IMG/VR virus record: IMGVR_UViG_3300031576_000007 | Span: 32,001 to 96,000 of that record | Origin: a virus | Reading direction: 5' to 3' (one strand) | DNA length: 64,000 nt | Part shown: positions 1 through 64,000 of the stretch, piece by piece | Layout of the letters: every line of letters begins with the position of its first letter | Position numbering within the stretch: position 1 is the stretch's first letter | Program-made: the position numbers and the translations under genes | The notes under the pieces: generated by a model | Seen by the model: only the letters and a program-made list of their open reading frames with translations | Databases searched by the model: none | What the model was told of the DNA's origin: nothing

Positions 1-135
1 AAAAACTAATAATTTTTCTGGTGTCAAAAGGAATAGTATCTCAAGGGAAATTATCTAGTATTGTGGGAATTTCACGTTCTGAATTCATATAAAAATATTC
101 TAATTGTATTGCTCTTGTAGAGGAACAATTAAGTA

Positions 136-819
136 GTGAATGAATATAAATTTAAAAGTAAATACAAAAAAAATGTGTGTTTGGATTGCCCTAAGAGAAT
201 CCCCTGTGCCTCGGCGGATTCTATATGCGATCTGATTTCTCCATGTCAAGTGTGTGAAATAAAAGATATATGCACCTCTTTATGTGATCAAATGGGGGGA
301 TATCTTAATAGAGGAAAAACAAAAACAGTAAAAACTGTTTCTATAGAGAATGAAAGATTAGAGAGTCTTTATTCTTTTAAAGTTGCGCAGAGGAAACAAG
401 AGAAAACTATAGTAAGAGAAAAGTTTTCATTTATAGACATCCCTTGGGATGTTATTTCAAAAAGAGATAAAGAAATAGTCCAAAAACATTTCATAGAAGA
501 TAAGAGCTACGAAGATATAGCCAAAGAATTTAATCTTGGGTCTCAAGCTACTGTTTATGAGATAATTCATGGGACGGGGGATAAACACTCAAGAGGAGCT
601 TTAAGAAAGTTACAAGAATTTGCCGAGTATAGAAGATTATTAAGAAAATATGGAAGATTTCTATCTACCTCCGTGTATAATACTCTGACAAGTTATTATA
701 CTAATTGTTTCTCTATAGAAGAAACAAGAATAGCTGATGAAAGCTATAAACAGGCGTATAATAGATTTTTGAAGGCTAAAAAATTAATAGACAAGTTTAA
801 AGGAGTTGAACGTGACTAA
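136..819 (+). CDS. Putative transcription regulator / sigma-factor-like protein: N-terminal Cys-rich domain plus sigma70 region-4-like HTH
   Basis: Cys clusters CLDCPKRIPC and CQVCEIKDICTSLC; ISKRDKEIVQKHFIEDKSYEDIAKEFNLGSQATV resembles a sigma r4 HTH. Confidence 0.6.
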   Translation: MNEYKFKSKYKKNVCLDCPKRIPCASADSICDLISPCQVCEIKDICTSLCDQMGGYLNRGKTKTVKTVSIENERLESLYSFKVAQRKQEKTIVREKFSFIDIPWDVISKRDKEIVQKHFIEDKSYEDIAKEFNLGSQATVYEIIHGTGDKHSRGALRKLQEFAEYRRLLRKYGRFLSTSVYNTLTSYYTNCFSIEETRIADESYKQAYNRFLKAKKLIDKFKGVERD

Positions 820-1045
820 AGTGGAGTTTACTGAATTTCTTGCTGAGCTAATTACAGAAGTTAAGGAATTAGATACAGTTGATGAAGTGATTGATCTTTT
901 GAATGAGAGATTAGATGCAGATATAGAAGATATAGGTATACAAAAGGAACTTAAATTCAGAGAGTCATTATCTAGAGAAAATGAAGATCCAGACTATGAA
1001 TCAGAACTTGAATCAATAGAAAAAGATTTTGAGAATGATTTTTAA
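806..1045 (+). CDS. Small acidic hypothetical protein
   Basis: 79 aa ORF coupled to upstream gene, very D/E rich. Confidence 0.6.
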   Translation: MNVTKVEFTEFLAELITEVKELDTVDEVIDLLNERLDADIEDIGIQKELKFRESLSRENEDPDYESELESIEKDFENDF

Positions 1046-1063
1046 TAATATTCGGGGGATTTA

Positions 1064-3895
1064 ATGTCTTATCCTTTTAGAAATGAACTATCAGAATTCG
1101 TGTTCTATCGGACCTATGCGAGGTGGTTAGATAGAGAAAAACGAAGAGAAACTTGGGATGAAGTTACAGAAAGATATTTTAACAATGTAATAAATAAGCA
1201 TAAGGACACAGTTCCTAGAAAGATACAGGCAGAAATAAAAGATAATATTTTTAAAATGGCTTCCATGCCCTCTATGAGAGGGTTGTGGTGTGCTGGTCCA
1301 GCTCTAGATATATCGAATGTGTGCTTGTTTAATTGCTCATATTTGCCTATAAAAGATTTATTTTCATTTGCTGAAATGTTGTATATACTATGCTGCGGGA
1401 CAGGTGTAGGTTTTAGTGTGGAAGAAGAAAACATAACCCAACTTCCTGAAATACAGAGACAAACTAGTGCAGGTGCAGGAATACACGAGGTTGAAGATTC
1501 TAAAGAAGGATGGGCGGATTCTTTAATGGCTGGTCTAGAAACGTGGTTTTCAGGTAAAGATATAGAATTTAATTATGATAAAATAAGACCTAGAGGGGCT
1601 AGACTGATAACATTCGGGGGCAGAGCTTCAGGCCCAGAACCTTTAAAGAGACTTCATGAATTTTCAAAAAAGATTATACTAGAAGCCCAAGGTAGAAAAC
1701 TAACCAGTCTTGAATGTCATGATATATGTTGTAAAATTGCCGAAATCGTTGTAGTTGGTGGGGTGAGACGTTCAAGCCTAGCAAGTTTTAGCGATTTAAA
1801 TGACGAGTTACTAATGAAAGCTAAAAATCCTCCTTTTCCTTCTCATAGGTATATGAGTAATAATTCTGCTGTCTACACTAAAAAACCAGATAGTGTTACT
1901 TTCATGAGAGAGTGGTATAATTTGGCGGCATCTGGGACAGGGGAACGGGGTATATATAATATACCTAATTTAAGTAATTATGCACCTAGAAGAATTTTTA
2001 CAGGTAAGGAGAGAAGCAATCCTTGTTTCGAAATTATATTGAAGCCATTCGAATTTTGTGTAGCCGGGGATACTCCTTTGATTCACAAAACAGGTATTTT
2101 AAATATTAAGAATGCTGTAAACAAGCCCATAGAAATATGGAATGGAGAAAAATGGAGCTTAGTAACTGTACGTAGAACCAGAAGGGACCAAAAACTAGTA
2201 CGAGTAACCTTAACTGATGGTTCTTACTTAGACTGCACTCCAGATCATAGGTTTTCAGTTAAAACAAGATTTATGAAATATTTTAAAGAAGTTCCTGCAA
2301 GTAGACTATTAAATAGCGATTATTCTTTACAATGTGAAAATTTTTCAATAGATAATATAGGAGGAATTAGAGCAGAAGACGCATATGATATTGGATTCTC
2401 CGTTGGGGACGGTTTTATACAAAAAAATATGGTGTATGCTAACTTATATGGAGAAAAAGATAAAAAATGCCCAATTAAGGGGATTCGTTATAAAGAATAT
2501 CTTCCTAAAGGATATAGTGTGTCTAAAATAAGAATTAAAACAGGTTTAGACGCTACACTCATTTCTTCGCTTAAAACAGATTCTAATGCTAGTGATATTT
2601 TATTTACATGGGATAGGCCCTCTGTTTTGAAATTTATAGCTGGTTTAGCTGACGCTGATGGATCAGAAACAAAAACAGGTGGCATACGCATTTATATAAG
2701 TGACGAAAAAAGAGTACGAAAGTTTCAACTTCTATTAACTAAAAATGGTATTAGATCTTCTGTTAATCTTTTACAGAAAAAAGGAACCAGAACCAATTTA
2801 TCAGTCCGTAAAAAAGATTTATGGTACTTACAGATTACAGAGTGCAATGAAATTCCTTGTTTTAGATTAGATACTTCGGGGGGGCATAAAACTAAATATA
2901 AAGGAAAATACCAAAATATAAAATCAGTTGTTTTATTGAGGGGGTTACATGATACATATTGTTTTAATGAACCAGAAAAACACAAAGGAGTATTTTCAAA
3001 TGTGTTAACCTATCAATGTAATCTATCAGACGTTGTTGTAAGGGCATCAGATTCATTTGATGATTTGGTAGATAAGGTTAGAGCAGCTACTTGGATCTGC
3101 GCTATCCAATCAACTTTTACTAATTTTAAATATATACGATCAGAATGGAAAAGCAACTGTGACGAAGAAAGGCTACTTGGGGTTTCATTAACAGGCCAGT
3201 TAGATAATCCAAAACTACTTAGCGAGGAAAAATTACAGATATTGAAAGAATATTCTATAAAAACAGCTAAAAAAGCAGCGGAAGCACTAAAGATAAATTT
3301 ATCGGCAGCTATAACAACAACCAAACCAAGTGGCACTGTTTCTCAATTAGTTGATTCAGCATCAGGGTGTCATCCAAGATACTCTAAATTTTATACAAGA
3401 AGGGTACGAATTTCTGATACAGATCCTTTATTTAAAATGATGAGAGCGCAGGGGGTCAAATTTGAACCAGAAGTAGATCAGGACCCTAAAAATCCGGATA
3501 CCTGGGTAGTCTCTTTTCCTGTTAAATCACCTAAAAATTCTATAACTAGGGATGAGATGACGGCTATTGAACAACTTAACTGGTATAGGAAACTTCAAAA
3601 TAATTGGTCTGAGCATAATAATAGTGTTACAATTTATGTAAAAGAAAACGAATGGCCAGAAGTCGGATCATATGTTTATAAACATTTTGATGAAATAGTT
3701 GGGGTAAGTTTTTTACCTTATGATGGTGGTAAATATAAATTGGCTCCTTATGAAATGATAACTGAAGAGGAATATAACAAAAATAAGGAAAAATTCCCAA
3801 AAATAAATTATTCTGACCTTTATAAGTATGAGGAAGAAGATAATACTGAAGGAGCTAAATCATACGCTTGTATAGGAGATCGTTGCGAGATATGA
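1064..3895 (+). CDS. nrdJ: Class II (adenosylcobalamin-dependent) ribonucleotide reductase, intein-containing
   Basis: FNCSY, VVVGGVRRS, NPCFEI, F|CNLS, TTTKPSGTVSQL, WSEHNNSVT and C-terminal CIGDRCEI Cys pair; no radical-generating beta subunit gene nearby. Confidence 0.93.
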   Translation: MSYPFRNELSEFVFYRTYARWLDREKRRETWDEVTERYFNNVINKHKDTVPRKIQAEIKDNIFKMASMPSMRGLWCAGPALDISNVCLFNCSYLPIKDLFSFAEMLYILCCGTGVGFSVEEENITQLPEIQRQTSAGAGIHEVEDSKEGWADSLMAGLETWFSGKDIEFNYDKIRPRGARLITFGGRASGPEPLKRLHEFSKKIILEAQGRKLTSLECHDICCKIAEIVVVGGVRRSSLASFSDLNDELLMKAKNPPFPSHRYMSNNSAVYTKKPDSVTFMREWYNLAASGTGERGIYNIPNLSNYAPRRIFTGKERSNPCFEIILKPFEFCVAGDTPLIHKTGILNIKNAVNKPIEIWNGEKWSLVTVRRTRRDQKLVRVTLTDGSYLDCTPDHRFSVKTRFMKYFKEVPASRLLNSDYSLQCENFSIDNIGGIRAEDAYDIGFSVGDGFIQKNMVYANLYGEKDKKCPIKGIRYKEYLPKGYSVSKIRIKTGLDATLISSLKTDSNASDILFTWDRPSVLKFIAGLADADGSETKTGGIRIYISDEKRVRKFQLLLTKNGIRSSVNLLQKKGTRTNLSVRKKDLWYLQITECNEIPCFRLDTSGGHKTKYKGKYQNIKSVVLLRGLHDTYCFNEPEKHKGVFSNVLTYQCNLSDVVVRASDSFDDLVDKVRAATWICAIQSTFTNFKYIRSEWKSNCDEERLLGVSLTGQLDNPKLLSEEKLQILKEYSIKTAKKAAEALKINLSAAITTTKPSGTVSQLVDSASGCHPRYSKFYTRRVRISDTDPLFKMMRAQGVKFEPEVDQDPKNPDTWVVSFPVKSPKNSITRDEMTAIEQLNWYRKLQNNWSEHNNSVTIYVKENEWPEVGSYVYKHFDEIVGVSFLPYDGGKYKLAPYEMITEEEYNKNKEKFPKINYSDLYKYEEEDNTEGAKSYACIGDRCEI
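2057..3016 (+). mobile_element. Intein (320 aa) with LAGLIDADG homing endonuclease in nrdJ
   Basis: Starts CVAGDT after PFEF; block B CTPDH; FIAGLADADG; ends VLTYQ before CNLS; removing it restores PFEFCNLS. Confidence 0.9.
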
Positions 3896-4401
3896 TAGCT
3901 GATTTTATAAAAAACTGGTGTGAAAAGCACAGTAGAAAGTTTATTATCTACGACCGAGCGCAAGGAAGTAAACAAGTATATCTTATTAGATATGTTATCT
4001 TCAAATGTAAGTGGTTTGGTGTATATTTACACGAGTTTTTTAAGTCTGATGAAGAAGTACTTCATGATCACCCTTGGGATTTCGTTACTTTAATTCTAAA
4101 AGGCTCTTATAAAGAAGAAATTTTAAGTAAAGAAAAAAAACGTTGGACTTCTGTTTACGGATGGATAAAAAAATTTAGAACTGTAAAAAAGGGTCAATTT
4201 TTATTTAGGAAAGCTAAACATATACACAGAGTTATTTTAACTGATAATAACCCAATAACTTTAAGCGTACTATTTAGGAAAAAAAGAGAATGGGGGTTCT
4301 GGGAACCGATTCCAACAGCTGAATTCCACCTACAAAACTACAAATGGAAACATTGGCGTGATTTTTTAAATATTAAAACTGGTGAAAATAAAAAACAATG
4401 A
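3892..4401 (+). CDS. Cupin-fold protein (conserved phage family)
   Basis: HDHPWDFVTLILKGSYKE ... HIHRV ... REWGFW; ATG 3892 overlaps the nrdJ stop (ATGA). Confidence 0.7.
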   Translation: MIADFIKNWCEKHSRKFIIYDRAQGSKQVYLIRYVIFKCKWFGVYLHEFFKSDEEVLHDHPWDFVTLILKGSYKEEILSKEKKRWTSVYGWIKKFRTVKKGQFLFRKAKHIHRVILTDNNPITLSVLFRKKREWGFWEPIPTAEFHLQNYKWKHWRDFLNIKTGENKKQ

Positions 4402-4847
4402 ACAGAAAACTAGATAGATTTTTGGTAAAGAGATTCCAGTCTATATTTGCCCAGAGATATCAAGATATGACTACCACTGCTATGTGCTGGGGCTTCATGT
4501 GTGGTGATGGTTGGGCAAGGCTCATATATGATCTTTGCTTAAAGATAGAACTTCTAGAAAAGACTTTCGGTATAGTAATTGAAGCTAGTCAGGTTAAGGA
4601 GAAGTATGGGCTATTGTGTTTTTATGTGTATTCGGATTATACTAAAGTTTCTAATGCGAAGCTTGGTAAAATGTTATGCAGTATGGTTAGTGATTTGATT
4701 TGTTCTGCGGAAGATAGAAGTGGTCAGTTGTGCGAAGTTTGCGGGGATTACGGGCAGGTTTACCCAGGTAGCTGGATTGTAACGAGGTGCGAGGATTGTG
4801 CTTTAGAAGAAGGTAGGGTTCTTGTGGATGAAAGCGAGCTACCATAA
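4398..4847 (+). CDS. Conserved phage hypothetical protein with C-terminal zinc finger
   Basis: GDGW, QVKEKYG, CEVCG...TRCEDC motifs. Confidence 0.7.
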   Translation: MNRKLDRFLVKRFQSIFAQRYQDMTTTAMCWGFMCGDGWARLIYDLCLKIELLEKTFGIVIEASQVKEKYGLLCFYVYSDYTKVSNAKLGKMLCSMVSDLICSAEDRSGQLCEVCGDYGQVYPGSWIVTRCEDCALEEGRVLVDESELP

Positions 4848-4850
4848 GAT

Positions 4851-5160
4851 CTTATTGGGCTGTGTACCCAATAAGTGTAGTTACTAGTTAACCTATGAAA
4901 CTAGACGTTTTAAGGAAACGTAAATTCCTGTCGGCATTGGTAGTTGGCCCAAAACTAATTACCACAGATTTAACTACTGCATCGTCAGCCTACGCGAGGA
5001 CTGTAACGGTGGCTATGCTGAAATAGCGATGTTTTACTCTTTTCCATAGTGCTATACCGAGAAAGAGACGCCAGGTACGATATGATCAAAAGAAACTAGA
5101 CAAAATTTGTATGTCTAGCACATCTAACCCCGGATGCAGTAATTAATATTGAAATCAATA
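4851..5160. other. Highly structured non-coding element (candidate ncRNA or replication origin)
   Basis: At least 8 inverted repeats, including a 13-bp long-range stem 4971-4983/5133-5145. Confidence 0.5.
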
Positions 5161-5179
5161 AGTTATAAAACCGTGCTTT

Positions 5180-5207
5180 ACTATAAACTATAAACTATCA
5201 ACTAAAG
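5180..5207 (+). repeat. Four tandem heptamer repeats (ACTATAA, ACTATAA, ACTATCA, ACTAAAG)
   Basis: Read directly from sequence. Confidence 0.75.
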
Positions 5208-5214
5208 AAATTAA

Positions 5215-5244
5215 ATGACTTTACCTAATAAAGTGTGGTATAAT
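5215..5244 (+). promoter_or_regulatory. Sigma70-type extended -10 promoter
   Basis: TG-G-TATAAT at 5236-5244; weak -35 ATGACT at 5215-5220. Confidence 0.65.
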
Positions 5245-5255
5245 AAGGAATATAA

Positions 5256-5546
5256 ATACCAAACATAAAACTAATAGAGGACAAACAATTTAAAATTTTA
5301 AGGATATTATGTAGTTGTCTAGCCCCAGAGCACACATATGACATAATAGTTGATAAAGAATTTGGTTTCACAGAGATCGCTCATAATTTAAATAAAGATC
5401 TAAATGAGCCATGTCTTAGTAGATTAAAAAATGCATTCAAGTATGTTTTAGGAAAATCATTATTGGTTTCAGGACTTGTCTTAGAAAAAGAAGATGTAGA
5501 GGAAATGATTAAGTTCTTACAAGAAAATGTAAAAGGTATGAAATGA
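5256..5546 (+). CDS. Conserved-type phage hypothetical protein missed by the ORF track (no ATG/GTG/TTG near 5' end; probable ATA start)
   Basis: 96-codon open frame: IPNIKLIEDKQFKILRILCSCLAPEH...SRLKNAFKYVLG...MIKFLQENVKGMK; stop overlaps next ATG (ATGA). Confidence 0.65.
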   Translation: MPNIKLIEDKQFKILRILCSCLAPEHTYDIIVDKEFGFTEIAHNLNKDLNEPCLSRLKNAFKYVLGKSLLVSGLVLEKEDVEEMIKFLQENVKGMK

Positions 5547-6064
5547 CTGAAGAGTTAAAAACTCCTGAAAAGGAAGAAGAAAAAGAAAAGCAGTGGACTT
5601 CTGCGGATTGGTTCTTAAACCCAGAAGTTCTTTATCTTAAGCCTGAAGAGTGTAGAGAAGTTACCCTAAACCCAGGGTATGAAGTAGAGTGGTTTAGAAA
5701 GACTTATTTAAACAAAGGGGAATTAGTTCTTACCAAGAAGGAGTATAGATCAGATCTTCCTAGAAATCTTAAAGGCAAGATCATAGCTGTCACAGCTGCT
5801 CCTATTATAAGGAAAGACGATTTTAACAGAATGGTTGAACGACAACCATATATAAGTTTACAAAAGTTTCTTAAACCTAAACCGCTTGGCAAGTATTATG
5901 AGCTGTTTAAAGCTGATACTAGTGAGTATCAAGAATGGGTTGGCCCGCATGAGTATATCGAAGATAGACGAAAAAATAAAAAAGTACATAGAACTTCTGA
6001 TGAAAACAAGAGTGGATCTAGAAAACCTCAAGAAAGAGCCTTCCTCGTTGTTAAGATTAAGTAA
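5543..6064 (+). CDS. Hypothetical protein
   Basis: 173 aa ORF in operon. Confidence 0.65.
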   Translation: MTEELKTPEKEEEKEKQWTSADWFLNPEVLYLKPEECREVTLNPGYEVEWFRKTYLNKGELVLTKKEYRSDLPRNLKGKIIAVTAAPIIRKDDFNRMVERQPYISLQKFLKPKPLGKYYELFKADTSEYQEWVGPHEYIEDRRKNKKVHRTSDENKSGSRKPQERAFLVVKIK

Positions 6065-6158
6065 AGGAATGGCAACTCTCCCAGAATTAAAAGAAAGAGT
6101 AGTTAATTATAGAACTTTTTTAGCAGATCTTATAGAAATAAAGAAAAAAGATGAGTGA
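5949..6158 (+). CDS. Small helical hypothetical protein
   Basis: MSISKIDEKIKKYIELL...; stop overlaps the exonuclease start; overlaps 3' end of upstream ORF. Confidence 0.5.
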   Translation: MSISKIDEKIKKYIELLMKTRVDLENLKKEPSSLLRLSKGMATLPELKERVVNYRTFLADLIEIKKKDE

Positions 6159-7296
6159 AATAAAAAAATATACTATGTCCCACAGCCGAGCTTCCACTTG
6201 GCTTGAGTGCCCTGAAAAAGAGCATCTTAGATATGTTGAACACGTAGAACCTAAAGAATATGGGTCTAGCTTGGCTTTTGGTATAGCCATAGACATTGCT
6301 GTAAGTCATCTTCTTAAACTACACAAAGAAGGTAAAACACAGGAGGGTATTAACTCACTAAAAAGTATTTTTCTTGACGATAAAGAAAAAGGGTGGAAAT
6401 TATCTTTTTCGGCTCCTGGAATAAAATTTACAAAAACTGATTTAGATATGTCTGTGTTAGTATCTAAGGAAGATAAAGATTTAATTGAGTTTTGGGAAAC
6501 ATCTCTCAATACAAAGCTAGAAGATGCTGTAACTGCAAAAAGACAACAAGAATACAAAGAAATGACTGAAGAAGAGATTACTATTCTTCATCATGCAACT
6601 TGGTTGTCCTTGAGGAATAAAGGATATTTGATGCTAGATGCATTTGTTAGAGAGGTACTACCAAAAATAAAGAAAGTCATAGCAATTCAACATAAAATTG
6701 AGGGGACTATCGAGGGAGATAAGGATGCAAAGGGGTATATTGATTTTATTGTTGAGTTTGATGGTCATAGTACCCCAGTGGTTTTTGATCTCAAAACTTC
6801 TGCTTACTTTTATGATAGTAATGCAGTATTTCTTTCACCACAGCTCACACTTTATGCTAGTGCTGTAGGAAGTTCATTGGGCACAGAATTAGCTGGATTC
6901 ATAGTTTTATTGAAAAGTATGGGGGGCACGTCAGTATGTGAAAAATGTCTCTATAAAAAAGAAAAAGGAAGTAGATTTAAGTCATGTAATAGGATCATTC
7001 CTTTAGATGTAGATACTAATGTCGGGGAAAGATGTAATGGGGTTTGGATAGAAATACCTGAAGCAAATGTGCAGATTTTAGTAGATAAAGTTCCTGTTAA
7101 ACGCCAAGATCAGTATTTAAACAGCTTTGTTAATTTAACAACATTGGCTAGTCAGGGCCTCAGAATTCAAAATTGGAATTCATGTAAAGGAAAATTTGGA
7201 ATATGTGATTTCTACAGACTTTGTCATTTTTCCGATACTTCAGATTATAAATTTGCGGATAAGGAATCAGAAGAGCGGGTAAAACATAGAACATGA
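6151..7296 (+). CDS. PD-(D/E)XK exonuclease (RecB/Cas4-like), probable Fe-S staple
   Basis: SHSRASTWLECP, GYIDFI, VFDLKTS, QLTLYA and C-terminal CKGKFGICDFYRLC. Confidence 0.85.
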   Translation: MSEIKKYTMSHSRASTWLECPEKEHLRYVEHVEPKEYGSSLAFGIAIDIAVSHLLKLHKEGKTQEGINSLKSIFLDDKEKGWKLSFSAPGIKFTKTDLDMSVLVSKEDKDLIEFWETSLNTKLEDAVTAKRQQEYKEMTEEEITILHHATWLSLRNKGYLMLDAFVREVLPKIKKVIAIQHKIEGTIEGDKDAKGYIDFIVEFDGHSTPVVFDLKTSAYFYDSNAVFLSPQLTLYASAVGSSLGTELAGFIVLLKSMGGTSVCEKCLYKKEKGSRFKSCNRIIPLDVDTNVGERCNGVWIEIPEANVQILVDKVPVKRQDQYLNSFVNLTTLASQGLRIQNWNSCKGKFGICDFYRLCHFSDTSDYKFADKESEERVKHRT

Positions 7297-8089
7297 ATTT
7301 TAAAAAATGTAATAAATGCGAAAAAGTTAAAGAATATTCTTTTTTTTATAAGTCTAAAACACTTAAAGAGGGGGGGGGAGTTCTTGCAAAAAATGTCTTA
7401 AAATATATAGAAAACTTGGTTATTTTATAAATAGTGCGGGAAACCATATAATAAAACGCAGGAAAACTAAAAAATGTGGGATTTGTAAAAAACACCAAAA
7501 AATATATCAATTTTACATTAGAAATGTTAAATATAAATCTAAAAAAGATGGAAATATAAAGATTTACAAAGCTCGTGTTTCTTATTGTAATACATGCCAC
7601 AAGTTAGGAATTAAAAAACATCATTACAAAGTATGGAGAAAAGAGTACAAAAAAGCTATAACTGCTAAATGACCCATAGCTCGAAGAAACGCAAGAGTTA
7701 GTAATCATGGTTGGTATCTTTCAAAACAGCAATATTTCGAGCTTATGGCAAAAATGTGTTATTATTGCGAAGGTAAGTTGCCTGTTTATGGAACTGGCTT
7801 AGATAGACTAAACAGCTCAAAAGGATATGAAAATACAAATGTTGTACCTTGTTGCACAGCTTGTAATAGAGTAAGAGGGGCTGTCCTATCAGTAGATAAT
7901 ATGTTAGAAATTAAACAATTTCTAATAAGGTGGAGACTAGAGAGGGAAGAATTAATTGCTGAGCAGATAGTTAAAAAAACTGAAGTTGAGCATACAATAA
8001 CTCAAGAGATTCTACAACAGAAGAGCACAGAGAAATTGTATGATGAATCTTATACATATATGGGTAATTTAGGCTCTATCGTTTATTAA
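7293..8089 (+). pseudogene. Disrupted Zn-finger/HNH homing endonuclease gene
   Basis: MNFKKCNKCEK..., frameshift in G9 tract 7370-7378, in-frame TGA 7670-7672, then CYYC...GLDRLNSSKGYENTNVVPCCTACN. Confidence 0.75.
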
Positions 8090-8198
8090 TGTAGATAGTC
8101 TGAAAAGTAGTATTAGAACATCAAATAGCAGCTTTTTTTATATATATAGGAATCGCCGCTATTATTAGTGCTATATTTAATAAATATGGTTGTGACGA

Positions 8199-8918
8199 TT
8201 GACACAAACAATGAACACTGATATAATGATTATTCAAGGAGAAAAAGTGGAAAATTCTAATTTATATAAGAAACTGTTAAATATTTCAAAGGAAATGGGC
8301 CGTCTTCCTAAGAATGGAAGAAATGATTTTCATAAATATGACTACGTTACCGAAGCTGATGCTCTAGATAAGTTTAGAGAACTTTGTGTAAAGGAAAATA
8401 TTTTTGTTGTACCAGATACTACTTCTATAAATAAAGAAGGTGATTTAACCACAGTAAACGTTAAATATACAGTTATTGATGTAGAAACAGGGGATTCTGT
8501 TGTTCTTAACGTGCCTGGGCAAGGTCAAGATAAGGGGGATAAGGGTGTTTATAAAGCTGCAACTGGATCTTATAAGTATTTTATTCTAAAGGGATTTATG
8601 GTCCCAACTGGGGATGACCCAGAAAGGGACAATAATAGTCATAGGAATGAAAAAGTTGAGAATGAAGCCCCAGCGATAGCTCCTAATACATATAATATGA
8701 GCAGTGCTAGATTTGCTCCATCATCAGGATTTAAACCGGCTGCTAAGACAGTTTCTAGTAGAGTAGAAGAAGCTGATAAAATAGATGAGAAAAAACCTGA
8801 AGAGGTAATTGAAACTTCTCCCATAGTTCCGCCTACACAGAAAACTAAACCGCGTGTTTCTTTTAAGGACAGCCCTTTTATGAAACAGTTTCAACAAGAT
8901 AAGGTTAATAATGGATGA
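8199..8918 (+). CDS. ERF-family single-strand annealing protein
   Basis: KNGRNDFHKYDYV, GQGQDKGDKGVYKAATGSYKYFILKGFMVPTGDDPE; true start probably 8211 or 8226. Confidence 0.88.
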   Translation: MTQTMNTDIMIIQGEKVENSNLYKKLLNISKEMGRLPKNGRNDFHKYDYVTEADALDKFRELCVKENIFVVPDTTSINKEGDLTTVNVKYTVIDVETGDSVVLNVPGQGQDKGDKGVYKAATGSYKYFILKGFMVPTGDDPERDNNSHRNEKVENEAPAIAPNTYNMSSARFAPSSGFKPAAKTVSSRVEEADKIDEKKPEEVIETSPIVPPTQKTKPRVSFKDSPFMKQFQQDKVNNG

Positions 8919-9381
8919 GACGCAAAAAACAATCTCCCAAGAACAAATTTGTGAAGAAGTAAAAAAACTAGAAGAAGAGGATAAAAAAGAAGCTGATACT
9001 TTTGTCACTAGTGAAGCTAAACTAAAGGAGCAAGGTGCAAAGATTCCTCAGTTGACACAAGAACAAAGAATTATGATTGCTGGCAGAAACCATATCGATG
9101 GTCTTAGGGTTTTACAAGAGAGCTGGAGTAAATTAAGTGTCAGAGGTTCAAGAAGAGTGATGGTTGCTTTGTTACAACTACCTGAAGAAGGCATGAAGTC
9201 AGCCCTTCAAGGAGATTTAGAAAGACAACTATTCCAAATAGGACAAATGGTGCTTAATTCAAGATCAATGCTTGTTAACCACGCAATAATACAAGAATAT
9301 TTAAGGCAACAAGCAGAGACTAAAGAAAAAAATAAAGAAAATAAGGAGGAAATTAATGTCAACGAACAACCAAAACAATAA
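8911..9381 (+). CDS. Hypothetical protein
   Basis: 156 aa ORF, coupled overlaps. Confidence 0.65.
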   Translation: MDETQKTISQEQICEEVKKLEEEDKKEADTFVTSEAKLKEQGAKIPQLTQEQRIMIAGRNHIDGLRVLQESWSKLSVRGSRRVMVALLQLPEEGMKSALQGDLERQLFQIGQMVLNSRSMLVNHAIIQEYLRQQAETKEKNKENKEEINVNEQPKQ

Positions 9382-9640
9382 TAATAAAAACAACAACTCA
9401 ATTCAATTAGGCGCTGGTTGGGAACGAGTTAATAAAAAAGGTAATGAGTACATTTCATTAAGATTCAATGGGAGTCGTGATAAAGACGAATATGAAGTTG
9501 TTGTACGTCAAAAGTCCACTGGTCAGGAACTTGCTCTGCATGAAACTGCCGTTATCCTACAAAGGAATGCAAAAAAGAAAAGTGAGGATAGCCCTGACTT
9601 TTATTTGACTACTTTTTATGGTGGAGATAATAATTCTTAA
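9356..9640 (+). CDS. DUF736-like, putative ssDNA-binding protein
   Basis: LGAGWERVNKKGNEYISL...KKSEDSPDFY; strong RBS AAGGAGG. Confidence 0.6.
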   Translation: MSTNNQNNNNKNNNSIQLGAGWERVNKKGNEYISLRFNGSRDKDEYEVVVRQKSTGQELALHETAVILQRNAKKKSEDSPDFYLTTFYGGDNNS

Positions 9641-9687
9641 CTAAAACGCTTCTTTAATTAAAATTAATCAATAAAATTGAGGTTGAG

Positions 9688-11670
9688 TTGAAAAAGTATG
9701 TAGAACTTAGAGTAACTCTTTCTGGGTCTCTAAGAAATAATATAGTTCCATTAACGGATCTATCTAAACATGTAGATCCCTGGAAGGATTGTTATAGAAG
9801 TGTGTTCTACTTCGACGACAATATGCTAAAATATGTTGCTGAGAATGGGTCTGTTGGTAAGTATCCTGGTAAAGTTGGTGTTGACCGGATAGCTTGGGAT
9901 CTTGATAGTCATCCTCTTGAACAGGCCCAGAAGGATGCCATTAAGATAGTTGATAGACTAGTCACTAGTTATGGAGTTAAAGAAGAAGAAATATCAGTCG
10001 CTTTTAGTGGTAGAAAAGGATTTGGTATCGAAATAAAAGTAGAGGGCATACCTTATTTCGATAATTTGTTCACTGAAAATGTTCCACTATACATAGGCCA
10101 TTTTTGCAAAGAAGTAGCTAAAGATTTAACAATTGATACATCAATTTATAGCAAAGTATTTTTATACAGAATTATTGGGACCCTCCATGATAAAGAAAGT
10201 GAAGTAGGGGGAGGGAACTTTCAGTTATTTAAAACTAATATCTCAATTAAGATGCTTCGGGACTCAACAATTGAAGAGATTAAAAAATATTGTATTGAAT
10301 ACAGAATTCCAGAGGTTTTCCCAACTATTTCCAATAGCTCAAAAATAAGCAAATCATTAGACAATATTATCAATAATTTTGATAAGATTATTAGAGAATT
10401 GCCTATTTGTAATACACCAACAGGGGGGATGCTCCATGAGGATTTAGCTCCTAAAGGACAAAAAACCTGCATTGTGAGATTATGCCAAGGAACTTATACT
10501 GAGGGACGAGATAATGCCCTTCTTAGGATAGCAGATCATGAAAAGAAGATAGGGATGCCTCCTGAAGTAGTGAAAGCAAAACTGATAGGTGTTCTTGAGC
10601 TTATGAATAAGAATGACCCAAGAAAAGCAGCTATTGACCCTATTACAGACACTGATTTAAATAGGCTAATTAATCAAATATTTTCAGGAGATTACGATTA
10701 CGGATGTTATGACGCAGTGCTTCATTCTCAGTGCAGTAAGAAGTGTTATTTAGCTTCTAGGAAGTTTAAAGAATCAACTTTAGACACAGTTTCACTAGGA
10801 GAGGCTTACCAGAGATCAAAACCATTCTTCAATAAGTATTATGAAAATATTGCCTTAACAGGGATAAAAGGAATAGATGAAAGTATGCCTCTATTCTTTG
10901 GCACATTCAACTTAATTGTTGGCAAGGCCGGAACCGGAAAAACTAGTATCATGTTGAATATATTGAAGAATTCTATAAAACAAGATATCCCAACATTATT
11001 TTTTAGTCTAGATATGAGTGAAGAAATGTTAATTCAAAGATTCGCTCCAATTCTTCTAGCTCAAGAGAGTAAACGGTTAATAAGTGGCAAAGAGTTTATG
11101 CAAGCTCATGCTAGAGGATTTAAGGATATAATAAATCAAGCCGATGACGAATTTAGTAAAGCGTCAGAAACAGTTAAGATTTCATCTAAACGTGGTCTTA
11201 CGGTTAGTATGATAAGAGATGAGATAGAACGACAAGAAGCTCTCTGGGGCAAGAAAGTAAAATTAGCTATTATAGATTATGTTCAACTATTAACTTCTGA
11301 TAAAGAGGGATTCGCCAATCATACCTTTAATGCTGAGGGCATCACTGAGTTAGCCAAGGATAAAAAAATATGTATACTAGGTCTTTCACAAGCTACAGGG
11401 GGATATAACGATCCTAATATTCTGGCTAAAGGTTCAAGAGCCTGGGAAGAGCAGACATCAACACAAGTTAATTGTTACAGACCATTTAAGGATAAGTATC
11501 CAGAGTATGATTGGACTATAGTAATGGTTATGGCTAAAAATAGATTGGGTCCATCTGATAAAGTTGAGTTATTTTTCCACGGGCCTTCAGGCATAGTTAG
11601 AGATCTAACAGAGGAAGAAAAAGAAGTTCTTATAGGTTTAAAAGATCGTTTAGAGTATGAAAACGAGTAA
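9688..11670 (+). CDS. Primase-helicase fusion (AEP-like primase plus SF4/DnaB-like helicase)
   Basis: WDLD and FSGRKGF primase motifs; Walker A GKAGTGKT, FFSLDM, IIDYVQL, LSQ, AKNR. Confidence 0.85.
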   Translation: MKKYVELRVTLSGSLRNNIVPLTDLSKHVDPWKDCYRSVFYFDDNMLKYVAENGSVGKYPGKVGVDRIAWDLDSHPLEQAQKDAIKIVDRLVTSYGVKEEEISVAFSGRKGFGIEIKVEGIPYFDNLFTENVPLYIGHFCKEVAKDLTIDTSIYSKVFLYRIIGTLHDKESEVGGGNFQLFKTNISIKMLRDSTIEEIKKYCIEYRIPEVFPTISNSSKISKSLDNIINNFDKIIRELPICNTPTGGMLHEDLAPKGQKTCIVRLCQGTYTEGRDNALLRIADHEKKIGMPPEVVKAKLIGVLELMNKNDPRKAAIDPITDTDLNRLINQIFSGDYDYGCYDAVLHSQCSKKCYLASRKFKESTLDTVSLGEAYQRSKPFFNKYYENIALTGIKGIDESMPLFFGTFNLIVGKAGTGKTSIMLNILKNSIKQDIPTLFFSLDMSEEMLIQRFAPILLAQESKRLISGKEFMQAHARGFKDIINQADDEFSKASETVKISSKRGLTVSMIRDEIERQEALWGKKVKLAIIDYVQLLTSDKEGFANHTFNAEGITELAKDKKICILGLSQATGGYNDPNILAKGSRAWEEQTSTQVNCYRPFKDKYPEYDWTIVMVMAKNRLGPSDKVELFFHGPSGIVRDLTEEEKEVLIGLKDRLEYENE

Positions 11671-14600
11671 AAATTACGTAATTGCTAAAAACGTAGAAGA
11701 ACATTTGAGTGTTCTAGACTATCTTCTAAGTAATCCTGGGGTAATGGCTGTTGATACTGAGACCACAGGTAGTAATCCTTTTACTTGCAAACTTATCGGG
11801 GTGTCCTTCTCTGTTGATGAAGGTGAGGCATTTTATCTAGCTTTACAAAAATATAATAAAGAATTAGACACCTTAGAATCTTTATTAACAGAAGATGAGT
11901 GGTTTAAAGTAAGGATAAAGTTAATAGAAGTAATAGAGCATAATGAGAATCAGCTGCTCATGCACAATAGTCCATTTGACGTTATAGTTATAGAACGAGA
12001 AGTAGGAGCTAATGCCTTATTAAGATTAAGAGCAGACACCCTACTATTAAAACACACTGTTGACGAAAGAAGACCACATGGGCTTAAGAAAGTGTCCGTA
12101 TCTATTTTAGGCCCCGAATGGGCTAACGAACAAGAAGATCTTAAGAAATCCGTAATAGAAAATGGAGGAAAATGGACTGAAGAATTAAAAGAAATGTACA
12201 AGGCTGATTTAGATATATTAGGCAAATATGCTAATGCTGATGCCGATATGACCAGGAGAATCTTTTTCTTTTTAGAGCATGATTTAGAAACACAAGGGCT
12301 TAGTCGATTTTTTTATGAAAAAGAAGTAATGCCCTTGAACGAAGTTACAATTAGTATGATTAAGACTGGCATAAGGTGTGATCTTGATTATTTCAATAAG
12401 CTTAAGAGTGATTTAGAAAAAGAAGCAGTTCAGTTAGAAGATGAGGCTCACAAAGAATTAAGTGCCAAATTTCAAAAACACTATGATCAATTTGAGAAAG
12501 AATTACTAGACTCTGAATTTCCATTAACCGAATCAGGTCTCATGTTTGCAAAACTTTATGAAGAACAAAATTTACCAATTATATTAAACCAGAAAACTGG
12601 TAAACCAACTTTTTCATCAAAGGTTTTAAGAGAAGTATTTGATCTTTATTTAGATAGCACTGTTCTACAATGGAAAATGGAGTTATTAACTAGAGAAGAA
12701 TTTGTAAAGAAAGAAAAAGACTTAATAACTAAATCACAAAGGGAATTATATTTAGATAAAGAAAAAACTAAACATGTTATAAACTTAAGTTCTAGTAAGC
12801 AGCTGTCTGCAATACTATTTGGTTTCCTTGGCGAAACCCCGATAAAAAAAACAGATACTGGAAAACCCCAAGTTGATGAAGAAGTACTGGAGCATTTTGC
12901 TCCGCAATATTCTTTTATTAACTCCTTATTAAAACTTAGAAAAGTTAATAAATTACTTTTTACTTATGTAGAAGGAATCTTGAGTCACAATATTGATGAT
13001 ATAGTTCGCCCTGGATGGCAGCAATATGGAACAGATTCGGGCAGGTATTCGTGTATATCAGAAGGTCAGATTATTACTATGCCGGGGGGGGATAAGCCTA
13101 TAGAACAAGTATCAATGGGCGATCTTGTATATTGTTTCTTGAAAGATGGAAAACCAACAGTTTCAAAAGTTACTAGGGTTTATAACAACGGGCTTAGAGA
13201 TTGTATAAAAATACAATGGAAGAGTAAAGGATCACACAGAATAGGGGAATTAATTTGTACCCCTGACCATCTGATAAAAACTAGAGAAGATAAATGGGTT
13301 AAAGCAGTAGATTTAGAGAAGGGTGCTAGAATTTATCATTTAAGAAGAGCAAAAAATCTATTAAATGGAAGAGTAAGAGTATATGGTCCTAAATATTTTT
13401 ATAAAACAGAAGAACAGCTTTTAAAAGAAGAGTATTACAAATTTCCTAAAAATTATCACGCTCACCACATTAATCATAATAAATCTGATAATAGAGTAGA
13501 GAATGTACAAATACTTAACCCTTTTGATCATTTAAGTTCTCATGGCAAAGAAAATGCGAGTCTAGGAAAAATAAAATGGAGGCACTTAACACTAAAAGAG
13601 AATAGGCCGTTAAGATTAAAAGGACCAAAAAATCCTAATTGGATCAGCATTACAAGATATCAACTTTTAAAAAATATAGCTAGAAATAAAGGCATTCTTA
13701 CGTCAATTAATATGGATTTTCAAACACTAAAGAATAAAATAAAATATTTAGGAATTGATGTAAATAGTATAAAGTTAAAATATAACTCCAGAGGTGATTA
13801 TCTCAGCAGAGGATTCATTAAAAATATATTAATTAAATCTAGACATAAAAAAGAAGCTATAAAATTAAGTGGAGTAAATTATTATAAATTTAATAAATTA
13901 TTAGACTTATATGGTCTAGAGGAGAACCATACTGTAATTTCTATAGCTTCCGTGGGTAAAAGGCAAGTTTATGATCTTGAGATAGAAAATCACCACAATT
14001 TCATAGCTAACGAAATCTGTGTACATAATTGTATAAATCCAAACCTCCAAAATTTACCAAGAGATGATACTAGAATAAAACATGGTATAATAGCAAGAGA
14101 TGGGTATAGTCTAGTAGGAGCGGATTATTCACAGTTGGAACCGCGCAGCTTCGCTCACTGTAGCGGAGAGCCGGCTTTAATACAACCTTATATTGATGAT
14201 AAATATACAGATCTTTATTCTGCGGCAGCTATAGATTGGTTTAATCTTGGCTGTTCATCTAAAGAAGTTAAAGCTAAACATCCTGATAAGAGAAACATAA
14301 TGAAGGCGTCTCTTTTAGCTATAACTTACGGGGCTAAAAAATGGAAATTAGCAAAAATAACTGGTAAAACGCTAGAAGAAGCTGACAAATTTATATCCGA
14401 TTATTTTAAAAAGTATTCAATATTAGATAGGTATATAGCAGGAAGACATGGATCAGCAATTAAACATGGGAAAGTACAAAGTGAGGCGGGGAGAATTAGG
14501 AGGTTCATTGATATTCGTAGACTTCAAAAATCAAGAAAAAGGGAAGAACAAGCTTTATTCAATAAGCTTCTTAATACTTCTGTTAATTTTAGTATTCAAT

Positions 14601-14839
14601 CTCTTGCCGCTAGTATTGTTAATCGTTCAATGATAGCTATAAAAAAAGCGTTTGAGGATGAAAAACTCGATGCAAGAATACTTTTACAAGTTCATGATGA
14701 AATAGTTTCAGAAGCAAGAAATGATCATGCTGAAAGAGCAAGACAGATAATGAAGGAAAAGATGGAAGGGACGTATAAACTTCGTGTACCCTTAGTTGCT
14801 GACCCTAAGATTGGATTTAGGTTAACTGAAATTAAATAA
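11657..14839 (+). CDS. polA: Family A DNA polymerase with 3'-5' exonuclease, intein-containing
   Basis: AVDTET, HNSPFD, YANADAD; SGRYS|CINPNLQN; ADYSQLE; RNIMKASLLAITYG; QVHDEI. Confidence 0.95.
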   Translation: MKTSKNYVIAKNVEEHLSVLDYLLSNPGVMAVDTETTGSNPFTCKLIGVSFSVDEGEAFYLALQKYNKELDTLESLLTEDEWFKVRIKLIEVIEHNENQLLMHNSPFDVIVIEREVGANALLRLRADTLLLKHTVDERRPHGLKKVSVSILGPEWANEQEDLKKSVIENGGKWTEELKEMYKADLDILGKYANADADMTRRIFFFLEHDLETQGLSRFFYEKEVMPLNEVTISMIKTGIRCDLDYFNKLKSDLEKEAVQLEDEAHKELSAKFQKHYDQFEKELLDSEFPLTESGLMFAKLYEEQNLPIILNQKTGKPTFSSKVLREVFDLYLDSTVLQWKMELLTREEFVKKEKDLITKSQRELYLDKEKTKHVINLSSSKQLSAILFGFLGETPIKKTDTGKPQVDEEVLEHFAPQYSFINSLLKLRKVNKLLFTYVEGILSHNIDDIVRPGWQQYGTDSGRYSCISEGQIITMPGGDKPIEQVSMGDLVYCFLKDGKPTVSKVTRVYNNGLRDCIKIQWKSKGSHRIGELICTPDHLIKTREDKWVKAVDLEKGARIYHLRRAKNLLNGRVRVYGPKYFYKTEEQLLKEEYYKFPKNYHAHHINHNKSDNRVENVQILNPFDHLSSHGKENASLGKIKWRHLTLKENRPLRLKGPKNPNWISITRYQLLKNIARNKGILTSINMDFQTLKNKIKYLGIDVNSIKLKYNSRGDYLSRGFIKNILIKSRHKKEAIKLSGVNYYKFNKLLDLYGLEENHTVISIASVGKRQVYDLEIENHHNFIANEICVHNCINPNLQNLPRDDTRIKHGIIARDGYSLVGADYSQLEPRSFAHCSGEPALIQPYIDDKYTDLYSAAAIDWFNLGCSSKEVKAKHPDKRNIMKASLLAITYGAKKWKLAKITGKTLEEADKFISDYFKKYSILDRYIAGRHGSAIKHGKVQSEAGRIRRFIDIRRLQKSRKREEQALFNKLLNTSVNFSIQSLAASIVNRSMIAIKKAFEDEKLDARILLQVHDEIVSEARNDHAERARQIMKEKMEGTYKLRVPLVADPKIGFRLTEIK
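13052..14029 (+). mobile_element. Intein (326 aa) with HNH endonuclease in polA
   Basis: Starts CISEGQ, CTPDH block B, HAHHINHNKSDNRVENV HNH motif, ends VYDLEI...CVHN before C. Confidence 0.92.
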
Positions 14840-14847
14840 AGGATAAT

Positions 14848-15585
14848 ATGAAACGACCAAAAACTTTAATATTTGATGTTGAGACAGCCCCAGTTTTAGC
14901 TTGGATTTGGAGAACAGGCCACAAGATAAGTGTTTCTCATGACCAGATTAAAAAAGGGCAGCGATTTGATATAATTTGTGTGTGTTATAAGTGGGCTGAC
15001 GAATCTAAAATATATTCATTAGACTGGGGGATTAATAAACAAGACTCTACAAAAATGATTGAGGAATTTTCCAAAATAATCGAGAAAGCCGATACTATTA
15101 TAGGACATAATTGCGACAGATTCGATATAAAACAGGTTAATACTCAAAGATTATTAAAAGGTATGCCACCTATTAATTGGCCTACAAGTAATGATACTTT
15201 GAAACAATTTAGAAAGTATTTTGCTTTACCTTCTTATAAACTAGATTATATAGCGAATATATTACTTAGCACAGGAAAAGACAGGATGAATTTCCAGGAT
15301 TGGATTGATATAGTAGAAGATAAGAACCCGAAAGCATTACAGAAAATGATTTCATACTGCTCGAAAGATGTGAAGCTTTTGGATTCAGTGTTTAAGAAGG
15401 CATCTAAGTTTTTTAAACCAAAAGTTCATGTTGGAGTTATGAATAGTTTACAATCTAGACTTTCATGCCCTGACTGCGGTTCTACAGAATCTAGATCAAA
15501 AGGCAGACAATACACAGCTACAAGAGTCTATCAACAAAGAGTTTGTTTAGAGTGTGGTAGGCATTATCAGGGATTACGTTTATAG
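14848..15585 (+). CDS. DnaQ/RNase H-like 3'-5' exonuclease with C-terminal zinc ribbon
   Basis: IFDVET, GHNCDRFD, SYKLDY, YCSKDV, CPDCG...CLECG. Confidence 0.85.
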   Translation: MKRPKTLIFDVETAPVLAWIWRTGHKISVSHDQIKKGQRFDIICVCYKWADESKIYSLDWGINKQDSTKMIEEFSKIIEKADTIIGHNCDRFDIKQVNTQRLLKGMPPINWPTSNDTLKQFRKYFALPSYKLDYIANILLSTGKDRMNFQDWIDIVEDKNPKALQKMISYCSKDVKLLDSVFKKASKFFKPKVHVGVMNSLQSRLSCPDCGSTESRSKGRQYTATRVYQQRVCLECGRHYQGLRL

Positions 15586-15606
15586 TTTTTTATAGAAAGG
15601 ATTAAT

Positions 15607-15843
15607 ATGGAGCAAACGTTACGCGGATTTTTAAATTCTAGGAGTGAGAAGGAGGAAAAATCCACTCCCGAAGTTAAGAAATTAACTCAATTTATAGATG
15701 ATTTAGTAGATTTAAAAGAGTATGTTAGGTTAATACAGAAGGAAAATGTTAATCTAAAAAGAAAAGTTAGAAAAGCTGTTAAAAACGAATTATCTGTATT
15801 TACTAAAGCGGCTAAAGAAAGAAGAGTCAGTACTAGGAGATAA
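15607..15843 (+). CDS. Hypothetical coiled-coil protein
   Basis: 78 aa with RBS GAAAGG. Confidence 0.6.
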   Translation: MEQTLRGFLNSRSEKEEKSTPEVKKLTQFIDDLVDLKEYVRLIQKENVNLKRKVRKAVKNELSVFTKAAKERRVSTRR

Positions 15844-15845
15844 GA

Positions 15846-16511
15846 ATGAACAAACTGATTGGTATAGCAGGCTCAGCCGGTTCTGGAAAAGACACTTTTG
15901 CAGCCCCATTAGTTAATCGAGGATTTATTAAAGCTGCATTTGCTGATAATTTAAAAGAAATGTGTAGAGTAATATTTGGTTTATCTAAATTTCATACAGA
16001 CACTCAAGAGGGTAAGCTAACCAAGTTATCCGTGCTAATTCCTTTTACAAAAATTCACTTTAATGAAATTGTACGATGGATTGATAGAACACACGATATA
16101 AGAGAATGCGCAGCGGCTCTTTCAGAGGTGGAAAAAAAATACATAACCAACCATATAAAAAAAGAAGGAAGACCTCTATACTTTTATACCCCAAGAGAAG
16201 TACTTCAGTTTGTAGGCACAGAAATCTGTAGATCTGTCCACATTAATTATCATGCAGAAGTGCTTTATGCTAGAATTATAAGCTCAAATTTGAGGTGGGT
16301 TATAACAGATGTTAGATTTGCAAATGAAAGAGAAATGATTAAGAAATTAGGTGGTATTTTAGTCAGGCTCAAAAGAGATGGTCATATTACCCAGGGTATT
16401 AATACAGGACATCCATCAGAGTCTTCGTGGGGTGAAGATAGTGAGTATGATGTAGTGATAAATAATAGCGGCACAATTGAAGATTTACAAAAATCTACAG
16501 ATCAATTCTAG
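15846..16511 (+). CDS. Deoxynucleoside monophosphate kinase
   Basis: GIAGSAGSGKDT, AFADNLK, TPREVLQFVGTE, ITDVRFANE, HPSE. Confidence 0.9.
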   Translation: MNKLIGIAGSAGSGKDTFAAPLVNRGFIKAAFADNLKEMCRVIFGLSKFHTDTQEGKLTKLSVLIPFTKIHFNEIVRWIDRTHDIRECAAALSEVEKKYITNHIKKEGRPLYFYTPREVLQFVGTEICRSVHINYHAEVLYARIISSNLRWVITDVRFANEREMIKKLGGILVRLKRDGHITQGINTGHPSESSWGEDSEYDVVINNSGTIEDLQKSTDQF

Positions 16512-16518
16512 GAGCATA

Positions 16519-17343
16519 ATGAGCCAGAATAAGAAGGAATTCCCAAAAGACGCTACAATTTTACAAACTACCATACAACAAGGTATTGATCTACAGCATA
16601 GGCGCATATATTTTGGGGATTTAGAATATGTAGAAGGTAGTGAAATAGAGTTTTGTTCTATTGAACTTACTCTACGGGCTATTGACAAAATGCTTGATAT
16701 TAACAATAAACCTATAGAAATATATATGAGTAGTTATGGTGGAGACCCCTATGCCATGCTAGCTCTTCATGATAAGATTCAAGAATCCCCTTGTAAATTC
16801 ATATTCTTTGGTAGAGGTATGATAATGTCCTCAGCTACTTGGGTAATGTGTTGTTGTGATGAAAGGTATCTAAGTACTAATACTACTGTTTTAGTGCATG
16901 ATGGATTCACTGATGTTGTCGATAGAAGCACTGATGCTAGAATTAATTCTGACGAAAATGAACGTCTACAACAAAGACTAGCTAAGATATATGAAGATAA
17001 CTCCTACTTAGATAGGAAATTTTGGTCTACTGTAGGAAGAAGAGATTTATATCTAACAGCCGAGGAAACTATAAAATTAGGCTTAGCTGATAAAATTACT
17101 CCATTTAGGAAAAGAGGTTTATTTAGAAAAGGCCCCAGAGAGCATACTTTTTTATCTAAACCTGACACAGAATCTATGAGAGGATTTATTTCAGAATTAT
17201 TCAAGAGAATAAAAGCTGAAGTACCACAGAATCTTCAGATAGTAGCAAATATTGACGAGTTTGAAGAAATAGATAATTATGATAATTCTGATAAAGAGCT
17301 GGAACATCTAGGTTTAAAGAAAATAGTGGCAACAAATGAATGA
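16519..17343 (+). CDS. ClpP-like serine protease (no signal peptide), acidic C-terminal extension
   Basis: SSYGGD, IMSSAT (Ser), VLVHDG (His), RDLYLTAEETIKLGLAD (Asp); RBS AGGAG. Confidence 0.85.
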   Translation: MSQNKKEFPKDATILQTTIQQGIDLQHRRIYFGDLEYVEGSEIEFCSIELTLRAIDKMLDINNKPIEIYMSSYGGDPYAMLALHDKIQESPCKFIFFGRGMIMSSATWVMCCCDERYLSTNTTVLVHDGFTDVVDRSTDARINSDENERLQQRLAKIYEDNSYLDRKFWSTVGRRDLYLTAEETIKLGLADKITPFRKRGLFRKGPREHTFLSKPDTESMRGFISELFKRIKAEVPQNLQIVANIDEFEEIDNYDNSDKELEHLGLKKIVATNE

Positions 17344-17632
17344 TGATATAAAGCTAGGTTTGTTTGATTTCGCAAGTGAATTCTTCTTTAAAGATAATTT
17401 GAAAATCGCCTTACGCTCTAAAAAAACTGATAATTCTCCTTCTTATTGGGCTATAGTTTCAAGGGGAGGTTTAGTTTATAACAGAGATATGGAGCTTGAA
17501 TATGAGTCTTCGCCAAGTAATAGGGATGATGAATTTATAAAGAGAACTAGATTTACATTGGAGGAAGCAGTAGATTTAGTTGGAAAAATAGCTGGAGTGG
17601 TAGATTATGAAACTAATAATCGCGGGAAGTAG
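17336..17632 (+). CDS. Conserved phage hypothetical protein
   Basis: WAI...EYESSPSNRDDEFIKRTRFTLEEA motif. Confidence 0.7.
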   Translation: MNDDIKLGLFDFASEFFFKDNLKIALRSKKTDNSPSYWAIVSRGGLVYNRDMELEYESSPSNRDDEFIKRTRFTLEEAVDLVGKIAGVVDYETNNRGK

Positions 17633-17981
17633 GACATTTGATAAAATTGATAGCCTAACTATTGCAGGGTTATTAAGCCAGTTTATTCCTGATTGGCCGA
17701 ACATAATAAAAGAAAGAGTAGTTGGTGGGGCCAGAGGCATAGATAACGCTGGAGAGAATTTTGCAAGAAGTGTAGGTATTCCCTTTAAATTATTCCCAGC
17801 TCAATGGGGGGAATTTGGTAAAGCAGCGGGGCCTATTAGGAATGCAGCAATGGCTACTTACGCAGACGCACTTCTACTCATTCATGGTAATAGCTGTGGT
17901 AGTTTAAATATGCGAGAACAAATGAAAGAATTAAACAAGCCTATTTATGAGGTATTACTAAGTGCGAGTAGTGCATTGTAA
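17607..17981 (+). CDS. SLOG-superfamily (YspA/DUF2493-like) protein
   Basis: IIAGSRTF, GGARGID, FPAQW...GKAAGPIRN. Confidence 0.85.
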   Translation: MKLIIAGSRTFDKIDSLTIAGLLSQFIPDWPNIIKERVVGGARGIDNAGENFARSVGIPFKLFPAQWGEFGKAAGPIRNAAMATYADALLLIHGNSCGSLNMREQMKELNKPIYEVLLSASSAL

Positions 17982-18243
17982 AAAAGAAAAATTTGATCAC
18001 TATCTCGGGAGACCTTTTGTATTTGGTAATCCATTCAGCCATAAAGAGGGGGCTTTAGCTATATTTAAAGTAGATACAGTTGAAGAGGCAGTTGCTAAAT
18101 ATAGAGAATGGATTTTAAATCAACCAGAATTAATTATAAGAGTAAAAAGAGAACTTAAAAGGAAAGTAATCGGATGTTGGTGTAAAGTAAAAGGAAATGA
18201 ACCTTGTCATGGGGATGTACTTTTGGAGATAGCAAATGAATAA
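17962..18243 (+). CDS. DUF4326-family protein
   Basis: VVHCKK, YLGRP..FGNPF, GCWC...PCHGDVL. Confidence 0.85.
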   Translation: MRVVHCKKEKFDHYLGRPFVFGNPFSHKEGALAIFKVDTVEEAVAKYREWILNQPELIIRVKRELKRKVIGCWCKVKGNEPCHGDVLLEIANE

Positions 18244-18853
18244 AATCGAATACCTAGGTGATTGTAAAAATCTATTTTTAGACATTTCATCAAGCTGTAC
18301 TGGGTGGGTTGTTGCTGGGATGGATTCCCGTACTAGGGAAATTACTATATATAAGGCGGGGGTAATGTGGTTTGGTGATGATACACCACATGGTAAAAAA
18401 TATAATATACTCTCTAATTTTGTTTTGGATACCGCGTATGTAGCATACCATATACAAAATGTAATAGCAGAAGGTTATATGGTCAATATGAACAGAGTAA
18501 TGGGTACTCTTGTTATCCCAGAAGCACAGGGGTCCATAAAGTCAGCTTGTTTCGAAACTGTCCCTCCTTTGGGATTCTATAATGTTTACCCCCAAACCTG
18601 GAGAGCTGCTTTAAGTATTAAAAAAGACACAAAGTTTACTTCGTCTAAAGCCTGGAAGGAACCCACTAAAAAAAGAGTAGAAGAGTTGCTGGGTCAAAAA
18701 TTACCTCCAAAAATTAGAAGTAATGTAACAGGAAAAGATAGACCTATTCCATATGACATTTTCGATGCTCTAGGGGTAGCTCTAGCCTGGTATATGAAGG
18801 AACCTAATAGTTGTGTAAAGATCAATGTAGATAAAAACTTCTTGATTAGCTAA
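18236..18853 (+). CDS. RuvC-like Holliday junction resolvase
   Basis: LFLDISSSCTGW, VIAEG, PQTWR, DIFDALGVA. Confidence 0.75.
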   Translation: MNKIEYLGDCKNLFLDISSSCTGWVVAGMDSRTREITIYKAGVMWFGDDTPHGKKYNILSNFVLDTAYVAYHIQNVIAEGYMVNMNRVMGTLVIPEAQGSIKSACFETVPPLGFYNVYPQTWRAALSIKKDTKFTSSKAWKEPTKKRVEELLGQKLPPKIRSNVTGKDRPIPYDIFDALGVALAWYMKEPNSCVKINVDKNFLIS

Positions 18854-18870
18854 TTAAAAAATGGTATAAT
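18842..18870 (+). promoter_or_regulatory. Near-consensus sigma70 promoter, probably leaderless transcript
   Basis: TTGATT (18842-47), 17 bp spacer, TATAAT (18865-70) with extended TG; ATG begins 7 nt after the -10. Confidence 0.75.
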
Positions 18871-18876
18871 CATGAT

Positions 18877-19095
18877 ATGATACCTCAGTTTAATCACACA
18901 GTAGATACGATCATAGTCAGCGTGGCGCTTATTGTCTCTGCTACTATATTAGGGCTTATTATAAGTAAACATCTAAAAGGTGTGGTATTTCAATTAGTTT
19001 ATATACAATATGCTCTGAATTACTTAAACGAATTCTTTTCAGAGGAAAGTACAATAAAAAAAGAGGAGAAAGAAGATGGGGTTTTGGATCAATAA
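18877..19095 (+). CDS. Small membrane protein
   Basis: One hydrophobic TM segment, charged C-terminus. Confidence 0.6.
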   Translation: MIPQFNHTVDTIIVSVALIVSATILGLIISKHLKGVVFQLVYIQYALNYLNEFFSEESTIKKEEKEDGVLDQ

Positions 19096-19351
19096 TCCTA
19101 GCACCGGGCGTGATGACACCATGCTCACTTGTGCTGTAGCGGGGTTTATAATTAGCAGCATGATAGTTGTAGCCCAGTTTGTAGCCAGTCTTTATATTGA
19201 AAAGATTACTATGGGTGACATCTCATTAGTAATAGGTGCTATACTTACACCTACAGTAGCGGCATATACAGCTAGACGGTACACAGACTTAAAACATAGT
19301 AATAATGGGAATTGCCATTCAAAAGTGGATCAGCCTACAAATGGAGATTAA
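19076..19351 (+). CDS. Two-TM membrane protein (holin-like topology)
   Basis: Two hydrophobic helices followed by YTARRYTD. Confidence 0.6.
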   Translation: MGFWINNPSTGRDDTMLTCAVAGFIISSMIVVAQFVASLYIEKITMGDISLVIGAILTPTVAAYTARRYTDLKHSNNGNCHSKVDQPTNGD

Positions 19352-19363
19352 AGAAAGGAAAAT

Positions 19364-20092
19364 ATGAAGTTTTTAACAAGTTTTTTTATTTTATGTTCGT
19401 TGATGTTTAAAGCTAATTTAAGAGCAGAAGTAATATTAGTAGCTACCAAGCCTATTGCTACTAATATTGTTGTAAAGATGGTAGACCAGATTAATATAGA
19501 TGAAAAAAGACTATTAGTTATACGAGATGATGTTAACGAAGGTGTCATAGATCCACTTATTATTAAGATGAATAAATTAGATAAAGAAAAAAAAGACCCA
19601 ATATATCTGATTATTAATACCAGGGGTGGACAGATTGATTCTGGTATGTCACTAGTTACAACTATTACTTCTATTAAAAGTCCAGTAATTTGTATTATAG
19701 ATAATAAAGCCTACTCAATGGGGGCTGTAATTGCAACTTATTGCCCAAAAACTTATATTCATAAATATGCGACAGTTATGTTCCATTATGCTGCTTATGG
19801 TGTTAGAGGACCTGAAAACATTGTTCCTTCAAGATTAGCTATTATCCAGAAAGAATTAAAGAAACTTCATCTAGAAGTAGCTTCAAACCTGGGGATTACT
19901 TATGATCAATATATAGAAAAAATTAGAAATGAATGGTGGATGACTGCTGAAGAGGCTGTTTCTAATAAGGTTGCAGACGTGTTGATTAATAAGCTTAGTT
20001 ACACATTTGAACAAAAAGTAGAAATAATGCCGTTTATATTTGGTTTGACTTACTACACAGACAAGTTTGTGTTTGATGTAAGGATGAAATAA
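19364..20092 (+). CDS. ClpP-like serine protease with N-terminal signal peptide or anchor
   Basis: MKFLTSFFILCSLMFKANLRA; INTRGG, AYSMGA, VMFH, EWWMTAEEAV. Confidence 0.8.
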   Translation: MKFLTSFFILCSLMFKANLRAEVILVATKPIATNIVVKMVDQINIDEKRLLVIRDDVNEGVIDPLIIKMNKLDKEKKDPIYLIINTRGGQIDSGMSLVTTITSIKSPVICIIDNKAYSMGAVIATYCPKTYIHKYATVMFHYAAYGVRGPENIVPSRLAIIQKELKKLHLEVASNLGITYDQYIEKIRNEWWMTAEEAVSNKVADVLINKLSYTFEQKVEIMPFIFGLTYYTDKFVFDVRMK

Positions 20093-20094
20093 AA

Positions 20095-20397
20095 ATGTTA
20101 AAATGGTTGAAGGGTAACTTCTGGGCAGTAACCGGGGTAATTGTAGGTATTGTGCTGCTTATCTTCATCAAAGATATTGAGAGACTTAAGGAAATTGAAT
20201 CATTTTTTAGAAGGAAAAAAGTAGAAGACGAAGTTAATCAACTTAAGTCTACTTTAAGTTCTAGTAAGGTCCATATAGATTCGAATGATGAAAAGCTAGT
20301 TTTACTGGCCGAAGATCTAAAGAATAGAAAGATTAAAGTTTCTAATTTGTCTGAAGATGAAGTTAAGATTTTTTACGATGATTTTTTTAGTAGTTAA
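20095..20397 (+). CDS. N-terminally anchored coiled-coil membrane protein (spanin-like topology)
   Basis: TM segment at residues ~9-25, then heptad-rich region. Confidence 0.55.
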   Translation: MLKWLKGNFWAVTGVIVGIVLLIFIKDIERLKEIESFFRRKKVEDEVNQLKSTLSSSKVHIDSNDEKLVLLAEDLKNRKIKVSNLSEDEVKIFYDDFFSS

Positions 20398-20890
20398 AGG
20401 ATTGAATCAAGTGAATTATAATTACGCCGCAAATATACAACCTTATACTACTCCCTCTGGGGGTACAAACTCACAAGAAAAAACTGGAGTTAAGCTATAT
20501 AGTGAAACATTTAATGGTCTTGAATTTGATAGTTTTCACATTGCTATGTTACAAGAGGAAGAAACAGACAAGAAGTTATTAGAGCTATCTAAAGAGTTTT
20601 CTCCTAGATCTACTTCTTTAAAAGAATTTGTAGATAAGATTTCTTTAGGAACTAATTTCAATAGTCTTGCTCTAGTTGATCTTAGTTCCAAGAAATTTAT
20701 ATGTTCTTTTAAAAAATGTACTGTAATTATATTTGATGTTAACTCTTCTTATGAGACTGCTTTCTCCTCTATAGAAAAAAGACACAACATAATAACTCTA
20801 AAATTAAGATTTTCGTTTAGTGAATTAAGCTGTGATGCTACTACCGAAGTTTACTATAATAACATGCTACAGATGAGTAAAAGCGAATGA
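20357..20890 (+). CDS. Hypothetical protein
   Basis: 177 aa ORF; start may be GTG 20411. Confidence 0.55.
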   Translation: MKLRFFTMIFLVVKGLNQVNYNYAANIQPYTTPSGGTNSQEKTGVKLYSETFNGLEFDSFHIAMLQEEETDKKLLELSKEFSPRSTSLKEFVDKISLGTNFNSLALVDLSSKKFICSFKKCTVIIFDVNSSYETAFSSIEKRHNIITLKLRFSFSELSCDATTEVYYNNMLQMSKSE

Positions 20891-21324
20891 AAAAACTAAT
20901 ATCGCTATTGTTGTGCATAGTCTGTGTGTTACCATCAACAATATATGCTAAAGATGATCTAAAAATAGAAATCGTAGAAGTTGAAAGGTTTCCTTTTAGT
21001 TTTAAAACTGATATTACGTATAAGTTTAAATTAGACGGCTGGGCGTTTACTCTAGATCAAGAAAAGAAGCTAAGATTTAGACTACTTGATGCAGACTATC
21101 TTGAAAAAGAGAACAAGCTCCTTAAAGATAATATAGAACAATATAAGAAGATGCTAGAAATAGAGAAGGAGATATCTAATAAGTACAAGGAAACATGGCT
21201 CCAATCTGACGAGCAATTAACAAAGGTGCTGAAAAGAGAAAGTAGAGCAAAACTGTGGTATTTGATACTAGGCATAGGTTTGACAATTGGGGCTGGAGCA
21301 GCTATAAGTCATGTAGGGAGATAA
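20887..21324 (+). CDS. Exported coiled-coil protein with C-terminal TM helix
   Basis: Signal peptide MKKLISLLLCIVCVLPSTIYA; C-terminal LWYLILGIGLTIGAGAAI. Confidence 0.65.
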   Translation: MKKLISLLLCIVCVLPSTIYAKDDLKIEIVEVERFPFSFKTDITYKFKLDGWAFTLDQEKKLRFRLLDADYLEKENKLLKDNIEQYKKMLEIEKEISNKYKETWLQSDEQLTKVLKRESRAKLWYLILGIGLTIGAGAAISHVGR

Positions 21325-21325
21325 A

Positions 21326-21877
21326 GTGATTTTGGAAGTATTATTTGGTACTGTTGCAATTATATTACTTTATATTTTATTATTAAAATATAGATTTAAT
21401 AATGAGAGAGACTTATATATTGACAATGAAATAGTAAGATTAAGGCAAGAAACCCAAGCCTTGACTAATAATATTGGTGGTTTAGAGATGTTATTAGGCA
21501 GCAAGGAGAAAGAGCTTTCTGAACTCGCTAGACAGAAACAAGAATATAAAGATTTATTAGATCAGGAACTACAAAAGAATAAGAGTATAATTAGTCAAAA
21601 AAAAAGCAGTGAGATAAGGACAGGATTCATAGCCGAACAATTAGCTCCTTATATGATGCCTAAATATGACCCTAAAAATATAAAGTTTATAGGAGCTCCA
21701 ATAGATATGATAATCTTTTGCCCCGATGAAATTGTCTTTTTAGAAGTAAAAACTGGTGGATCGCACCTATCTTTTAATCAGAAGAGGATAAGACAATTAG
21801 TTCAACAACGTAAAGTTCGTTGGGAAGAATTTAGATTACGGAATAGCAGGAGTAACAAGAATGATAAATCTAATTAA
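21326..21877 (+). CDS. Membrane-anchored PD-(D/E)XK endonuclease (Endonuc_Holl-like)
   Basis: N-terminal TM, coiled coil, GFIAEQLAP, FIGAPIDMI, FLEVKTG, LSFNQKRIR. Confidence 0.8.
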   Translation: MILEVLFGTVAIILLYILLLKYRFNNERDLYIDNEIVRLRQETQALTNNIGGLEMLLGSKEKELSELARQKQEYKDLLDQELQKNKSIISQKKSSEIRTGFIAEQLAPYMMPKYDPKNIKFIGAPIDMIIFCPDEIVFLEVKTGGSHLSFNQKRIRQLVQQRKVRWEEFRLRNSRSNKNDKSN

Positions 21878-22208
21878 GAGTCTACCTAAAGGCCTGTTAA
21901 AATATGTTTTAGCATTTAACGGGTTCAATGTATTGGATGCTATTATGACACTATTTGTATTATCTCATGGAGGAAGAGAACTTAATCCTATAATGGTTTT
22001 TTTAATAAATTCTCATCCTATATTTTTTGTATTGACTAAGTTATCATTAGCTGGTATAATGACTGTTTATTGGATTAAAAAAGGGCACTGGAAAAGCATA
22101 AAGTTGTGCGCCTTAGCTTTTTATAGTGTATGTGTTTGGAATTCAGCTATGATTTTCTCAATTATAGAAAGAGCAGTACAAGTAGGGAGAGCAGCCAGTG
22201 GAAATTAA
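21861..22208 (+). CDS. DUF5658-like membrane protein
   Basis: NVLDAIMT...GGRELNPIM...K motif, three TM segments. Confidence 0.75.
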   Translation: MINLIKSLPKGLLKYVLAFNGFNVLDAIMTLFVLSHGGRELNPIMVFLINSHPIFFVLTKLSLAGIMTVYWIKKGHWKSIKLCALAFYSVCVWNSAMIFSIIERAVQVGRAASGN

Positions 22209-22572
22209 GTCAGTTTCAGATATGACTATCGAAGAATTAGCGGAACAAAAATTTGAGGCTGGTAAAACATGGGTGGACGCTTGTGCTATTCACCATCGTA
22301 TGAACATTGGGTATGACAGTGGGGAAAAGCTACGAAAAATTATGGCTAAAATAAGATCTTCTCAACAACCCCCAAATGGGAAAAAAACCTGGACTCATGA
22401 CGAATTGCGCGATGCAGCGTTGGCTACAGATGAATATACCACATTCCTTAATCAGCTTAATGAAGCATACCAAGCTATGTTGGATACAGTCAATGAAAGG
22501 GATAAATGGGAAAATTTATTCGAAGGCCGGAGATCTCAGATGTCGTATGAAAAGAGCATGCTAAAATCATGA
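22198..22572 (+). CDS. UvsY-like recombination mediator (tentative)
   Basis: Helical protein with ALATDEY and RRSQMSYEK; immediately upstream of recA. Confidence 0.45.
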   Translation: MEIKSVSDMTIEELAEQKFEAGKTWVDACAIHHRMNIGYDSGEKLRKIMAKIRSSQQPPNGKKTWTHDELRDAALATDEYTTFLNQLNEAYQAMLDTVNERDKWENLFEGRRSQMSYEKSMLKS

Positions 22573-24575
22573 ATAAGAAGTTAAAAGAGCTTAAAGAATC
22601 TGTGGATAAGCAATTTGGTAAAGGTTCTGTTATACTTTTTGGGGAGGATTCAGATCTTTTTAATATTAAAGTAATCCCCACAGGAATTTTTAGTTTGGAT
22701 AGATCTCTGGGAATAGGTGGGATACCTAGAGGAAGAATGATTGAAATATATGGCCCGAATAGTACTGGAAAAACTACACTAGCTTTATACGTTGCTGCAT
22801 CAGCACAGAAACAAGGAGAAATTGTAGCTTACTTAGATTTGGAAAATAGTTTAGATAGAAATTTAGCCAATGACTTAGGAGTAAATGTTGATTCATTATT
22901 ATTCTCTCAACCTGATTGCGCAGAGAATGCCTTAGAAATTTTAGAGTATCTTGTAAGAAGTGGTGAAGTTGGTTTAATTGTAGTAGATTCTGTAGCAGCT
23001 CTTGTGCCTAGGGCTGAGTTGAGCGGGGAAATGGGGGATAGCGTTTCTTCTGACACCCCTGTTTTTATTAGGCACAAAACTAAAAAATATACAGATATAG
23101 TACCTATAGAAGATTTATATGGCGGTGGGGATAATTTTCTAGGAAAACAAAGAATTTATAAAAAAACAAAAAATATAGAAATACTTACACATAATGGTTG
23201 GAAACCTCTTTTAGCTGTGATTAAGAAAAAAAATGACACTAAAAAGAATCTATCATTAATTAGAACAACAACAGGTTATATAAAAACTACTGAAGATCAC
23301 TCTTTATTTCAAGATGGAAAAGAAGTATCACCAAAAGAGTTAAATATTTTCGATAGAATAGACGTTCATAATACGAATGATTTTAATTTTAATTTGAGTG
23401 GGGTTAATAAAAATATTGCTTGGTTATTAGGATTCTGGTGTGCAGAAGGTTCAACGAATAACAATGATTGTAAAAAGAACAGATTTGAAGTTTGTAATAT
23501 AAATTTAAATTTGATAAATAAATGCAAAGAAATCATTGATTCTAATTTTCCAACCATTGGGAAAATTAGAAGACCAAAATCAAAAGATTCAAGAAATTTA
23601 TTATATATTTTGACTTGTAATGCTGATTCTGATCTAGGATTTTTAATAGAAGAATGCAGAACTAAAAAATCATCCTTAAAAAAGGTTCCTTCTTTAATAT
23701 TAAATGCGTCTTCTGAAATTAAAGAAAGTTTTCTTGATGGTTTTTTTCAAGGAGATGGTTCACATGGTAATAAACACGGGAAAATTTATTATTATAATAA
23801 CTCATTACCTATGATTGCTGGAATTCAATATCTTTTACATAGTTTAAACAGGAAAACTGCAATTAGATTAGATAGAAAAAGACCTGAACAACTTATTTTA
23901 GAACAAGTAGAAAGCTTATTCCATAGAGAAAATGAAATCCGAGATAAGATTACATTAGATCCTCCTAATTTTTTGTATGACGTTTCAACCGAGTCGGGAA
24001 CTTTTGTGGCAGCTATCGGGAATATAGTTTGTCATAATAGCCATATGGGTCTCCAAGCACGTCTAATGTCCCAAGCGATGAGGAAATTAGTAGGGGTAAC
24101 TAACAAAACTGGTACAACAGTAATATGGATTAACCAGACAAGACAAAATATAGGTCAATTTTATGGTCCTAATGAAGTTACTTCTGGGGGTAATGCTTTA
24201 AAGTTTTACTCTAGCATAAGATTAGAAGTCCGAAAAGGTGAAACTCTAAAAGAAAAAGATACTGTGATAGGGCACTCTCTCAAAATAAAAGTTGTAAAAA
24301 ATAAACTATCCTCCCCTTTTACTACGTCAGAATGCAGCTTGATTTATGGCAAAGGTATCGATATCGCAGGAGATTTGTTTGATACTGCAATAATATCAGA
24401 TATTATAAAAAAGAGTGGGAGTTGGTATAGTTATGATGACAAAAGATTAGGTCAAGGACGAGATCAATCTATTCAATTTTTAATAGAGCAAGGATTACTG
24501 GATGAGATTACTAAAAAATTACAGAAACAAGAACCACCAAGCGCTGTACCCGAAGAAGTGAAATCAACAAAATGA
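22569..24575 (+). CDS. recA: RecA recombinase, intein-containing
   Basis: KQFGKGS, GIGGIPRGRMIEIYGPNSTGKTT, VDSVAALVP, GD|SHMGLQARLMSQAMRK, GGNALKFY, VVKNK. Confidence 0.95.
   Translation: MNKKLKELKESVDKQFGKGSVILFGEDSDLFNIKVIPTGIFSLDRSLGIGGIPRGRMIEIYGPNSTGKTTLALYVAASAQKQGEIVAYLDLENSLDRNLANDLGVNVDSLLFSQPDCAENALEILEYLVRSGEVGLIVVDSVAALVPRAELSGEMGDSVSSDTPVFIRHKTKKYTDIVPIEDLYGGGDNFLGKQRIYKKTKNIEILTHNGWKPLLAVIKKKNDTKKNLSLIRTTTGYIKTTEDHSLFQDGKEVSPKELNIFDRIDVHNTNDFNFNLSGVNKNIAWLLGFWCAEGSTNNNDCKKNRFEVCNINLNLINKCKEIIDSNFPTIGKIRRPKSKDSRNLLYILTCNADSDLGFLIEECRTKKSSLKKVPSLILNASSEIKESFLDGFFQGDGSHGNKHGKIYYYNNSLPMIAGIQYLLHSLNRKTAIRLDRKRPEQLILEQVESLFHRENEIRDKITLDPPNFLYDVSTESGTFVAAIGNIVCHNSHMGLQARLMSQAMRKLVGVTNKTGTTVIWINQTRQNIGQFYGPNEVTSGGNALKFYSSIRLEVRKGETLKEKDTVIGHSLKIKVVKNKLSSPFTTSECSLIYGKGIDIAGDLFDTAIISDIIKKSGSWYSYDDKRLGQGRDQSIQFLIEQGLLDEITKKLQKQEPPSAVPEEVKSTK
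23040..24038 (+). mobile_element. Intein (333 aa, Ser1) with LAGLIDADG endonuclease in recA
   Basis: Starts SVSSDTPV, TTEDHS block B, LLGFWCAEG and FLDGFFQGDG, ends VCHN before S. Confidence 0.92.
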
Positions 24576-24607
24576 TAGTATTTTGGCCAAAATAACGGGG
24601 CGATTAG

Positions 24608-25225
24608 ATGAAACGACCTAAACCTAAGGTAGTGTGCAAACAATGCAAAAACCCTATAAAAAAGGGCCGAAAACACGCAACGTCAGGGGTTCCCGCTAAG
24701 GTTTGCTCTGTTAATTGCGCCTTTAAGTTAAAGTATAGCAAAACTGTAGCAAAATTGGAGAATAAACTCAATTTATGTAAAAATACAGAAACCAAATTAG
24801 TAAAATTATGTATTAATGCACAAAGAATTAATACCCCAGGAGGGCTTTCTAAGAGTCAAATCAAGAGGTTAACTACACAGACTGAAGATTTAATAAAGAA
24901 ACCCCTAAATAAAGAAGATTTCGATAGAGATGATAATTACCTGACTTTTGTAAGAACCCTCCCTTGCATTGTTGATAGTTGTACTGTTAAACCTATCCAT
25001 GCTCATCACGTTGAGAGAGGTGGTATGGGTATTAAAGGGTCAGACTACTCCGTTGTGGCTTTATGTCATGAACATCATACATCAGGGTCTGATGCTATAC
25101 ATAATTTAGGAGTATCTGAGTTTGAGAAGACCCATGCCATCGATTTGGTAGTTGAACAGTTATATACTATCAGGCAATATGTAAGGTTGTTAAAATATGC
25201 AAAAGTTTCCTTGTCAAGTATTTAG
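24608..25225 (+). CDS. DUF968/NinG-like Zn-binding HNH-type nuclease
   Basis: N-terminal CKQC...CSVNC; YLTFVRTLPCIV, HAHHV, GMGIKGSD, LCHEHH. Confidence 0.75.
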   Translation: MKRPKPKVVCKQCKNPIKKGRKHATSGVPAKVCSVNCAFKLKYSKTVAKLENKLNLCKNTETKLVKLCINAQRINTPGGLSKSQIKRLTTQTEDLIKKPLNKEDFDRDDNYLTFVRTLPCIVDSCTVKPIHAHHVERGGMGIKGSDYSVVALCHEHHTSGSDAIHNLGVSEFEKTHAIDLVVEQLYTIRQYVRLLKYAKVSLSSI

Positions 25226-25562
25226 TGATAATACCACCCCCAAATTTAAAAATGGATATGTAATATCTACTATAAAAGATCATTATTCTTGTATCTGTGA
25301 TTTTATAGCTAAATACGCAAACATAGTGGATAATATAATTAGAACTGGAGCCCACAAAGATGGCTTAAACATTAAATATAGGGTACATTATTTTGATGAG
25401 GCAAAAAGAGAATATCACTTAAATTTAGAGCTTATAGATAATACTTTAGGGTATCCGGGCGGGCCAAGAAGGGTATTAATAGCCCCTCAGAGTCAGATTG
25501 AATACCATTGTGAAATTCAAGTTGCAGAAACATTTATGGAGATGGCTAATGACAACAATTAG
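25197..25562 (+). CDS. Hypothetical protein
   Basis: 121 aa ORF in operon. Confidence 0.55.
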   Translation: MQKFPCQVFSDNTTPKFKNGYVISTIKDHYSCICDFIAKYANIVDNIIRTGAHKDGLNIKYRVHYFDEAKREYHLNLELIDNTLGYPGGPRRVLIAPQSQIEYHCEIQVAETFMEMANDNN

Positions 25563-25875
25563 AAAAGGGCAAGTGTACAGACCTACTAATAATTTTGCAA
25601 TCGGGGACCCATCCACCCCAAGTAAAGGTTCAGTATATATAAAGTCTGCTATTCATTTTATTGAGGTAGTAGAAGTTGGGTACAAAGGTAAAGAAGATTC
25701 AATTAAAATTTATTTAGATCATATAGATTCCTTTTTTGGGGAAAGACCTAAATGCTCAGAGAAAGGTATGTACGTTATACCAACTAAAATGTTGGAAGAT
25801 GATTGTGTATTGGGCGTTGCCCTTACCTTGAAATTAGGTAAGTGGTATATGGAGCACGAAAAAAATGAATTTTAA
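25549..25875 (+). CDS. Hypothetical protein
   Basis: ATG 25549 with GGAG RBS. Confidence 0.6.
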   Translation: MTTIRKGQVYRPTNNFAIGDPSTPSKGSVYIKSAIHFIEVVEVGYKGKEDSIKIYLDHIDSFFGERPKCSEKGMYVIPTKMLEDDCVLGVALTLKLGKWYMEHEKNEF

Positions 25876-25885
25876 AACTATTCTA

Positions 25886-25894
25886 TGATATAAT
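25886..25894 (+). promoter_or_regulatory. Extended -10 promoter ahead of HNH gene, probably leaderless
   Basis: TG-A-TATAAT; GTG start 7 nt downstream; no SD. Confidence 0.55.
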
Positions 25895-25900
25895 AATACA

Positions 25901-26485
25901 GTGGACAGAAAAAAGTGTATAAAATGTAATAATATTAAAGATATAATAAAGTTCTATTTACGTTCAGATACTAAAAAGTATCGTAAGGAATGCAAGATAT
26001 GCTCTAAAGAATTTCACAGCAGTATCTATATTAAAAATATCAATAAGTATAAAAAACACAATAAAAATTATTACATTTCTAATAAAGATAAAGTACTAAA
26101 GCAACAAAAAGAATGGTATAAAGAAAACAAGGAACTTATAGCACAAAGAAGATTAGAATATCAAAGAAACAATCCAGAAGGACACTGTAAGAGGAATAAA
26201 ATATATAGAGATAGATACCCTAAAAGAAGACTATATTTAACACGAAAAAGACAGCTAGAAAAGCTTCAAAGAACACCAGTGGGGGCAAACTTAGATATAA
26301 TAAAAATCTTTTATGAAAACTGTCAACAAGGATATGAAGTAGACCATATTATTCCTCTAAAAGGAAAAACTGTAAGTGGCCTTCATATAAGGAGTAATCT
26401 ACAATATTTATTGCCAGAGGATAATTTGAAAAAAAGAAACAAGTTTGATTTTACTTTAGAAAACATTGGATGGAAAAATGGGTGA
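25901..26485 (+). CDS. Free-standing HNH homing endonuclease
   Basis: CIKC...CKIC; YEVDHIIPLKGKTVSGLHIRSNLQYL...N..K.NK. Confidence 0.88.
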   Translation: MDRKKCIKCNNIKDIIKFYLRSDTKKYRKECKICSKEFHSSIYIKNINKYKKHNKNYYISNKDKVLKQQKEWYKENKELIAQRRLEYQRNNPEGHCKRNKIYRDRYPKRRLYLTRKRQLEKLQRTPVGANLDIIKIFYENCQQGYEVDHIIPLKGKTVSGLHIRSNLQYLLPEDNLKKRNKFDFTLENIGWKNG

Positions 26486-28700
26486 CAGAAGATTATACAC
26501 GTTTTCAGATGTTCTTATAGAACCTCGTTTTTCTACAATTAAAAGTAGAAGAGATGTTGATTTAACAACTACTTTAGGTGATATTAAACTACACTTACCC
26601 ATCATAAGTGCTAACATGTCAACCATTACTGGTGAGGAGATGGCTTTAGTTATGGCTAAAAATGGCGGTATGGGCATACTTCATCGTTTTATGTCTATAG
26701 AAGATAATGTTGAAATGTGGAATAAAGTGTTCATGTCATTAAAGAACAGAGAAGTTGATACTGGTGGAAATATAAATGTCGGGGTTTCAATAGGGATATC
26801 AGACGAGGAAAAAGATCGAGCAGTAGCCCTCTATGATGACGATGCCTTCATATTCTGTATCGATGTAGCTCATGGTGCTCAGATGTCAGTTGTTAAACAA
26901 GTAAAGTGGATGAGGGAGAAATTTAAAGATAATGTATTTATTATTGTGGGGAATTTTGCTACCAGTCAATCTATAAATGATTTTGTTAATCATGCAGGGG
27001 GCAGGAGTATGCCGGACGCATTTAAAATTGGGATCGGGCCAGGTTGTCTTGCAGCGGGCACAAGGATATTGATGGCAAATGGTACTTATAAGAACATCGA
27101 AGACATCAAGCTACACGATAGAGTAATAAATCAAAATGGGGATGCGGTATCTGTAATTGGAACTAAGTTCTCAGGATATAAGAAAGTAGTAAAATATAAA
27201 AGTAATTTATGGTATGATTATACATATGCAACTCCTGACCACAAACATTTTGTAGGTAATTACAGTGGTATAAAAGATATCAATCAGTGTGTACTTAGAG
27301 TAGTCTTAGACAAAAGAACAAGATCAGGTAAAAGTAAGTATAGTTGGGAAGAACTAGGCACACTAAAAAATCATACATTTTTAATGCCAAAAAATATTAA
27401 ATTTGAGTTATCAGACTCTTTCTCAATAAAATTGTCTGATTTTTTTACAGCTAGACGAAGTATGAGTGGTTTTAGAGAAGATACGAATTTAACAATAGAG
27501 CCCTCGTATGAGCTTGGATATGTATTTGGTACTTTTTTAGGAGACGGGCATAGCAGCATTTCAAAGTCTATTAGAAGTACTGGTCGCTTGAATACAAGTG
27601 CTTTAACCACTTGGTATTTTGGTTTGCAAGAACAGTATATTTCTGATAAATTGGTGAAATGTTTAAAGTCTACTCTAAAAGTAGAAGCTAGTACAAAAAA
27701 GAGTAAAAACATGACCATTGTAATTTTGCGTAATAATTTTATTAGTAGATTTTTCAAAAGCTTTGGTACTAGAACCAATAAACATTTACCGGAACAATAC
27801 TTGTGTAATAATAAAGACTACCTAAAAGGTATATTAGATGGATTAGTAGATAGTGATGGCTACTATAAAAACGATGGTAGAGTTTGTTTTAGTAATACTA
27901 GCCGCAAGTTGGTTGAACTGTTTAATTTTGTATTTTTCCAAATAAATAACTATTTCCCAAGTCAACAATATAAAACCCCCTCTGCCGGGGGGTTAAAAAA
28001 TTGTCTTACTGATAACTGCAATCCTTCTTATGTGTCAAGAGGGATAAAAAATCCTACTTTTAATATGACTAAAGATCATTATGTAAATAGAATAATAGAA
28101 ATTCAGGATGAATCCGAATTATTAGTGCCTACTTATGACCTACAAGTGGATTGTAACACACATAGTTTTATAGCCAATCACATGATTGTTCATAATTCAA
28201 CTTGTACCACTAGGGTAAAAACTGGCGTAGGAGTCTCTCAGCTCAGCGCTATTCTTGATTGTTCTCATAATACTTCTTTCCCTATTATAGCAGATGGTGG
28301 AATGAGAACACCAGGAGATATTTCAAAGGCTCTAGCAGCAGGAGCAAAAGCAGTTATGCTAGGTGGTATGCTAGCAGGTACGAATGAAACTCCAGGTAGT
28401 TTCTTAGAAAAGAACTCGTTTGAGAGTGCTGTACTTGGGGGTCCTTGGGATAAATTTAAAAAGTACAAAGGATCAGCTTCAGAAGGCTATGGTAATGGTT
28501 GGAAAACTTCAGAAGGAGTTGAATTCTTGGTTCCTTCTAAAGGCCCAGTTGAGGTAATCCTTAAAGATATTGAAGGAGGACTTAGGTCTGCTTTTACCTA
28601 CACAGGAAGTTCCAACATAACACAATTTAGAAATAATGCTAAGCTAATATTAGTATCACAATCTACTATAATTGAAAATGGCCCACACGGAGCAAAATGA
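26478..28700 (+). CDS. guaC: GMP reductase / IMPDH-family oxidoreductase (GuaC-like, no CBS domains), intein-containing
   Basis: IISANM, IDVAHG, GIGPG|STCTTRVKTGVG, IADGG, YKGSAS, EGV. Confidence 0.8.
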   Translation: MGDRRLYTFSDVLIEPRFSTIKSRRDVDLTTTLGDIKLHLPIISANMSTITGEEMALVMAKNGGMGILHRFMSIEDNVEMWNKVFMSLKNREVDTGGNINVGVSIGISDEEKDRAVALYDDDAFIFCIDVAHGAQMSVVKQVKWMREKFKDNVFIIVGNFATSQSINDFVNHAGGRSMPDAFKIGIGPGCLAAGTRILMANGTYKNIEDIKLHDRVINQNGDAVSVIGTKFSGYKKVVKYKSNLWYDYTYATPDHKHFVGNYSGIKDINQCVLRVVLDKRTRSGKSKYSWEELGTLKNHTFLMPKNIKFELSDSFSIKLSDFFTARRSMSGFREDTNLTIEPSYELGYVFGTFLGDGHSSISKSIRSTGRLNTSALTTWYFGLQEQYISDKLVKCLKSTLKVEASTKKSKNMTIVILRNNFISRFFKSFGTRTNKHLPEQYLCNNKDYLKGILDGLVDSDGYYKNDGRVCFSNTSRKLVELFNFVFFQINNYFPSQQYKTPSAGGLKNCLTDNCNPSYVSRGIKNPTFNMTKDHYVNRIIEIQDESELLVPTYDLQVDCNTHSFIANHMIVHNSTCTTRVKTGVGVSQLSAILDCSHNTSFPIIADGGMRTPGDISKALAAGAKAVMLGGMLAGTNETPGSFLEKNSFESAVLGGPWDKFKKYKGSASEGYGNGWKTSEGVEFLVPSKGPVEVILKDIEGGLRSAFTYTGSSNITQFRNNAKLILVSQSTIIENGPHGAK
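27045..28196 (+). mobile_element. Intein (384 aa) with LAGLIDADG endonuclease in the guaC-like gene
   Basis: Starts CLAAGT, ATPDH, FGTFLGDG and ILDGLVDSDG, ends IVHN before S. Confidence 0.92.
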
Positions 28701-28972
28701 GTAGAATATTAGATGCATTATTTATACTATTTAAAGGGAGAAAGGCACTAGTGGCAAAAGATAAAAATAAACTACCCACAACATTCGCTAAGGAAACTGA
28801 AAAATATTTTCATGAAGATATTGAAGGTGTAGCTAAAGAAGAACTTGATTTCGATACCTTCCAAACCGTTAGTCTGCCTAACAGCAATAAGCTTGTAACA
28901 GCTAGGAATAAGAAGACAAAAGAGATCCAAGGTGTTAGGATGTTGATTAAAAAAGAGGAAAAAAAGAAATGA
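28697..28972 (+). CDS. Hypothetical protein
   Basis: ATGA-coupled ORF. Confidence 0.6.
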   Translation: MSRILDALFILFKGRKALVAKDKNKLPTTFAKETEKYFHEDIEGVAKEELDFDTFQTVSLPNSNKLVTARNKKTKEIQGVRMLIKKEEKKK

Positions 28973-29292
28973 CTTTAAAAACTATTTCAGAAAAAATACA
29001 AAAATTATTCGGTAAGTTCCCATACTACCTTTGTTCAGGAACTGCTGGTAATGAGTACTTATTTTGTAGAGAATTAACTCATTTTATTGGTGGAGTTATT
29101 ATAGGACTGATTCCTGCTTTAACAAGTTCTGTACTTTTTAGTATTCTAGCTGGTTGGCTAATATTTATAATAATTGTATTAAAAGAAATATCAGAAGACA
29201 ACAAGAGTCAGTCTAGATTTAAAACAATAATTGATGTGCTATCCTGGACCATAGGGTTTCTTACCCCAACTCTTATAAAATTTGTTCTTTAG
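28969..29292 (+). CDS. Membrane protein
   Basis: THFIGG..., hydrophobic helices, KEISED, IDVLSWTIG. Confidence 0.65.
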   Translation: MTLKTISEKIQKLFGKFPYYLCSGTAGNEYLFCRELTHFIGGVIIGLIPALTSSVLFSILAGWLIFIIIVLKEISEDNKSQSRFKTIIDVLSWTIGFLTPTLIKFVL

Positions 29293-29301
29293 AAAGGTTT
29301 T

Positions 29302-29472
29302 ATGATTAGATTTCAAAAATTAGGACTATTAGAAATATTTTTATCTGGGCTAATAATTGGGTTTATTCCAATAAATTTCTTAATCAATACTAAAGGCATG
29401 ATTTTAGTTGATTTAGCTGCGGCTTCAATTTGTTTGTGGTTTGGTTATAGAGATCTGAAAGATCCAGAGTAA
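29302..29472 (+). CDS. Small two-TM protein (56 aa, below ORF-track cutoff)
   Basis: RBS GAAAGG; MIRFQKLGLLEIFLSGLIIGFIP...CLWFGYRDLKDPE. Confidence 0.55.
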   Translation: MIRFQKLGLLEIFLSGLIIGFIPINFLINTKGMILVDLAAASICLWFGYRDLKDPE

Positions 29473-29488
29473 ACTGTAGGGGAGAAAA

Positions 29489-29845
29489 ATGAGCAATAAG
29501 AATTCATTTGATGCATATCAAGAAACGGCAGCAGAAACAGCGGTATTTCCTAGAAAGTCACAGTTAGAAACATTGATGTATTTGGGATTAGGACTTACGG
29601 GAGAATCTGGGGAATCAGCGGAAAAAATAAAGAAACTATACAGGGATTATAATGGAGTAATAACAGAAGAATTTCGAGACAACTTAATTAAGGAGCTAGG
29701 GGATATTATTTGGTATGCCTCCCAAATTGCCCTAGAACTTGGTGTTAATTTTAGCGAGGTAGCTGAGAGAAATATAGAAAAGTTGCAGAGTAGAATGAAA
29801 CAAAATAAAATTCAAGGTAGTGGGGATAACAGAGAGAATCAATAA
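29489..29845 (+). CDS. MazG-like nucleotide pyrophosphohydrolase
   Basis: LGLTGESGESAEKIKK...KELGDIIWY...NIEKLQSR...GSGDNR. Confidence 0.9.
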   Translation: MSNKNSFDAYQETAAETAVFPRKSQLETLMYLGLGLTGESGESAEKIKKLYRDYNGVITEEFRDNLIKELGDIIWYASQIALELGVNFSEVAERNIEKLQSRMKQNKIQGSGDNRENQ

Positions 29846-29846
29846 T

Positions 29847-30407
29847 ATGATAGAAAATAATAAAAAAACTACAGTAATTAATCTATTTGGAGGTCCTGGT
29901 GCTGGCAAATCTACACTTGCATGTGAATTATTCAGTTCTCTGAAACATAGAAAGGTTAACACGGAGTTGGTTAGAGAATATGTTAAAGATTGGGCTTGGG
30001 AGAGCCGTAAGATCAACCCAATCGACCAGCTTTACATTGCAGCTAAACAATTCAGAAGAGAACAGATTCTCTACGGTAAAGTAGATGTTATTATCACTGA
30101 TTCTCCTATTATTTTGAGTGCTGTTTATGAAGAAGTATATTCTAAAAACACTAGAGTTTGGGGGGTACTACCAACTTATCTTTCAGTAGATCCTAATGTT
30201 AAACACCTAAATTTCTTTATCAAAAGACATAAAGATTATGTGCAAGCTGGTAGATATGAGGATGAGTCACAAGCCAAAGAAATTGATAAAACCATAGAAT
30301 CATTCCTTATAAATAAGAACATCCCCTATACAACTATAGATTGCCTTGATAATATTAGGTCTTCTAAAATATTGGATTTTTTATTTAATGAGGGCTTTAA
30401 ACAATGA
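29847..30407 (+). CDS. P-loop kinase/ATPase (NadR/AAA_28-like)
   Basis: INLFGGPGAGKST, ELVREYVK, IITDSP, GRYEDE. Confidence 0.8.
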   Translation: MIENNKKTTVINLFGGPGAGKSTLACELFSSLKHRKVNTELVREYVKDWAWESRKINPIDQLYIAAKQFRREQILYGKVDVIITDSPIILSAVYEEVYSKNTRVWGVLPTYLSVDPNVKHLNFFIKRHKDYVQAGRYEDESQAKEIDKTIESFLINKNIPYTTIDCLDNIRSSKILDFLFNEGFKQ

Positions 30408-30604
30408 TTAGAGGTCATGAATATTATTATGAAATGCATAATGAAATTAAAGAGCTTAAAGATTATATAAGAGAACTTACATTAACTAATGGTGTTTTGA
30501 CTAGAGATATAGAAAGACTTAATGAGCTTTTAGATAGTTGCAGAAAAATATCAGATATTAGATCAAAAGAACTAATAGAATTAAAGGAGAAATTGAATGG
30601 CTGA
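30404..30604 (+). CDS. Small coiled-coil protein
   Basis: Coupled ORF. Confidence 0.55.
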   Translation: MIRGHEYYYEMHNEIKELKDYIRELTLTNGVLTRDIERLNELLDSCRKISDIRSKELIELKEKLNG

Positions 30605-30779
30605 GCAAGTAATAAGTGTTTCACAAGCATCTAAATTGTCTAATGACAAGTTAGTTGGTAAGAAAAAGAAGAGTACTAAAGATAAATACCACACAAAAGC
30701 TCTTAAAGTAGTAAAGAAGGATAAAAGATTGAACAGCTTAAATAAACAGATAAAGAATAAAAATGCTAATCGCTCTTGA
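30597..30779 (+). CDS. Small basic protein
   Basis: Lys-rich 60 aa, RBS AAGGAG. Confidence 0.55.
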   Translation: MAEQVISVSQASKLSNDKLVGKKKKSTKDKYHTKALKVVKKDKRLNSLNKQIKNKNANRS

Positions 30780-31338
30780 TATCGATGGGGTAATTTTAGA
30801 TTTCTTGGGCCATTTCCTGAAGATATACAACAACAGGAATGGTACGAGTCTTACTACAGATGATATAACTGACTTTTTGCCTTCTGGTAATCTAGATGAT
30901 TTAATAAAGAAAAAAGACTGGGATGAGAACTTCGATTTCTTTGTTGATAATGGGGGATTTTCTAGCCTACCAAGTTTTGAAGGTGCCAGGGTAGCTATAG
31001 AGAATATTATTAAAGCTGGTCATCACATAGTCTATATAACTGCTAGAGAACCAAAACTATCTGGACAGACTATTATATCATTTATATTAAATAATATCCC
31101 TCTTAAAAAGATATATTTCGCTCCTCATAGTAAAGAACAAGCACTAAAAGACCTTAATCCAGATATATTTGTTGATGATAGACTAAAACATTTAGAAGAG
31201 GCAGAAAGAGCTGGGGTTAGAAATATCTATGTTATGGATCAACCATATAATAAAAAACTGGAAGCTAAAAAATATACTCGTATCTATAATTTAATCCAAT
31301 TAGAAAGAGAAATTGCTCCAATTAAGGATGAAAAATGA
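30763..31338 (+). CDS. HAD-family 5'(3')-deoxyribonucleotidase
   Basis: ALDIDGV, YITAR, K, FVDD, PYN. Confidence 0.85.
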   Translation: MLIALDIDGVILDFLGHFLKIYNNRNGTSLTTDDITDFLPSGNLDDLIKKKDWDENFDFFVDNGGFSSLPSFEGARVAIENIIKAGHHIVYITAREPKLSGQTIISFILNNIPLKKIYFAPHSKEQALKDLNPDIFVDDRLKHLEEAERAGVRNIYVMDQPYNKKLEAKKYTRIYNLIQLEREIAPIKDEK

Positions 31339-31718
31339 AAAAGACGACATTAGGAAAAGCTCTAATAAAGGCAGCCAAAGAAACTATAAAGCCCTCAAAA
31401 GAAGAAGTTAGTATCAGATATTTAGTGGTTTATACACCTAATTTCTGTGTGACTCCATTTAAAGTAGTTTATGATAGTTCAAAAAAAAAGAACTTCGCAA
31501 TTAACTCTAAGATAGAACTTAATAGTAGTGAAGCTGCTTATAAGTATTATAGAGGCTTAAAAGACGAAGACAGTGAAATTCGTATATTTAGAGTCTTTAA
31601 CTTAACTGATGAAGAGGTATTGAAATTTATGAATTGTTCAGCAGAAATGGCCGTTCCCAACTCAATGTATTGGAGCCGAACTAAGGGGTTGCGCCCTAAG
31701 AACCCCGAAGAACAGTGA
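31335..31718 (+). CDS. Hypothetical protein
   Basis: 127 aa coupled ORF. Confidence 0.6.
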   Translation: MKKTTLGKALIKAAKETIKPSKEEVSIRYLVVYTPNFCVTPFKVVYDSSKKKNFAINSKIELNSSEAAYKYYRGLKDEDSEIRIFRVFNLTDEEVLKFMNCSAEMAVPNSMYWSRTKGLRPKNPEEQ

Positions 31719-31772
31719 ACTAAATTAAGAAGATAGTTGAAAACTTTGAGAAGAAAATACAAAGAGATAAAA

Positions 31773-32165
31773 ATGACTGAAGATACTAAAAAGAAAGAAC
31801 CAAAGTTTAGACAGTACATGGTCTTAGAAGTTGTCCAGAGTTTTGATATAATATTTGCTAATGAGGACAAACGATTAAGAAAAGAACATTTATTTGAAGG
31901 GTCTCACTTACTTATAACCAGAGGTTTTAAAGGTAATAAAGCTTATAAAAACTTTTATAGATATAACTTCTGTGAACTTTCACTAGAACAGCTGGTACTC
32001 AATAATGTAGATTTTAAAAAGTATCCTATTTTTATAGCTTCTGAAAAAACATTAGAAAATCATACAACTATCCACGTAGCTAAAACTATGGAAGTTGGCC
32101 TTATCCTTAATGACATAATTAAAAATAAAGTTACTGATTTAGTTTCAACCATCCATAAGAGCTAG
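31773..32165 (+). CDS. Hypothetical protein (last gene of + arm)
   Basis: Probable ATG 31773; overlaps convergent gene. Confidence 0.55.
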   Translation: MTEDTKKKEPKFRQYMVLEVVQSFDIIFANEDKRLRKEHLFEGSHLLITRGFKGNKAYKNFYRYNFCELSLEQLVLNNVDFKKYPIFIASEKTLENHTTIHVAKTMEVGLILNDIIKNKVTDLVSTIHKS

Positions 32166-32469
32166 AGTGTAAAATACTCCTAGCATGTTCTTCTGTCATC
32201 CCAGACCCTTCCGTATAAGCTTCGAACTCCCATTTATATCTCCATGGATTCCAACCAAAAGGCAACGCGAACAAATAAAGAAATAAATACTTAACTAATC
32301 CTACTTCTTGCTGTTGCTTAATATGAATCAATTCATGTTCTAAAATCTTAGAACTTGGTGGTCTTCCTTCTGGGAAGTAAATAGTATCCCCTATTGTTGT
32401 ATAGTTATTACTAGCAAAACTTCCAGTAAGCTTCCAGGCCCAAGACTTTTTTCTTAATTGATAATTCAT
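32131..32469 (-). CDS. Zincin-like metallopeptidase (HExxH)
   Basis: TTIGDTIY, LEHELIHIKQQ, EFEAY. Confidence 0.7.
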   Translation of the reverse strand: MNYQLRKKSWAWKLTGSFASNNYTTIGDTIYFPEGRPPSSKILEHELIHIKQQQEVGLVKYLFLYLFALPFGWNPWRYKWEFEAYTEGSGMTEEHARSILHSSSYGWLKLNQ

Positions 32470-33026
32470 AAGTTAAACAAATCTCTTTCTTTGTTTCTTC
32501 TAATTGTTAGCCCCTTAAGAACTTTACCCCCCGCACGATCCCATCTTAATAACTGATCAGCTGCCCCGCTATAATCTCCTGCGTTCAACATTTTTAATAA
32601 AGTCGATGTTTTAAAATTACCTAAACCTACGTTATAAGAGAACACTACTAAAGATGAAAATTGGTTGCTAGTTAACGGCACTTTAACTGCTTTGCTAACC
32701 CCCTCTTCAAATACTCGTAAGTCTTTATACAATAATGCTTCAGCTTCTATTTCAGATATAACTTGTCCAGGGGTGACATCATCACCAGTATGACCGTATC
32801 CAATTGTTAGTATACCAACTGTGTCTTTGTAAGCTTTCAATTCCAGTCCTTCTGAGTCCTTTAAGAGCTTCAGTCCTGCTGTATTGATATGCTTCGCGTC
32901 ATCAACAATTATAATTGGTTCAGGCTTTCTTTCGAAATGGAGAATCTTAGCCTCCTCCTGTTCTTTCGGGGGTTTCTTAGGGGCCATAGATAAAAGATGT
33001 TGTAATAATGTGAGAAAAAATTTCAT
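32466..33026 (-). CDS. Endolysin, GH24 lysozyme
   Basis: SEGLELKAYKDTVGILTIGYGH (E-D-T triad), NQFSSLVVFSYNVG, GLTIRR..E. Confidence 0.93.
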   Translation of the reverse strand: MKFFLTLLQHLLSMAPKKPPKEQEEAKILHFERKPEPIIIVDDAKHINTAGLKLLKDSEGLELKAYKDTVGILTIGYGHTGDDVTPGQVISEIEAEALLYKDLRVFEEGVSKAVKVPLTSNQFSSLVVFSYNVGLGNFKTSTLLKMLNAGDYSGAADQLLRWDRAGGKVLKGLTIRRNKERDLFNL

Positions 33027-33030
33027 AGTA

Positions 33031-33270
33031 TTATCTTTCCGTTAATAATTTCAATAACAAATCATTTAACTTTTCCAAATTATCCTGTAATCTCTCAAGA
33101 TCAGATCTTATATCTTTTATTTGTACTTCTTGTACAGCTACCTTTTCCTCTAATTTAGGAAGATGACTTGGTTCACTTTCTTTCTTTGACCCAGCTATCT
33201 TTAGGATAGATAGACATACGGTAGCAACTGAACCCACTAATGCTACAGCCATCGCCATAGTAAATTCCAT
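33031..33270 (-). CDS. Single-TM coiled-coil protein (holin/antiholin candidate)
   Basis: N-terminal TM, adjacent to endolysin. Confidence 0.5.
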   Translation of the reverse strand: MEFTMAMAVALVGSVATVCLSILKIAGSKKESEPSHLPKLEEKVAVQEVQIKDIRSDLERLQDNLEKLNDLLLKLLTER

Positions 33271-33449
33271 TATCCCCTCGCTGGCTTCTTTAATTGTTCT
33301 ATTTGTTTACATACATTATCTGGGCAGGAACCCAAATTACTTAATTTACTTCTTAATCTTTTTTGTAGATGTCTGCCATTAGTAGAATCTTTTTGTACAA
33401 TATCCTCTATCTGACTTATCTGTTCTTCTAACTTCTTATAATTTATCAT
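33270..33449 (-). CDS. Small hypothetical protein
   Basis: Likely ATG 33449 directly after upstream stop. Confidence 0.5.
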   Translation of the reverse strand: MINYKKLEEQISQIEDIVQKDSTNGRHLQKRLRSKLSNLGSCPDNVCKQIEQLKKPARG

Positions 33450-33450
33450 A

Positions 33451-34341
33451 TTATAATAGATACAGATTGTATCTAACCTTCCCACCATTGTTTGGAGAAC
33501 CTGTATTCAAAGAAAAAGTAAGTTTATGCTGACCGGGGGTTAAAACTAGAGAGGTGATATCCAGAACTACACCAGTTGTGACAATGGTATGGCCAGATGT
33601 GCCATCACCGAATTTAGCCAGGCTTGCCTGAGTCAATAAAATAGATGTTTTATCAATTCCATCTAAAGCTATTTTCATATCATCAAAGAATTGTTTAGCA
33701 GAACCCGCAGTATGAAGAGAACCAACCCCAGGATTTAAACCTACGGTACCAGTTACACCAGAGGTTACTGAGTGGGCATGTAATGTAGATCCAGAGTTAA
33801 CATTTCCTGTCTGTCCTCCTTTATTTAAAGTACCAGTACCTGTCACACTTCCGCTTATACTTAAAGAAGTATTATTGATGAATCTTCCATCACTTGATAG
33901 TGTTACTCCTTCATTGTTTGTATCTAAGCCATCGTCACTGGCAGTTGTATTTTCACTTATAACTAACCCATGTTTGTGTGAACTTGGGGAAACTTCTAAA
34001 CTGTGCCCATGCCCGTGGTTTATATCAGTATTTGTCCCATGTTGGTGCCCATCTACGCTGATATTATTTGTACTCAAGGACCCAGAATCATGATTATGTA
34101 ACCCTATTTCTGTATAGAAGTTTTGATTGAATCGTTCACCAAATATATATAATTTTATCTCTTGTGGCAACTGCCCAAAGATATGAAAGTAAAGATTCTC
34201 TGGGTTGTTATTATCAATATCAGCAGAGCCAACATATGATAGCCCACTTACTATTAGTGTAGGTCTTGAGGTAGCAGGAACATCTATATCCGTGCGCCTC
34301 TTTGAGAATTTCTTTTCTCCTGTCCCTCTTACTAGTCCCAT
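33451..34341 (-). CDS. Tail fibre / spike-associated protein
   Basis: Multiple HxH motifs (HNH, HQH, HGH, HKH, HAH) typical of metal-bound trimeric fibres. Confidence 0.6.
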   Translation of the reverse strand: MGLVRGTGEKKFSKRRTDIDVPATSRPTLIVSGLSYVGSADIDNNNPENLYFHIFGQLPQEIKLYIFGERFNQNFYTEIGLHNHDSGSLSTNNISVDGHQHGTNTDINHGHGHSLEVSPSSHKHGLVISENTTASDDGLDTNNEGVTLSSDGRFINNTSLSISGSVTGTGTLNKGGQTGNVNSGSTLHAHSVTSGVTGTVGLNPGVGSLHTAGSAKQFFDDMKIALDGIDKTSILLTQASLAKFGDGTSGHTIVTTGVVLDITSLVLTPGQHKLTFSLNTGSPNNGGKVRYNLYLL

Positions 34342-34350
34342 ATGTTCTCC

Positions 34351-37300
34351 TTAAATCTCGTAAACAGTTAATCTACAGTTTTCCACAAATACAGTACCAG
34401 AATTGGTCTCAATATTGAAATCGTAAGTATGATTTCCAGCTGGTGGAACATCGAATTCTTTAAATATACTACATGGGAATGCAGTTGGGGCAACCATAGT
34501 GAACACTCCCATTGAAGTTCCTGCGTCTCTTCTGAATCTTAATCTAGTGCCAGCTCCTGAAGCAGATACATAGCCTTGTGAAGCCCCAGAGTTACCTGGT
34601 CTTAGAAATACTACTACTGGTCTGCCATGAGTTGTTATATTAACACTTAAATTGGTTACAACTCCTGTGCCACCAGAAGAGAAGGACCCCGAAGAACTAC
34701 CAGTAATATGACTCGAAGCAGCTGCTAGTATAATATTAGCAGAAGCAGAATCGATAGCTCCTATACCTTGTATAGAACCGCCTAAAAAGTTAGTCAAACC
34801 TAAACTTGAAACTCTAAATCTAGGTGTTCCATTATAAAGAAATTCTACTTCTCCGCCGCTATTACCTGTAAAATCCCACTGATGAGCCCCTCTAACCAAT
34901 CTAAAAGCTGGATTAGCACCTAGTAAAGTCTGTAGAGTAAGGGGCAAAGTACCGGCATTTAATAAACCACTACCAACTGTTACCCCGTCATCAAGACTGT
35001 CTAGTTTTAAAGGAGAAGTTCCATTTATGAACCCAGTTACATTTAAATCTCCACCTACGTTTATATCACCAGTAGTGTTAACTTCACTTGGATTTAGAAC
35101 GTCACTTTCCCCACCACTTCCGTCATGATCATGCCCAATAAATACACCACCCGTTGGGACAACTATTGGAGAAGTTACAAATATAACTCTAAATTTTAAT
35201 TTATCCCCCGCAGATAGAGCGAAGTTAGTTGTAATGTGATTACTATCATTTTCTATATAATCATCCCCAACAAATAATTCTCTACTATCACCGGCTACGG
35301 GTTTATAAGTTACAATTAGCTCATTTACCCCCGTTGTATAAACAAATGGTAATTCAAATACTGTCTGCCCCCCTATAGCGGTTAATACTGTATACCTAAA
35401 AGGACCGTCAGTTTCGAATCCAGTTTTATTGTAATACACCCCATAGTCAGTTAACTCAGAGTTAATCTGAGATAATCCTATCTGTATAAATAGATTTGCT
35501 CCTGTTAACTGTGTATCAGATACAGAAATAGCATCTCTATCATCAGTTTTAAACCATGTTTTTCCATTATCGGAGGATACCCAAGCAATAGGAGAAGGGT
35601 CATTCGTATTTACTACTGAAAGAAAATCTCTAACCGGAGTTCCAGCTAATTCACCAAATCCTGGGAGGGCGTACTGAACAAAATCAATTGTAGCTACATA
35701 TTGTGATGTAGTTAGAAAGCTACCGAATAAGACCCGTGTATCTAAACTTAAATCTGTGAATTCATCATATGTGTGCATTTCTAGAAGTACGTTGTCAACT
35801 AGAAGTTGAACGTTTTCATCTTTCACTTTTCTTAATTTAAGAGAATAAAATTTGTCATAATCCAAATTATGAAGTGGGCCAACATTGGTTCCTGATGCTG
35901 CATTAAACAAACCTACTTTCAGCTGACCAGCAACATCTCTTAAATAAATAGCTATTTCTTTGCTACCATCCTCAAATCTTACCCCTAATCTATCAAGTGC
36001 AACAATCCCTACACTTGCCACTTTAATTCTTATTTCTACTTCTGCATCACCATGCCTTACAAATGCATCATCCCTTTTATAGAATATACGATTTGTACTA
36101 ATATTGTCAGTTATTACCAGATTTCCATCGGTTATTACTTCAGTTATACCACCACCACCGTCCGTCTTAACCCAAACTGGAGTAGCTACATCTGGAAGTG
36201 CATCTGCTTCATAAAATACACTTCCTTTTCTAAATAAATCTTTTGAATAGAAGATAGATGTATAAATATTAAATATAATATAATCAACATCTACTGTTGC
36301 AGTTTCTGATCCATTAGTGCCCCAAGACACTCTCGAAACACCACCAGAACCAGTGACTATATCTTCATAAGGAAATGACCCTCTTAATACTCCGTCAACA
36401 TACCATTGAATAGTGGTATTTCCTATTTTTACTAATTCATACTGATGAAATATAGTGGTATCTAGTAAAAAACTTTGGAGGGTGGAAACACCACCATCTA
36501 CTAATTTTACAGATGTAGTATCTATCACCAACCCGAATCTTTTCCCGCCGACTCCATCATGTAGTTCATATATAAATGGGTAAGTTCCAGACCCTGCCGT
36601 TAATCGGGCTCTAAACTTATGATGACTGTGGGTTAGCGGTGTAAGAGAAGATTCTGTTCTTTCATACCTTATAAGATCCCCTCCTGAAGAATCTATTAGT
36701 GTAACAATACCAGCAGAAGAGGAAGAAGTCTGTGTACCTATTTTAGTCCAAGGATTAATTGGATCTGATTCAGGAACCGTATTACCGAAGAAGTCTACAA
36801 ATCTAGCATTGCTAGTAGCTCTAAATAATTTATTAAATGGTTCGAAAGTCAACGACTGAGTTTTAACAAAGTCTACATCGTCATCAACATCAAATGTTTC
36901 AGCAAATACCTCATCCATCTCAACTTCAGTCAACATGTCTGTTAGATTGTCTCTAGAAAGATCTTTGGCTAATTCTGATCCGAATCCACCAAGGAATCCT
37001 GTCTCACTATCACCAATAGAACCATTATGAGGAAAATGTACTCTCTGAGATCCTCTTTCAGCCATTATGTAAACATCTACATTACTAGGGACACTTGTCT
37101 TTGTAACTACTGTAGGAACAACAAAATAATCACTTATTGCAGACCTATTCAACAGAAAATAAGCTACGTCACCCTCATTTGTAAGGGTAATTACCCCAGG
37201 GGCTATCCTAGCTTTTCCTGCTAGCCCAGGCACACTTATTACAAAGTCTGAGTTATTTGTTAATTGATTAGAAGTAGTACTCCAAGAAACTAGACCACCT

Positions 37301-38376
37301 TCTCGCATACGAACATTTGGGTCAATGCCAAAAGTATTAATATTTGATACAGTCCTAGTATCAGTTATAGTACCAACATTTGGAGAGGTAAAAGTAAAGT
37401 CTGCAACTCGTAGAAATCTTTGGCCTTGTGGTATACTATTGCTGTCAGTAACATAGTGGTCTCGTTTAATAAGCCTAAAGGGAACCCCTAGAGTTATTAC
37501 TGGAAGATTTGCTCTCGGATCTACAGATGCAACTTTTACTTCTCTATCTATCCTCATTTGAACGTGGTTACCACCATCGCTAGTGCTTATGCTTGTTATA
37601 ACAAATATATTTCCATCTGAGTCTACAAGTTTTCCAAATACATAATCTGCTGAGTCATTCGCAAATGGTAGTTTAAAAGATAAGTTGTTGAATACTACCG
37701 TGCGGTCAGCTCCATTTATATCTGGAGTAACATCCGTAGCACTCTGTATATCCCCACTTCCAATTGAAGGAGTAATAATAATTTCATTTACTAAGTTATT
37801 TATACCAGCTAAAGGGAATGTAGGAGAAGAGGTTAGATCAACTGTTTCAATAACATGAACTTTATAAATTAATCGAAGTTTATGCTCAGTGCCTTCACCT
37901 ACGTTTACTCCTTCAAGAAACGGATCTACAGCTCCTGATGATCCTGCTTCTCTCACTAGTTCTTCTTCAGCTTCTATAACAACAGAATAGTTATCATTAG
38001 CGACTGAGGGTGGAAATATTAATTTTTTTCCTCCGGAATCAATAGTAGTAGAAGAGAGATCAAACTGAGAGGTATCAGTGTTTGTTGGAACTATACCAAC
38101 AACAACCAGAGGATCTGTACCAGATTTAAGTATGAATGGTACTCCGTCAAGCCACGCTTCTCCTGGCCTTAAAACAATAGAATTAGATGAGGGTTTTTCA
38201 ACTTTCCATGCTGGTCCTACACATATATCTCCATATGTATTCTTTATATACTCTCGGAGTTGCTCGAATGATTCCAACTGGAGATCAGTTGCTTCAGCAG
38301 CAAGTAGGTATTTACCTTCTCTAAATTTACTCCTATAATATCTAAGAGATCTAAACGTATTTGTAGGTAGAGCCAT
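34351..38376 (-). CDS. Large baseplate-attached fibre / receptor-binding protein with two LamG/ConA-like domains
   Basis: N-terminal KFREGKYLLAAEATDLQ (DUF4815-like); FHQYELVK...QWYVDG and FYSLKLRK...LLVDN; HDHDG; beta-rich tip. Confidence 0.65.
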   Translation of the reverse strand: MALPTNTFRSLRYYRSKFREGKYLLAAEATDLQLESFEQLREYIKNTYGDICVGPAWKVEKPSSNSIVLRPGEAWLDGVPFILKSGTDPLVVVGIVPTNTDTSQFDLSSTTIDSGGKKLIFPPSVANDNYSVVIEAEEELVREAGSSGAVDPFLEGVNVGEGTEHKLRLIYKVHVIETVDLTSSPTFPLAGINNLVNEIIITPSIGSGDIQSATDVTPDINGADRTVVFNNLSFKLPFANDSADYVFGKLVDSDGNIFVITSISTSDGGNHVQMRIDREVKVASVDPRANLPVITLGVPFRLIKRDHYVTDSNSIPQGQRFLRVADFTFTSPNVGTITDTRTVSNINTFGIDPNVRMREGGLVSWSTTSNQLTNNSDFVISVPGLAGKARIAPGVITLTNEGDVAYFLLNRSAISDYFVVPTVVTKTSVPSNVDVYIMAERGSQRVHFPHNGSIGDSETGFLGGFGSELAKDLSRDNLTDMLTEVEMDEVFAETFDVDDDVDFVKTQSLTFEPFNKLFRATSNARFVDFFGNTVPESDPINPWTKIGTQTSSSSAGIVTLIDSSGGDLIRYERTESSLTPLTHSHHKFRARLTAGSGTYPFIYELHDGVGGKRFGLVIDTTSVKLVDGGVSTLQSFLLDTTIFHQYELVKIGNTTIQWYVDGVLRGSFPYEDIVTGSGGVSRVSWGTNGSETATVDVDYIIFNIYTSIFYSKDLFRKGSVFYEADALPDVATPVWVKTDGGGGITEVITDGNLVITDNISTNRIFYKRDDAFVRHGDAEVEIRIKVASVGIVALDRLGVRFEDGSKEIAIYLRDVAGQLKVGLFNAASGTNVGPLHNLDYDKFYSLKLRKVKDENVQLLVDNVLLEMHTYDEFTDLSLDTRVLFGSFLTTSQYVATIDFVQYALPGFGELAGTPVRDFLSVVNTNDPSPIAWVSSDNGKTWFKTDDRDAISVSDTQLTGANLFIQIGLSQINSELTDYGVYYNKTGFETDGPFRYTVLTAIGGQTVFELPFVYTTGVNELIVTYKPVAGDSRELFVGDDYIENDSNHITTNFALSAGDKLKFRVIFVTSPIVVPTGGVFIGHDHDGSGGESDVLNPSEVNTTGDINVGGDLNVTGFINGTSPLKLDSLDDGVTVGSGLLNAGTLPLTLQTLLGANPAFRLVRGAHQWDFTGNSGGEVEFLYNGTPRFRVSSLGLTNFLGGSIQGIGAIDSASANIILAAASSHITGSSSGSFSSGGTGVVTNLSVNITTHGRPVVVFLRPGNSGASQGYVSASGAGTRLRFRRDAGTSMGVFTMVAPTAFPCSIFKEFDVPPAGNHTYDFNIETNSGTVFVENCRLTVYEI

Positions 38377-38388
38377 TCTATTCTCCTA

Positions 38389-40455
38389 TTATGAACTTGT
38401 GAATTGAAACCCGACCCTCGCAAAAGAAGGAGCGAATTCAGTCATTAATGTTAAAAGTTTTTGGAATCGTATGGTATTAAATGGTGACAGGATTGCGTAA
38501 TCACCTATTGGATCTAAATCTTTAACTACACCCTGTACAGTAACAGTTGTAGGAGTATTTGAAATAATAGGGAATATATCATTAACTTGTCCTTGTTTTG
38601 CCAATAAAAAGTTTCCTATTAAATTATTAGTTCCGCCAAAGTTAGCCGCTGTATCAGTCATCTTTGTCTTATTATCCCCGGTAATCTCTATATTGGAACT
38701 TTCCCCAGTCCATAAAGCTACATCTTTTACTTCAACAACAAATTCTCTAAAATTAAAGAATCCTGGAATAATTATTCCTGGTAAAGTAGTGAAAAATCTT
38801 CCAGCATCAACTAAAGCTGTTTTTTTAAATACATTACCATTTTTGGAAGTATTTATAATCAGCCCCATATCCAATTCTATTTGATCTAAGGTATTATCTA
38901 CACTTATCACATCAAAAAAGTTACCAACCCCATCAACAAAAGTATCACCTGATCCAACTAGGGCTAAATCTACAGCTCCTATATACTGTATTATACCAGT
39001 CCCTGGAGTGTAAGAGTAAGCTGTAAATGGTGGACTTGCATCCCCGTTCGGGTCGTTAACAAAAGAAGGCTCAAAACCAAATAATCTTAGATTGCTACTG
39101 CCGAGAGTTCCAGAAAAGAATCTTAGCGCTCCGATATTAGGTACATCATCAGTAACTTCAGAAGCATCTTTTGTCCCATTAGTTACATCCCAAGTCGTTA
39201 TTATTCTTATAAAATCTACTATGCCCCTTTTTGAGCCTTTTAATTTCCATGTTGGTAAAAGATCAGATACGATTCGCCTCATGTGATCAACGCCTAATAT
39301 ATAATCTGCCTGACTAATCCCCATTTGTAGAGAGAAAGAAGGCAGAATAGTATTAAGCATTTTATCTGAATTTGTTAGATCAAAAGTGTTTACAAAGCTA
39401 TAAATTTCATTCATCCCAAACCCAAACACTTGCATTATATCATGAAAATCTCCGGTTGTATCACACTGCTTGAATACATTTGGCCACAGTTCTAGTAAGA
39501 TATCGCCAAATTCTCTGTTCATCGTAGATAGAGCAGCTTGTTGAGTTGAACTCATATCTGAGAAGACAGCAAAAGAGGTTTCAGCTGCATTACCCCCAAT
39601 TCTATGAGTAAAGGTTGTATAATAGTAGAATTGTTCACCCTCTAAACCAGTTCCTATTTTAGTATTGGCCTCTTGTTTAGTTAAAAAAGTGTCAATAAAA
39701 GAGAATTGGCCCTTAATTGTTTCAGATGGGCTAATAAAATCTTCAAATTCTTGAAGTATTGAGTAAGCCCCAACAACAGGAGTCCCCGATACAGTAAGCA
39801 TATCTGTGCTGTTGTTTCTTACCACAAATCTACTACCTGCAAAATCTACTAATATCCTGTCTCTTAGGGAACCTGGAATAAATGTCTTGGAAGTATCCCT
39901 TAAGAACCCAGAATTTGCTGATGTAGCAGTTCCTGTTATAACTTCTCCATTTGAGTTAGGGAAATCTTCAAGAACAACATATTGCCCTGAAGCAGGAGTA
40001 CCGCTAACAAATATTTCTGTACTAGTGTTGCTTATTATTCTAAAATTATGACTTGTAGAATCTCTAAGTATCCTCCCAGTTAGTGGTCCATATGGCGCAA
40101 TAGTAGGGTAAGAAGCTGCCCCATCAGTTAATTTTCCTGTAGCCCCAACCCCGTTATTTCCTAGAATCTGTTTGGCTCTATATATCTCAATCTGAACTGG
40201 ATCAGTAAATCCTGAAGTATTTACTTTTGACGCGTAGATAGGATCATCATTGTATAGTTCCATCGGAAATGAATCTTTACGTCTACAAACTATAAGTTCC
40301 ATTGAAGAGTCAAAATTAGCTGGTTTCTTGAAAGTCAGAGATACCTCATTAGGATTAGAGTTTCTTGCTCTAAATTCTCTAATCAATCCTAAGTCAGTGG
40401 ATACTCCACCTCCCCACGGCCCAGTACCGAAAGGTCCTATTCCCCAACTAGACAT
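38389..40455 (-). CDS. Baseplate wedge protein (P2 gpI / T4 gp7-like)
   Basis: LLELWP...D..GD, ILPSFSLQMG, MRRIV...WKLKGSKRGI, C-terminal EFAPSF. Confidence 0.7.
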   Translation of the reverse strand: MSSWGIGPFGTGPWGGGVSTDLGLIREFRARNSNPNEVSLTFKKPANFDSSMELIVCRRKDSFPMELYNDDPIYASKVNTSGFTDPVQIEIYRAKQILGNNGVGATGKLTDGAASYPTIAPYGPLTGRILRDSTSHNFRIISNTSTEIFVSGTPASGQYVVLEDFPNSNGEVITGTATSANSGFLRDTSKTFIPGSLRDRILVDFAGSRFVVRNNSTDMLTVSGTPVVGAYSILQEFEDFISPSETIKGQFSFIDTFLTKQEANTKIGTGLEGEQFYYYTTFTHRIGGNAAETSFAVFSDMSSTQQAALSTMNREFGDILLELWPNVFKQCDTTGDFHDIMQVFGFGMNEIYSFVNTFDLTNSDKMLNTILPSFSLQMGISQADYILGVDHMRRIVSDLLPTWKLKGSKRGIVDFIRIITTWDVTNGTKDASEVTDDVPNIGALRFFSGTLGSSNLRLFGFEPSFVNDPNGDASPPFTAYSYTPGTGIIQYIGAVDLALVGSGDTFVDGVGNFFDVISVDNTLDQIELDMGLIINTSKNGNVFKKTALVDAGRFFTTLPGIIIPGFFNFREFVVEVKDVALWTGESSNIEITGDNKTKMTDTAANFGGTNNLIGNFLLAKQGQVNDIFPIISNTPTTVTVQGVVKDLDPIGDYAILSPFNTIRFQKLLTLMTEFAPSFARVGFQFTSS

Positions 40456-40549
40456 TTATTCTACTCCTTAAGAAGGAACCACAGGAATCCTAAATTCCAT
40501 ATTCAAAAAATCACCGAATGGCGAATCTATACTTAGCCCACGAAACATT

Positions 40550-41047
40550 TTAATTGATCTCAATTTGAAAAGTTAAGCGAATACGCCGATTGATGTCGGC
40601 TTGATCCCCACCTTTTAAAGAGATAATGCCGTATCTTTCATCCCAAGAATATACAATAACCGTAGTGCTTGCGGGCACCAACTCTATCATTGGCTGATAA
40701 TTTACTCCGCCGGTTTTTGTAATAATACCACCACACATTTGAGGACTATCAGCTTGATTAGTCCCTATTGTATTATCAAGTGCAATGTTTATTACCCCCG
40801 TTCCAGCTCCTTCTGCGCCACCGTCCACGCTTAGAAAGATATCATAAAACACGATTTTTCCGACGGTAATTTTACGTCCTATATTATTGGTATAAATAGG
40901 AACAGTATTCCCTGCACCTCCGACAAGAGTGACAGTTGGAACAAAAGATCCCCAAACGAAACTACCACCGCCCCCCGATCCAGCGGGTACAGAGCCACTT
41001 TCATTTGCTGCTCTATTAGTTGTTACATTATATGTAGTATCACTCAT
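40550..41047 (-). CDS. Tail-fibre tip-like beta-sandwich protein
   Basis: WGSFVPTVT...GRKITVGKIVFY...IRLTFQIEI. Confidence 0.55.
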   Translation of the reverse strand: MSDTTYNVTTNRAANESGSVPAGSGGGGSFVWGSFVPTVTLVGGAGNTVPIYTNNIGRKITVGKIVFYDIFLSVDGGAEGAGTGVINIALDNTIGTNQADSPQMCGGIITKTGGVNYQPMIELVPASTTVIVYSWDERYGIISLKGGDQADINRRIRLTFQIEIN

Positions 41048-41065
41048 TTAAATTACTCCTTAAAA

Positions 41066-41383
41066 TTAACGGCTGAACCAACTAACCCCGTCACTATACA
41101 ATCTTAAAATTCCATAATTTGCTATTATTTGAACCGAGGAAACTCCATCTATTGTACCAGTTTCTGGCTGAACTATAATAGGAGTAGTTAAACTTGCTCC
41201 TCCTGATTCATCTTTTATTTCAATTCTTTTTGCATCAAACTTATCAGCGTCTGCTAAAGTTATGGTCCTTGTTATTGCTGTATTAGTAACAGCTATAATA
41301 GACTCACCTTGAGTTGTATAATTCACTGCTGTAGCAGTTCTTTTTACTATCTCGGGTAGACGACCTGTAAATATTATTCCCAT
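41066..41383 (-). CDS. Stand-alone tail-fibre domain paralogous to the C-terminus of 41393-43189
   Basis: IKDESGGA...TIDG...ANYGILRLYSDGVSWFS. Confidence 0.65.
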   Translation of the reverse strand: MGIIFTGRLPEIVKRTATAVNYTTQGESIIAVTNTAITRTITLADADKFDAKRIEIKDESGGASLTTPIIVQPETGTIDGVSSVQIIANYGILRLYSDGVSWFSR

Positions 41384-41392
41384 GATATCTCC

Positions 41393-43189
41393 TTAAAAAC
41401 TGAACCAGTTTCCATTACGGAAATATATTCTTAGAACTCCGTAGTTGGCAGTAATTGTTACAGAAGCAGTTCCATCAATAGTAGAAGAACCTTCAGTATC
41501 AACTGTAATATTATTTGTACCGGCGGCTCCTGATTCATCTTTAACAATAACTACCCTACCACCTACTTCATCATCTTGGTCTAAAGTAACAGTTCTTGGC
41601 GAGGAAGTATCTGTTACCCCTATAATGGTTTCTCCGTTACTATTTACACTTATTGCTGCCCCACTTGAACCTAATCCTATCCCGCCATTTTTTGCTAAAT
41701 GAAATTTTTCAATACTAGAATTCTTTAGAGAAAGAAGCTTAGCTCCAGCAGTAGATAGGTTATTCTGTGTATCGAACTCAAAGGCTCTAGCGGTCGCTCC
41801 ATCAGATTCCGCTGATTTTATAATAAAAGGACTAGATCCGCCAGTTAATGTTCCAGAAATCAGTAGATCGCCCGTTTCACTTAATGACATTACAGTTACA
41901 TCAATACCATTTCTCCATACGAAGAAGGCTGATTCATCATTATCAGCATCAATCTGAAATAGAAGATCACTATTACTTTTTATTCTCCCGCCGGACGGGA
42001 TTAATAAATCTCCTTGAAAAGAGAAACCGCCAGTTATTGACAGGTCTCCCGATTCATTAAGAGACATCACAGTAGCACTAAGCCCATCTTGCCATATGAA
42101 CGAGGCCACCTCGTCATTGTCAGAGTCTACTCTAAATACTAAATTACTAAAACTTTGTATAGTTCCAGTAATTGTCATATTTCCAGCAACATCAAGCGCT
42201 TCTGTGGCAGATCCTACTGCTCCTACTTTAACATTTCCTATAGCGTTAAGATTACCGGATTCGTCCAGCATCATAACAGCAATAAGAGCCCCATTTAACC
42301 ATGAAAATACGTGACTACCATTGTTATCTGCGTCAATCTGGAAACTCATTCCAGTATTACTTATTAAAGAAGTTACTGTTTGTAAATCTAAATTTCCTTG
42401 TATAGTTACATTACCATCTTTGTCAACAGAGAACTTTTCAACACCGTTATTTTGTATAGATAAAAGTTTAGCACCAGCAATAGATAAGGTAGCTGCGGTA
42501 TCAATAATGGTGCCTATAGCACTAGCTCCGTCACCTTCTTGTGATTCTATAACAAATGAAGACGAAGTGAGGTTCTTATAAGAGCCAAATACTGTAAAAT
42601 CTCCAGAGCAAGCCCTAGTCCCATCCACTAGAAGATATTGTGTGTGGTCATCATCAAGTAAGCCAGACAAAGAACCGTGATCTGTTGTGCCAGCACTTAT
42701 GAAAGATGACCCATTATCTACTTTAAGTTGCAAAGAAGTGGTGTTAAAAATTAATCTACCTTGATTCCCTGCAACTGGGTCTAGTGCAACATTTTCTACT
42801 CTAATATTCAGTAGTTGAAAATTGCTTACTGACCAGTTTCCAGTTAAAGATCGTGCTCCTGATGCTAAAAGATATTGTGTGTGGTCATCATCAAGTAGTC
42901 CTGTTAAGGCTCCATGATCAGTAACCCCGCCCCCGCTTATATTAATATTGTTACCAACTTGACTGAGAACGATAGACCCACTTCCGGTAAGAGTAACGTC
43001 ACCAGTTAGTTGTGTATCTCCAAATTTTGAAATAGAGGTAACTACTCCTGAGACAATCTGAGATTCTAGAGCTGTAACTCTAGTGTCTAAATTGTTAATA
43101 GCAAATTCTAATTCATCCCATACCTGTTCTATTTCATTGAACCATGGATCAAGAAATTGAGGTGGTCTAGTTATTACGAGTAAAGGCAT
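41393..43189 (-). CDS. Tail fibre / spike protein with internal repeats
   Basis: 2x DHGxLxGLLDDDHTQYLL, 3x FxxDxDNx...W, 2x AGAKLLS..N...EKF. Confidence 0.65.
   Translation of the reverse strand: MPLLVITRPPQFLDPWFNEIEQVWDELEFAINNLDTRVTALESQIVSGVVTSISKFGDTQLTGDVTLTGSGSIVLSQVGNNINISGGGVTDHGALTGLLDDDHTQYLLASGARSLTGNWSVSNFQLLNIRVENVALDPVAGNQGRLIFNTTSLQLKVDNGSSFISAGTTDHGSLSGLLDDDHTQYLLVDGTRACSGDFTVFGSYKNLTSSSFVIESQEGDGASAIGTIIDTAATLSIAGAKLLSIQNNGVEKFSVDKDGNVTIQGNLDLQTVTSLISNTGMSFQIDADNNGSHVFSWLNGALIAVMMLDESGNLNAIGNVKVGAVGSATEALDVAGNMTITGTIQSFSNLVFRVDSDNDEVASFIWQDGLSATVMSLNESGDLSITGGFSFQGDLLIPSGGRIKSNSDLLFQIDADNDESAFFVWRNGIDVTVMSLSETGDLLISGTLTGGSSPFIIKSAESDGATARAFEFDTQNNLSTAGAKLLSLKNSSIEKFHLAKNGGIGLGSSGAAISVNSNGETIIGVTDTSSPRTVTLDQDDEVGGRVVIVKDESGAAGTNNITVDTEGSSTIDGTASVTITANYGVLRIYFRNGNWFSF
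42632..42897. repeat. Exact 29-bp direct repeat (42632-42660 and 42869-42897)
   Basis: AAGATATTGTGTGTGGTCATCATCAAGTA occurs twice. Confidence 0.85.
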
Positions 43190-43190
43190 T

Positions 43191-46100
43191 TTACGTCACT
43201 CCCCCACGAAAATCAAGTTCAATGTCATTTTCTACCATTTCTGGAATTTCACTATTCCTTAGATTTACGATATCATCAACAAAACCAGAGGTTCTAAATT
43301 CAAAATGATCCACAATTGTCCCATCAGATGAGATTCCTAAATCGTTAACACTATCCCCTGGTCCAGGTATTACTGGAGTTGGCACACTATGTCCTTGTCC
43401 TATACCACCTGACATACCAGCAAAAGTTATTCCTGAAATATTAACAGTGTCTATTATCGACTGATTTCCTATTGATCCTATATTATCATTTTGTAGAAAT
43501 ACTACTTCATCAGATCCGAACAGCCCAGTACCATCTGAAGCTGATATTGCTAATAGTGGTGCTCCATTTATAGCGCCTATTATTGCTGATTTTATTGCAG
43601 CAGCATTATCTCCGTTAGTATAAGGAATTGCGATATTACCAAATGCAACCCCCCCAACTTTATCAAATTCAAAAGTAACAGCTGGATTTGTACCATCATT
43701 TAATGTAAATTGTTTTCCATCAGCTATATCACTACCTGTAATTGATGTATTTATAGCTATAGCCCCAATTGCTTGAAATCCTAACCCGCCAGCTCTATTA
43801 GCTAACCCAACTACGAAACTTACTTCATTATTATCACTATAGTATCTAGGAGCTATAGATGCTGGCTTTCCACTAGATGTTGGGCCTAATGGAAGACCTA
43901 CTGCTGGGGCTGGAGTTTGTGTAGCATCATGTAATATTACAACAGTTTTGGATAAGTTGTTTACTGAGATTATTTCAAATGTTCTTAAATTAGAATCTAT
44001 CAGCGTATATCTACTAGAAGGACCACCTGTTATAGAACTCAAATCAGGGTTCCCTGCGCAATGCACAGCTCCAAAACCAATACTTGGGGTATTTGATATA
44101 AATTGGTCAAGTGTAAGAGGTATTCCAAAATTTCCTATATTATCCTGTGGATCTGATAGTTGGAATTCATCCCCTATTGTCCCTACCAAGTTAAAAGCTG
44201 AATTAACTCTAAAAATTGAGTTGTGAGTATTGTACTCAATCCCAGCAAATATAAGACTATGAAAGATAAGATTCTGACCTATTAAACTTTTTACAATTTT
44301 GTATTCTCCACTTGCAACATCAGAAACAATAGTGTTATTAACAGCAAATGCTGACAACAATATAGAGTGTGAGTCATTGTCATCAATAGACCACACGTTA
44401 CCGGCGGCATCTACTAATAGGTGCGTATCTCGCTTAAGAAAAGCTGCTCCATTAACTAATGCATTAGGATAGCCGTTTGATACAACAAATGTATCTGAGT
44501 CTACGATAGACACAATTCTCGCCGTATTAGCTCCTTGTATTATTCTATCTCCAATTTTAGGGATAAAAGTGGGGACTGTATGATCAAAGGTATTCCCTGA
44601 CAGATTACTTAGAGTAATCGAGGAGGACCCCCCTACAAATTCATCTATTAAGAAAGTTTTACTAATATCAAATACAATATTAGAACTACCATCAGTATTT
44701 ACTCCCGTGGTAGTACTTTCAACTACAGAAAAGTTTATTGAATCATCTGTCAGACTTCCTTCACTCAAATTACTAACTCTTCCTGAGATCTTTTTGAATA
44801 CAGTGAAAGAATTAAAGTTTGGTGAATCCGCATTTTCATTTGGTCCTATTAGCCATTCAGCTGAGTTACTATTAGGGAATAGCTCTATTTCAGAAAACAG
44901 GTAATTAGCTCCAATAGCTGCACTTTGTTCAACTCTAGGATCATAATGTAATTTTGTAATTTCAAATCTTTCAATGCCCTCAACTGTTCCTACAACATTG
45001 TATAGGTCTATAAGTCGTATTACCTGGGCGAACTTAGTTCCTGATTCATCAACGTCTCCAGAACTAAAATTAAAGAAGTTAAGAAGTGATGTAGTTATAT
45101 TAGATTCAACTAAAGATCTGGATGCTCCTGATGATAGGAATATAGTAGCTTTAAAGAATATATCCATCCCAAATGCATCTTTAATTTTGAATGTAGTAGT
45201 TACGGGCTTTCGTTCATCAATAAAATCAGACACAGCATTGAAAAGAGGGAGATTATCTGTTATTTTAGTTATAGAATTCCCAGCAGGAACCACAAAAATA
45301 TCTATATCTATACCAGCATCACTTAAGTTCTGAGCAGCTGAAGCTTTTGAAACATTATTAAAATTAGTTAAAATAATATCTGCATAATCCTGAACTGTTA
45401 CTGCTCTTTCTAAAGTTCTAAGAGATGCGGGTACTAGCTCTCTTAATTGGGTGATGGAGGGCTCATCTGCACCACCACTAAATGCTGATTCATTTGTAAC
45501 AGCATTTATAAAAGTTGATTGGTCTAATAAAGTAGTTAAGGTATTAGCAGGTATGTTACCAGCGGAACCACCTCCAGTTCTATAATTGGTGACAATAGAA
45601 TCGTTAGGTGAAAGTTGTTTCCCGAACACGCCGTCACCAAATCTGAGAATTGCTCTGCCTTCAGAATCAATAAGGACACGAAAGTGTTTATCTGTGGGTA
45701 AACTTCTTATAAATGTATCAACTAATTCATATGTATCGCCGTTAACTGTAACGCCGGGGGATATTAATGACGAGATAGGATTAGTAGTATCTATCACCAA
45801 TCCTGTTACCCCTAGAGTTATTTCTTCATTTTGTACTCCTCTAGCTATGAAACTCTCTTGTCTTTGTGCGCCCTGAATTACTGGAAGTATGACTTCAAGA
45901 GTTGTTGACCCCGGAGCTGGAGAACTACTAGATGTAAAAAACTCTTGCCCATTTTCTGAGGATACCCTGAATCCTATTGGTACTGTACCTGGTGTGCTCA
46001 ACATAAATGTAGCAACCTCTGACGAGGAAGATGCGGTTGAGACTACAAATCCAAATTGTTTTGCTATATCTAGAATATTCTTTCTGATGGTAGCTGTTTC

Positions 46101-46325
46101 AATATTACTTTGAGTTGCTTGAACATCAAGGTAATAAAAGATGAGATCGCCAACGTATGCAACTAATTCTAACCACGTTCTGCTAAAATCATCAGCATTA
46201 AAATCCGTCCATTGTCTATTCGCAACCGTATCAGGCCCAAAATTTACTGTAGCAAAAGATATAAGAGCATCAACGATGGAATCGAAATCGCGCGAAACGT
46301 AGTCTATACTTCTGTTATTGGCCAC
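43191..46325 (-). CDS. Baseplate wedge protein (baseplate J / T4 gp6-like)
   Basis: IDYVSRDFDSI, LELVAYVGD, LRFGDGVFGK, YRTGGGSAGN, GGADEP, RAVTVQDY. Confidence 0.9.
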   Translation of the reverse strand: MANNRSIDYVSRDFDSIVDALISFATVNFGPDTVANRQWTDFNADDFSRTWLELVAYVGDLIFYYLDVQATQSNIETATIRKNILDIAKQFGFVVSTASSSSEVATFMLSTPGTVPIGFRVSSENGQEFFTSSSSPAPGSTTLEVILPVIQGAQRQESFIARGVQNEEITLGVTGLVIDTTNPISSLISPGVTVNGDTYELVDTFIRSLPTDKHFRVLIDSEGRAILRFGDGVFGKQLSPNDSIVTNYRTGGGSAGNIPANTLTTLLDQSTFINAVTNESAFSGGADEPSITQLRELVPASLRTLERAVTVQDYADIILTNFNNVSKASAAQNLSDAGIDIDIFVVPAGNSITKITDNLPLFNAVSDFIDERKPVTTTFKIKDAFGMDIFFKATIFLSSGASRSLVESNITTSLLNFFNFSSGDVDESGTKFAQVIRLIDLYNVVGTVEGIERFEITKLHYDPRVEQSAAIGANYLFSEIELFPNSNSAEWLIGPNENADSPNFNSFTVFKKISGRVSNLSEGSLTDDSINFSVVESTTTGVNTDGSSNIVFDISKTFLIDEFVGGSSSITLSNLSGNTFDHTVPTFIPKIGDRIIQGANTARIVSIVDSDTFVVSNGYPNALVNGAAFLKRDTHLLVDAAGNVWSIDDNDSHSILLSAFAVNNTIVSDVASGEYKIVKSLIGQNLIFHSLIFAGIEYNTHNSIFRVNSAFNLVGTIGDEFQLSDPQDNIGNFGIPLTLDQFISNTPSIGFGAVHCAGNPDLSSITGGPSSRYTLIDSNLRTFEIISVNNLSKTVVILHDATQTPAPAVGLPLGPTSSGKPASIAPRYYSDNNEVSFVVGLANRAGGLGFQAIGAIAINTSITGSDIADGKQFTLNDGTNPAVTFEFDKVGGVAFGNIAIPYTNGDNAAAIKSAIIGAINGAPLLAISASDGTGLFGSDEVVFLQNDNIGSIGNQSIIDTVNISGITFAGMSGGIGQGHSVPTPVIPGPGDSVNDLGISSDGTIVDHFEFRTSGFVDDIVNLRNSEIPEMVENDIELDFRGGVT

Positions 46326-46333
46326 AATTCTCC

Positions 46334-46720
46334 TTATCTAGTGCTTATCTGTGAAGAAGGTTTAAAAGGAAATACTAGATTGGCTTCCACATTAGCTTCT
46401 TTTATTAAAAATCTTATATTAAAAAGAATCATTCCCTCTGATCGTCGTACTACTGGGGCAACTTCTATTAACGTAACACGAGGCTCAAATCTTCGTATTG
46501 AAGTAGCTATATCAGATGATCCTCTTTCGGCAACTACATCTAAATTTTCCCATATCTGAGTCCCAAGACCACTTCCAAAGGTTGGCCTCATAACTCTTTC
46601 TCCAAAGTTAGTAAGTAGTAAAAGTTGAATACATTCAATAACTTTATCCACCCCATCTTCGGGTAAAAACTTATTTTTTATCGGAAATTTTAGTCCTTTT
46701 CCTAAGAATGGTGTAGCCAT
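46334..46720 (-). CDS. Baseplate gp25/GPW-like protein
   Basis: FLGKGLKFP, LLTNFGERVMRPTFGS, FEPRV, NLVFPF. Confidence 0.92.
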   Translation of the reverse strand: MATPFLGKGLKFPIKNKFLPEDGVDKVIECIQLLLLTNFGERVMRPTFGSGLGTQIWENLDVVAERGSSDIATSIRRFEPRVTLIEVAPVVRRSEGMILFNIRFLIKEANVEANLVFPFKPSSQISTR

Positions 46721-47727
46721 TATTCTATTTTTCCTTTTATTGACAATTGAGGAGCACCAGCAAATCCCGCTGGAGATGGTGGTGATGAACCAGACCCAGA
46801 AGGAGACCCAGTTTGTGTGGTTGGGTCGCTCCCTGGACTATAAGAATGTGTATGGGAATTAAAATCTCCAATAAGAGTATTAACTGCTGATATTAAAGCA
46901 TTTAATGTTAACACTATCTGAGTATTGTTATAAGTTACCCATTGGTTGCCTAATATAATAGGCTCAATTGCATTTTTACCTATTTTAATAGTAGGTGATT
47001 CTGTTTCAATTTTATTTCCAGAAAAATCTAAATCTATATATTTACTGTTTCCAGAATCACGAAGCCTAATTTTGTTAGATGACTTTAGTACTTCTAGTGT
47101 TCTATTGTCAGAATCTTTTACAATAATTTGTTGTCCAGAAGCGTCTAAATCATCTATAAGTTGTAATGATTGCCCACCGAATGTGATTAATTCTATTCTA
47201 TTCTTTTGAGAGCCTTCTGTTAGCTCTTCTAACATTCTTAAAACATGACCACCAGAAGTAGAGAATCTTAGTCCTTTGCTCTCTTTTGTGTGAGTGATTG
47301 TACCATCGGACGAGGCGATAGCTATTCCATCGTCAAGTTCAATCAAATGCCCATTATTAATAATTGAGGGGGAACCATCCGCACTCAAATCACCTGGAGA
47401 TGCCCAACCTCTATTGGTTGGCACACTGCGTCTAAATTCCTCTCGTGTATCAGGGTTATTTGGATCACCATCATTTATTGTAGCCCATGCAATTAGGAAA
47501 TCAGGGTCTCCACCATCTTGAGTTATATATACAACGGAACCAACATCAGGAGGACTAAAGAAACCATCATCAGGATAAACGTAATGAATAAAAGAACTTT
47601 CACCAAAAATAGGACTTTTTATCCTTATCCTACCTTTATTGGAAGGATCTTTATTATCTATAACTATGGCTTTGGAGGGTCCTAAGTAAACACTTTCCCC
47701 CTTCCAGTCTCTTACCCGCACGCTCAT
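46720..47727 (-). CDS. Baseplate central spike (gp5/gpV/VgrG-like)
   Basis: DNKDP..KGRIRI, FFSPPDVGSVV...GGDP OB-fold; GHLIELDD; HTH tip motif. Confidence 0.85.
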   Translation of the reverse strand: MSVRVRDWKGESVYLGPSKAIVIDNKDPSNKGRIRIKSPIFGESSFIHYVYPDDGFFSPPDVGSVVYITQDGGDPDFLIAWATINDGDPNNPDTREEFRRSVPTNRGWASPGDLSADGSPSIINNGHLIELDDGIAIASSDGTITHTKESKGLRFSTSGGHVLRMLEELTEGSQKNRIELITFGGQSLQLIDDLDASGQQIIVKDSDNRTLEVLKSSNKIRLRDSGNSKYIDLDFSGNKIETESPTIKIGKNAIEPIILGNQWVTYNNTQIVLTLNALISAVNTLIGDFNSHTHSYSPGSDPTTQTGSPSGSGSSPPSPAGFAGAPQLSIKGKIE

Positions 47728-49403
47728 TATTCCTCCACAGGAACTTTTTCTAAGTTTGCAAGACTTAGGAAGTCCTCGCCTCTAAAACGGAGTCGTCGCT
47801 TTTCAGCTAAATTATTTCTTACAGAAGGACCATCTGCGCTTGTCCCGCCTGTTGCTACACTATTAGATTCCCCAACACAAGTACAAATATAACCATCATC
47901 AGCACTAATCTTATGAACTACAGACAATAAATAATATAATCCACTATATCTAATACCTATGTTATCCATTTCAATTACTCCAGGGGATAGCTGCGGTATT
48001 CCTATAGTACTAAATTCTAAACGTAAGCTCTTGTCCATTCTCCCAGCAATTCTGTCTGCCTCAGCTATGTGCTGTTCAGGAGAACAGGAGGCATTATACG
48101 TTGACACTCCGATTGAGTTAGCCGCCTGCTGCTGTTTAGGATCAACTACTTTGGGGGATAACGATGTATTTGGCTTAGGAATATTTAAAAATTTAAGTTG
48201 CTCACTATGCCTTTGACCAAACTGAATTGAGGTATTTGTTACATGCCCAACCATCTTTTTACTCTCAGAACAAATACCAGAAGACGTAGCCCCCTCACCA
48301 CCTGCCGGGTATAGTTGTAAATTGTAGTTAAGTACTGTATGATAAGATATAGAACTTTCCTGATCACTGTTTATTCCTTTCGACCCACCCTTCCAGATGA
48401 ACCTAAATTTATTAGTGCCTTCGAACTTTCTTCTGGACACTAGATTTAAAACAATTACAATTTTTCCATTAACAACCTCTGAAGAAACAAAATAGTGAGC
48501 ATGAATCTTTTCTGCTAGTTCTCTTAAAAAACCATGAAGATTTGTGCCTTTAGCCCATGTTCTAGAACTAGTTTCATCTTGTATATCTAACTTTAGTTCT
48601 TCTTTAGTTAAGTCTATATTTGGCCTAGAATTTAAAATTATACCGCCTAAAGTTATAGCTCTCACTATATCATCAATTCTTGCAGGCGCTGTATCAGATC
48701 TTTTAGAAGTATCTTTTAACCCATATGAACCTAACAATCCTTTTATTATTTTTCTAGTGAATGACTGCCCCTCTACTGGGTAAAGCTTGGACATCTCCCC
48801 ACTTCCAAAATCAACAGCTTGAACTTCAGTTGTTGGTATATCACTCTCTGAAGCCTTATGAGTTATCTGTAGGATTTCTCCTCTCACAGTTCTAGGTTGA
48901 AGGTTACTATTAGAGCTTCCTGTTCTATACCCCCATGTAACTTGTATAGTATTCCTCTCCTGCAACAAGAACGTATGAGCATTATCTGACTGTTTCTTCT
49001 TTAAATCTTTGACTCTTTCTTGCAGAGATTTCTTTAAACTTCTCTCTTTTAGAGGATCTAAAGAATCTTTTCCTTGTTCAAACTCTGCTTGTTCAAGAGC
49101 TTTTTGTTCTTGTAAACTAGATTGTACAGTTCTAGGTTCTAGAAATTTTACCAATCCTGGTCCTGCTTTATCTAAAACCAGATCTAAAACTGAACCAGAC
49201 TTATTTAGATCTTCGTAAAAAACTAGTTTTATAGTACTAGCGGAGTTATTACCACCATCTCTTACTTCACTATATTCAAATTGATCTATAAGTGCGTGTA
49301 TTTCTGGTGTTAGTAAAATTAAATCTTTTTCTTGTGCTCCTGGAGGTCCTATACGAACTTCGAAGAAAGGGTCTCTCATAAGAGACAGATCTACATAAGC
49401 CAT
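47727..49403 (-). CDS. Baseplate hub (late control D / gp27-like)
   Basis: IQVTWGY, FLRELAEK, IGIPQLSPG...IGIRYSGLYYL.SVVHKI...GY. Confidence 0.8.
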   Translation of the reverse strand: MAYVDLSLMRDPFFEVRIGPPGAQEKDLILLTPEIHALIDQFEYSEVRDGGNNSASTIKLVFYEDLNKSGSVLDLVLDKAGPGLVKFLEPRTVQSSLQEQKALEQAEFEQGKDSLDPLKERSLKKSLQERVKDLKKKQSDNAHTFLLQERNTIQVTWGYRTGSSNSNLQPRTVRGEILQITHKASESDIPTTEVQAVDFGSGEMSKLYPVEGQSFTRKIIKGLLGSYGLKDTSKRSDTAPARIDDIVRAITLGGIILNSRPNIDLTKEELKLDIQDETSSRTWAKGTNLHGFLRELAEKIHAHYFVSSEVVNGKIVIVLNLVSRRKFEGTNKFRFIWKGGSKGINSDQESSISYHTVLNYNLQLYPAGGEGATSSGICSESKKMVGHVTNTSIQFGQRHSEQLKFLNIPKPNTSLSPKVVDPKQQQAANSIGVSTYNASCSPEQHIAEADRIAGRMDKSLRLEFSTIGIPQLSPGVIEMDNIGIRYSGLYYLLSVVHKISADDGYICTCVGESNSVATGGTSADGPSVRNNLAEKRRLRFRGEDFLSLANLEKVPVEE

Positions 49404-49404
49404 A

Positions 49405-49728
49405 TTATGCCTCGGAGTTTAGTCTATCAATAGCTTCTAAAACCACACTTAAAGGCGGGATTCTTAACTGCTGCCCCACTCTTAAATCAAATAATGGTTG
49501 TCTAACATTATTAATATCCATTATAGCCCAGAATAGTTCTGGTCTTCCATACGACTCAAATGAAATTAAGTCTGGACGTTTTATATGTTTACCCTCTATA
49601 GATAGGAATAAGTCCTGCCCCGATTCAGGAATACTCAATCTATTCCTTAGCAAAAGAAAAGGGCTCTTATCAGAGCTTAAAGTAAAAATACCATTTGTGT
49701 ATCTTGAACCAGGTTTAAAATTTGCCAT
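49405..49728 (-). CDS. LysM-like baseplate protein (gp53/gpX)
   Basis: SRY...RPDLISFESYG...FWAIMDIN...GQQLRIP. Confidence 0.85.
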   Translation of the reverse strand: MANFKPGSRYTNGIFTLSSDKSPFLLLRNRLSIPESGQDLFLSIEGKHIKRPDLISFESYGRPELFWAIMDINNVRQPLFDLRVGQQLRIPPLSVVLEAIDRLNSEA

Positions 49729-50453
49729 TAGTAGTTAAACATAACATCTATGTCTGAGGTTAAGGACTTATTTATTATTTCGCTCATGGTAAATGTAACC
49801 ACCGCCTCAATAGGAGTAAGATCAGGTAACCATCTTGTAAAATCAATTTCTACTTTATCTACAACAAAAATTGAATCTCTTATAGGACTTGCGGAGCCAA
49901 AGGTTGTTCCTACACTTAGCTTAACTAAATAGGGGGGTGAAACAGCCCCATTCGAATCAAATGCCGTGGGGTAAACCAAACTTTTATAGAATGCAATTTT
50001 CTCAGAAATACTTAATATTAAAGGCCCACTAGAGGGATTTCTATTCTGTGCTTCCAAAGATCCTGATGTTCCTAGATCTGGAATATTAAATACTTGAGAA
50101 GCTACAGCACCAATTCGTTTTACAAAACTAATCTTATTTTTTGGTGTACTTTTTCCTGTATCAGGAGAGCTTCCTTGAACGTGCCCCTCTGATCTGTCAT
50201 TTGTGATTAGGGCCTTAAATACTACCGTTCTGGCTTCACCAGCCACCCATTGTTGATGAGGATCACTAAGTCCTGGTACTCTCTTTTTAACCCATCCTGA
50301 TGATTTCACATCTTGTATCCCATCAGGGTTCAAAAAGAACTCTCCTCTTGATCCAGTAGGTATTATTTCTATAGATTTGCCCTCGTCAACAACTCTAATT
50401 AATTGTATTTTAGCTTTTATATATTTCGAGTGGGAAGTAAATTTAAATGCCAT
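49728..50453 (-). CDS. Tail tube initiator (CIS tube / gp48-54-like)
   Basis: FLNPDGI...VPGLSDP..QWVAGEART...PPYLV...PIEAVVTFTMSE. Confidence 0.75.
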   Translation of the reverse strand: MAFKFTSHSKYIKAKIQLIRVVDEGKSIEIIPTGSRGEFFLNPDGIQDVKSSGWVKKRVPGLSDPHQQWVAGEARTVVFKALITNDRSEGHVQGSSPDTGKSTPKNKISFVKRIGAVASQVFNIPDLGTSGSLEAQNRNPSSGPLILSISEKIAFYKSLVYPTAFDSNGAVSPPYLVKLSVGTTFGSASPIRDSIFVVDKVEIDFTRWLPDLTPIEAVVTFTMSEIINKSLTSDIDVMFNY

Positions 50454-50462
50454 AATAACTAC

Positions 50463-52457
50463 TTAGAAGATTTGATCAGCTGAATTCATTTTACCAGATC
50501 TCATTTTTGCATCTTTAATAGCTCGCTCAATCTTACCTAGAAGGAACACAACCTCTTTACCAGTTAGAGTTTGATCTCTGGTAATCTGTCTTATGGAGTC
50601 TTCATCGACCTTACCACCAACGGATTTAAGGCTGGATACTTGATTCATGAGTTCTTGTCTTCGGTTCTTAGCCTCAGAGTCACCTATATCTAAGGCATTA
50701 AGTTGATTTGCTATTTGACCACCACTCATCATTTTATCTGCTTGAAAACCATTAGAAGTAGGAGCAACCATATCAGCAAGATACTCAGAAGGCGCTTTCC
50801 CCAGAATCTCCTTCCATGAACTATCTATATAAGAACCTAATTTGTAACCTCCAAAAGCAGCCCCGGCTAATAAACCACCTTTGGCTAGGGCTCCAAATCC
50901 TAATACTTTTCCTAAAACTCCTGATAACTTTCCTATTCCTCCGGTAACATCCATTACATAAAGGGGCTTAGAAAAATCATGTCCTCTTCGACCAAAAGCT
51001 CCTTCTCCACCAAACGCCCCCCCGATTCCTGGTATCTTTTGAAGAAGTCCTCCTATAACAGGTATTCTACCTATTACAGATCCTATAGTTTTTAGACCGG
51101 CACCTGCCCCCAAAACAACTGCTAAAACACCAGCAATTTTTCCTATACCTTTTACTAGTGATTCCGTTGTTTCCGAAAACTGCCGAGTTTTACTATCCCA
51201 TAATCCAATCTTAGATAAAACCTTTGTAATCCAGTCTACCGTATTTTTTACACCTTCAGTAAAGCCATTTATTGCTACTCTTGCTAAAACAAATGCTTTA
51301 GCTATAAATAGTATTCTATTTTGTGTAGCCTCTGGCATCTGGGAAAGTCTATCTGTAACGTCTTTAGAAAAAGTTGATATACCGTCTTTATATGTAGAAA
51401 ATGCCTGGAAATAAAACTTTAGTTCAGCCCCTACATCTGCAAGAAATTCTAACCAAGATCTATTCTCTCCTTTTGCAGCCTTCAATCCTATTGTAAAAAG
51501 AGTTAAAACTCCGGTTATAGCCCCAAAGGTTACTCCTAATGTAGAAGCTATAAGAGCTAATAAAGACAAACCTCCTACGAGAGCAACAGAGCCCGCCAAC
51601 GTGCTACCACCTACTTGTAAAAAGTCAACCAGCCCAAGTCTTAATCTTCCAAATTTATCTTTTGAATCATCGAGGGCATCATTTAATCTATCGAAAGCTT
51701 TAAAATTAAGTAAGGAGATTTTAGCTAAAAGAGGATTAATGGCACGAGAAATAAAAGCCCCGCTTACTTTACGAAGATCATCAAAGCCTGCTTTAGTCAT
51801 CATGAAAAGTGTAAGAGTATCATTGGTATTAACAGCAAACTGTCCTAAAGCCTTAGTTAACTCTTCTATACCGATTCGTCTGAAATTAGCTGCTGATAAT
51901 TTTGCTGAGTTTAGGCCTTTCGTCAATCTATTTATAATCACGTTCATGTTTTTGAACTGATTATTTGTGTTCAGGGCAACAAAGAAGTTTTGTAGACCGC
52001 TAACTGATAAGTCGTTAAAAGCCTTTGACATCTTCTTTGCAGCTTCTGAGGTCGTGGTACCCATTATTTTGGCAGCACCTACTGATAATGTGAATATCTT
52101 CTGAGTTTCAAATTTTTTCATTCCCCTAGCGTGATTTTGCAGAGAAATCTGCATCATTGAGGTTGCATCCATTGTAAATTTAGATGCGTTGCGTAGGGTT
52201 TTTAGGTAGGAACTCCCAAAAGTTTGATTAAACTGAGTTCTTAAGAAATCAAATTCTGCTCCAACTCCGGCTAAATCAAAAGCTCGTCTAAAACCTTGTG
52301 AAAAAGTGGCGTACACAGCACTAGCGGTAAATAAGCGTCTATTGAACTTCACCAATTCATCTCTGAAGTCATGAAGATCTCTTCGTGCCTCTCTTATGGG
52401 AGCAGAAGCCTTGTTACGAACACTAATTAAAATATTAATGTTATTTGGACTTGGCAC
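50463..52457 (-). CDS. Tape measure protein
   Basis: A/G/L-rich helical 664 aa protein between tail chaperone and baseplate genes; PLYVMD motif. Confidence 0.85.
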   Translation of the reverse strand: MPSPNNINILISVRNKASAPIREARRDLHDFRDELVKFNRRLFTASAVYATFSQGFRRAFDLAGVGAEFDFLRTQFNQTFGSSYLKTLRNASKFTMDATSMMQISLQNHARGMKKFETQKIFTLSVGAAKIMGTTTSEAAKKMSKAFNDLSVSGLQNFFVALNTNNQFKNMNVIINRLTKGLNSAKLSAANFRRIGIEELTKALGQFAVNTNDTLTLFMMTKAGFDDLRKVSGAFISRAINPLLAKISLLNFKAFDRLNDALDDSKDKFGRLRLGLVDFLQVGGSTLAGSVALVGGLSLLALIASTLGVTFGAITGVLTLFTIGLKAAKGENRSWLEFLADVGAELKFYFQAFSTYKDGISTFSKDVTDRLSQMPEATQNRILFIAKAFVLARVAINGFTEGVKNTVDWITKVLSKIGLWDSKTRQFSETTESLVKGIGKIAGVLAVVLGAGAGLKTIGSVIGRIPVIGGLLQKIPGIGGAFGGEGAFGRRGHDFSKPLYVMDVTGGIGKLSGVLGKVLGFGALAKGGLLAGAAFGGYKLGSYIDSSWKEILGKAPSEYLADMVAPTSNGFQADKMMSGGQIANQLNALDIGDSEAKNRRQELMNQVSSLKSVGGKVDEDSIRQITRDQTLTGKEVVFLLGKIERAIKDAKMRSGKMNSADQIF

Positions 52458-52653
52458 GTCTTTCGACCTCTTTCATAGCCTGTTTATGGTCTTCTACTAG
52501 CTGCTTACGAAAACTCCACCCTAAGTAATCTACCTGATCTGGACCCCATCTGAAAGCTTGCCCAAGGTAGGCATAATCATTCAAAAGATCAGACTTATGA
52601 TCAATATACTCAGTAGGAATTATGTTAAAGGGGTCCGAGACTGGACGAAAAAA
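52441..52653 (-). CDS. -1 frame extension of tail assembly chaperone (GT-like product)
   Basis: Slippery T TTT TTC at 52653-52647; -1 frame open: FRPVSDPF...LLNDYAYLGQAFRWGPDQVDYLGWSFRKQLVE...KSK*. Confidence 0.8.
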   Translation of the reverse strand, partial: FFRPVSDPFNIIPTEYIDHKSDLLNDYAYLGQAFRWGPDQVDYLGWSFRKQLVEDHKQAMKEVERRAKSK

Positions 52654-53360
52654 CTTGGGTCCATAACTGGAAGAGGAGTATCAAACTCCTTACTACATTC
52701 GTCACAATCATTTGTGAGCATAGTATCAACTGATCCCCTAAGCTCTGAGAAAGCATTCTCTATAGCTGAAAGATCTGATACAGGAAGATCTAGGAGATCT
52801 TCCTCTTTTACCTGCTCATTGTCCCCTAATCTTTTTAAAGATAAGTATAAAGTACCTGTATAAAGTTTTCTAGGATTCTCCTTTAGAGCTTTATACAAAC
52901 TATATAAATCTTTAAGATACAGGAGCTTTATCTCAGCCTCTATACCACTTTTTTGTAACTGTATAACTTTTGTCCTTACGGACTTATTACTCAGCTTAGT
53001 AATCTCAATCTTATCCAAGTCAACTTTTTTAGTTTGTTGTTTAGAGCAATGAGGGCATCGTACAGGAATAGCATAAGCTGGCCCATACGTAGCTTCTCTA
53101 ATTTTTAAAAGTATGCATTCGACATCTTCAGATGCTAACAGATTAATAGCCTCTGATTGAGGTAATATTAGTGGTTTTCCCTCTTTTGTCTGAAAATTAG
53201 AAGTTAGCTCTTCAAGAAGTCTGGGGACATGCCCTAGGCTATCTGTTACTAATTCCATATCAATTAGATAATTTTGCTGTCTTCCTGTAAGTTCTTTAAC
53301 TTGGACATGATCATAAATATCATTGTCCTTTAAAATACCGCATGGTAATTCAACAAGCAT
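52620..53360 (-). CDS. Tail assembly chaperone / T4 gp26-like with Zn ribbons
   Basis: True start ATG 53360 (RBS GGAGG); VELPCG, IREATYG, CPHC, CDEC, SFF. Confidence 0.8.
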   Translation of the reverse strand: MLVELPCGILKDNDIYDHVQVKELTGRQQNYLIDMELVTDSLGHVPRLLEELTSNFQTKEGKPLILPQSEAINLLASEDVECILLKIREATYGPAYAIPVRCPHCSKQQTKKVDLDKIEITKLSNKSVRTKVIQLQKSGIEAEIKLLYLKDLYSLYKALKENPRKLYTGTLYLSLKRLGDNEQVKEEDLLDLPVSDLSAIENAFSELRGSVDTMLTNDCDECSKEFDTPLPVMDPSFFVQSRTPLT

Positions 53361-53391
53361 GATTCCTCCATAACTTGTATATATTTTTTTA

Positions 53392-53946
53392 TTAGAAGAT
53401 ACCTCTAGTAAATCTTCTAAAGAAATCCCCAACATCTTCTGGGCTATTCTCTCTTGACTCTTCAAATCCTTCATATTCGAAAGTAAGCGTTTCAACACTT
53501 ATTTCTGATTCATCAAGAGCGCTAAAATCCGAGGAGGGTTTATAATGAGATGGAGCACAATTAAACAGTACGTACCGCTTAACAACTGTCGAATCTCTGT
53601 CCAAATGTTCAATAACTATATTATTACGATATTGTGGAGCTAAAGCTGAACCAGGCTCCTGATTTGTAACCGCGTATAAATCACTCATCCATCTAGCAAA
53701 ATCATCAGATCCCTGCCTAGCTATAACCCCGCGATTAAGAGTTATTGGAGCGAAAGTAGCACTATCATGGATCTTACGAGGAGCCATGTGTCTACCACCT
53801 TCTATATATGTCTTATAAGCAACAGTAACATCAGGAGTTGTACAAGATGTGAACCCAGCCCTGGCCCAAACTGCGCCAGCTGGGGACATAACATACACTT
53901 TCCAACGAAACTTGTCTAATGGATCAAAACTTCCACTTCTTGGCAT
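53392..53946 (-). CDS. Tail tube protein paralog 3 (gp19-like)
   Basis: DPLDKFRW, AGFTSC, ITLNRG, YRNNIVI, ETLTFEYEGF. Confidence 0.85.
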   Translation of the reverse strand: MPRSGSFDPLDKFRWKVYVMSPAGAVWARAGFTSCTTPDVTVAYKTYIEGGRHMAPRKIHDSATFAPITLNRGVIARQGSDDFARWMSDLYAVTNQEPGSALAPQYRNNIVIEHLDRDSTVVKRYVLFNCAPSHYKPSSDFSALDESEISVETLTFEYEGFEESRENSPEDVGDFFRRFTRGIF

Positions 53947-54548
53947 TATAAGCCTCCAAGTAGACTATTAAAAGTCCCGCTAATTAAAGCTTCAAGAGTC
54001 AGTTCTTCAAATGATTCATATTTCAACTCAATTTCTTCTATTAGTTTCGAAGAATCTTCAGAGGCTGACATATCATCTCCTGGTTTATAAGAAGACACCC
54101 ATGCGTCACGTAATAACCATCCTTTTTTAGGACTTCCAGATCTATCATATGCTACTATCAAAATATCTCTTCTAAAATTTAAACTATCAGATGGTGGGGC
54201 CTCATTAGGATCTCCACGCAATCTTTGAATAGCCGTAGCTATAACTTGATTAGGATCATGAACTTGGTTCGCCCATCTAAAAAAATCTGAGTTTTCTGTT
54301 ACTCCTCTCTTAAGAGTAACTGCATCATACTTGGTTATGCCTGGTATTAGTATTGGATGAGCGGAGTCTATGTTTTCTCTATATTCAATAGCCCCTGTAC
54401 TCTGTCTAGGTATAGAAACTTCTGAGAACCCGCCTCTTAAAAATCCTATAAAATTTGTAGCAAAAGATACAGGATCTAATGCTATATTTAAAATATATAC
54501 ATTAAATCTAAACTTTTCAATTGCGTCAACAGATGCGGTTCTAGCCAT
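53946..54548 (-). CDS. Tail tube protein paralog 2 (gp19-like)
   Basis: DAIEKFRF, GGFSEV, IEYRE, PGITKYDAVTLKRG, AWVSSY. Confidence 0.88.
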   Translation of the reverse strand: MARTASVDAIEKFRFNVYILNIALDPVSFATNFIGFLRGGFSEVSIPRQSTGAIEYRENIDSAHPILIPGITKYDAVTLKRGVTENSDFFRWANQVHDPNQVIATAIQRLRGDPNEAPPSDSLNFRRDILIVAYDRSGSPKKGWLLRDAWVSSYKPGDDMSASEDSSKLIEEIELKYESFEELTLEALISGTFNSLLGGL

Positions 54549-54979
54549 TACCCCAACTTTTTTCTTTGCAGGATCTTATATTGTCTTGAATCTGACTTTT
54601 CTGCTAAATCTCCTATCATATTCTTTAAACCAATGGTGGCAACGCTATCCAATTCCTGTAAAGAAGTATAAAACTCCTTTTCTAGGATTAAAGCACCCGC
54701 CAACATGGAGATTGTAGATATTTTCTCTATTTTAAACCTTTGAAGTTCTTCCGCTACTAGCATATTAATTTTTTGAGTCTCAAATGCTTCATTCCCTAAT
54801 GTAGCGATTAGATATTCTGAAAGACGATCATAATGATCTGACATCTCCTCATAAAACCCGCCGAATAGAGAGTGGTCTCCAACGAATGTTTCCCCATACG
54901 TTAATAAGTGGCAGTAATGATAGAATAAGTGCAAAACCCGGCTATAAATTATTGCTTTTAGTAAAGGTATTTTGCTCAT
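54548..54979 (-). CDS. Dps/ferritin-like protein
   Basis: HLLTYGETFVGDHSLFGGFYEEMSDHYDRLSE matches the Dps ferroxidase signature H..V.G..F...H......Y......D..AE. Confidence 0.7.
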   Translation of the reverse strand: MSKIPLLKAIIYSRVLHLFYHYCHLLTYGETFVGDHSLFGGFYEEMSDHYDRLSEYLIATLGNEAFETQKINMLVAEELQRFKIEKISTISMLAGALILEKEFYTSLQELDSVATIGLKNMIGDLAEKSDSRQYKILQRKKLG

Positions 54980-54996
54980 GTTTCAGCCTTTACGTA

Positions 54997-55146
54997 TTAC
55001 TTCTTTTTAGAAGATTTCTTTTTTTCTGGGAGTTTCTTTCCTTTTGAAGCTTTATCAAACTCTTTTACAGTGGATTTTGTAATTCCTTTTTTCTTTGCCA
55101 TCTTCGTGTGAAAGAACTTCCTTTGTGCGTTACTTGTATAAGGCAT
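54997..55146 (-). CDS. Small basic protein (49 aa, below ORF-track cutoff)
   Basis: RBS AGGAGG; MPYTSNAQRKFFHTKMAKKKGITKSTVKEFDKASKGKKLPEKKKSSKKK. Confidence 0.75.
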   Translation of the reverse strand: MPYTSNAQRKFFHTKMAKKKGITKSTVKEFDKASKGKKLPEKKKSSKKK

Positions 55147-55164
55147 TGCTATCCTCCTAAAATG

Positions 55165-55193
55165 TAGGGAAGAGGCTTTAAGCCTCTTCCCTA
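55165..55193 (-). terminator. Strong hairpin after major tail tube gene (intrinsic terminator or mRNA stabiliser)
   Basis: TAGGGAAGAGGCTT-T-AAGCCTCTTCCCTA perfect inverted repeat, followed by CATTTT on the - strand. Confidence 0.75.
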
Positions 55194-55204
55194 TACTATA
55201 TTAA

Positions 55205-55756
55205 TTATTCCTGATTTTCACCAGCTAATGGTGCGGTAATCTCTACTCCAGAGATTTCCTCAAATGTCTCATATGCTAATGTGACTTGCTCTATTGATTT
55301 CTCACTGTCTTCATTTGCATTGAGGTCTGACCCAGGCTGGAATGCAGCAACCCAAGCGTTTCTGAGAACCCACTGTTTAGCAGGTACCCCGCTTCTGCGA
55401 AATAACGTAATAGTCACTTCTTTCCGATAATCATCAGTGTTTCCAAGAGGAACCTGATTCTGCCCTTGTCCTGCTTGAGGAAGGCCATTAGGGAGTTTCT
55501 CAGGATCAAATACTAACCTTAACCACTCGTAGAGATCTTGATTAGTTGTTGACCCGCGAGATAGAACTACATCTTCTGTTCTAGCCAACCCTGGAAAGAG
55601 TTGGACGTTATCTGGTGCATTTCCTTCCCTGTATTCACCTTTTGTAACTGTATACTTAGGGACTGAAACTTCACTGAACCCCGCTCTACCAAGCCCCGAA
55701 AAGGAGACAGTAAAACGAAATTTCTCAATAGCGTCTACACTACCTGTTCTTGCCAT
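55205..55756 (-). CDS. Major tail tube protein (gp19-like)
   Basis: DAIEKFRF, AGFSEV, EYREG, YRKEVTI, W.LRNAW; directly after sheath; RBS GGAGGT. Confidence 0.9.
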   Translation of the reverse strand: MARTGSVDAIEKFRFTVSFSGLGRAGFSEVSVPKYTVTKGEYREGNAPDNVQLFPGLARTEDVVLSRGSTTNQDLYEWLRLVFDPEKLPNGLPQAGQGQNQVPLGNTDDYRKEVTITLFRRSGVPAKQWVLRNAWVAAFQPGSDLNANEDSEKSIEQVTLAYETFEEISGVEITAPLAGENQE

Positions 55757-55767
55757 GATTTACCTCC

Positions 55768-58365
55768 TTAACCCTGTGCCTGTGGAATTGGGAATTCAAG
55801 AGCAATCTCAATGAATCTCAATGCCGTATTTGTCCGTACTTGGACTCTAAATTTCATTAATCCTTTTGCTAGAGCCTCAGCAGTTGTTTCAACCGCCACA
55901 ACTCTAAACTGGTCGATCTCTGGCAATCCAGCAGGGAATAAGTATGAATTATTCCTTAAAAAGGTTTTAATAGCTCCGTCCACAAGTAATTGTGTTGCGG
56001 GAGAAAAATTCTCCCATATGAAGCTCAGTAAGCCTCTTTCCAAAGATCCTTTAATGAATAGGTTCGATCTGATAACCTGAATTAACTGCTCCTCAGCTGT
56101 AAAGGCAGGAGAGGTACCACTGTCAGCAGTGTAAGCCCCAAAAATATATCTGCCTGATCCAGGAGATTCAGTAATTCTGTTAATCTTATTTAATCGAAGT
56201 GGACCACCATCTTCTTTTTCAGATATCTTAAGGTCCAACCCAACAGTGTCTGATAGCCCCGCAAACTGAATACCAGCTGGAGCATGACTTACACCACCAA
56301 TTGCTGTACTGGCATCAATCCTGGCCAGTACACCTGCTACGTGTCCTACTGGGTCAACTACCACTATAGAACTATCTGCTGGTCTTAAAACTTTTAGAAA
56401 ATTAAAATACCATGCAGCACGTTTGCTTGGGTTATTAACCACAATTTCTTTGTAGGTTATCGAGCTAGGAGCAACAATAGTTGCTGATCCTGAGCCGCTG
56501 ATAGAAGTTGATTCTACGGTTATTTTGTTATCTTCATCGTCAACATCTGTAATCAGATACTTAGAGCCGTTAAAGTCTAAAAGATCCCCAACCGCTACAG
56601 AAGATAAATTCGGGCTTCCCGAAAATAAAACTGTACTAGATGTAGAACCAGTCACAATAGTACTAATTGTAACATTAACTTTAACCCTGTCAACCACTGC
56701 ATTAGTGATGTTTCTAGGTATAGACAATAATGCAAAACAATCGTCCCTGTCTGTCTCGCAATAGTTAATCAGTGAATTCTGAATAACTCTTGACGTGATT
56801 TCTGGGATACAAATCAAATTTACATCATCAATTCTATCCAACGCATGGAGACCCTTACCGTTAGCCTGTGTACCAACAAAGTCTGAATCCTGAACAACTG
56901 CATCAGCAATAAAATAATCGTCCGCTAATCCTGTAGATGTAGCAGGAATATCAAGCTGGTCAGCTGGTTCTTTAAAGGTTGGTGTATTAACAATACCAGG
57001 ATTAAAGATCGTATCAACTAAGTTAATTCGAACTTGTCCATCTCTAATTGTAGAACCAACAGCCGTATTGACTATCTGATTCTTTGCAATTGTGATATTA
57101 TCCCCAGCATCATTTACTGCGTCAATTATGAAGTCATTGTTGCTTGCATCTCTCCATACATCTCCTGGATTTACGGTAGACAGATCTTCCGCACCACCGA
57201 ACTGAACTACTCCAGTTGAAGCGGTATAAGTCAACGTATTTACTGAGGTCCCAAAGTTTGCATTCAATGTTCCGCTAGCTATAACCAGCTGAGAGAGAAT
57301 TTCTTTCTCTAGACCATTAATGAGCATAAAGTGCTGGTTCAAACTACCTGTAGGGTAAGGCCCCACAGAAGTAGGAAGTATACCAAACCCTGCTCCAGAA
57401 CTTGTAAAAGGAACGCTGTTCTGCGGTGTAACTGAATTAACAGAACTTGCACTTCTCTTTGTATCCTGTATGATATTTACAATTCCTGCCTTAATACTCG
57501 CTACTCCTAGTGCAACTCCAGCTCTATCTACTTCAACTTTGTCATCATCAATTACAGATGTAATATAAAACACAAAAGACCCAGAATCAACAAGAATATC
57601 TCCTACTTTAGCCCCCATGTTTAGAAAGCCACCAGCAGAAGCTGTTACTTCTCTGTCAGAGCTAGCAGTTACAGTAACTGAGCCTTTAAGAGAACCTTCC
57701 TGAATTAAAGCCAGGGAATTGAATTCATCAACGTCAAAAAGTCGTAAAATCTTGCCAGCAGTAGAACCCACATTTAGGCCCCCAGCTGAGTAGATAGCGA
57801 ATCCTGCCAATGTATTCAACCCCGTAGGGATTGTAATCTGGTCTGTAGAATCATTTACCGCAGAAATCAGGAATAATCTTCCATTATCATCTTTAAAATA
57901 GTCTCCAGCCTTAACTTGTGATAAGTTAGGACTTCCAGAGAATGTTAGTATCCCAGTTAATGATGCATAAGTTGAAACTGAAAGAGACGAAACTATTAAG
58001 TTCTCGTCCTCAATTAATCCACCTGCACCAACCTCGGCTACTCCTCTTTCTACGACTTCTGAACCAGAAGCAGTAGGAGCAACATTTATGATAATGGCTT
58101 TATTTCCTGAGCCCGCATTAGCATAAAAACCCTGTAACGCAAAATAAGCTAATCCTAGCTCGTCCTCATCTCCGAATTGTTCCACAAAGGAATCAAGATT
58201 AAGAATTTCCACAGGAAAATCTGTAGGAGCCCCTGCTTTAGAACTGCGCAAAATAAACGATGTATTAGCAGTAGGAACTCCAGGAACAGGTATAAAACCC
58301 GTAGGCTGTGGGATAACTTCAATGCGCTCTGGGCCAATATTTGTATTTAGCAAATCAGCCGCCAT
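55768..58365 (-). CDS. Contractile tail sheath protein with inserted beta domains
   Basis: IPVPGVPT, FVEQFG, FYANAG, VNLICIP, AWYF, VGHVAGV.AR.D...GVSHAPAG, LRFIEI. Confidence 0.92.
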   Translation of the reverse strand: MAADLLNTNIGPERIEVIPQPTGFIPVPGVPTANTSFILRSSKAGAPTDFPVEILNLDSFVEQFGDEDELGLAYFALQGFYANAGSGNKAIIINVAPTASGSEVVERGVAEVGAGGLIEDENLIVSSLSVSTYASLTGILTFSGSPNLSQVKAGDYFKDDNGRLFLISAVNDSTDQITIPTGLNTLAGFAIYSAGGLNVGSTAGKILRLFDVDEFNSLALIQEGSLKGSVTVTASSDREVTASAGGFLNMGAKVGDILVDSGSFVFYITSVIDDDKVEVDRAGVALGVASIKAGIVNIIQDTKRSASSVNSVTPQNSVPFTSSGAGFGILPTSVGPYPTGSLNQHFMLINGLEKEILSQLVIASGTLNANFGTSVNTLTYTASTGVVQFGGAEDLSTVNPGDVWRDASNNDFIIDAVNDAGDNITIAKNQIVNTAVGSTIRDGQVRINLVDTIFNPGIVNTPTFKEPADQLDIPATSTGLADDYFIADAVVQDSDFVGTQANGKGLHALDRIDDVNLICIPEITSRVIQNSLINYCETDRDDCFALLSIPRNITNAVVDRVKVNVTISTIVTGSTSSTVLFSGSPNLSSVAVGDLLDFNGSKYLITDVDDEDNKITVESTSISGSGSATIVAPSSITYKEIVVNNPSKRAAWYFNFLKVLRPADSSIVVVDPVGHVAGVLARIDASTAIGGVSHAPAGIQFAGLSDTVGLDLKISEKEDGGPLRLNKINRITESPGSGRYIFGAYTADSGTSPAFTAEEQLIQVIRSNLFIKGSLERGLLSFIWENFSPATQLLVDGAIKTFLRNNSYLFPAGLPEIDQFRVVAVETTAEALAKGLMKFRVQVRTNTALRFIEIALEFPIPQAQG

Positions 58366-58661
58366 TAGTTTTTCTCCATTTCATTGTTATTATTATTATA
58401 AATTTCTTCAACCTTATTTTCTAGTTTCTTAGAAAACTTAGGTCTCTTTTTTGTTGCCTGTGGTTGTATAAACTTAGGCAACTGACGAAAATCATTTTCG
58501 CCTTTTGTCTCTTTCACTACTTTCAATTGTTTTAACCCAGAGTAATATCTAACGTCCCGTGTTGCGGGAAGAGTTGCTTTTTCTCCAGGACTTAAATGAA
58601 TAGTATGTGTCATGCAATCTAAATGTAATATGTTAGAAGAGACATTTTTATATTTTTGCAT
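58365..58661 (-). CDS. Hypothetical protein
   Basis: RBS AAGGAGG; upstream of sheath. Confidence 0.65.
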   Translation of the reverse strand: MQKYKNVSSNILHLDCMTHTIHLSPGEKATLPATRDVRYYSGLKQLKVVKETKGENDFRQLPKFIQPQATKKRPKFSKKLENKVEEIYNNNNNEMEKN

Positions 58662-58671
58662 GACTCCTCCT

Positions 58672-60117
58672 TTAAGGTACTAGTAAATTATCATCTAGTA
58701 CATTCCCCTCAAAATCTTCCAATGAAGCTCCGATAAAGTTGACATCTCCCTGATACTCAGAAACTTGCTCTGTAGTATAAGGAGGTATTCTTGAATCAAC
58801 CCATCCTTCAATTCTATATGTAAATCTGTGAATCCAAAACTGACTATCTTCTTTATCTTCTGTTACGTGATTTCTGAAGTCTCTTTCTAATATAGCTATA
58901 CAATGGTTACTTAGTAACCTTGCACAATTATCTGCTGTGTACATTTTAGAAATAGGACTTCTTAAGGTTATTGAATTACTCAGTTGATTCACACTATCAA
59001 CTACAGCATCCTCCCCCACATCTAAATTGTCAAACAATCTTATTCTATCATTTACGTAAAACTTAGATGCATCTTTTACATAAATAATCTTGTCACCCTC
59101 ACTAGAATCTTTCAACAATTCGGATTCAAATGAGTTATCCATTCTCACTACAACAAATAAACTACCCCTTGGCGGGTTGAATACTTGCATCATCCTATTA
59201 GCTACGGAGATATGATCATCACGTTCTCTTGATGATATCTTAATAAAATATAAGAATGTATAAGGTATTAACTGACTGCTAACCTCATACCTTGTACCTT
59301 TTCCTAAGATTGGTTGAGATGGATCTAATATTAAAAAACACTGTGCTTCCCCCGCATCGTCATTCTGTAAAACATCCCCTGATCTAACTATCTTTGCCCC
59401 TGTTCCATTTACAACAGCACTTCCTGGCGCTATGGCCAGGGTAGAGTTAAAAGCATTTACCGCAGTTATTACAAAAGAGTTTAGTGAGATGTCTACTAAT
59501 GAATCTCCTGACTTAACAGTCTGCAAATCAACAAAATCTCTAAAAGTTACAATTCCAGCATCTTTATTATAATCGAACTGAGGTAGACCAGTTATTAAAT
59601 CATTACTTAAAGTAATTGTATGAGGGCCATCTTCATTAAGAGCTATAGATGAGATGTGATATGTGCCTGTATTGGCACCTTCTAAGATTCTTACAAAATG
59701 CGAGGTAGTTACATCTAGAATCCGTCTATCAGTAAATTCTATTATGCTGCCCCCACCACCATTAGTAGTGACGGCCTCTCCAGCTAGGACTACTTTATAA
59801 GCCCCATGACCAGGCAATGCAGAAACAATCTCATTCCCATATGGCGGTAGTAATCTACCAGTTTCTAAATCCTCATAAAGTTTTAAAAGTCTTATAGAAA
59901 ATCTAGGACTTGTAGAAATAGTGGCATCAGCTGTATCATCATAAAATTTAGGTTCTATAGGTTTCTTTACAAGTTCTCCTGTAAAGGGGTCAAACATCTC
60001 TCTGAAAGCAATGTCTTGCGGAGTTCTATCTCTAGTTTCGAAGAAAATTATTCTACGAACCTCTCTGGCCAGTGCTTCCTCAATGTCATTTAATATTCTT
60101 GCGAATTTAGCAGCCAT
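58672..60117 (-). CDS. Putative tail terminator/completion protein with inserted domains
   Basis: Position; PRFSIRL...PYTFLYFIKI...FTYRIEGWV. Confidence 0.55.
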   Translation of the reverse strand: MAAKFARILNDIEEALAREVRRIIFFETRDRTPQDIAFREMFDPFTGELVKKPIEPKFYDDTADATISTSPRFSIRLLKLYEDLETGRLLPPYGNEIVSALPGHGAYKVVLAGEAVTTNGGGGSIIEFTDRRILDVTTSHFVRILEGANTGTYHISSIALNEDGPHTITLSNDLITGLPQFDYNKDAGIVTFRDFVDLQTVKSGDSLVDISLNSFVITAVNAFNSTLAIAPGSAVVNGTGAKIVRSGDVLQNDDAGEAQCFLILDPSQPILGKGTRYEVSSQLIPYTFLYFIKISSRERDDHISVANRMMQVFNPPRGSLFVVVRMDNSFESELLKDSSEGDKIIYVKDASKFYVNDRIRLFDNLDVGEDAVVDSVNQLSNSITLRSPISKMYTADNCARLLSNHCIAILERDFRNHVTEDKEDSQFWIHRFTYRIEGWVDSRIPPYTTEQVSEYQGDVNFIGASLEDFEGNVLDDNLLVP

Positions 60118-60743
60118 TATACTTTCTTAATATACTCAGACCACAATTCTTTTATGGTTATCTTTAAAATACTTAGAATTAGAGGTTCTATATTTCTCTT
60201 TACGTCCTCAAATTCAGTTGCCCAAAATGCATATTTGGAATCTTCTATCCATTCTGCAAGTTTAGTGTTTTCCACCATTTTTGATACGTCCGCTTGAAAA
60301 CTCCCAGCGGGTTTATTTGAATACGGAGTAGCTACAGGTCTTAAACCAGGCTTGTGCCCGACTTCTAAATCAAAGCCGTCTACTATTCTCTCCATTTTCA
60401 GTATATCTATAGATTCCGCCAGATAACCAGTAGCAACTAGTTCCCTGGAAGATAAAGCCCCTACAAGTGGGAGATTGGAACGACTAGACTTCCATTCTGC
60501 GTATCGGTCGGTGTTCTTGGGGACTCCATAACCGCCGCCTCCACTCGGCTTACCGCCAATTTCCATATTAGATACTTGATGAGGTTGTGAAGACCTCGAT
60601 AATCTAGATTTAATTCTGGGTAGTAGGTGACGTTTAACATAAACTCTAAAACCCCTGAATAAATTTTCTGCGAGCCTTGGCTCCAAATCTTTTAGAAACT
60701 TCTCTACTTCCTCTGCTCCTTCAACTTGTATAACCCAATCCAT
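60117..60743 (-). CDS. Putative neck/tail completion (virion morphogenesis) protein
   Basis: IQVEGAEE.EK.L, YAEWK, LVATGYLAESI. Confidence 0.55.
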   Translation of the reverse strand: MDWVIQVEGAEEVEKFLKDLEPRLAENLFRGFRVYVKRHLLPRIKSRLSRSSQPHQVSNMEIGGKPSGGGGYGVPKNTDRYAEWKSSRSNLPLVGALSSRELVATGYLAESIDILKMERIVDGFDLEVGHKPGLRPVATPYSNKPAGSFQADVSKMVENTKLAEWIEDSKYAFWATEFEDVKRNIEPLILSILKITIKELWSEYIKKV

Positions 60744-60788
60744 ATTATTTTATACCGTAAAGAATCTATAAGTAGTTGAAATCATTAA

Positions 60789-62078
60789 TTAACCTCGACC
60801 TAAAGGTATCCCTTGAGCTACTCCTTCTCGTTTCAGTTGAGCTAAGATAGCCTCAAATCTTTTTTCCCACTGTTCCAGAAATTTATCGGAAACAGCCGAG
60901 GAATTCTGACCACGAGCGGCCATTAAAATCGTATATATAGACCTAACTGACACATACTCTCTTCGATCTGTGGAACTTGACCTTAGTTGATGAATGTTGA
61001 GTTCTTCTCTAAGTTTATCAGAGGAGCGCTCTATATGGTACTGAAGGACTTTATTTCTTCCATTAAGATCTGTTTTAAGAATAGATTCGGGCAAGTATGC
61101 ATCAATCTCAAATAATGTTTGTCTCAAATCTTCCGCTGTTGCATAGGAAGGGAACCTACCAAATATTGGGCCATCAATATTTGTAAGTGTAAACATTTCA
61201 CTGGCGAACTCAATTAAGCTATTAGGTGCAGAACCTATCATCCCTAAAAAGTTACCTTTATATGAGACTACATAATCATCCCCAGGATGCACCTGGAAAG
61301 AACCAAAACCGTTATTTGTTGTCTGTGGTATAGACCACGTTCCTCTGTATCTAGCCGGCCCAACTCTAGCTAATGTTATTCTTTCTATAACTCGAAATTG
61401 TCCATCGGGGGCTAGATAAGAAGGTATAAATACGTCAGCTACAACAACATTGTCTTTTGGATCTTGTCTTCGCCCACCTACTATTACCTCTACTTCAAAA
61501 GTAATGCTCCCACCTATGAGTCCTGTAAGACTATCTTGGGGGTCTTTTCTTATTTCATCAATCGCTAAGTTTATTACCTGCCCTGGTCTAAAAGGTTTAG
61601 TTAATGGCTCTAAACTTATACTTCCACCAGAATCAATAGTTTTTATTTGATAAAAATCAAATATTGTTCCAGTAGAGTCTGTAAATTGATGCAATAGCGA
61701 AGCTGGAAAAGGTAGAATAGGAGATACAGTTCCAGCTAATTCAAAGGACGAAAATTCAGCTAAATCATTGATAATTATAAATGAGGCTGGAAAAGTCGTT
61801 ATAGTTGATAAATCTGTGTCTGCGGTAAAGGTAATGGTAGTTGCAGTGTTTGTTAATACTCTATAGAGAAGACCACTTATATGCATTTGGTCACCAACTA
61901 ACGCTCCATTAGCAGGAACTGGACCTGTAAAAGTCACAGTGACTACTTTAGTAACGTTATTAACGTCCCCAACGAGAGCAATAGAACCAGAAGCTGGTCT
62001 AACGCTTCGTTCAACTCGAAAGCTGACTATATTGTGGGGAGGATTCCCTGGTGACGAAAAGCTAATGGTTACAGCCAT
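60789..62078 (-). CDS. Putative head-tail adaptor with N-terminal beta domains
   Basis: C-terminal SYATAEDLR...IERSS helical domain resembles connector proteins; position. Confidence 0.5.
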   Translation of the reverse strand: MAVTISFSSPGNPPHNIVSFRVERSVRPASGSIALVGDVNNVTKVVTVTFTGPVPANGALVGDQMHISGLLYRVLTNTATTITFTADTDLSTITTFPASFIIINDLAEFSSFELAGTVSPILPFPASLLHQFTDSTGTIFDFYQIKTIDSGGSISLEPLTKPFRPGQVINLAIDEIRKDPQDSLTGLIGGSITFEVEVIVGGRRQDPKDNVVVADVFIPSYLAPDGQFRVIERITLARVGPARYRGTWSIPQTTNNGFGSFQVHPGDDYVVSYKGNFLGMIGSAPNSLIEFASEMFTLTNIDGPIFGRFPSYATAEDLRQTLFEIDAYLPESILKTDLNGRNKVLQYHIERSSDKLREELNIHQLRSSSTDRREYVSVRSIYTILMAARGQNSSAVSDKFLEQWEKRFEAILAQLKREGVAQGIPLGRG

Positions 62079-62437
62079 TTAAACAACCTCTTTGATTTAC
62101 TTTTTTCTTGTTGAACTAAGAACTGACGCAGTTTGATATTAGTCTCTAATAACAACTCTAGGTTGGTTTTTAAGATTTCTGACTGCTCAGTAAGTTCTTC
62201 AATTTTAATTTTCAGCTTATCAAATTTATCTTCTAAATATTTTCTATCAGGAAGATCTTCTAATTTTTCTATAGTTTCAATTTCTTCTTTTATTCTATCT
62301 TCAGCTGTTTGTGTTTCTTCTAATGTAATTGGAAGTACTTCCGACATTTCCTGATCTTTTTGTTGTGTATATTTTAATTGGTCTGGCTTTATGTCATTTG
62401 ATGACTTTATTTTCTTTATAAGATCTTTTGTAGCCAT
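62069..62437 (-). CDS. Coiled-coil hypothetical protein
   Basis: 122 aa ORF. Confidence 0.6.
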   Translation of the reverse strand: MATKDLIKKIKSSNDIKPDQLKYTQQKDQEMSEVLPITLEETQTAEDRIKEEIETIEKLEDLPDRKYLEDKFDKLKIKIEELTEQSEILKTNLELLLETNIKLRQFLVQQEKSKSKRLFKWL

Positions 62438-62625
62438 GATTGCAATACTCCTGTTACAAATAAAGATAAAACTATTAAGCCTATAAAGTTTGTGATTCCA
62501 ACAACTAGTGAGAGCTTGGTTAAAAAACCAATTTTACTCTTATTTTTCCTAATCTTTCCTTTAATATTCAAAGAACGCTGTAAATCTTCCTCATTTTTAG
62601 TATTCTTTGTATTTATAATCCTCAT
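62416..62625 (-). CDS. Small membrane protein
   Basis: C-terminal TM helix. Confidence 0.55.
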   Translation of the reverse strand: MRIINTKNTKNEEDLQRSLNIKGKIRKNKSKIGFLTKLSLVVGITNFIGLIVLSLFVTGVLQSWLQKIL

Positions 62626-62642
62626 ATAACTTCCTCTTGTTC

Positions 62643-62864
62643 TTATATTGACTCGTCTTTACCCTCATCTTTTTCTATAGATTTTTCAGTATGATTCCAT
62701 TCGAACAAGTCTAAGAAACCAGATAAAAATCTAGACAACTTACTTTTGTCTTTATTTTTACCAACTCTTGAACTAATAGTCTCATCTGGATCCCCACCAG
62801 TAAGTGCATTAAAACACTGGTCAATAGCGATTAGTAAATTCCAAAAATATCGTTTAACTCTCAT
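62643..62864 (-). CDS. Conserved phage hypothetical protein
   Basis: NLLIAIDQ..NALTGGDPDETISSR...H...SIE motif. Confidence 0.75.
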   Translation of the reverse strand: MRVKRYFWNLLIAIDQCFNALTGGDPDETISSRVGKNKDKSKLSRFLSGFLDLFEWNHTEKSIEKDEGKDESI

Positions 62865-62866
62865 TG

Positions 62867-63205
62867 TTAGACTCCATATGGTTTAGCCATGCCATTATTA
62901 AGCATCTCTTGATTGATATCTCTACCATCTAAATAAAGAATAGCCAAGTATCTCCCACCATACTTATCTACCTTAATTGACTTAATTGTAACCTCTTTAG
63001 CTGCTGCAACCTGTTCTTCTAACCATTTCTTGCAAGCCAGACCTGCTACTTTCTCAACTAAATCCAGTGTTCTAGTTTCTGGTGTGTCAATCCCATAAAG
63101 TCTAAGACTTTGCTTGATCCATACGCTAAAACCTAAATCTACAAAAGCATCTACGGTATCACCGTCTACTACTCTTTCTATTTTGGCCTTATAGATGTAA
63201 TCCAT
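62867..63205 (-). CDS. SNase/thermonuclease-like nuclease
   Basis: RVVDGDTVD...DLGF...RLYGIDTPE...DKYGGRYLA...G.AKPY. Confidence 0.9.
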   Translation of the reverse strand: MDYIYKAKIERVVDGDTVDAFVDLGFSVWIKQSLRLYGIDTPETRTLDLVEKVAGLACKKWLEEQVAAAKEVTIKSIKVDKYGGRYLAILYLDGRDINQEMLNNGMAKPYGV

Positions 63206-63858
63206 TATAGTGCTTCTCCAGGAAGTAAAATAGTTCTTGGTCTATATAATTCTACTTCTAGGCATCCATTTGAAGTCAAATCAGTATTTGGAGTGGTTAC
63301 TTCTATCCACAATTTATAACCAACCTGTTGGGTAGGTAATGACGATTCTGTAGCCCCTTCGGTATTTAATTCATCCCCCATTGGGGCATCGCCTTGCAAA
63401 TAGTGATTATTTACATAATGTGTGATTATCGTATCAGATGTAGCTTGGGTAAATTTATCTAAACTATTTGATATCCCCAACGCTGAAGCGGGTATTACCC
63501 CATTTGGATCTTTATAATATGCTCCTGCTTTACATATCACATAAAAATCTACATAACATCCCTTTGGCGCACTATGGAAATAAAGGGTTCCCTCTTTTAT
63601 ATAAATCTTCTCTGAAAAACCCACTTCTATTCTTTTTCTTTTATAGCCTATAGGAATAGCAGTAGAAATAGAATCAGTAACTAAGTCATCACTATTATTA
63701 AAATCCCAAGCAAATTGTTTTCCATCACCAATATTTGTTAAAGAGTCCCCTCTAGATGCAAAACTAGTAATATGGTCTTTCGGGCGACTATCGCTTCTAA
63801 TTATGGCACGACCATCAATTGATTTATCTTTTTTTGGTTCTCTAAATTTAATAGCCAT
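63205..63858 (-). CDS. Hypothetical (probably virion) protein
   Basis: 217 aa beta-rich ORF in late operon. Confidence 0.6.
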   Translation of the reverse strand: MAIKFREPKKDKSIDGRAIIRSDSRPKDHITSFASRGDSLTNIGDGKQFAWDFNNSDDLVTDSISTAIPIGYKRKRIEVGFSEKIYIKEGTLYFHSAPKGCYVDFYVICKAGAYYKDPNGVIPASALGISNSLDKFTQATSDTIITHYVNNHYLQGDAPMGDELNTEGATESSLPTQQVGYKLWIEVTTPNTDLTSNGCLEVELYRPRTILLPGEAL

Positions 63859-63860
63859 TG

Positions 63861-64000
63861 TTATACCTTATACTCATATCCTGCACCAAGTCTTTCAGTG
63901 CCAGCGGAATCATTAACTAAAACAATTGATAGTTGCTTTACGCCATCTCCAGTTAAAGTTCTTCCAAGATAGCGATATTCAGATGTATAAGTTAGAGCTA
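63861..64000 (-). CDS. Partial CDS (3' end), hypothetical
   Basis: Open frame ...RTLTGDGVKQLSIVLVNDSAGTERLGAGYEYKV* running off the window edge. Confidence 0.55.
   Translation of the reverse strand, partial: ALTYTSEYRYLGRTLTGDGVKQLSIVLVNDSAGTERLGAGYEYKV

What the first reader, a model, noticed from the sequence alone, without database searches (positions are those of the whole stretch)
4851..5160. Unannotated ~300-nt multi-stem element in the largest gene-free gap: candidate novel structured ncRNA
Seen: consecutive hairpins CTTATTGGG/CCCAATAAG (4851-59/4867-75), CTAGTT/AACTAG (4884-89/4899-904), ACGTTT/AAACGT (4905-10/4916-21) and TGGTAGTTGG/CTAATTACCA (4938-47/4955-64, two G-U pairs on +). 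A 13-bp long-range stem (4971-83/5133-45) then closes a multibranch domain with CAGCCT..AGGACTG, GCTAT/ATAGC (5012-16/5023-27), CTCTTTT/GAAAGAG (5037-43/5061-67) and CTAGACA/TGTCTAG (5096-102/5112-18). The rest of the window is almost fully coding. I could not match it to tRNA, tmRNA, RNase P, SRP, 6S, hammerhead, cobalamin riboswitch or group I cores. Wobble pairs do not fix the strand. Inference: an undescribed structured RNA or an ssDNA-folding origin.
Basis: partly seen in the sequence, partly recalled or inferred. Interest (0 to 1): 0.72.

Follow-up and report, generated by a model that had tools for sequence, protein, structure and literature searches.

The report
New structured phage RNA, function unknown
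The right-hand half of the flagged stretch is a real, about 167-base folded non-coding RNA of an uncultured phage, matches no described RNA family, and in its one known relative sits right behind a cluster of phage tRNA genes; the left-hand hairpins have no outside support.

Summary
The flagged stretch splits into two parts.

**Supported part: window 4975-5141, + strand.**
- It has one homologue, in metagenome contig L009 (8394-8567), at the same place in the gene order.
- The two copies share a closing stem P1, four hairpins (P2-P5) and a pseudoknot (PK).
- Eight base pairs have changed on both sides and none is broken. Hairpins in the flanking coding genes of the same two phages keep only 35% of their changed pairs.
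- Rfam 15 gives no match on either strand, even at E up to 10. ARAGORN finds no tRNA or tmRNA.
- In L009 the RNA starts 3 nt after the last of four tRNA genes. The island is bracketed by two HNH endonuclease genes, much as phage T4 places rnaD and rnaC behind its tRNAs.
- The window's phage has no tRNA genes but kept the RNA.
- A promoter-like site found at the matching place in both phages lies downstream, so the RNA ends a transcription unit rather than leading one.

**Unsupported part: hairpins at 4851-4964.** They have no counterpart in L009 and remain unexplained.

**Best reading:** a trans-acting stable phage RNA cut out of a longer transcript. Its function is not known. Only two copies were found, so the family is thin, and the strand (+) rests on a few G-U pairs and on context.

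The parts
4975..5141 (+). Core conserved structured RNA, 167 nt: five helices around a junction plus a pseudoknot
   Evidence: Homologue L009:8394-8567 found with model R1. Covariation, control. No Rfam match. Single copy in the 112-kb genome.
4975..4983 (+). P1 5' strand, pairs with 5133-5141. UACUGCAU/AUGCAGUA is identical in both phages
   Evidence: The pairs do not vary, so the stem is conserved but gives no covariation.
5133..5141 (+). P1 3' strand
4986..5003 (+). P2 hairpin, 6 bp with a bulged A5000. The loop ACGCG is invariant and its CGCG is self-complementary
   Evidence: 3 pairs changed on both sides and 1 on one side (U-G in L009); none broken
5007..5010 (+). Pseudoknot 5' strand (CGGU), pairs with 5056-5059 (ACCG) inside the P4 loop
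   Evidence: In register with L009 GGGC/GCCC. 2 of 4 pairs changed on both sides. Found by eye after both sequences had been seen.
5012..5027 (+). P3 hairpin GCUAU/AUAGC
   Evidence: L009 has a hairpin of different sequence, (U)GCCG/CGGC(G), at the same place. The register depends on the alignment.
5037..5067 (+). P4 hairpin, 7 bp with a 17-nt loop in both phages. The terminal U-G pair is kept in both
   Evidence: 3 pairs changed on both sides, none broken
5068..5095 (+). Long A-rich joining strand with conserved ACG..AGGUA..GAUA
   Evidence: Alignments
5096..5118 (+). P5 hairpin CUAGACA/UGUCUAG
   Evidence: L009 has a longer three-part hairpin of unrelated sequence at this place
4970..4974 (+). 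Window-only extension of P1, pairs with 5142-5146, with a C-A mismatch on the + strand
   Evidence: I4. Not kept in L009.
4851..4964 (.). Four upstream hairpins (A-D); status open
   Evidence: Present. z is -1.9 to -2.1 on + and -3.5 to -4.4 on -. No counterpart in L009. No U-tract, so not intrinsic terminators.
4398..4847 (+). Upstream gene: 149-aa Cys-rich protein of unknown function. Its homologue marks the matching locus in L009
   Evidence: 58% identity to L009 6998-7450
5215..5244 (+). Sigma-70-like promoter with an extended -10; marks the start of the next transcription unit
   Evidence: 10/12 match here. 12/12 match at the matching place in L009, 9056-9085, directly before the conserved gene.
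5256..5546 (+). Conserved 96-codon gene that bounds the non-coding gap. It begins with ATA where the relative has ATG

Best explanation
Window 4975-5141 encodes, on the + strand, a phage RNA of about 167 nt that folds on its own.

**Fold.** A closing stem P1 holds four hairpins. An H-type pseudoknot joins the strand between P2 and P3 to the P4 loop.

**Transcription (inferred).** The RNA is made as the tail of the rightward operon (nrdJ, a cupin-like gene, the 149-aa gene). The next unit has its own promoter.

**Release (inferred).** In the relative L009 the same RNA follows four tRNA genes by 3 nt. There it is probably freed by the enzymes that trim tRNA precursors, as proposed for T4 rnaC and rnaD. 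In the window's phage, which has no tRNA genes, an upstream hairpin may serve as the cutting signal.

**Action (inferred).** The mature RNA acts in trans. The invariant unpaired parts (loop ACGCG, GUAA, GUUUU, ACG..AGGUA) would be the contact surface for a protein or another RNA. The self-complementary CGCG in the P2 loop would allow pairing between two copies.

**What is shown and what is not.** Shown: conservation, the fold, the absence of any known family, and the position. Inferred: transcription, processing and action in trans. The function is not known.
For: - Homologue at the matching place in the gene order of the only close relative.
- 8 pairs changed on both sides and 0 broken. Slid controls give 0-1.
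- Coding control: 35% of changed pairs kept; 2 of 136 stems keep all.
- No conserved reading frame across the element.
- G-U pairs on the + strand: an internal U-G in L009 P2 and a terminal U-G in P4 of both copies.
- Same orientation as the four L009 tRNA genes and as all flanking genes.
- G+C is 44% against about 33% for the genome.
- T4 has the same layout, tRNA-Arg then rnaD then rnaC, with the homing endonuclease gene segB inside the cluster.
- ROOL and GOLLD RNAs are reported near tRNA islands of phages (bioRxiv 10.1101/2024.12.08.627333).
- A promoter-like site at the matching place downstream in both phages.
Against: - Only two copies are known, so there is no statistical covariation test.
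- P1 does not vary.
- P3 and P5 match only as 'a hairpin in the same place'.
- The pseudoknot was found after both sequences had been seen.
- In the window the - strand folds better than the + strand.
- No promoter, terminator or expression data for the RNA itself.
- No sequence or fold likeness to T4 rnaC/rnaD, so that parallel is one of position only.
- The 117-kb relative G001 lacks the element.
Confidence: 0.5

Rival explanations
1. A cis-acting element of the mRNA: a riboswitch-like sensor or a protein-binding leader that controls the genes downstream, or a 3' end structure that shields the upstream operon (and, in L009, the tRNA transcripts) from 3'-to-5' exonucleases.
For: The element is non-coding, in the sense orientation, and lies between genes. 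A pseudoknotted multi-helix fold with invariant junction bases is typical of ligand-binding RNAs. In L009 it ends 46 nt before an HNH gene. Lying at the end of the operon fits a protective 3' structure.
Against: There is no terminator or sequestering hairpin after P1 in either phage. The next conserved gene has its own promoter-like site at the matching place in both phages, between it and the element. The gene directly downstream differs between the two phages: an inserted HNH gene in L009, none in the window. No riboswitch model matches.
Confidence: 0.2
2. The RNA is made from the - strand: an antisense or independent leftward transcript that may also cover the 4851-4964 hairpins.
For: In the window the - strand folds much better than shuffles. 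z is -3.95 for 4970-5146, -4.4 for 4848-4970 and -5.3 for the whole stretch. The C-A mismatch in the window's P1 extension becomes G-U on the - strand. A weak promoter-like site on the - strand lies at 5371-5343.
Against: In L009 the + strand folds better. Three G-U cells in the conserved helices become A-C on the - strand. The P1 extension is not conserved. The tRNA genes and all neighbouring genes run rightward.
Confidence: 0.12
3. A DNA-level element: a replication origin or other site that folds as single-stranded DNA, a homing-endonuclease target, or an invertible segment bounded by the inverted repeat TACTGCAT / ATGCAGTA.
For: It lies just upstream of the recombination and replication genes: exonuclease, Erf, primase-helicase and polymerase. 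The 12-nt and 8-nt blocks at the two ends are identical in phages whose neighbouring proteins are only 58-65% identical. Two HNH genes flank the island in L009. An AT-rich stretch with ACTATAA heptamers follows at about 5179-5200.
Against: Compensatory changes in the internal stems P2, P4 and PK need pairing within one strand, which binding sites or cleavage targets do not explain. A G-U pair is kept in both copies. No recombinase or initiator gene is next to it. The heptamer word is not enriched.
Confidence: 0.1
4. The 4851-4964 hairpins, and possibly parts of the core, are decayed remains of a tRNA island like that of L009 and have no present function.
For: The relative carries four tRNA genes and a tRNA-Tyr-like sequence at exactly this place. 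The window's genome has none at all. The hairpins are not conserved.
Against: No tRNA model matches even at E up to 10. Stems of 9-10 bp are unlike tRNA arms. For the core, the compensatory changes show selection on the fold.
Confidence: 0.08

Closest known systems
Phage T4 small stable RNAs rnaC (species 1, 139 nt) and rnaD (species 2, 119 nt)
   Same: Phage-encoded RNAs of 120-170 nt annotated only as small stable RNAs. They lie at the far end of a tRNA gene cluster, 1-6 nt behind the previous RNA, in the same orientation, with a homing endonuclease gene in the cluster. L009 has tRNA-Ile, then 3 nt, then the element.
   Different: Model R1 shows no likeness in sequence or fold. rnaC carries a tRNA-like T arm, which this element lacks. 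In the window's phage there are no tRNA genes at all.
ROOL and GOLLD RNAs (Rfam families; large ornate phage and prophage RNAs)
   Same: Structured phage RNAs with pseudoknots and no known function, often next to tRNA islands. They assemble through kissing loops (bioRxiv 10.1101/2024.12.08.627333).
   Different: They are three to five times longer (about 580 and over 800 nt). Their Rfam models do not match here, even at E up to 10. Self-association of this element is only a guess, based on the CGCG loop.
Riboswitch-type multi-helix aptamers (for example the five-helix lysine class, or the cobalamin class beside an nrdJ gene)
   Same: Similar size, a multi-helix junction closed by P1, a pseudoknot, and invariant junction bases.
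   Different: No Rfam riboswitch model matches. There is no expression platform. The element lies downstream of nrdJ, not upstream, and is separated from the next conserved gene by a promoter.

Membership tests
Any Rfam 15 family (4227 models) | Covariance-model score at or above the gathering threshold | tested here: not met
   No match at gathering scores over the whole window. No match at E up to 10 on 4600-5700, on 4840-5160, or on the L009 copy, both strands.
tRNA / tmRNA | Cloverleaf with anticodon, or a tRNA-like domain plus tag reading frame | tested here: not met
   ARAGORN finds none in the window or in the whole 112-kb genome. The Rfam tRNA model finds nothing at E up to 10.
T4 rnaC/rnaD-type stable RNAs | Position at the far end of a phage tRNA cluster, same strand, a few nt after a tRNA | tested here: inconclusive
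   Met in L009, 3 nt after tRNA-Ile. Not met in the window's phage, which has no tRNA genes.
T4 rnaC/rnaD-type stable RNAs | Likeness in sequence or fold to T4 rnaC or rnaD | tested here: not met
   Model R1 with filters off finds nothing above noise on the T4 tRNA region. The folds differ.
T4 rnaC/rnaD-type stable RNAs | Accumulates as a stable, processed RNA in infected cells | not testable with these tools
   No expression data. The phage is uncultured, with no relative among 50,697 phage records.
ROOL / GOLLD | Match to the family model; length of about 580 or over 800 nt | tested here: not met
   No Rfam match. The element is 167-174 nt.
Riboswitch or other cis-regulatory leader | An expression platform (terminator/antiterminator or RBS-sequestering hairpin) joined to the regulated gene | tested here: not met
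   No terminator-like site in either phage. A promoter-like site lies between the element and the next conserved gene.
Intrinsic terminator (hairpins at 4851-4964) | G+C-rich stem followed by a U-tract | tested here: not met
   No terminator-like sites in 4300-6000.

The most novel reading that the evidence does not exclude
This is the founding member of a new class of small phage RNAs linked to tRNA islands. It would act either by self-association through the invariant self-complementary CGCG loop, as a small counterpart of the ROOL/GOLLD assemblies, or as a catalytic or decoy RNA that acts on host tRNA processing or on tRNA-targeting defences. It would be essential enough to survive the loss of every tRNA gene from the island.
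Probability: 0.1. Interest if true: 0.75.

Novelty: new variant of a known kind. Interest (0 to 1): 0.45.

Why it matters
Phage tRNA islands repeatedly carry structured RNAs whose roles are still unknown: T4 rnaC and rnaD, ROOL and GOLLD. A compact 167-nt example with a clear pseudoknotted fold would be much easier to study by probing, crystallography or cryo-EM than the large ornate RNAs. This one also persists in a phage that has lost its tRNA genes, which suggests its role does not depend on them. The limit is that only two copies are known and the host is unknown, so for now it is a well-supported candidate and not an established family.

Tried and rejected
**Known families**
- Rfam at gathering and at E up to 10, both strands, both phages: nothing.
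- ARAGORN: no tRNA or tmRNA.

**Search for more homologues**
- blastn against 50,697 phage records: no match.
- tblastn with the neighbouring exonuclease: no match. With the primase-helicase: only matches below 31% identity.
- Four exact-pattern scans of IMG/VR and one of GTDB genomes, built from the conserved blocks. All 17 loci returned were chance matches: the first 11 were judged by eye and the other 6 gave no hit with model R1. One pattern returned nothing at all.
- Model R1 over 84 loci that hold homologues of the 149-aa gene: only L009.
- The 117-kb relative G001 lacks the element, by whole-record search and with filters off at the matching locus.
- IMG/VR scan with the exonuclease alignment: no relatives.
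- Notes from earlier scans: only this same stretch.
The second contig carrying the 149-aa protein, and other assemblies, could therefore not be fetched.

**Other ideas rejected**
- CTATAAAC as a shared promoter word: not enriched.
- A coding reading: stops in the frames and no shared ORF.
- Likeness to T4 rnaC/rnaD: none.
- Energy of the shared fold on either strand: not decisive.

Full report
**Setting**

The window is bases 32001-96000 of a 111,989-bp IMG/VR virus record with direct terminal repeats and about 33% G+C. All genes around the finding run rightward:
- a sigma-like HTH protein
- a class II ribonucleotide reductase with an intein
- a cupin-like protein
- a 149-aa Cys-rich protein (4398-4847)
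- the gap
- a 173-aa protein
- a PD-(D/E)XK exonuclease
- Erf
- primase-helicase
- DNA polymerase

The genome has no tRNA gene and no close relative among cultured phages.

**The observation**

Folding energy is not decisive:
- In the window the + strand is borderline (z about -1.8 to -2.1) and the - strand is clearly better (z about -4 to -5).
- In the relative the + strand is the better one.

**A homologue**

The 149-aa protein has one close relative in the 5.8-billion-protein set, at 58% identity. Its contig was recovered from JGI metagenomes as L009. Gene order is the same in both phages: the sigma-like gene, a small ORF, RNR, the cupin-like gene, the 149-aa gene, then an island, then a 96-aa gene, the 173-aa gene and the exonuclease.

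In L009 the island holds, in order:
- an HNH endonuclease gene
- tRNA-Met
- a 220-nt spacer
- tRNA-Asp, tRNA-Ala and tRNA-Ile
- after 3 nt, a 174-nt stretch that aligns with window 4975-5141
- a second HNH gene

It finds nothing else in 84 loci that carry homologues of the 149-aa gene.

**The fold**

| Helix | Window | L009 |
|---|---|---|
| P1 | UACUGCAU / AUGCAGUA | identical |
| P2 | 6 bp, loop ACGCG | 6 bp, loop ACGCG |
| P3 | hairpin | hairpin of different sequence |
| P4 | 7 bp, 17-nt loop | 7 bp, 17-nt loop |
| P5 | hairpin | longer hairpin of different sequence |
| PK | CGGU / ACCG | GGGC / GCCC, same register |

PK is a 4-bp pairing between the strand after P2 and the 3' part of the P4 loop, which makes an H-type pseudoknot.

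On the model-based alignment, P2, PK and P4 hold 17 pairs. Eight have changed on both sides, one has changed on one side, and none is broken. Sliding the partners by one to three columns gives 0-1.

As a control I took 176 hairpin stems of at least 6 bp from six flanking genes aligned between the same two phages. Only 35% of their changed pairs stay pairable, and only 2 of 136 stems with three or more changed pairs keep all of them. No reading frame is shared across the element. The 3' domain is therefore a real structure under selection.

**The strand**

The conserved helices contain an internal U-G in P2 of L009 and a terminal U-G in P4 of both copies. All of these would be A-C on the - strand. 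The tRNA genes and all flanking genes run rightward. The only opposing signals are the window's folding energies and a C-A mismatch in a P1 extension that is not conserved. I put the + strand at about 75-80%.

**What it is not**

- No Rfam family matches, on either strand, in either phage, even at E up to 10.
- It is not a tRNA or tmRNA.
- It is not an intrinsic terminator.
- It has no likeness to T4 rnaC or rnaD. Rfam likewise gave no hit on the T4 rnaC/rnaD stretch at E up to 1 apart from two sub-threshold sRNA matches.

**Transcription context**

A sigma-70-type promoter with an extended -10 lies directly before the conserved 96-aa gene in both phages. The match is 12/12 in L009 (9056-9085) and 10/12 in the window (5215-5244). 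The element therefore closes the upstream unit, and the next conserved gene has its own promoter. This argues against a leader or riboswitch role for that gene.

**Closest parallels**

T4 places two small stable RNAs of 119 and 139 nt directly behind tRNA-Arg at the end of its tRNA cluster, which also holds the homing endonuclease gene segB. ROOL and GOLLD, larger phage RNAs with no known function, are also reported near tRNA islands and assemble through kissing loops. The present element matches these in position and kind but not in sequence, fold or size.

**The 5' hairpins (4851-4964)**

They have no counterpart in L009, match no tRNA model and lack U-tracts. They may be processing or stabilising hairpins, remains of a lost tRNA island, or part of a - strand transcript. 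I cannot tell which.

**Limits**

- Only two copies exist in everything I could search.
- Five exact-pattern scans, four of IMG/VR and one of GTDB genomes, returned only chance matches or nothing.
- The 117-kb relative G001 lacks the element.
- There are no expression data.

**Verdict**

This is a genuine, previously undescribed structured RNA candidate of about 167 nt. It most likely acts as a stable trans-acting phage RNA processed from a longer transcript. Its function is unknown.

Noticed in passing
window 5256-5546 (+): A conserved 96-codon gene, 41% identical to L009 9095-9379, has no ATG, GTG or TTG before codon 70. Its first codon is ATA where the relative has ATG. It sits only about 11 nt behind the -10 box of a promoter-like site found at the matching place in both phages, which suggests a nearly leaderless mRNA with an unusual start, or a sequencing error.
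   Followed up: partly
L009 7450-9069: The relative's island of four tRNA genes plus the RNA is bracketed by two free-standing HNH endonuclease genes (7450-7836 and 8614-9069) that the window's phage lacks. T4 has a similar arrangement, with segB inside its tRNA cluster.
   Followed up: partly
L009 7990-8096 (+): A tRNA-like sequence missed by ARAGORN and Rfam. It has a 7-bp acceptor-like stem ending in CCA, an anticodon-like loop CUGUAAA (GUA, Tyr), a long variable arm and an odd T loop. It may be an aberrant or decaying tRNA-Tyr.
   Followed up: partly
whole genome G000 (111,989 bp): The window's phage has no tRNA gene. Its relatives carry them at or near the matching locus: four in L009, and two in the 22-kb locus L099 of G001. 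This points to loss of the tRNA island with the RNA retained.
   Followed up: partly
window 5179-5204: Tandem heptamers (ACTATAA, ACTATAA, ACTATCA) in the AT-rich spacer between the RNA and the promoter. The 8-mer CTATAAAC also occurs before the HNH gene in L009, but it is not enriched in either sequence.
   Followed up: yes
window 1064-3895, 11657-14839, 22569-24575: The ribonucleotide reductase, the DNA polymerase and the UvsX/RecA-like gene all look interrupted. The reductase has a LAGLIDADG match, the polymerase an HNH match, and the recombinase gives split profile matches. The genome appears rich in selfish elements.
   Followed up: no
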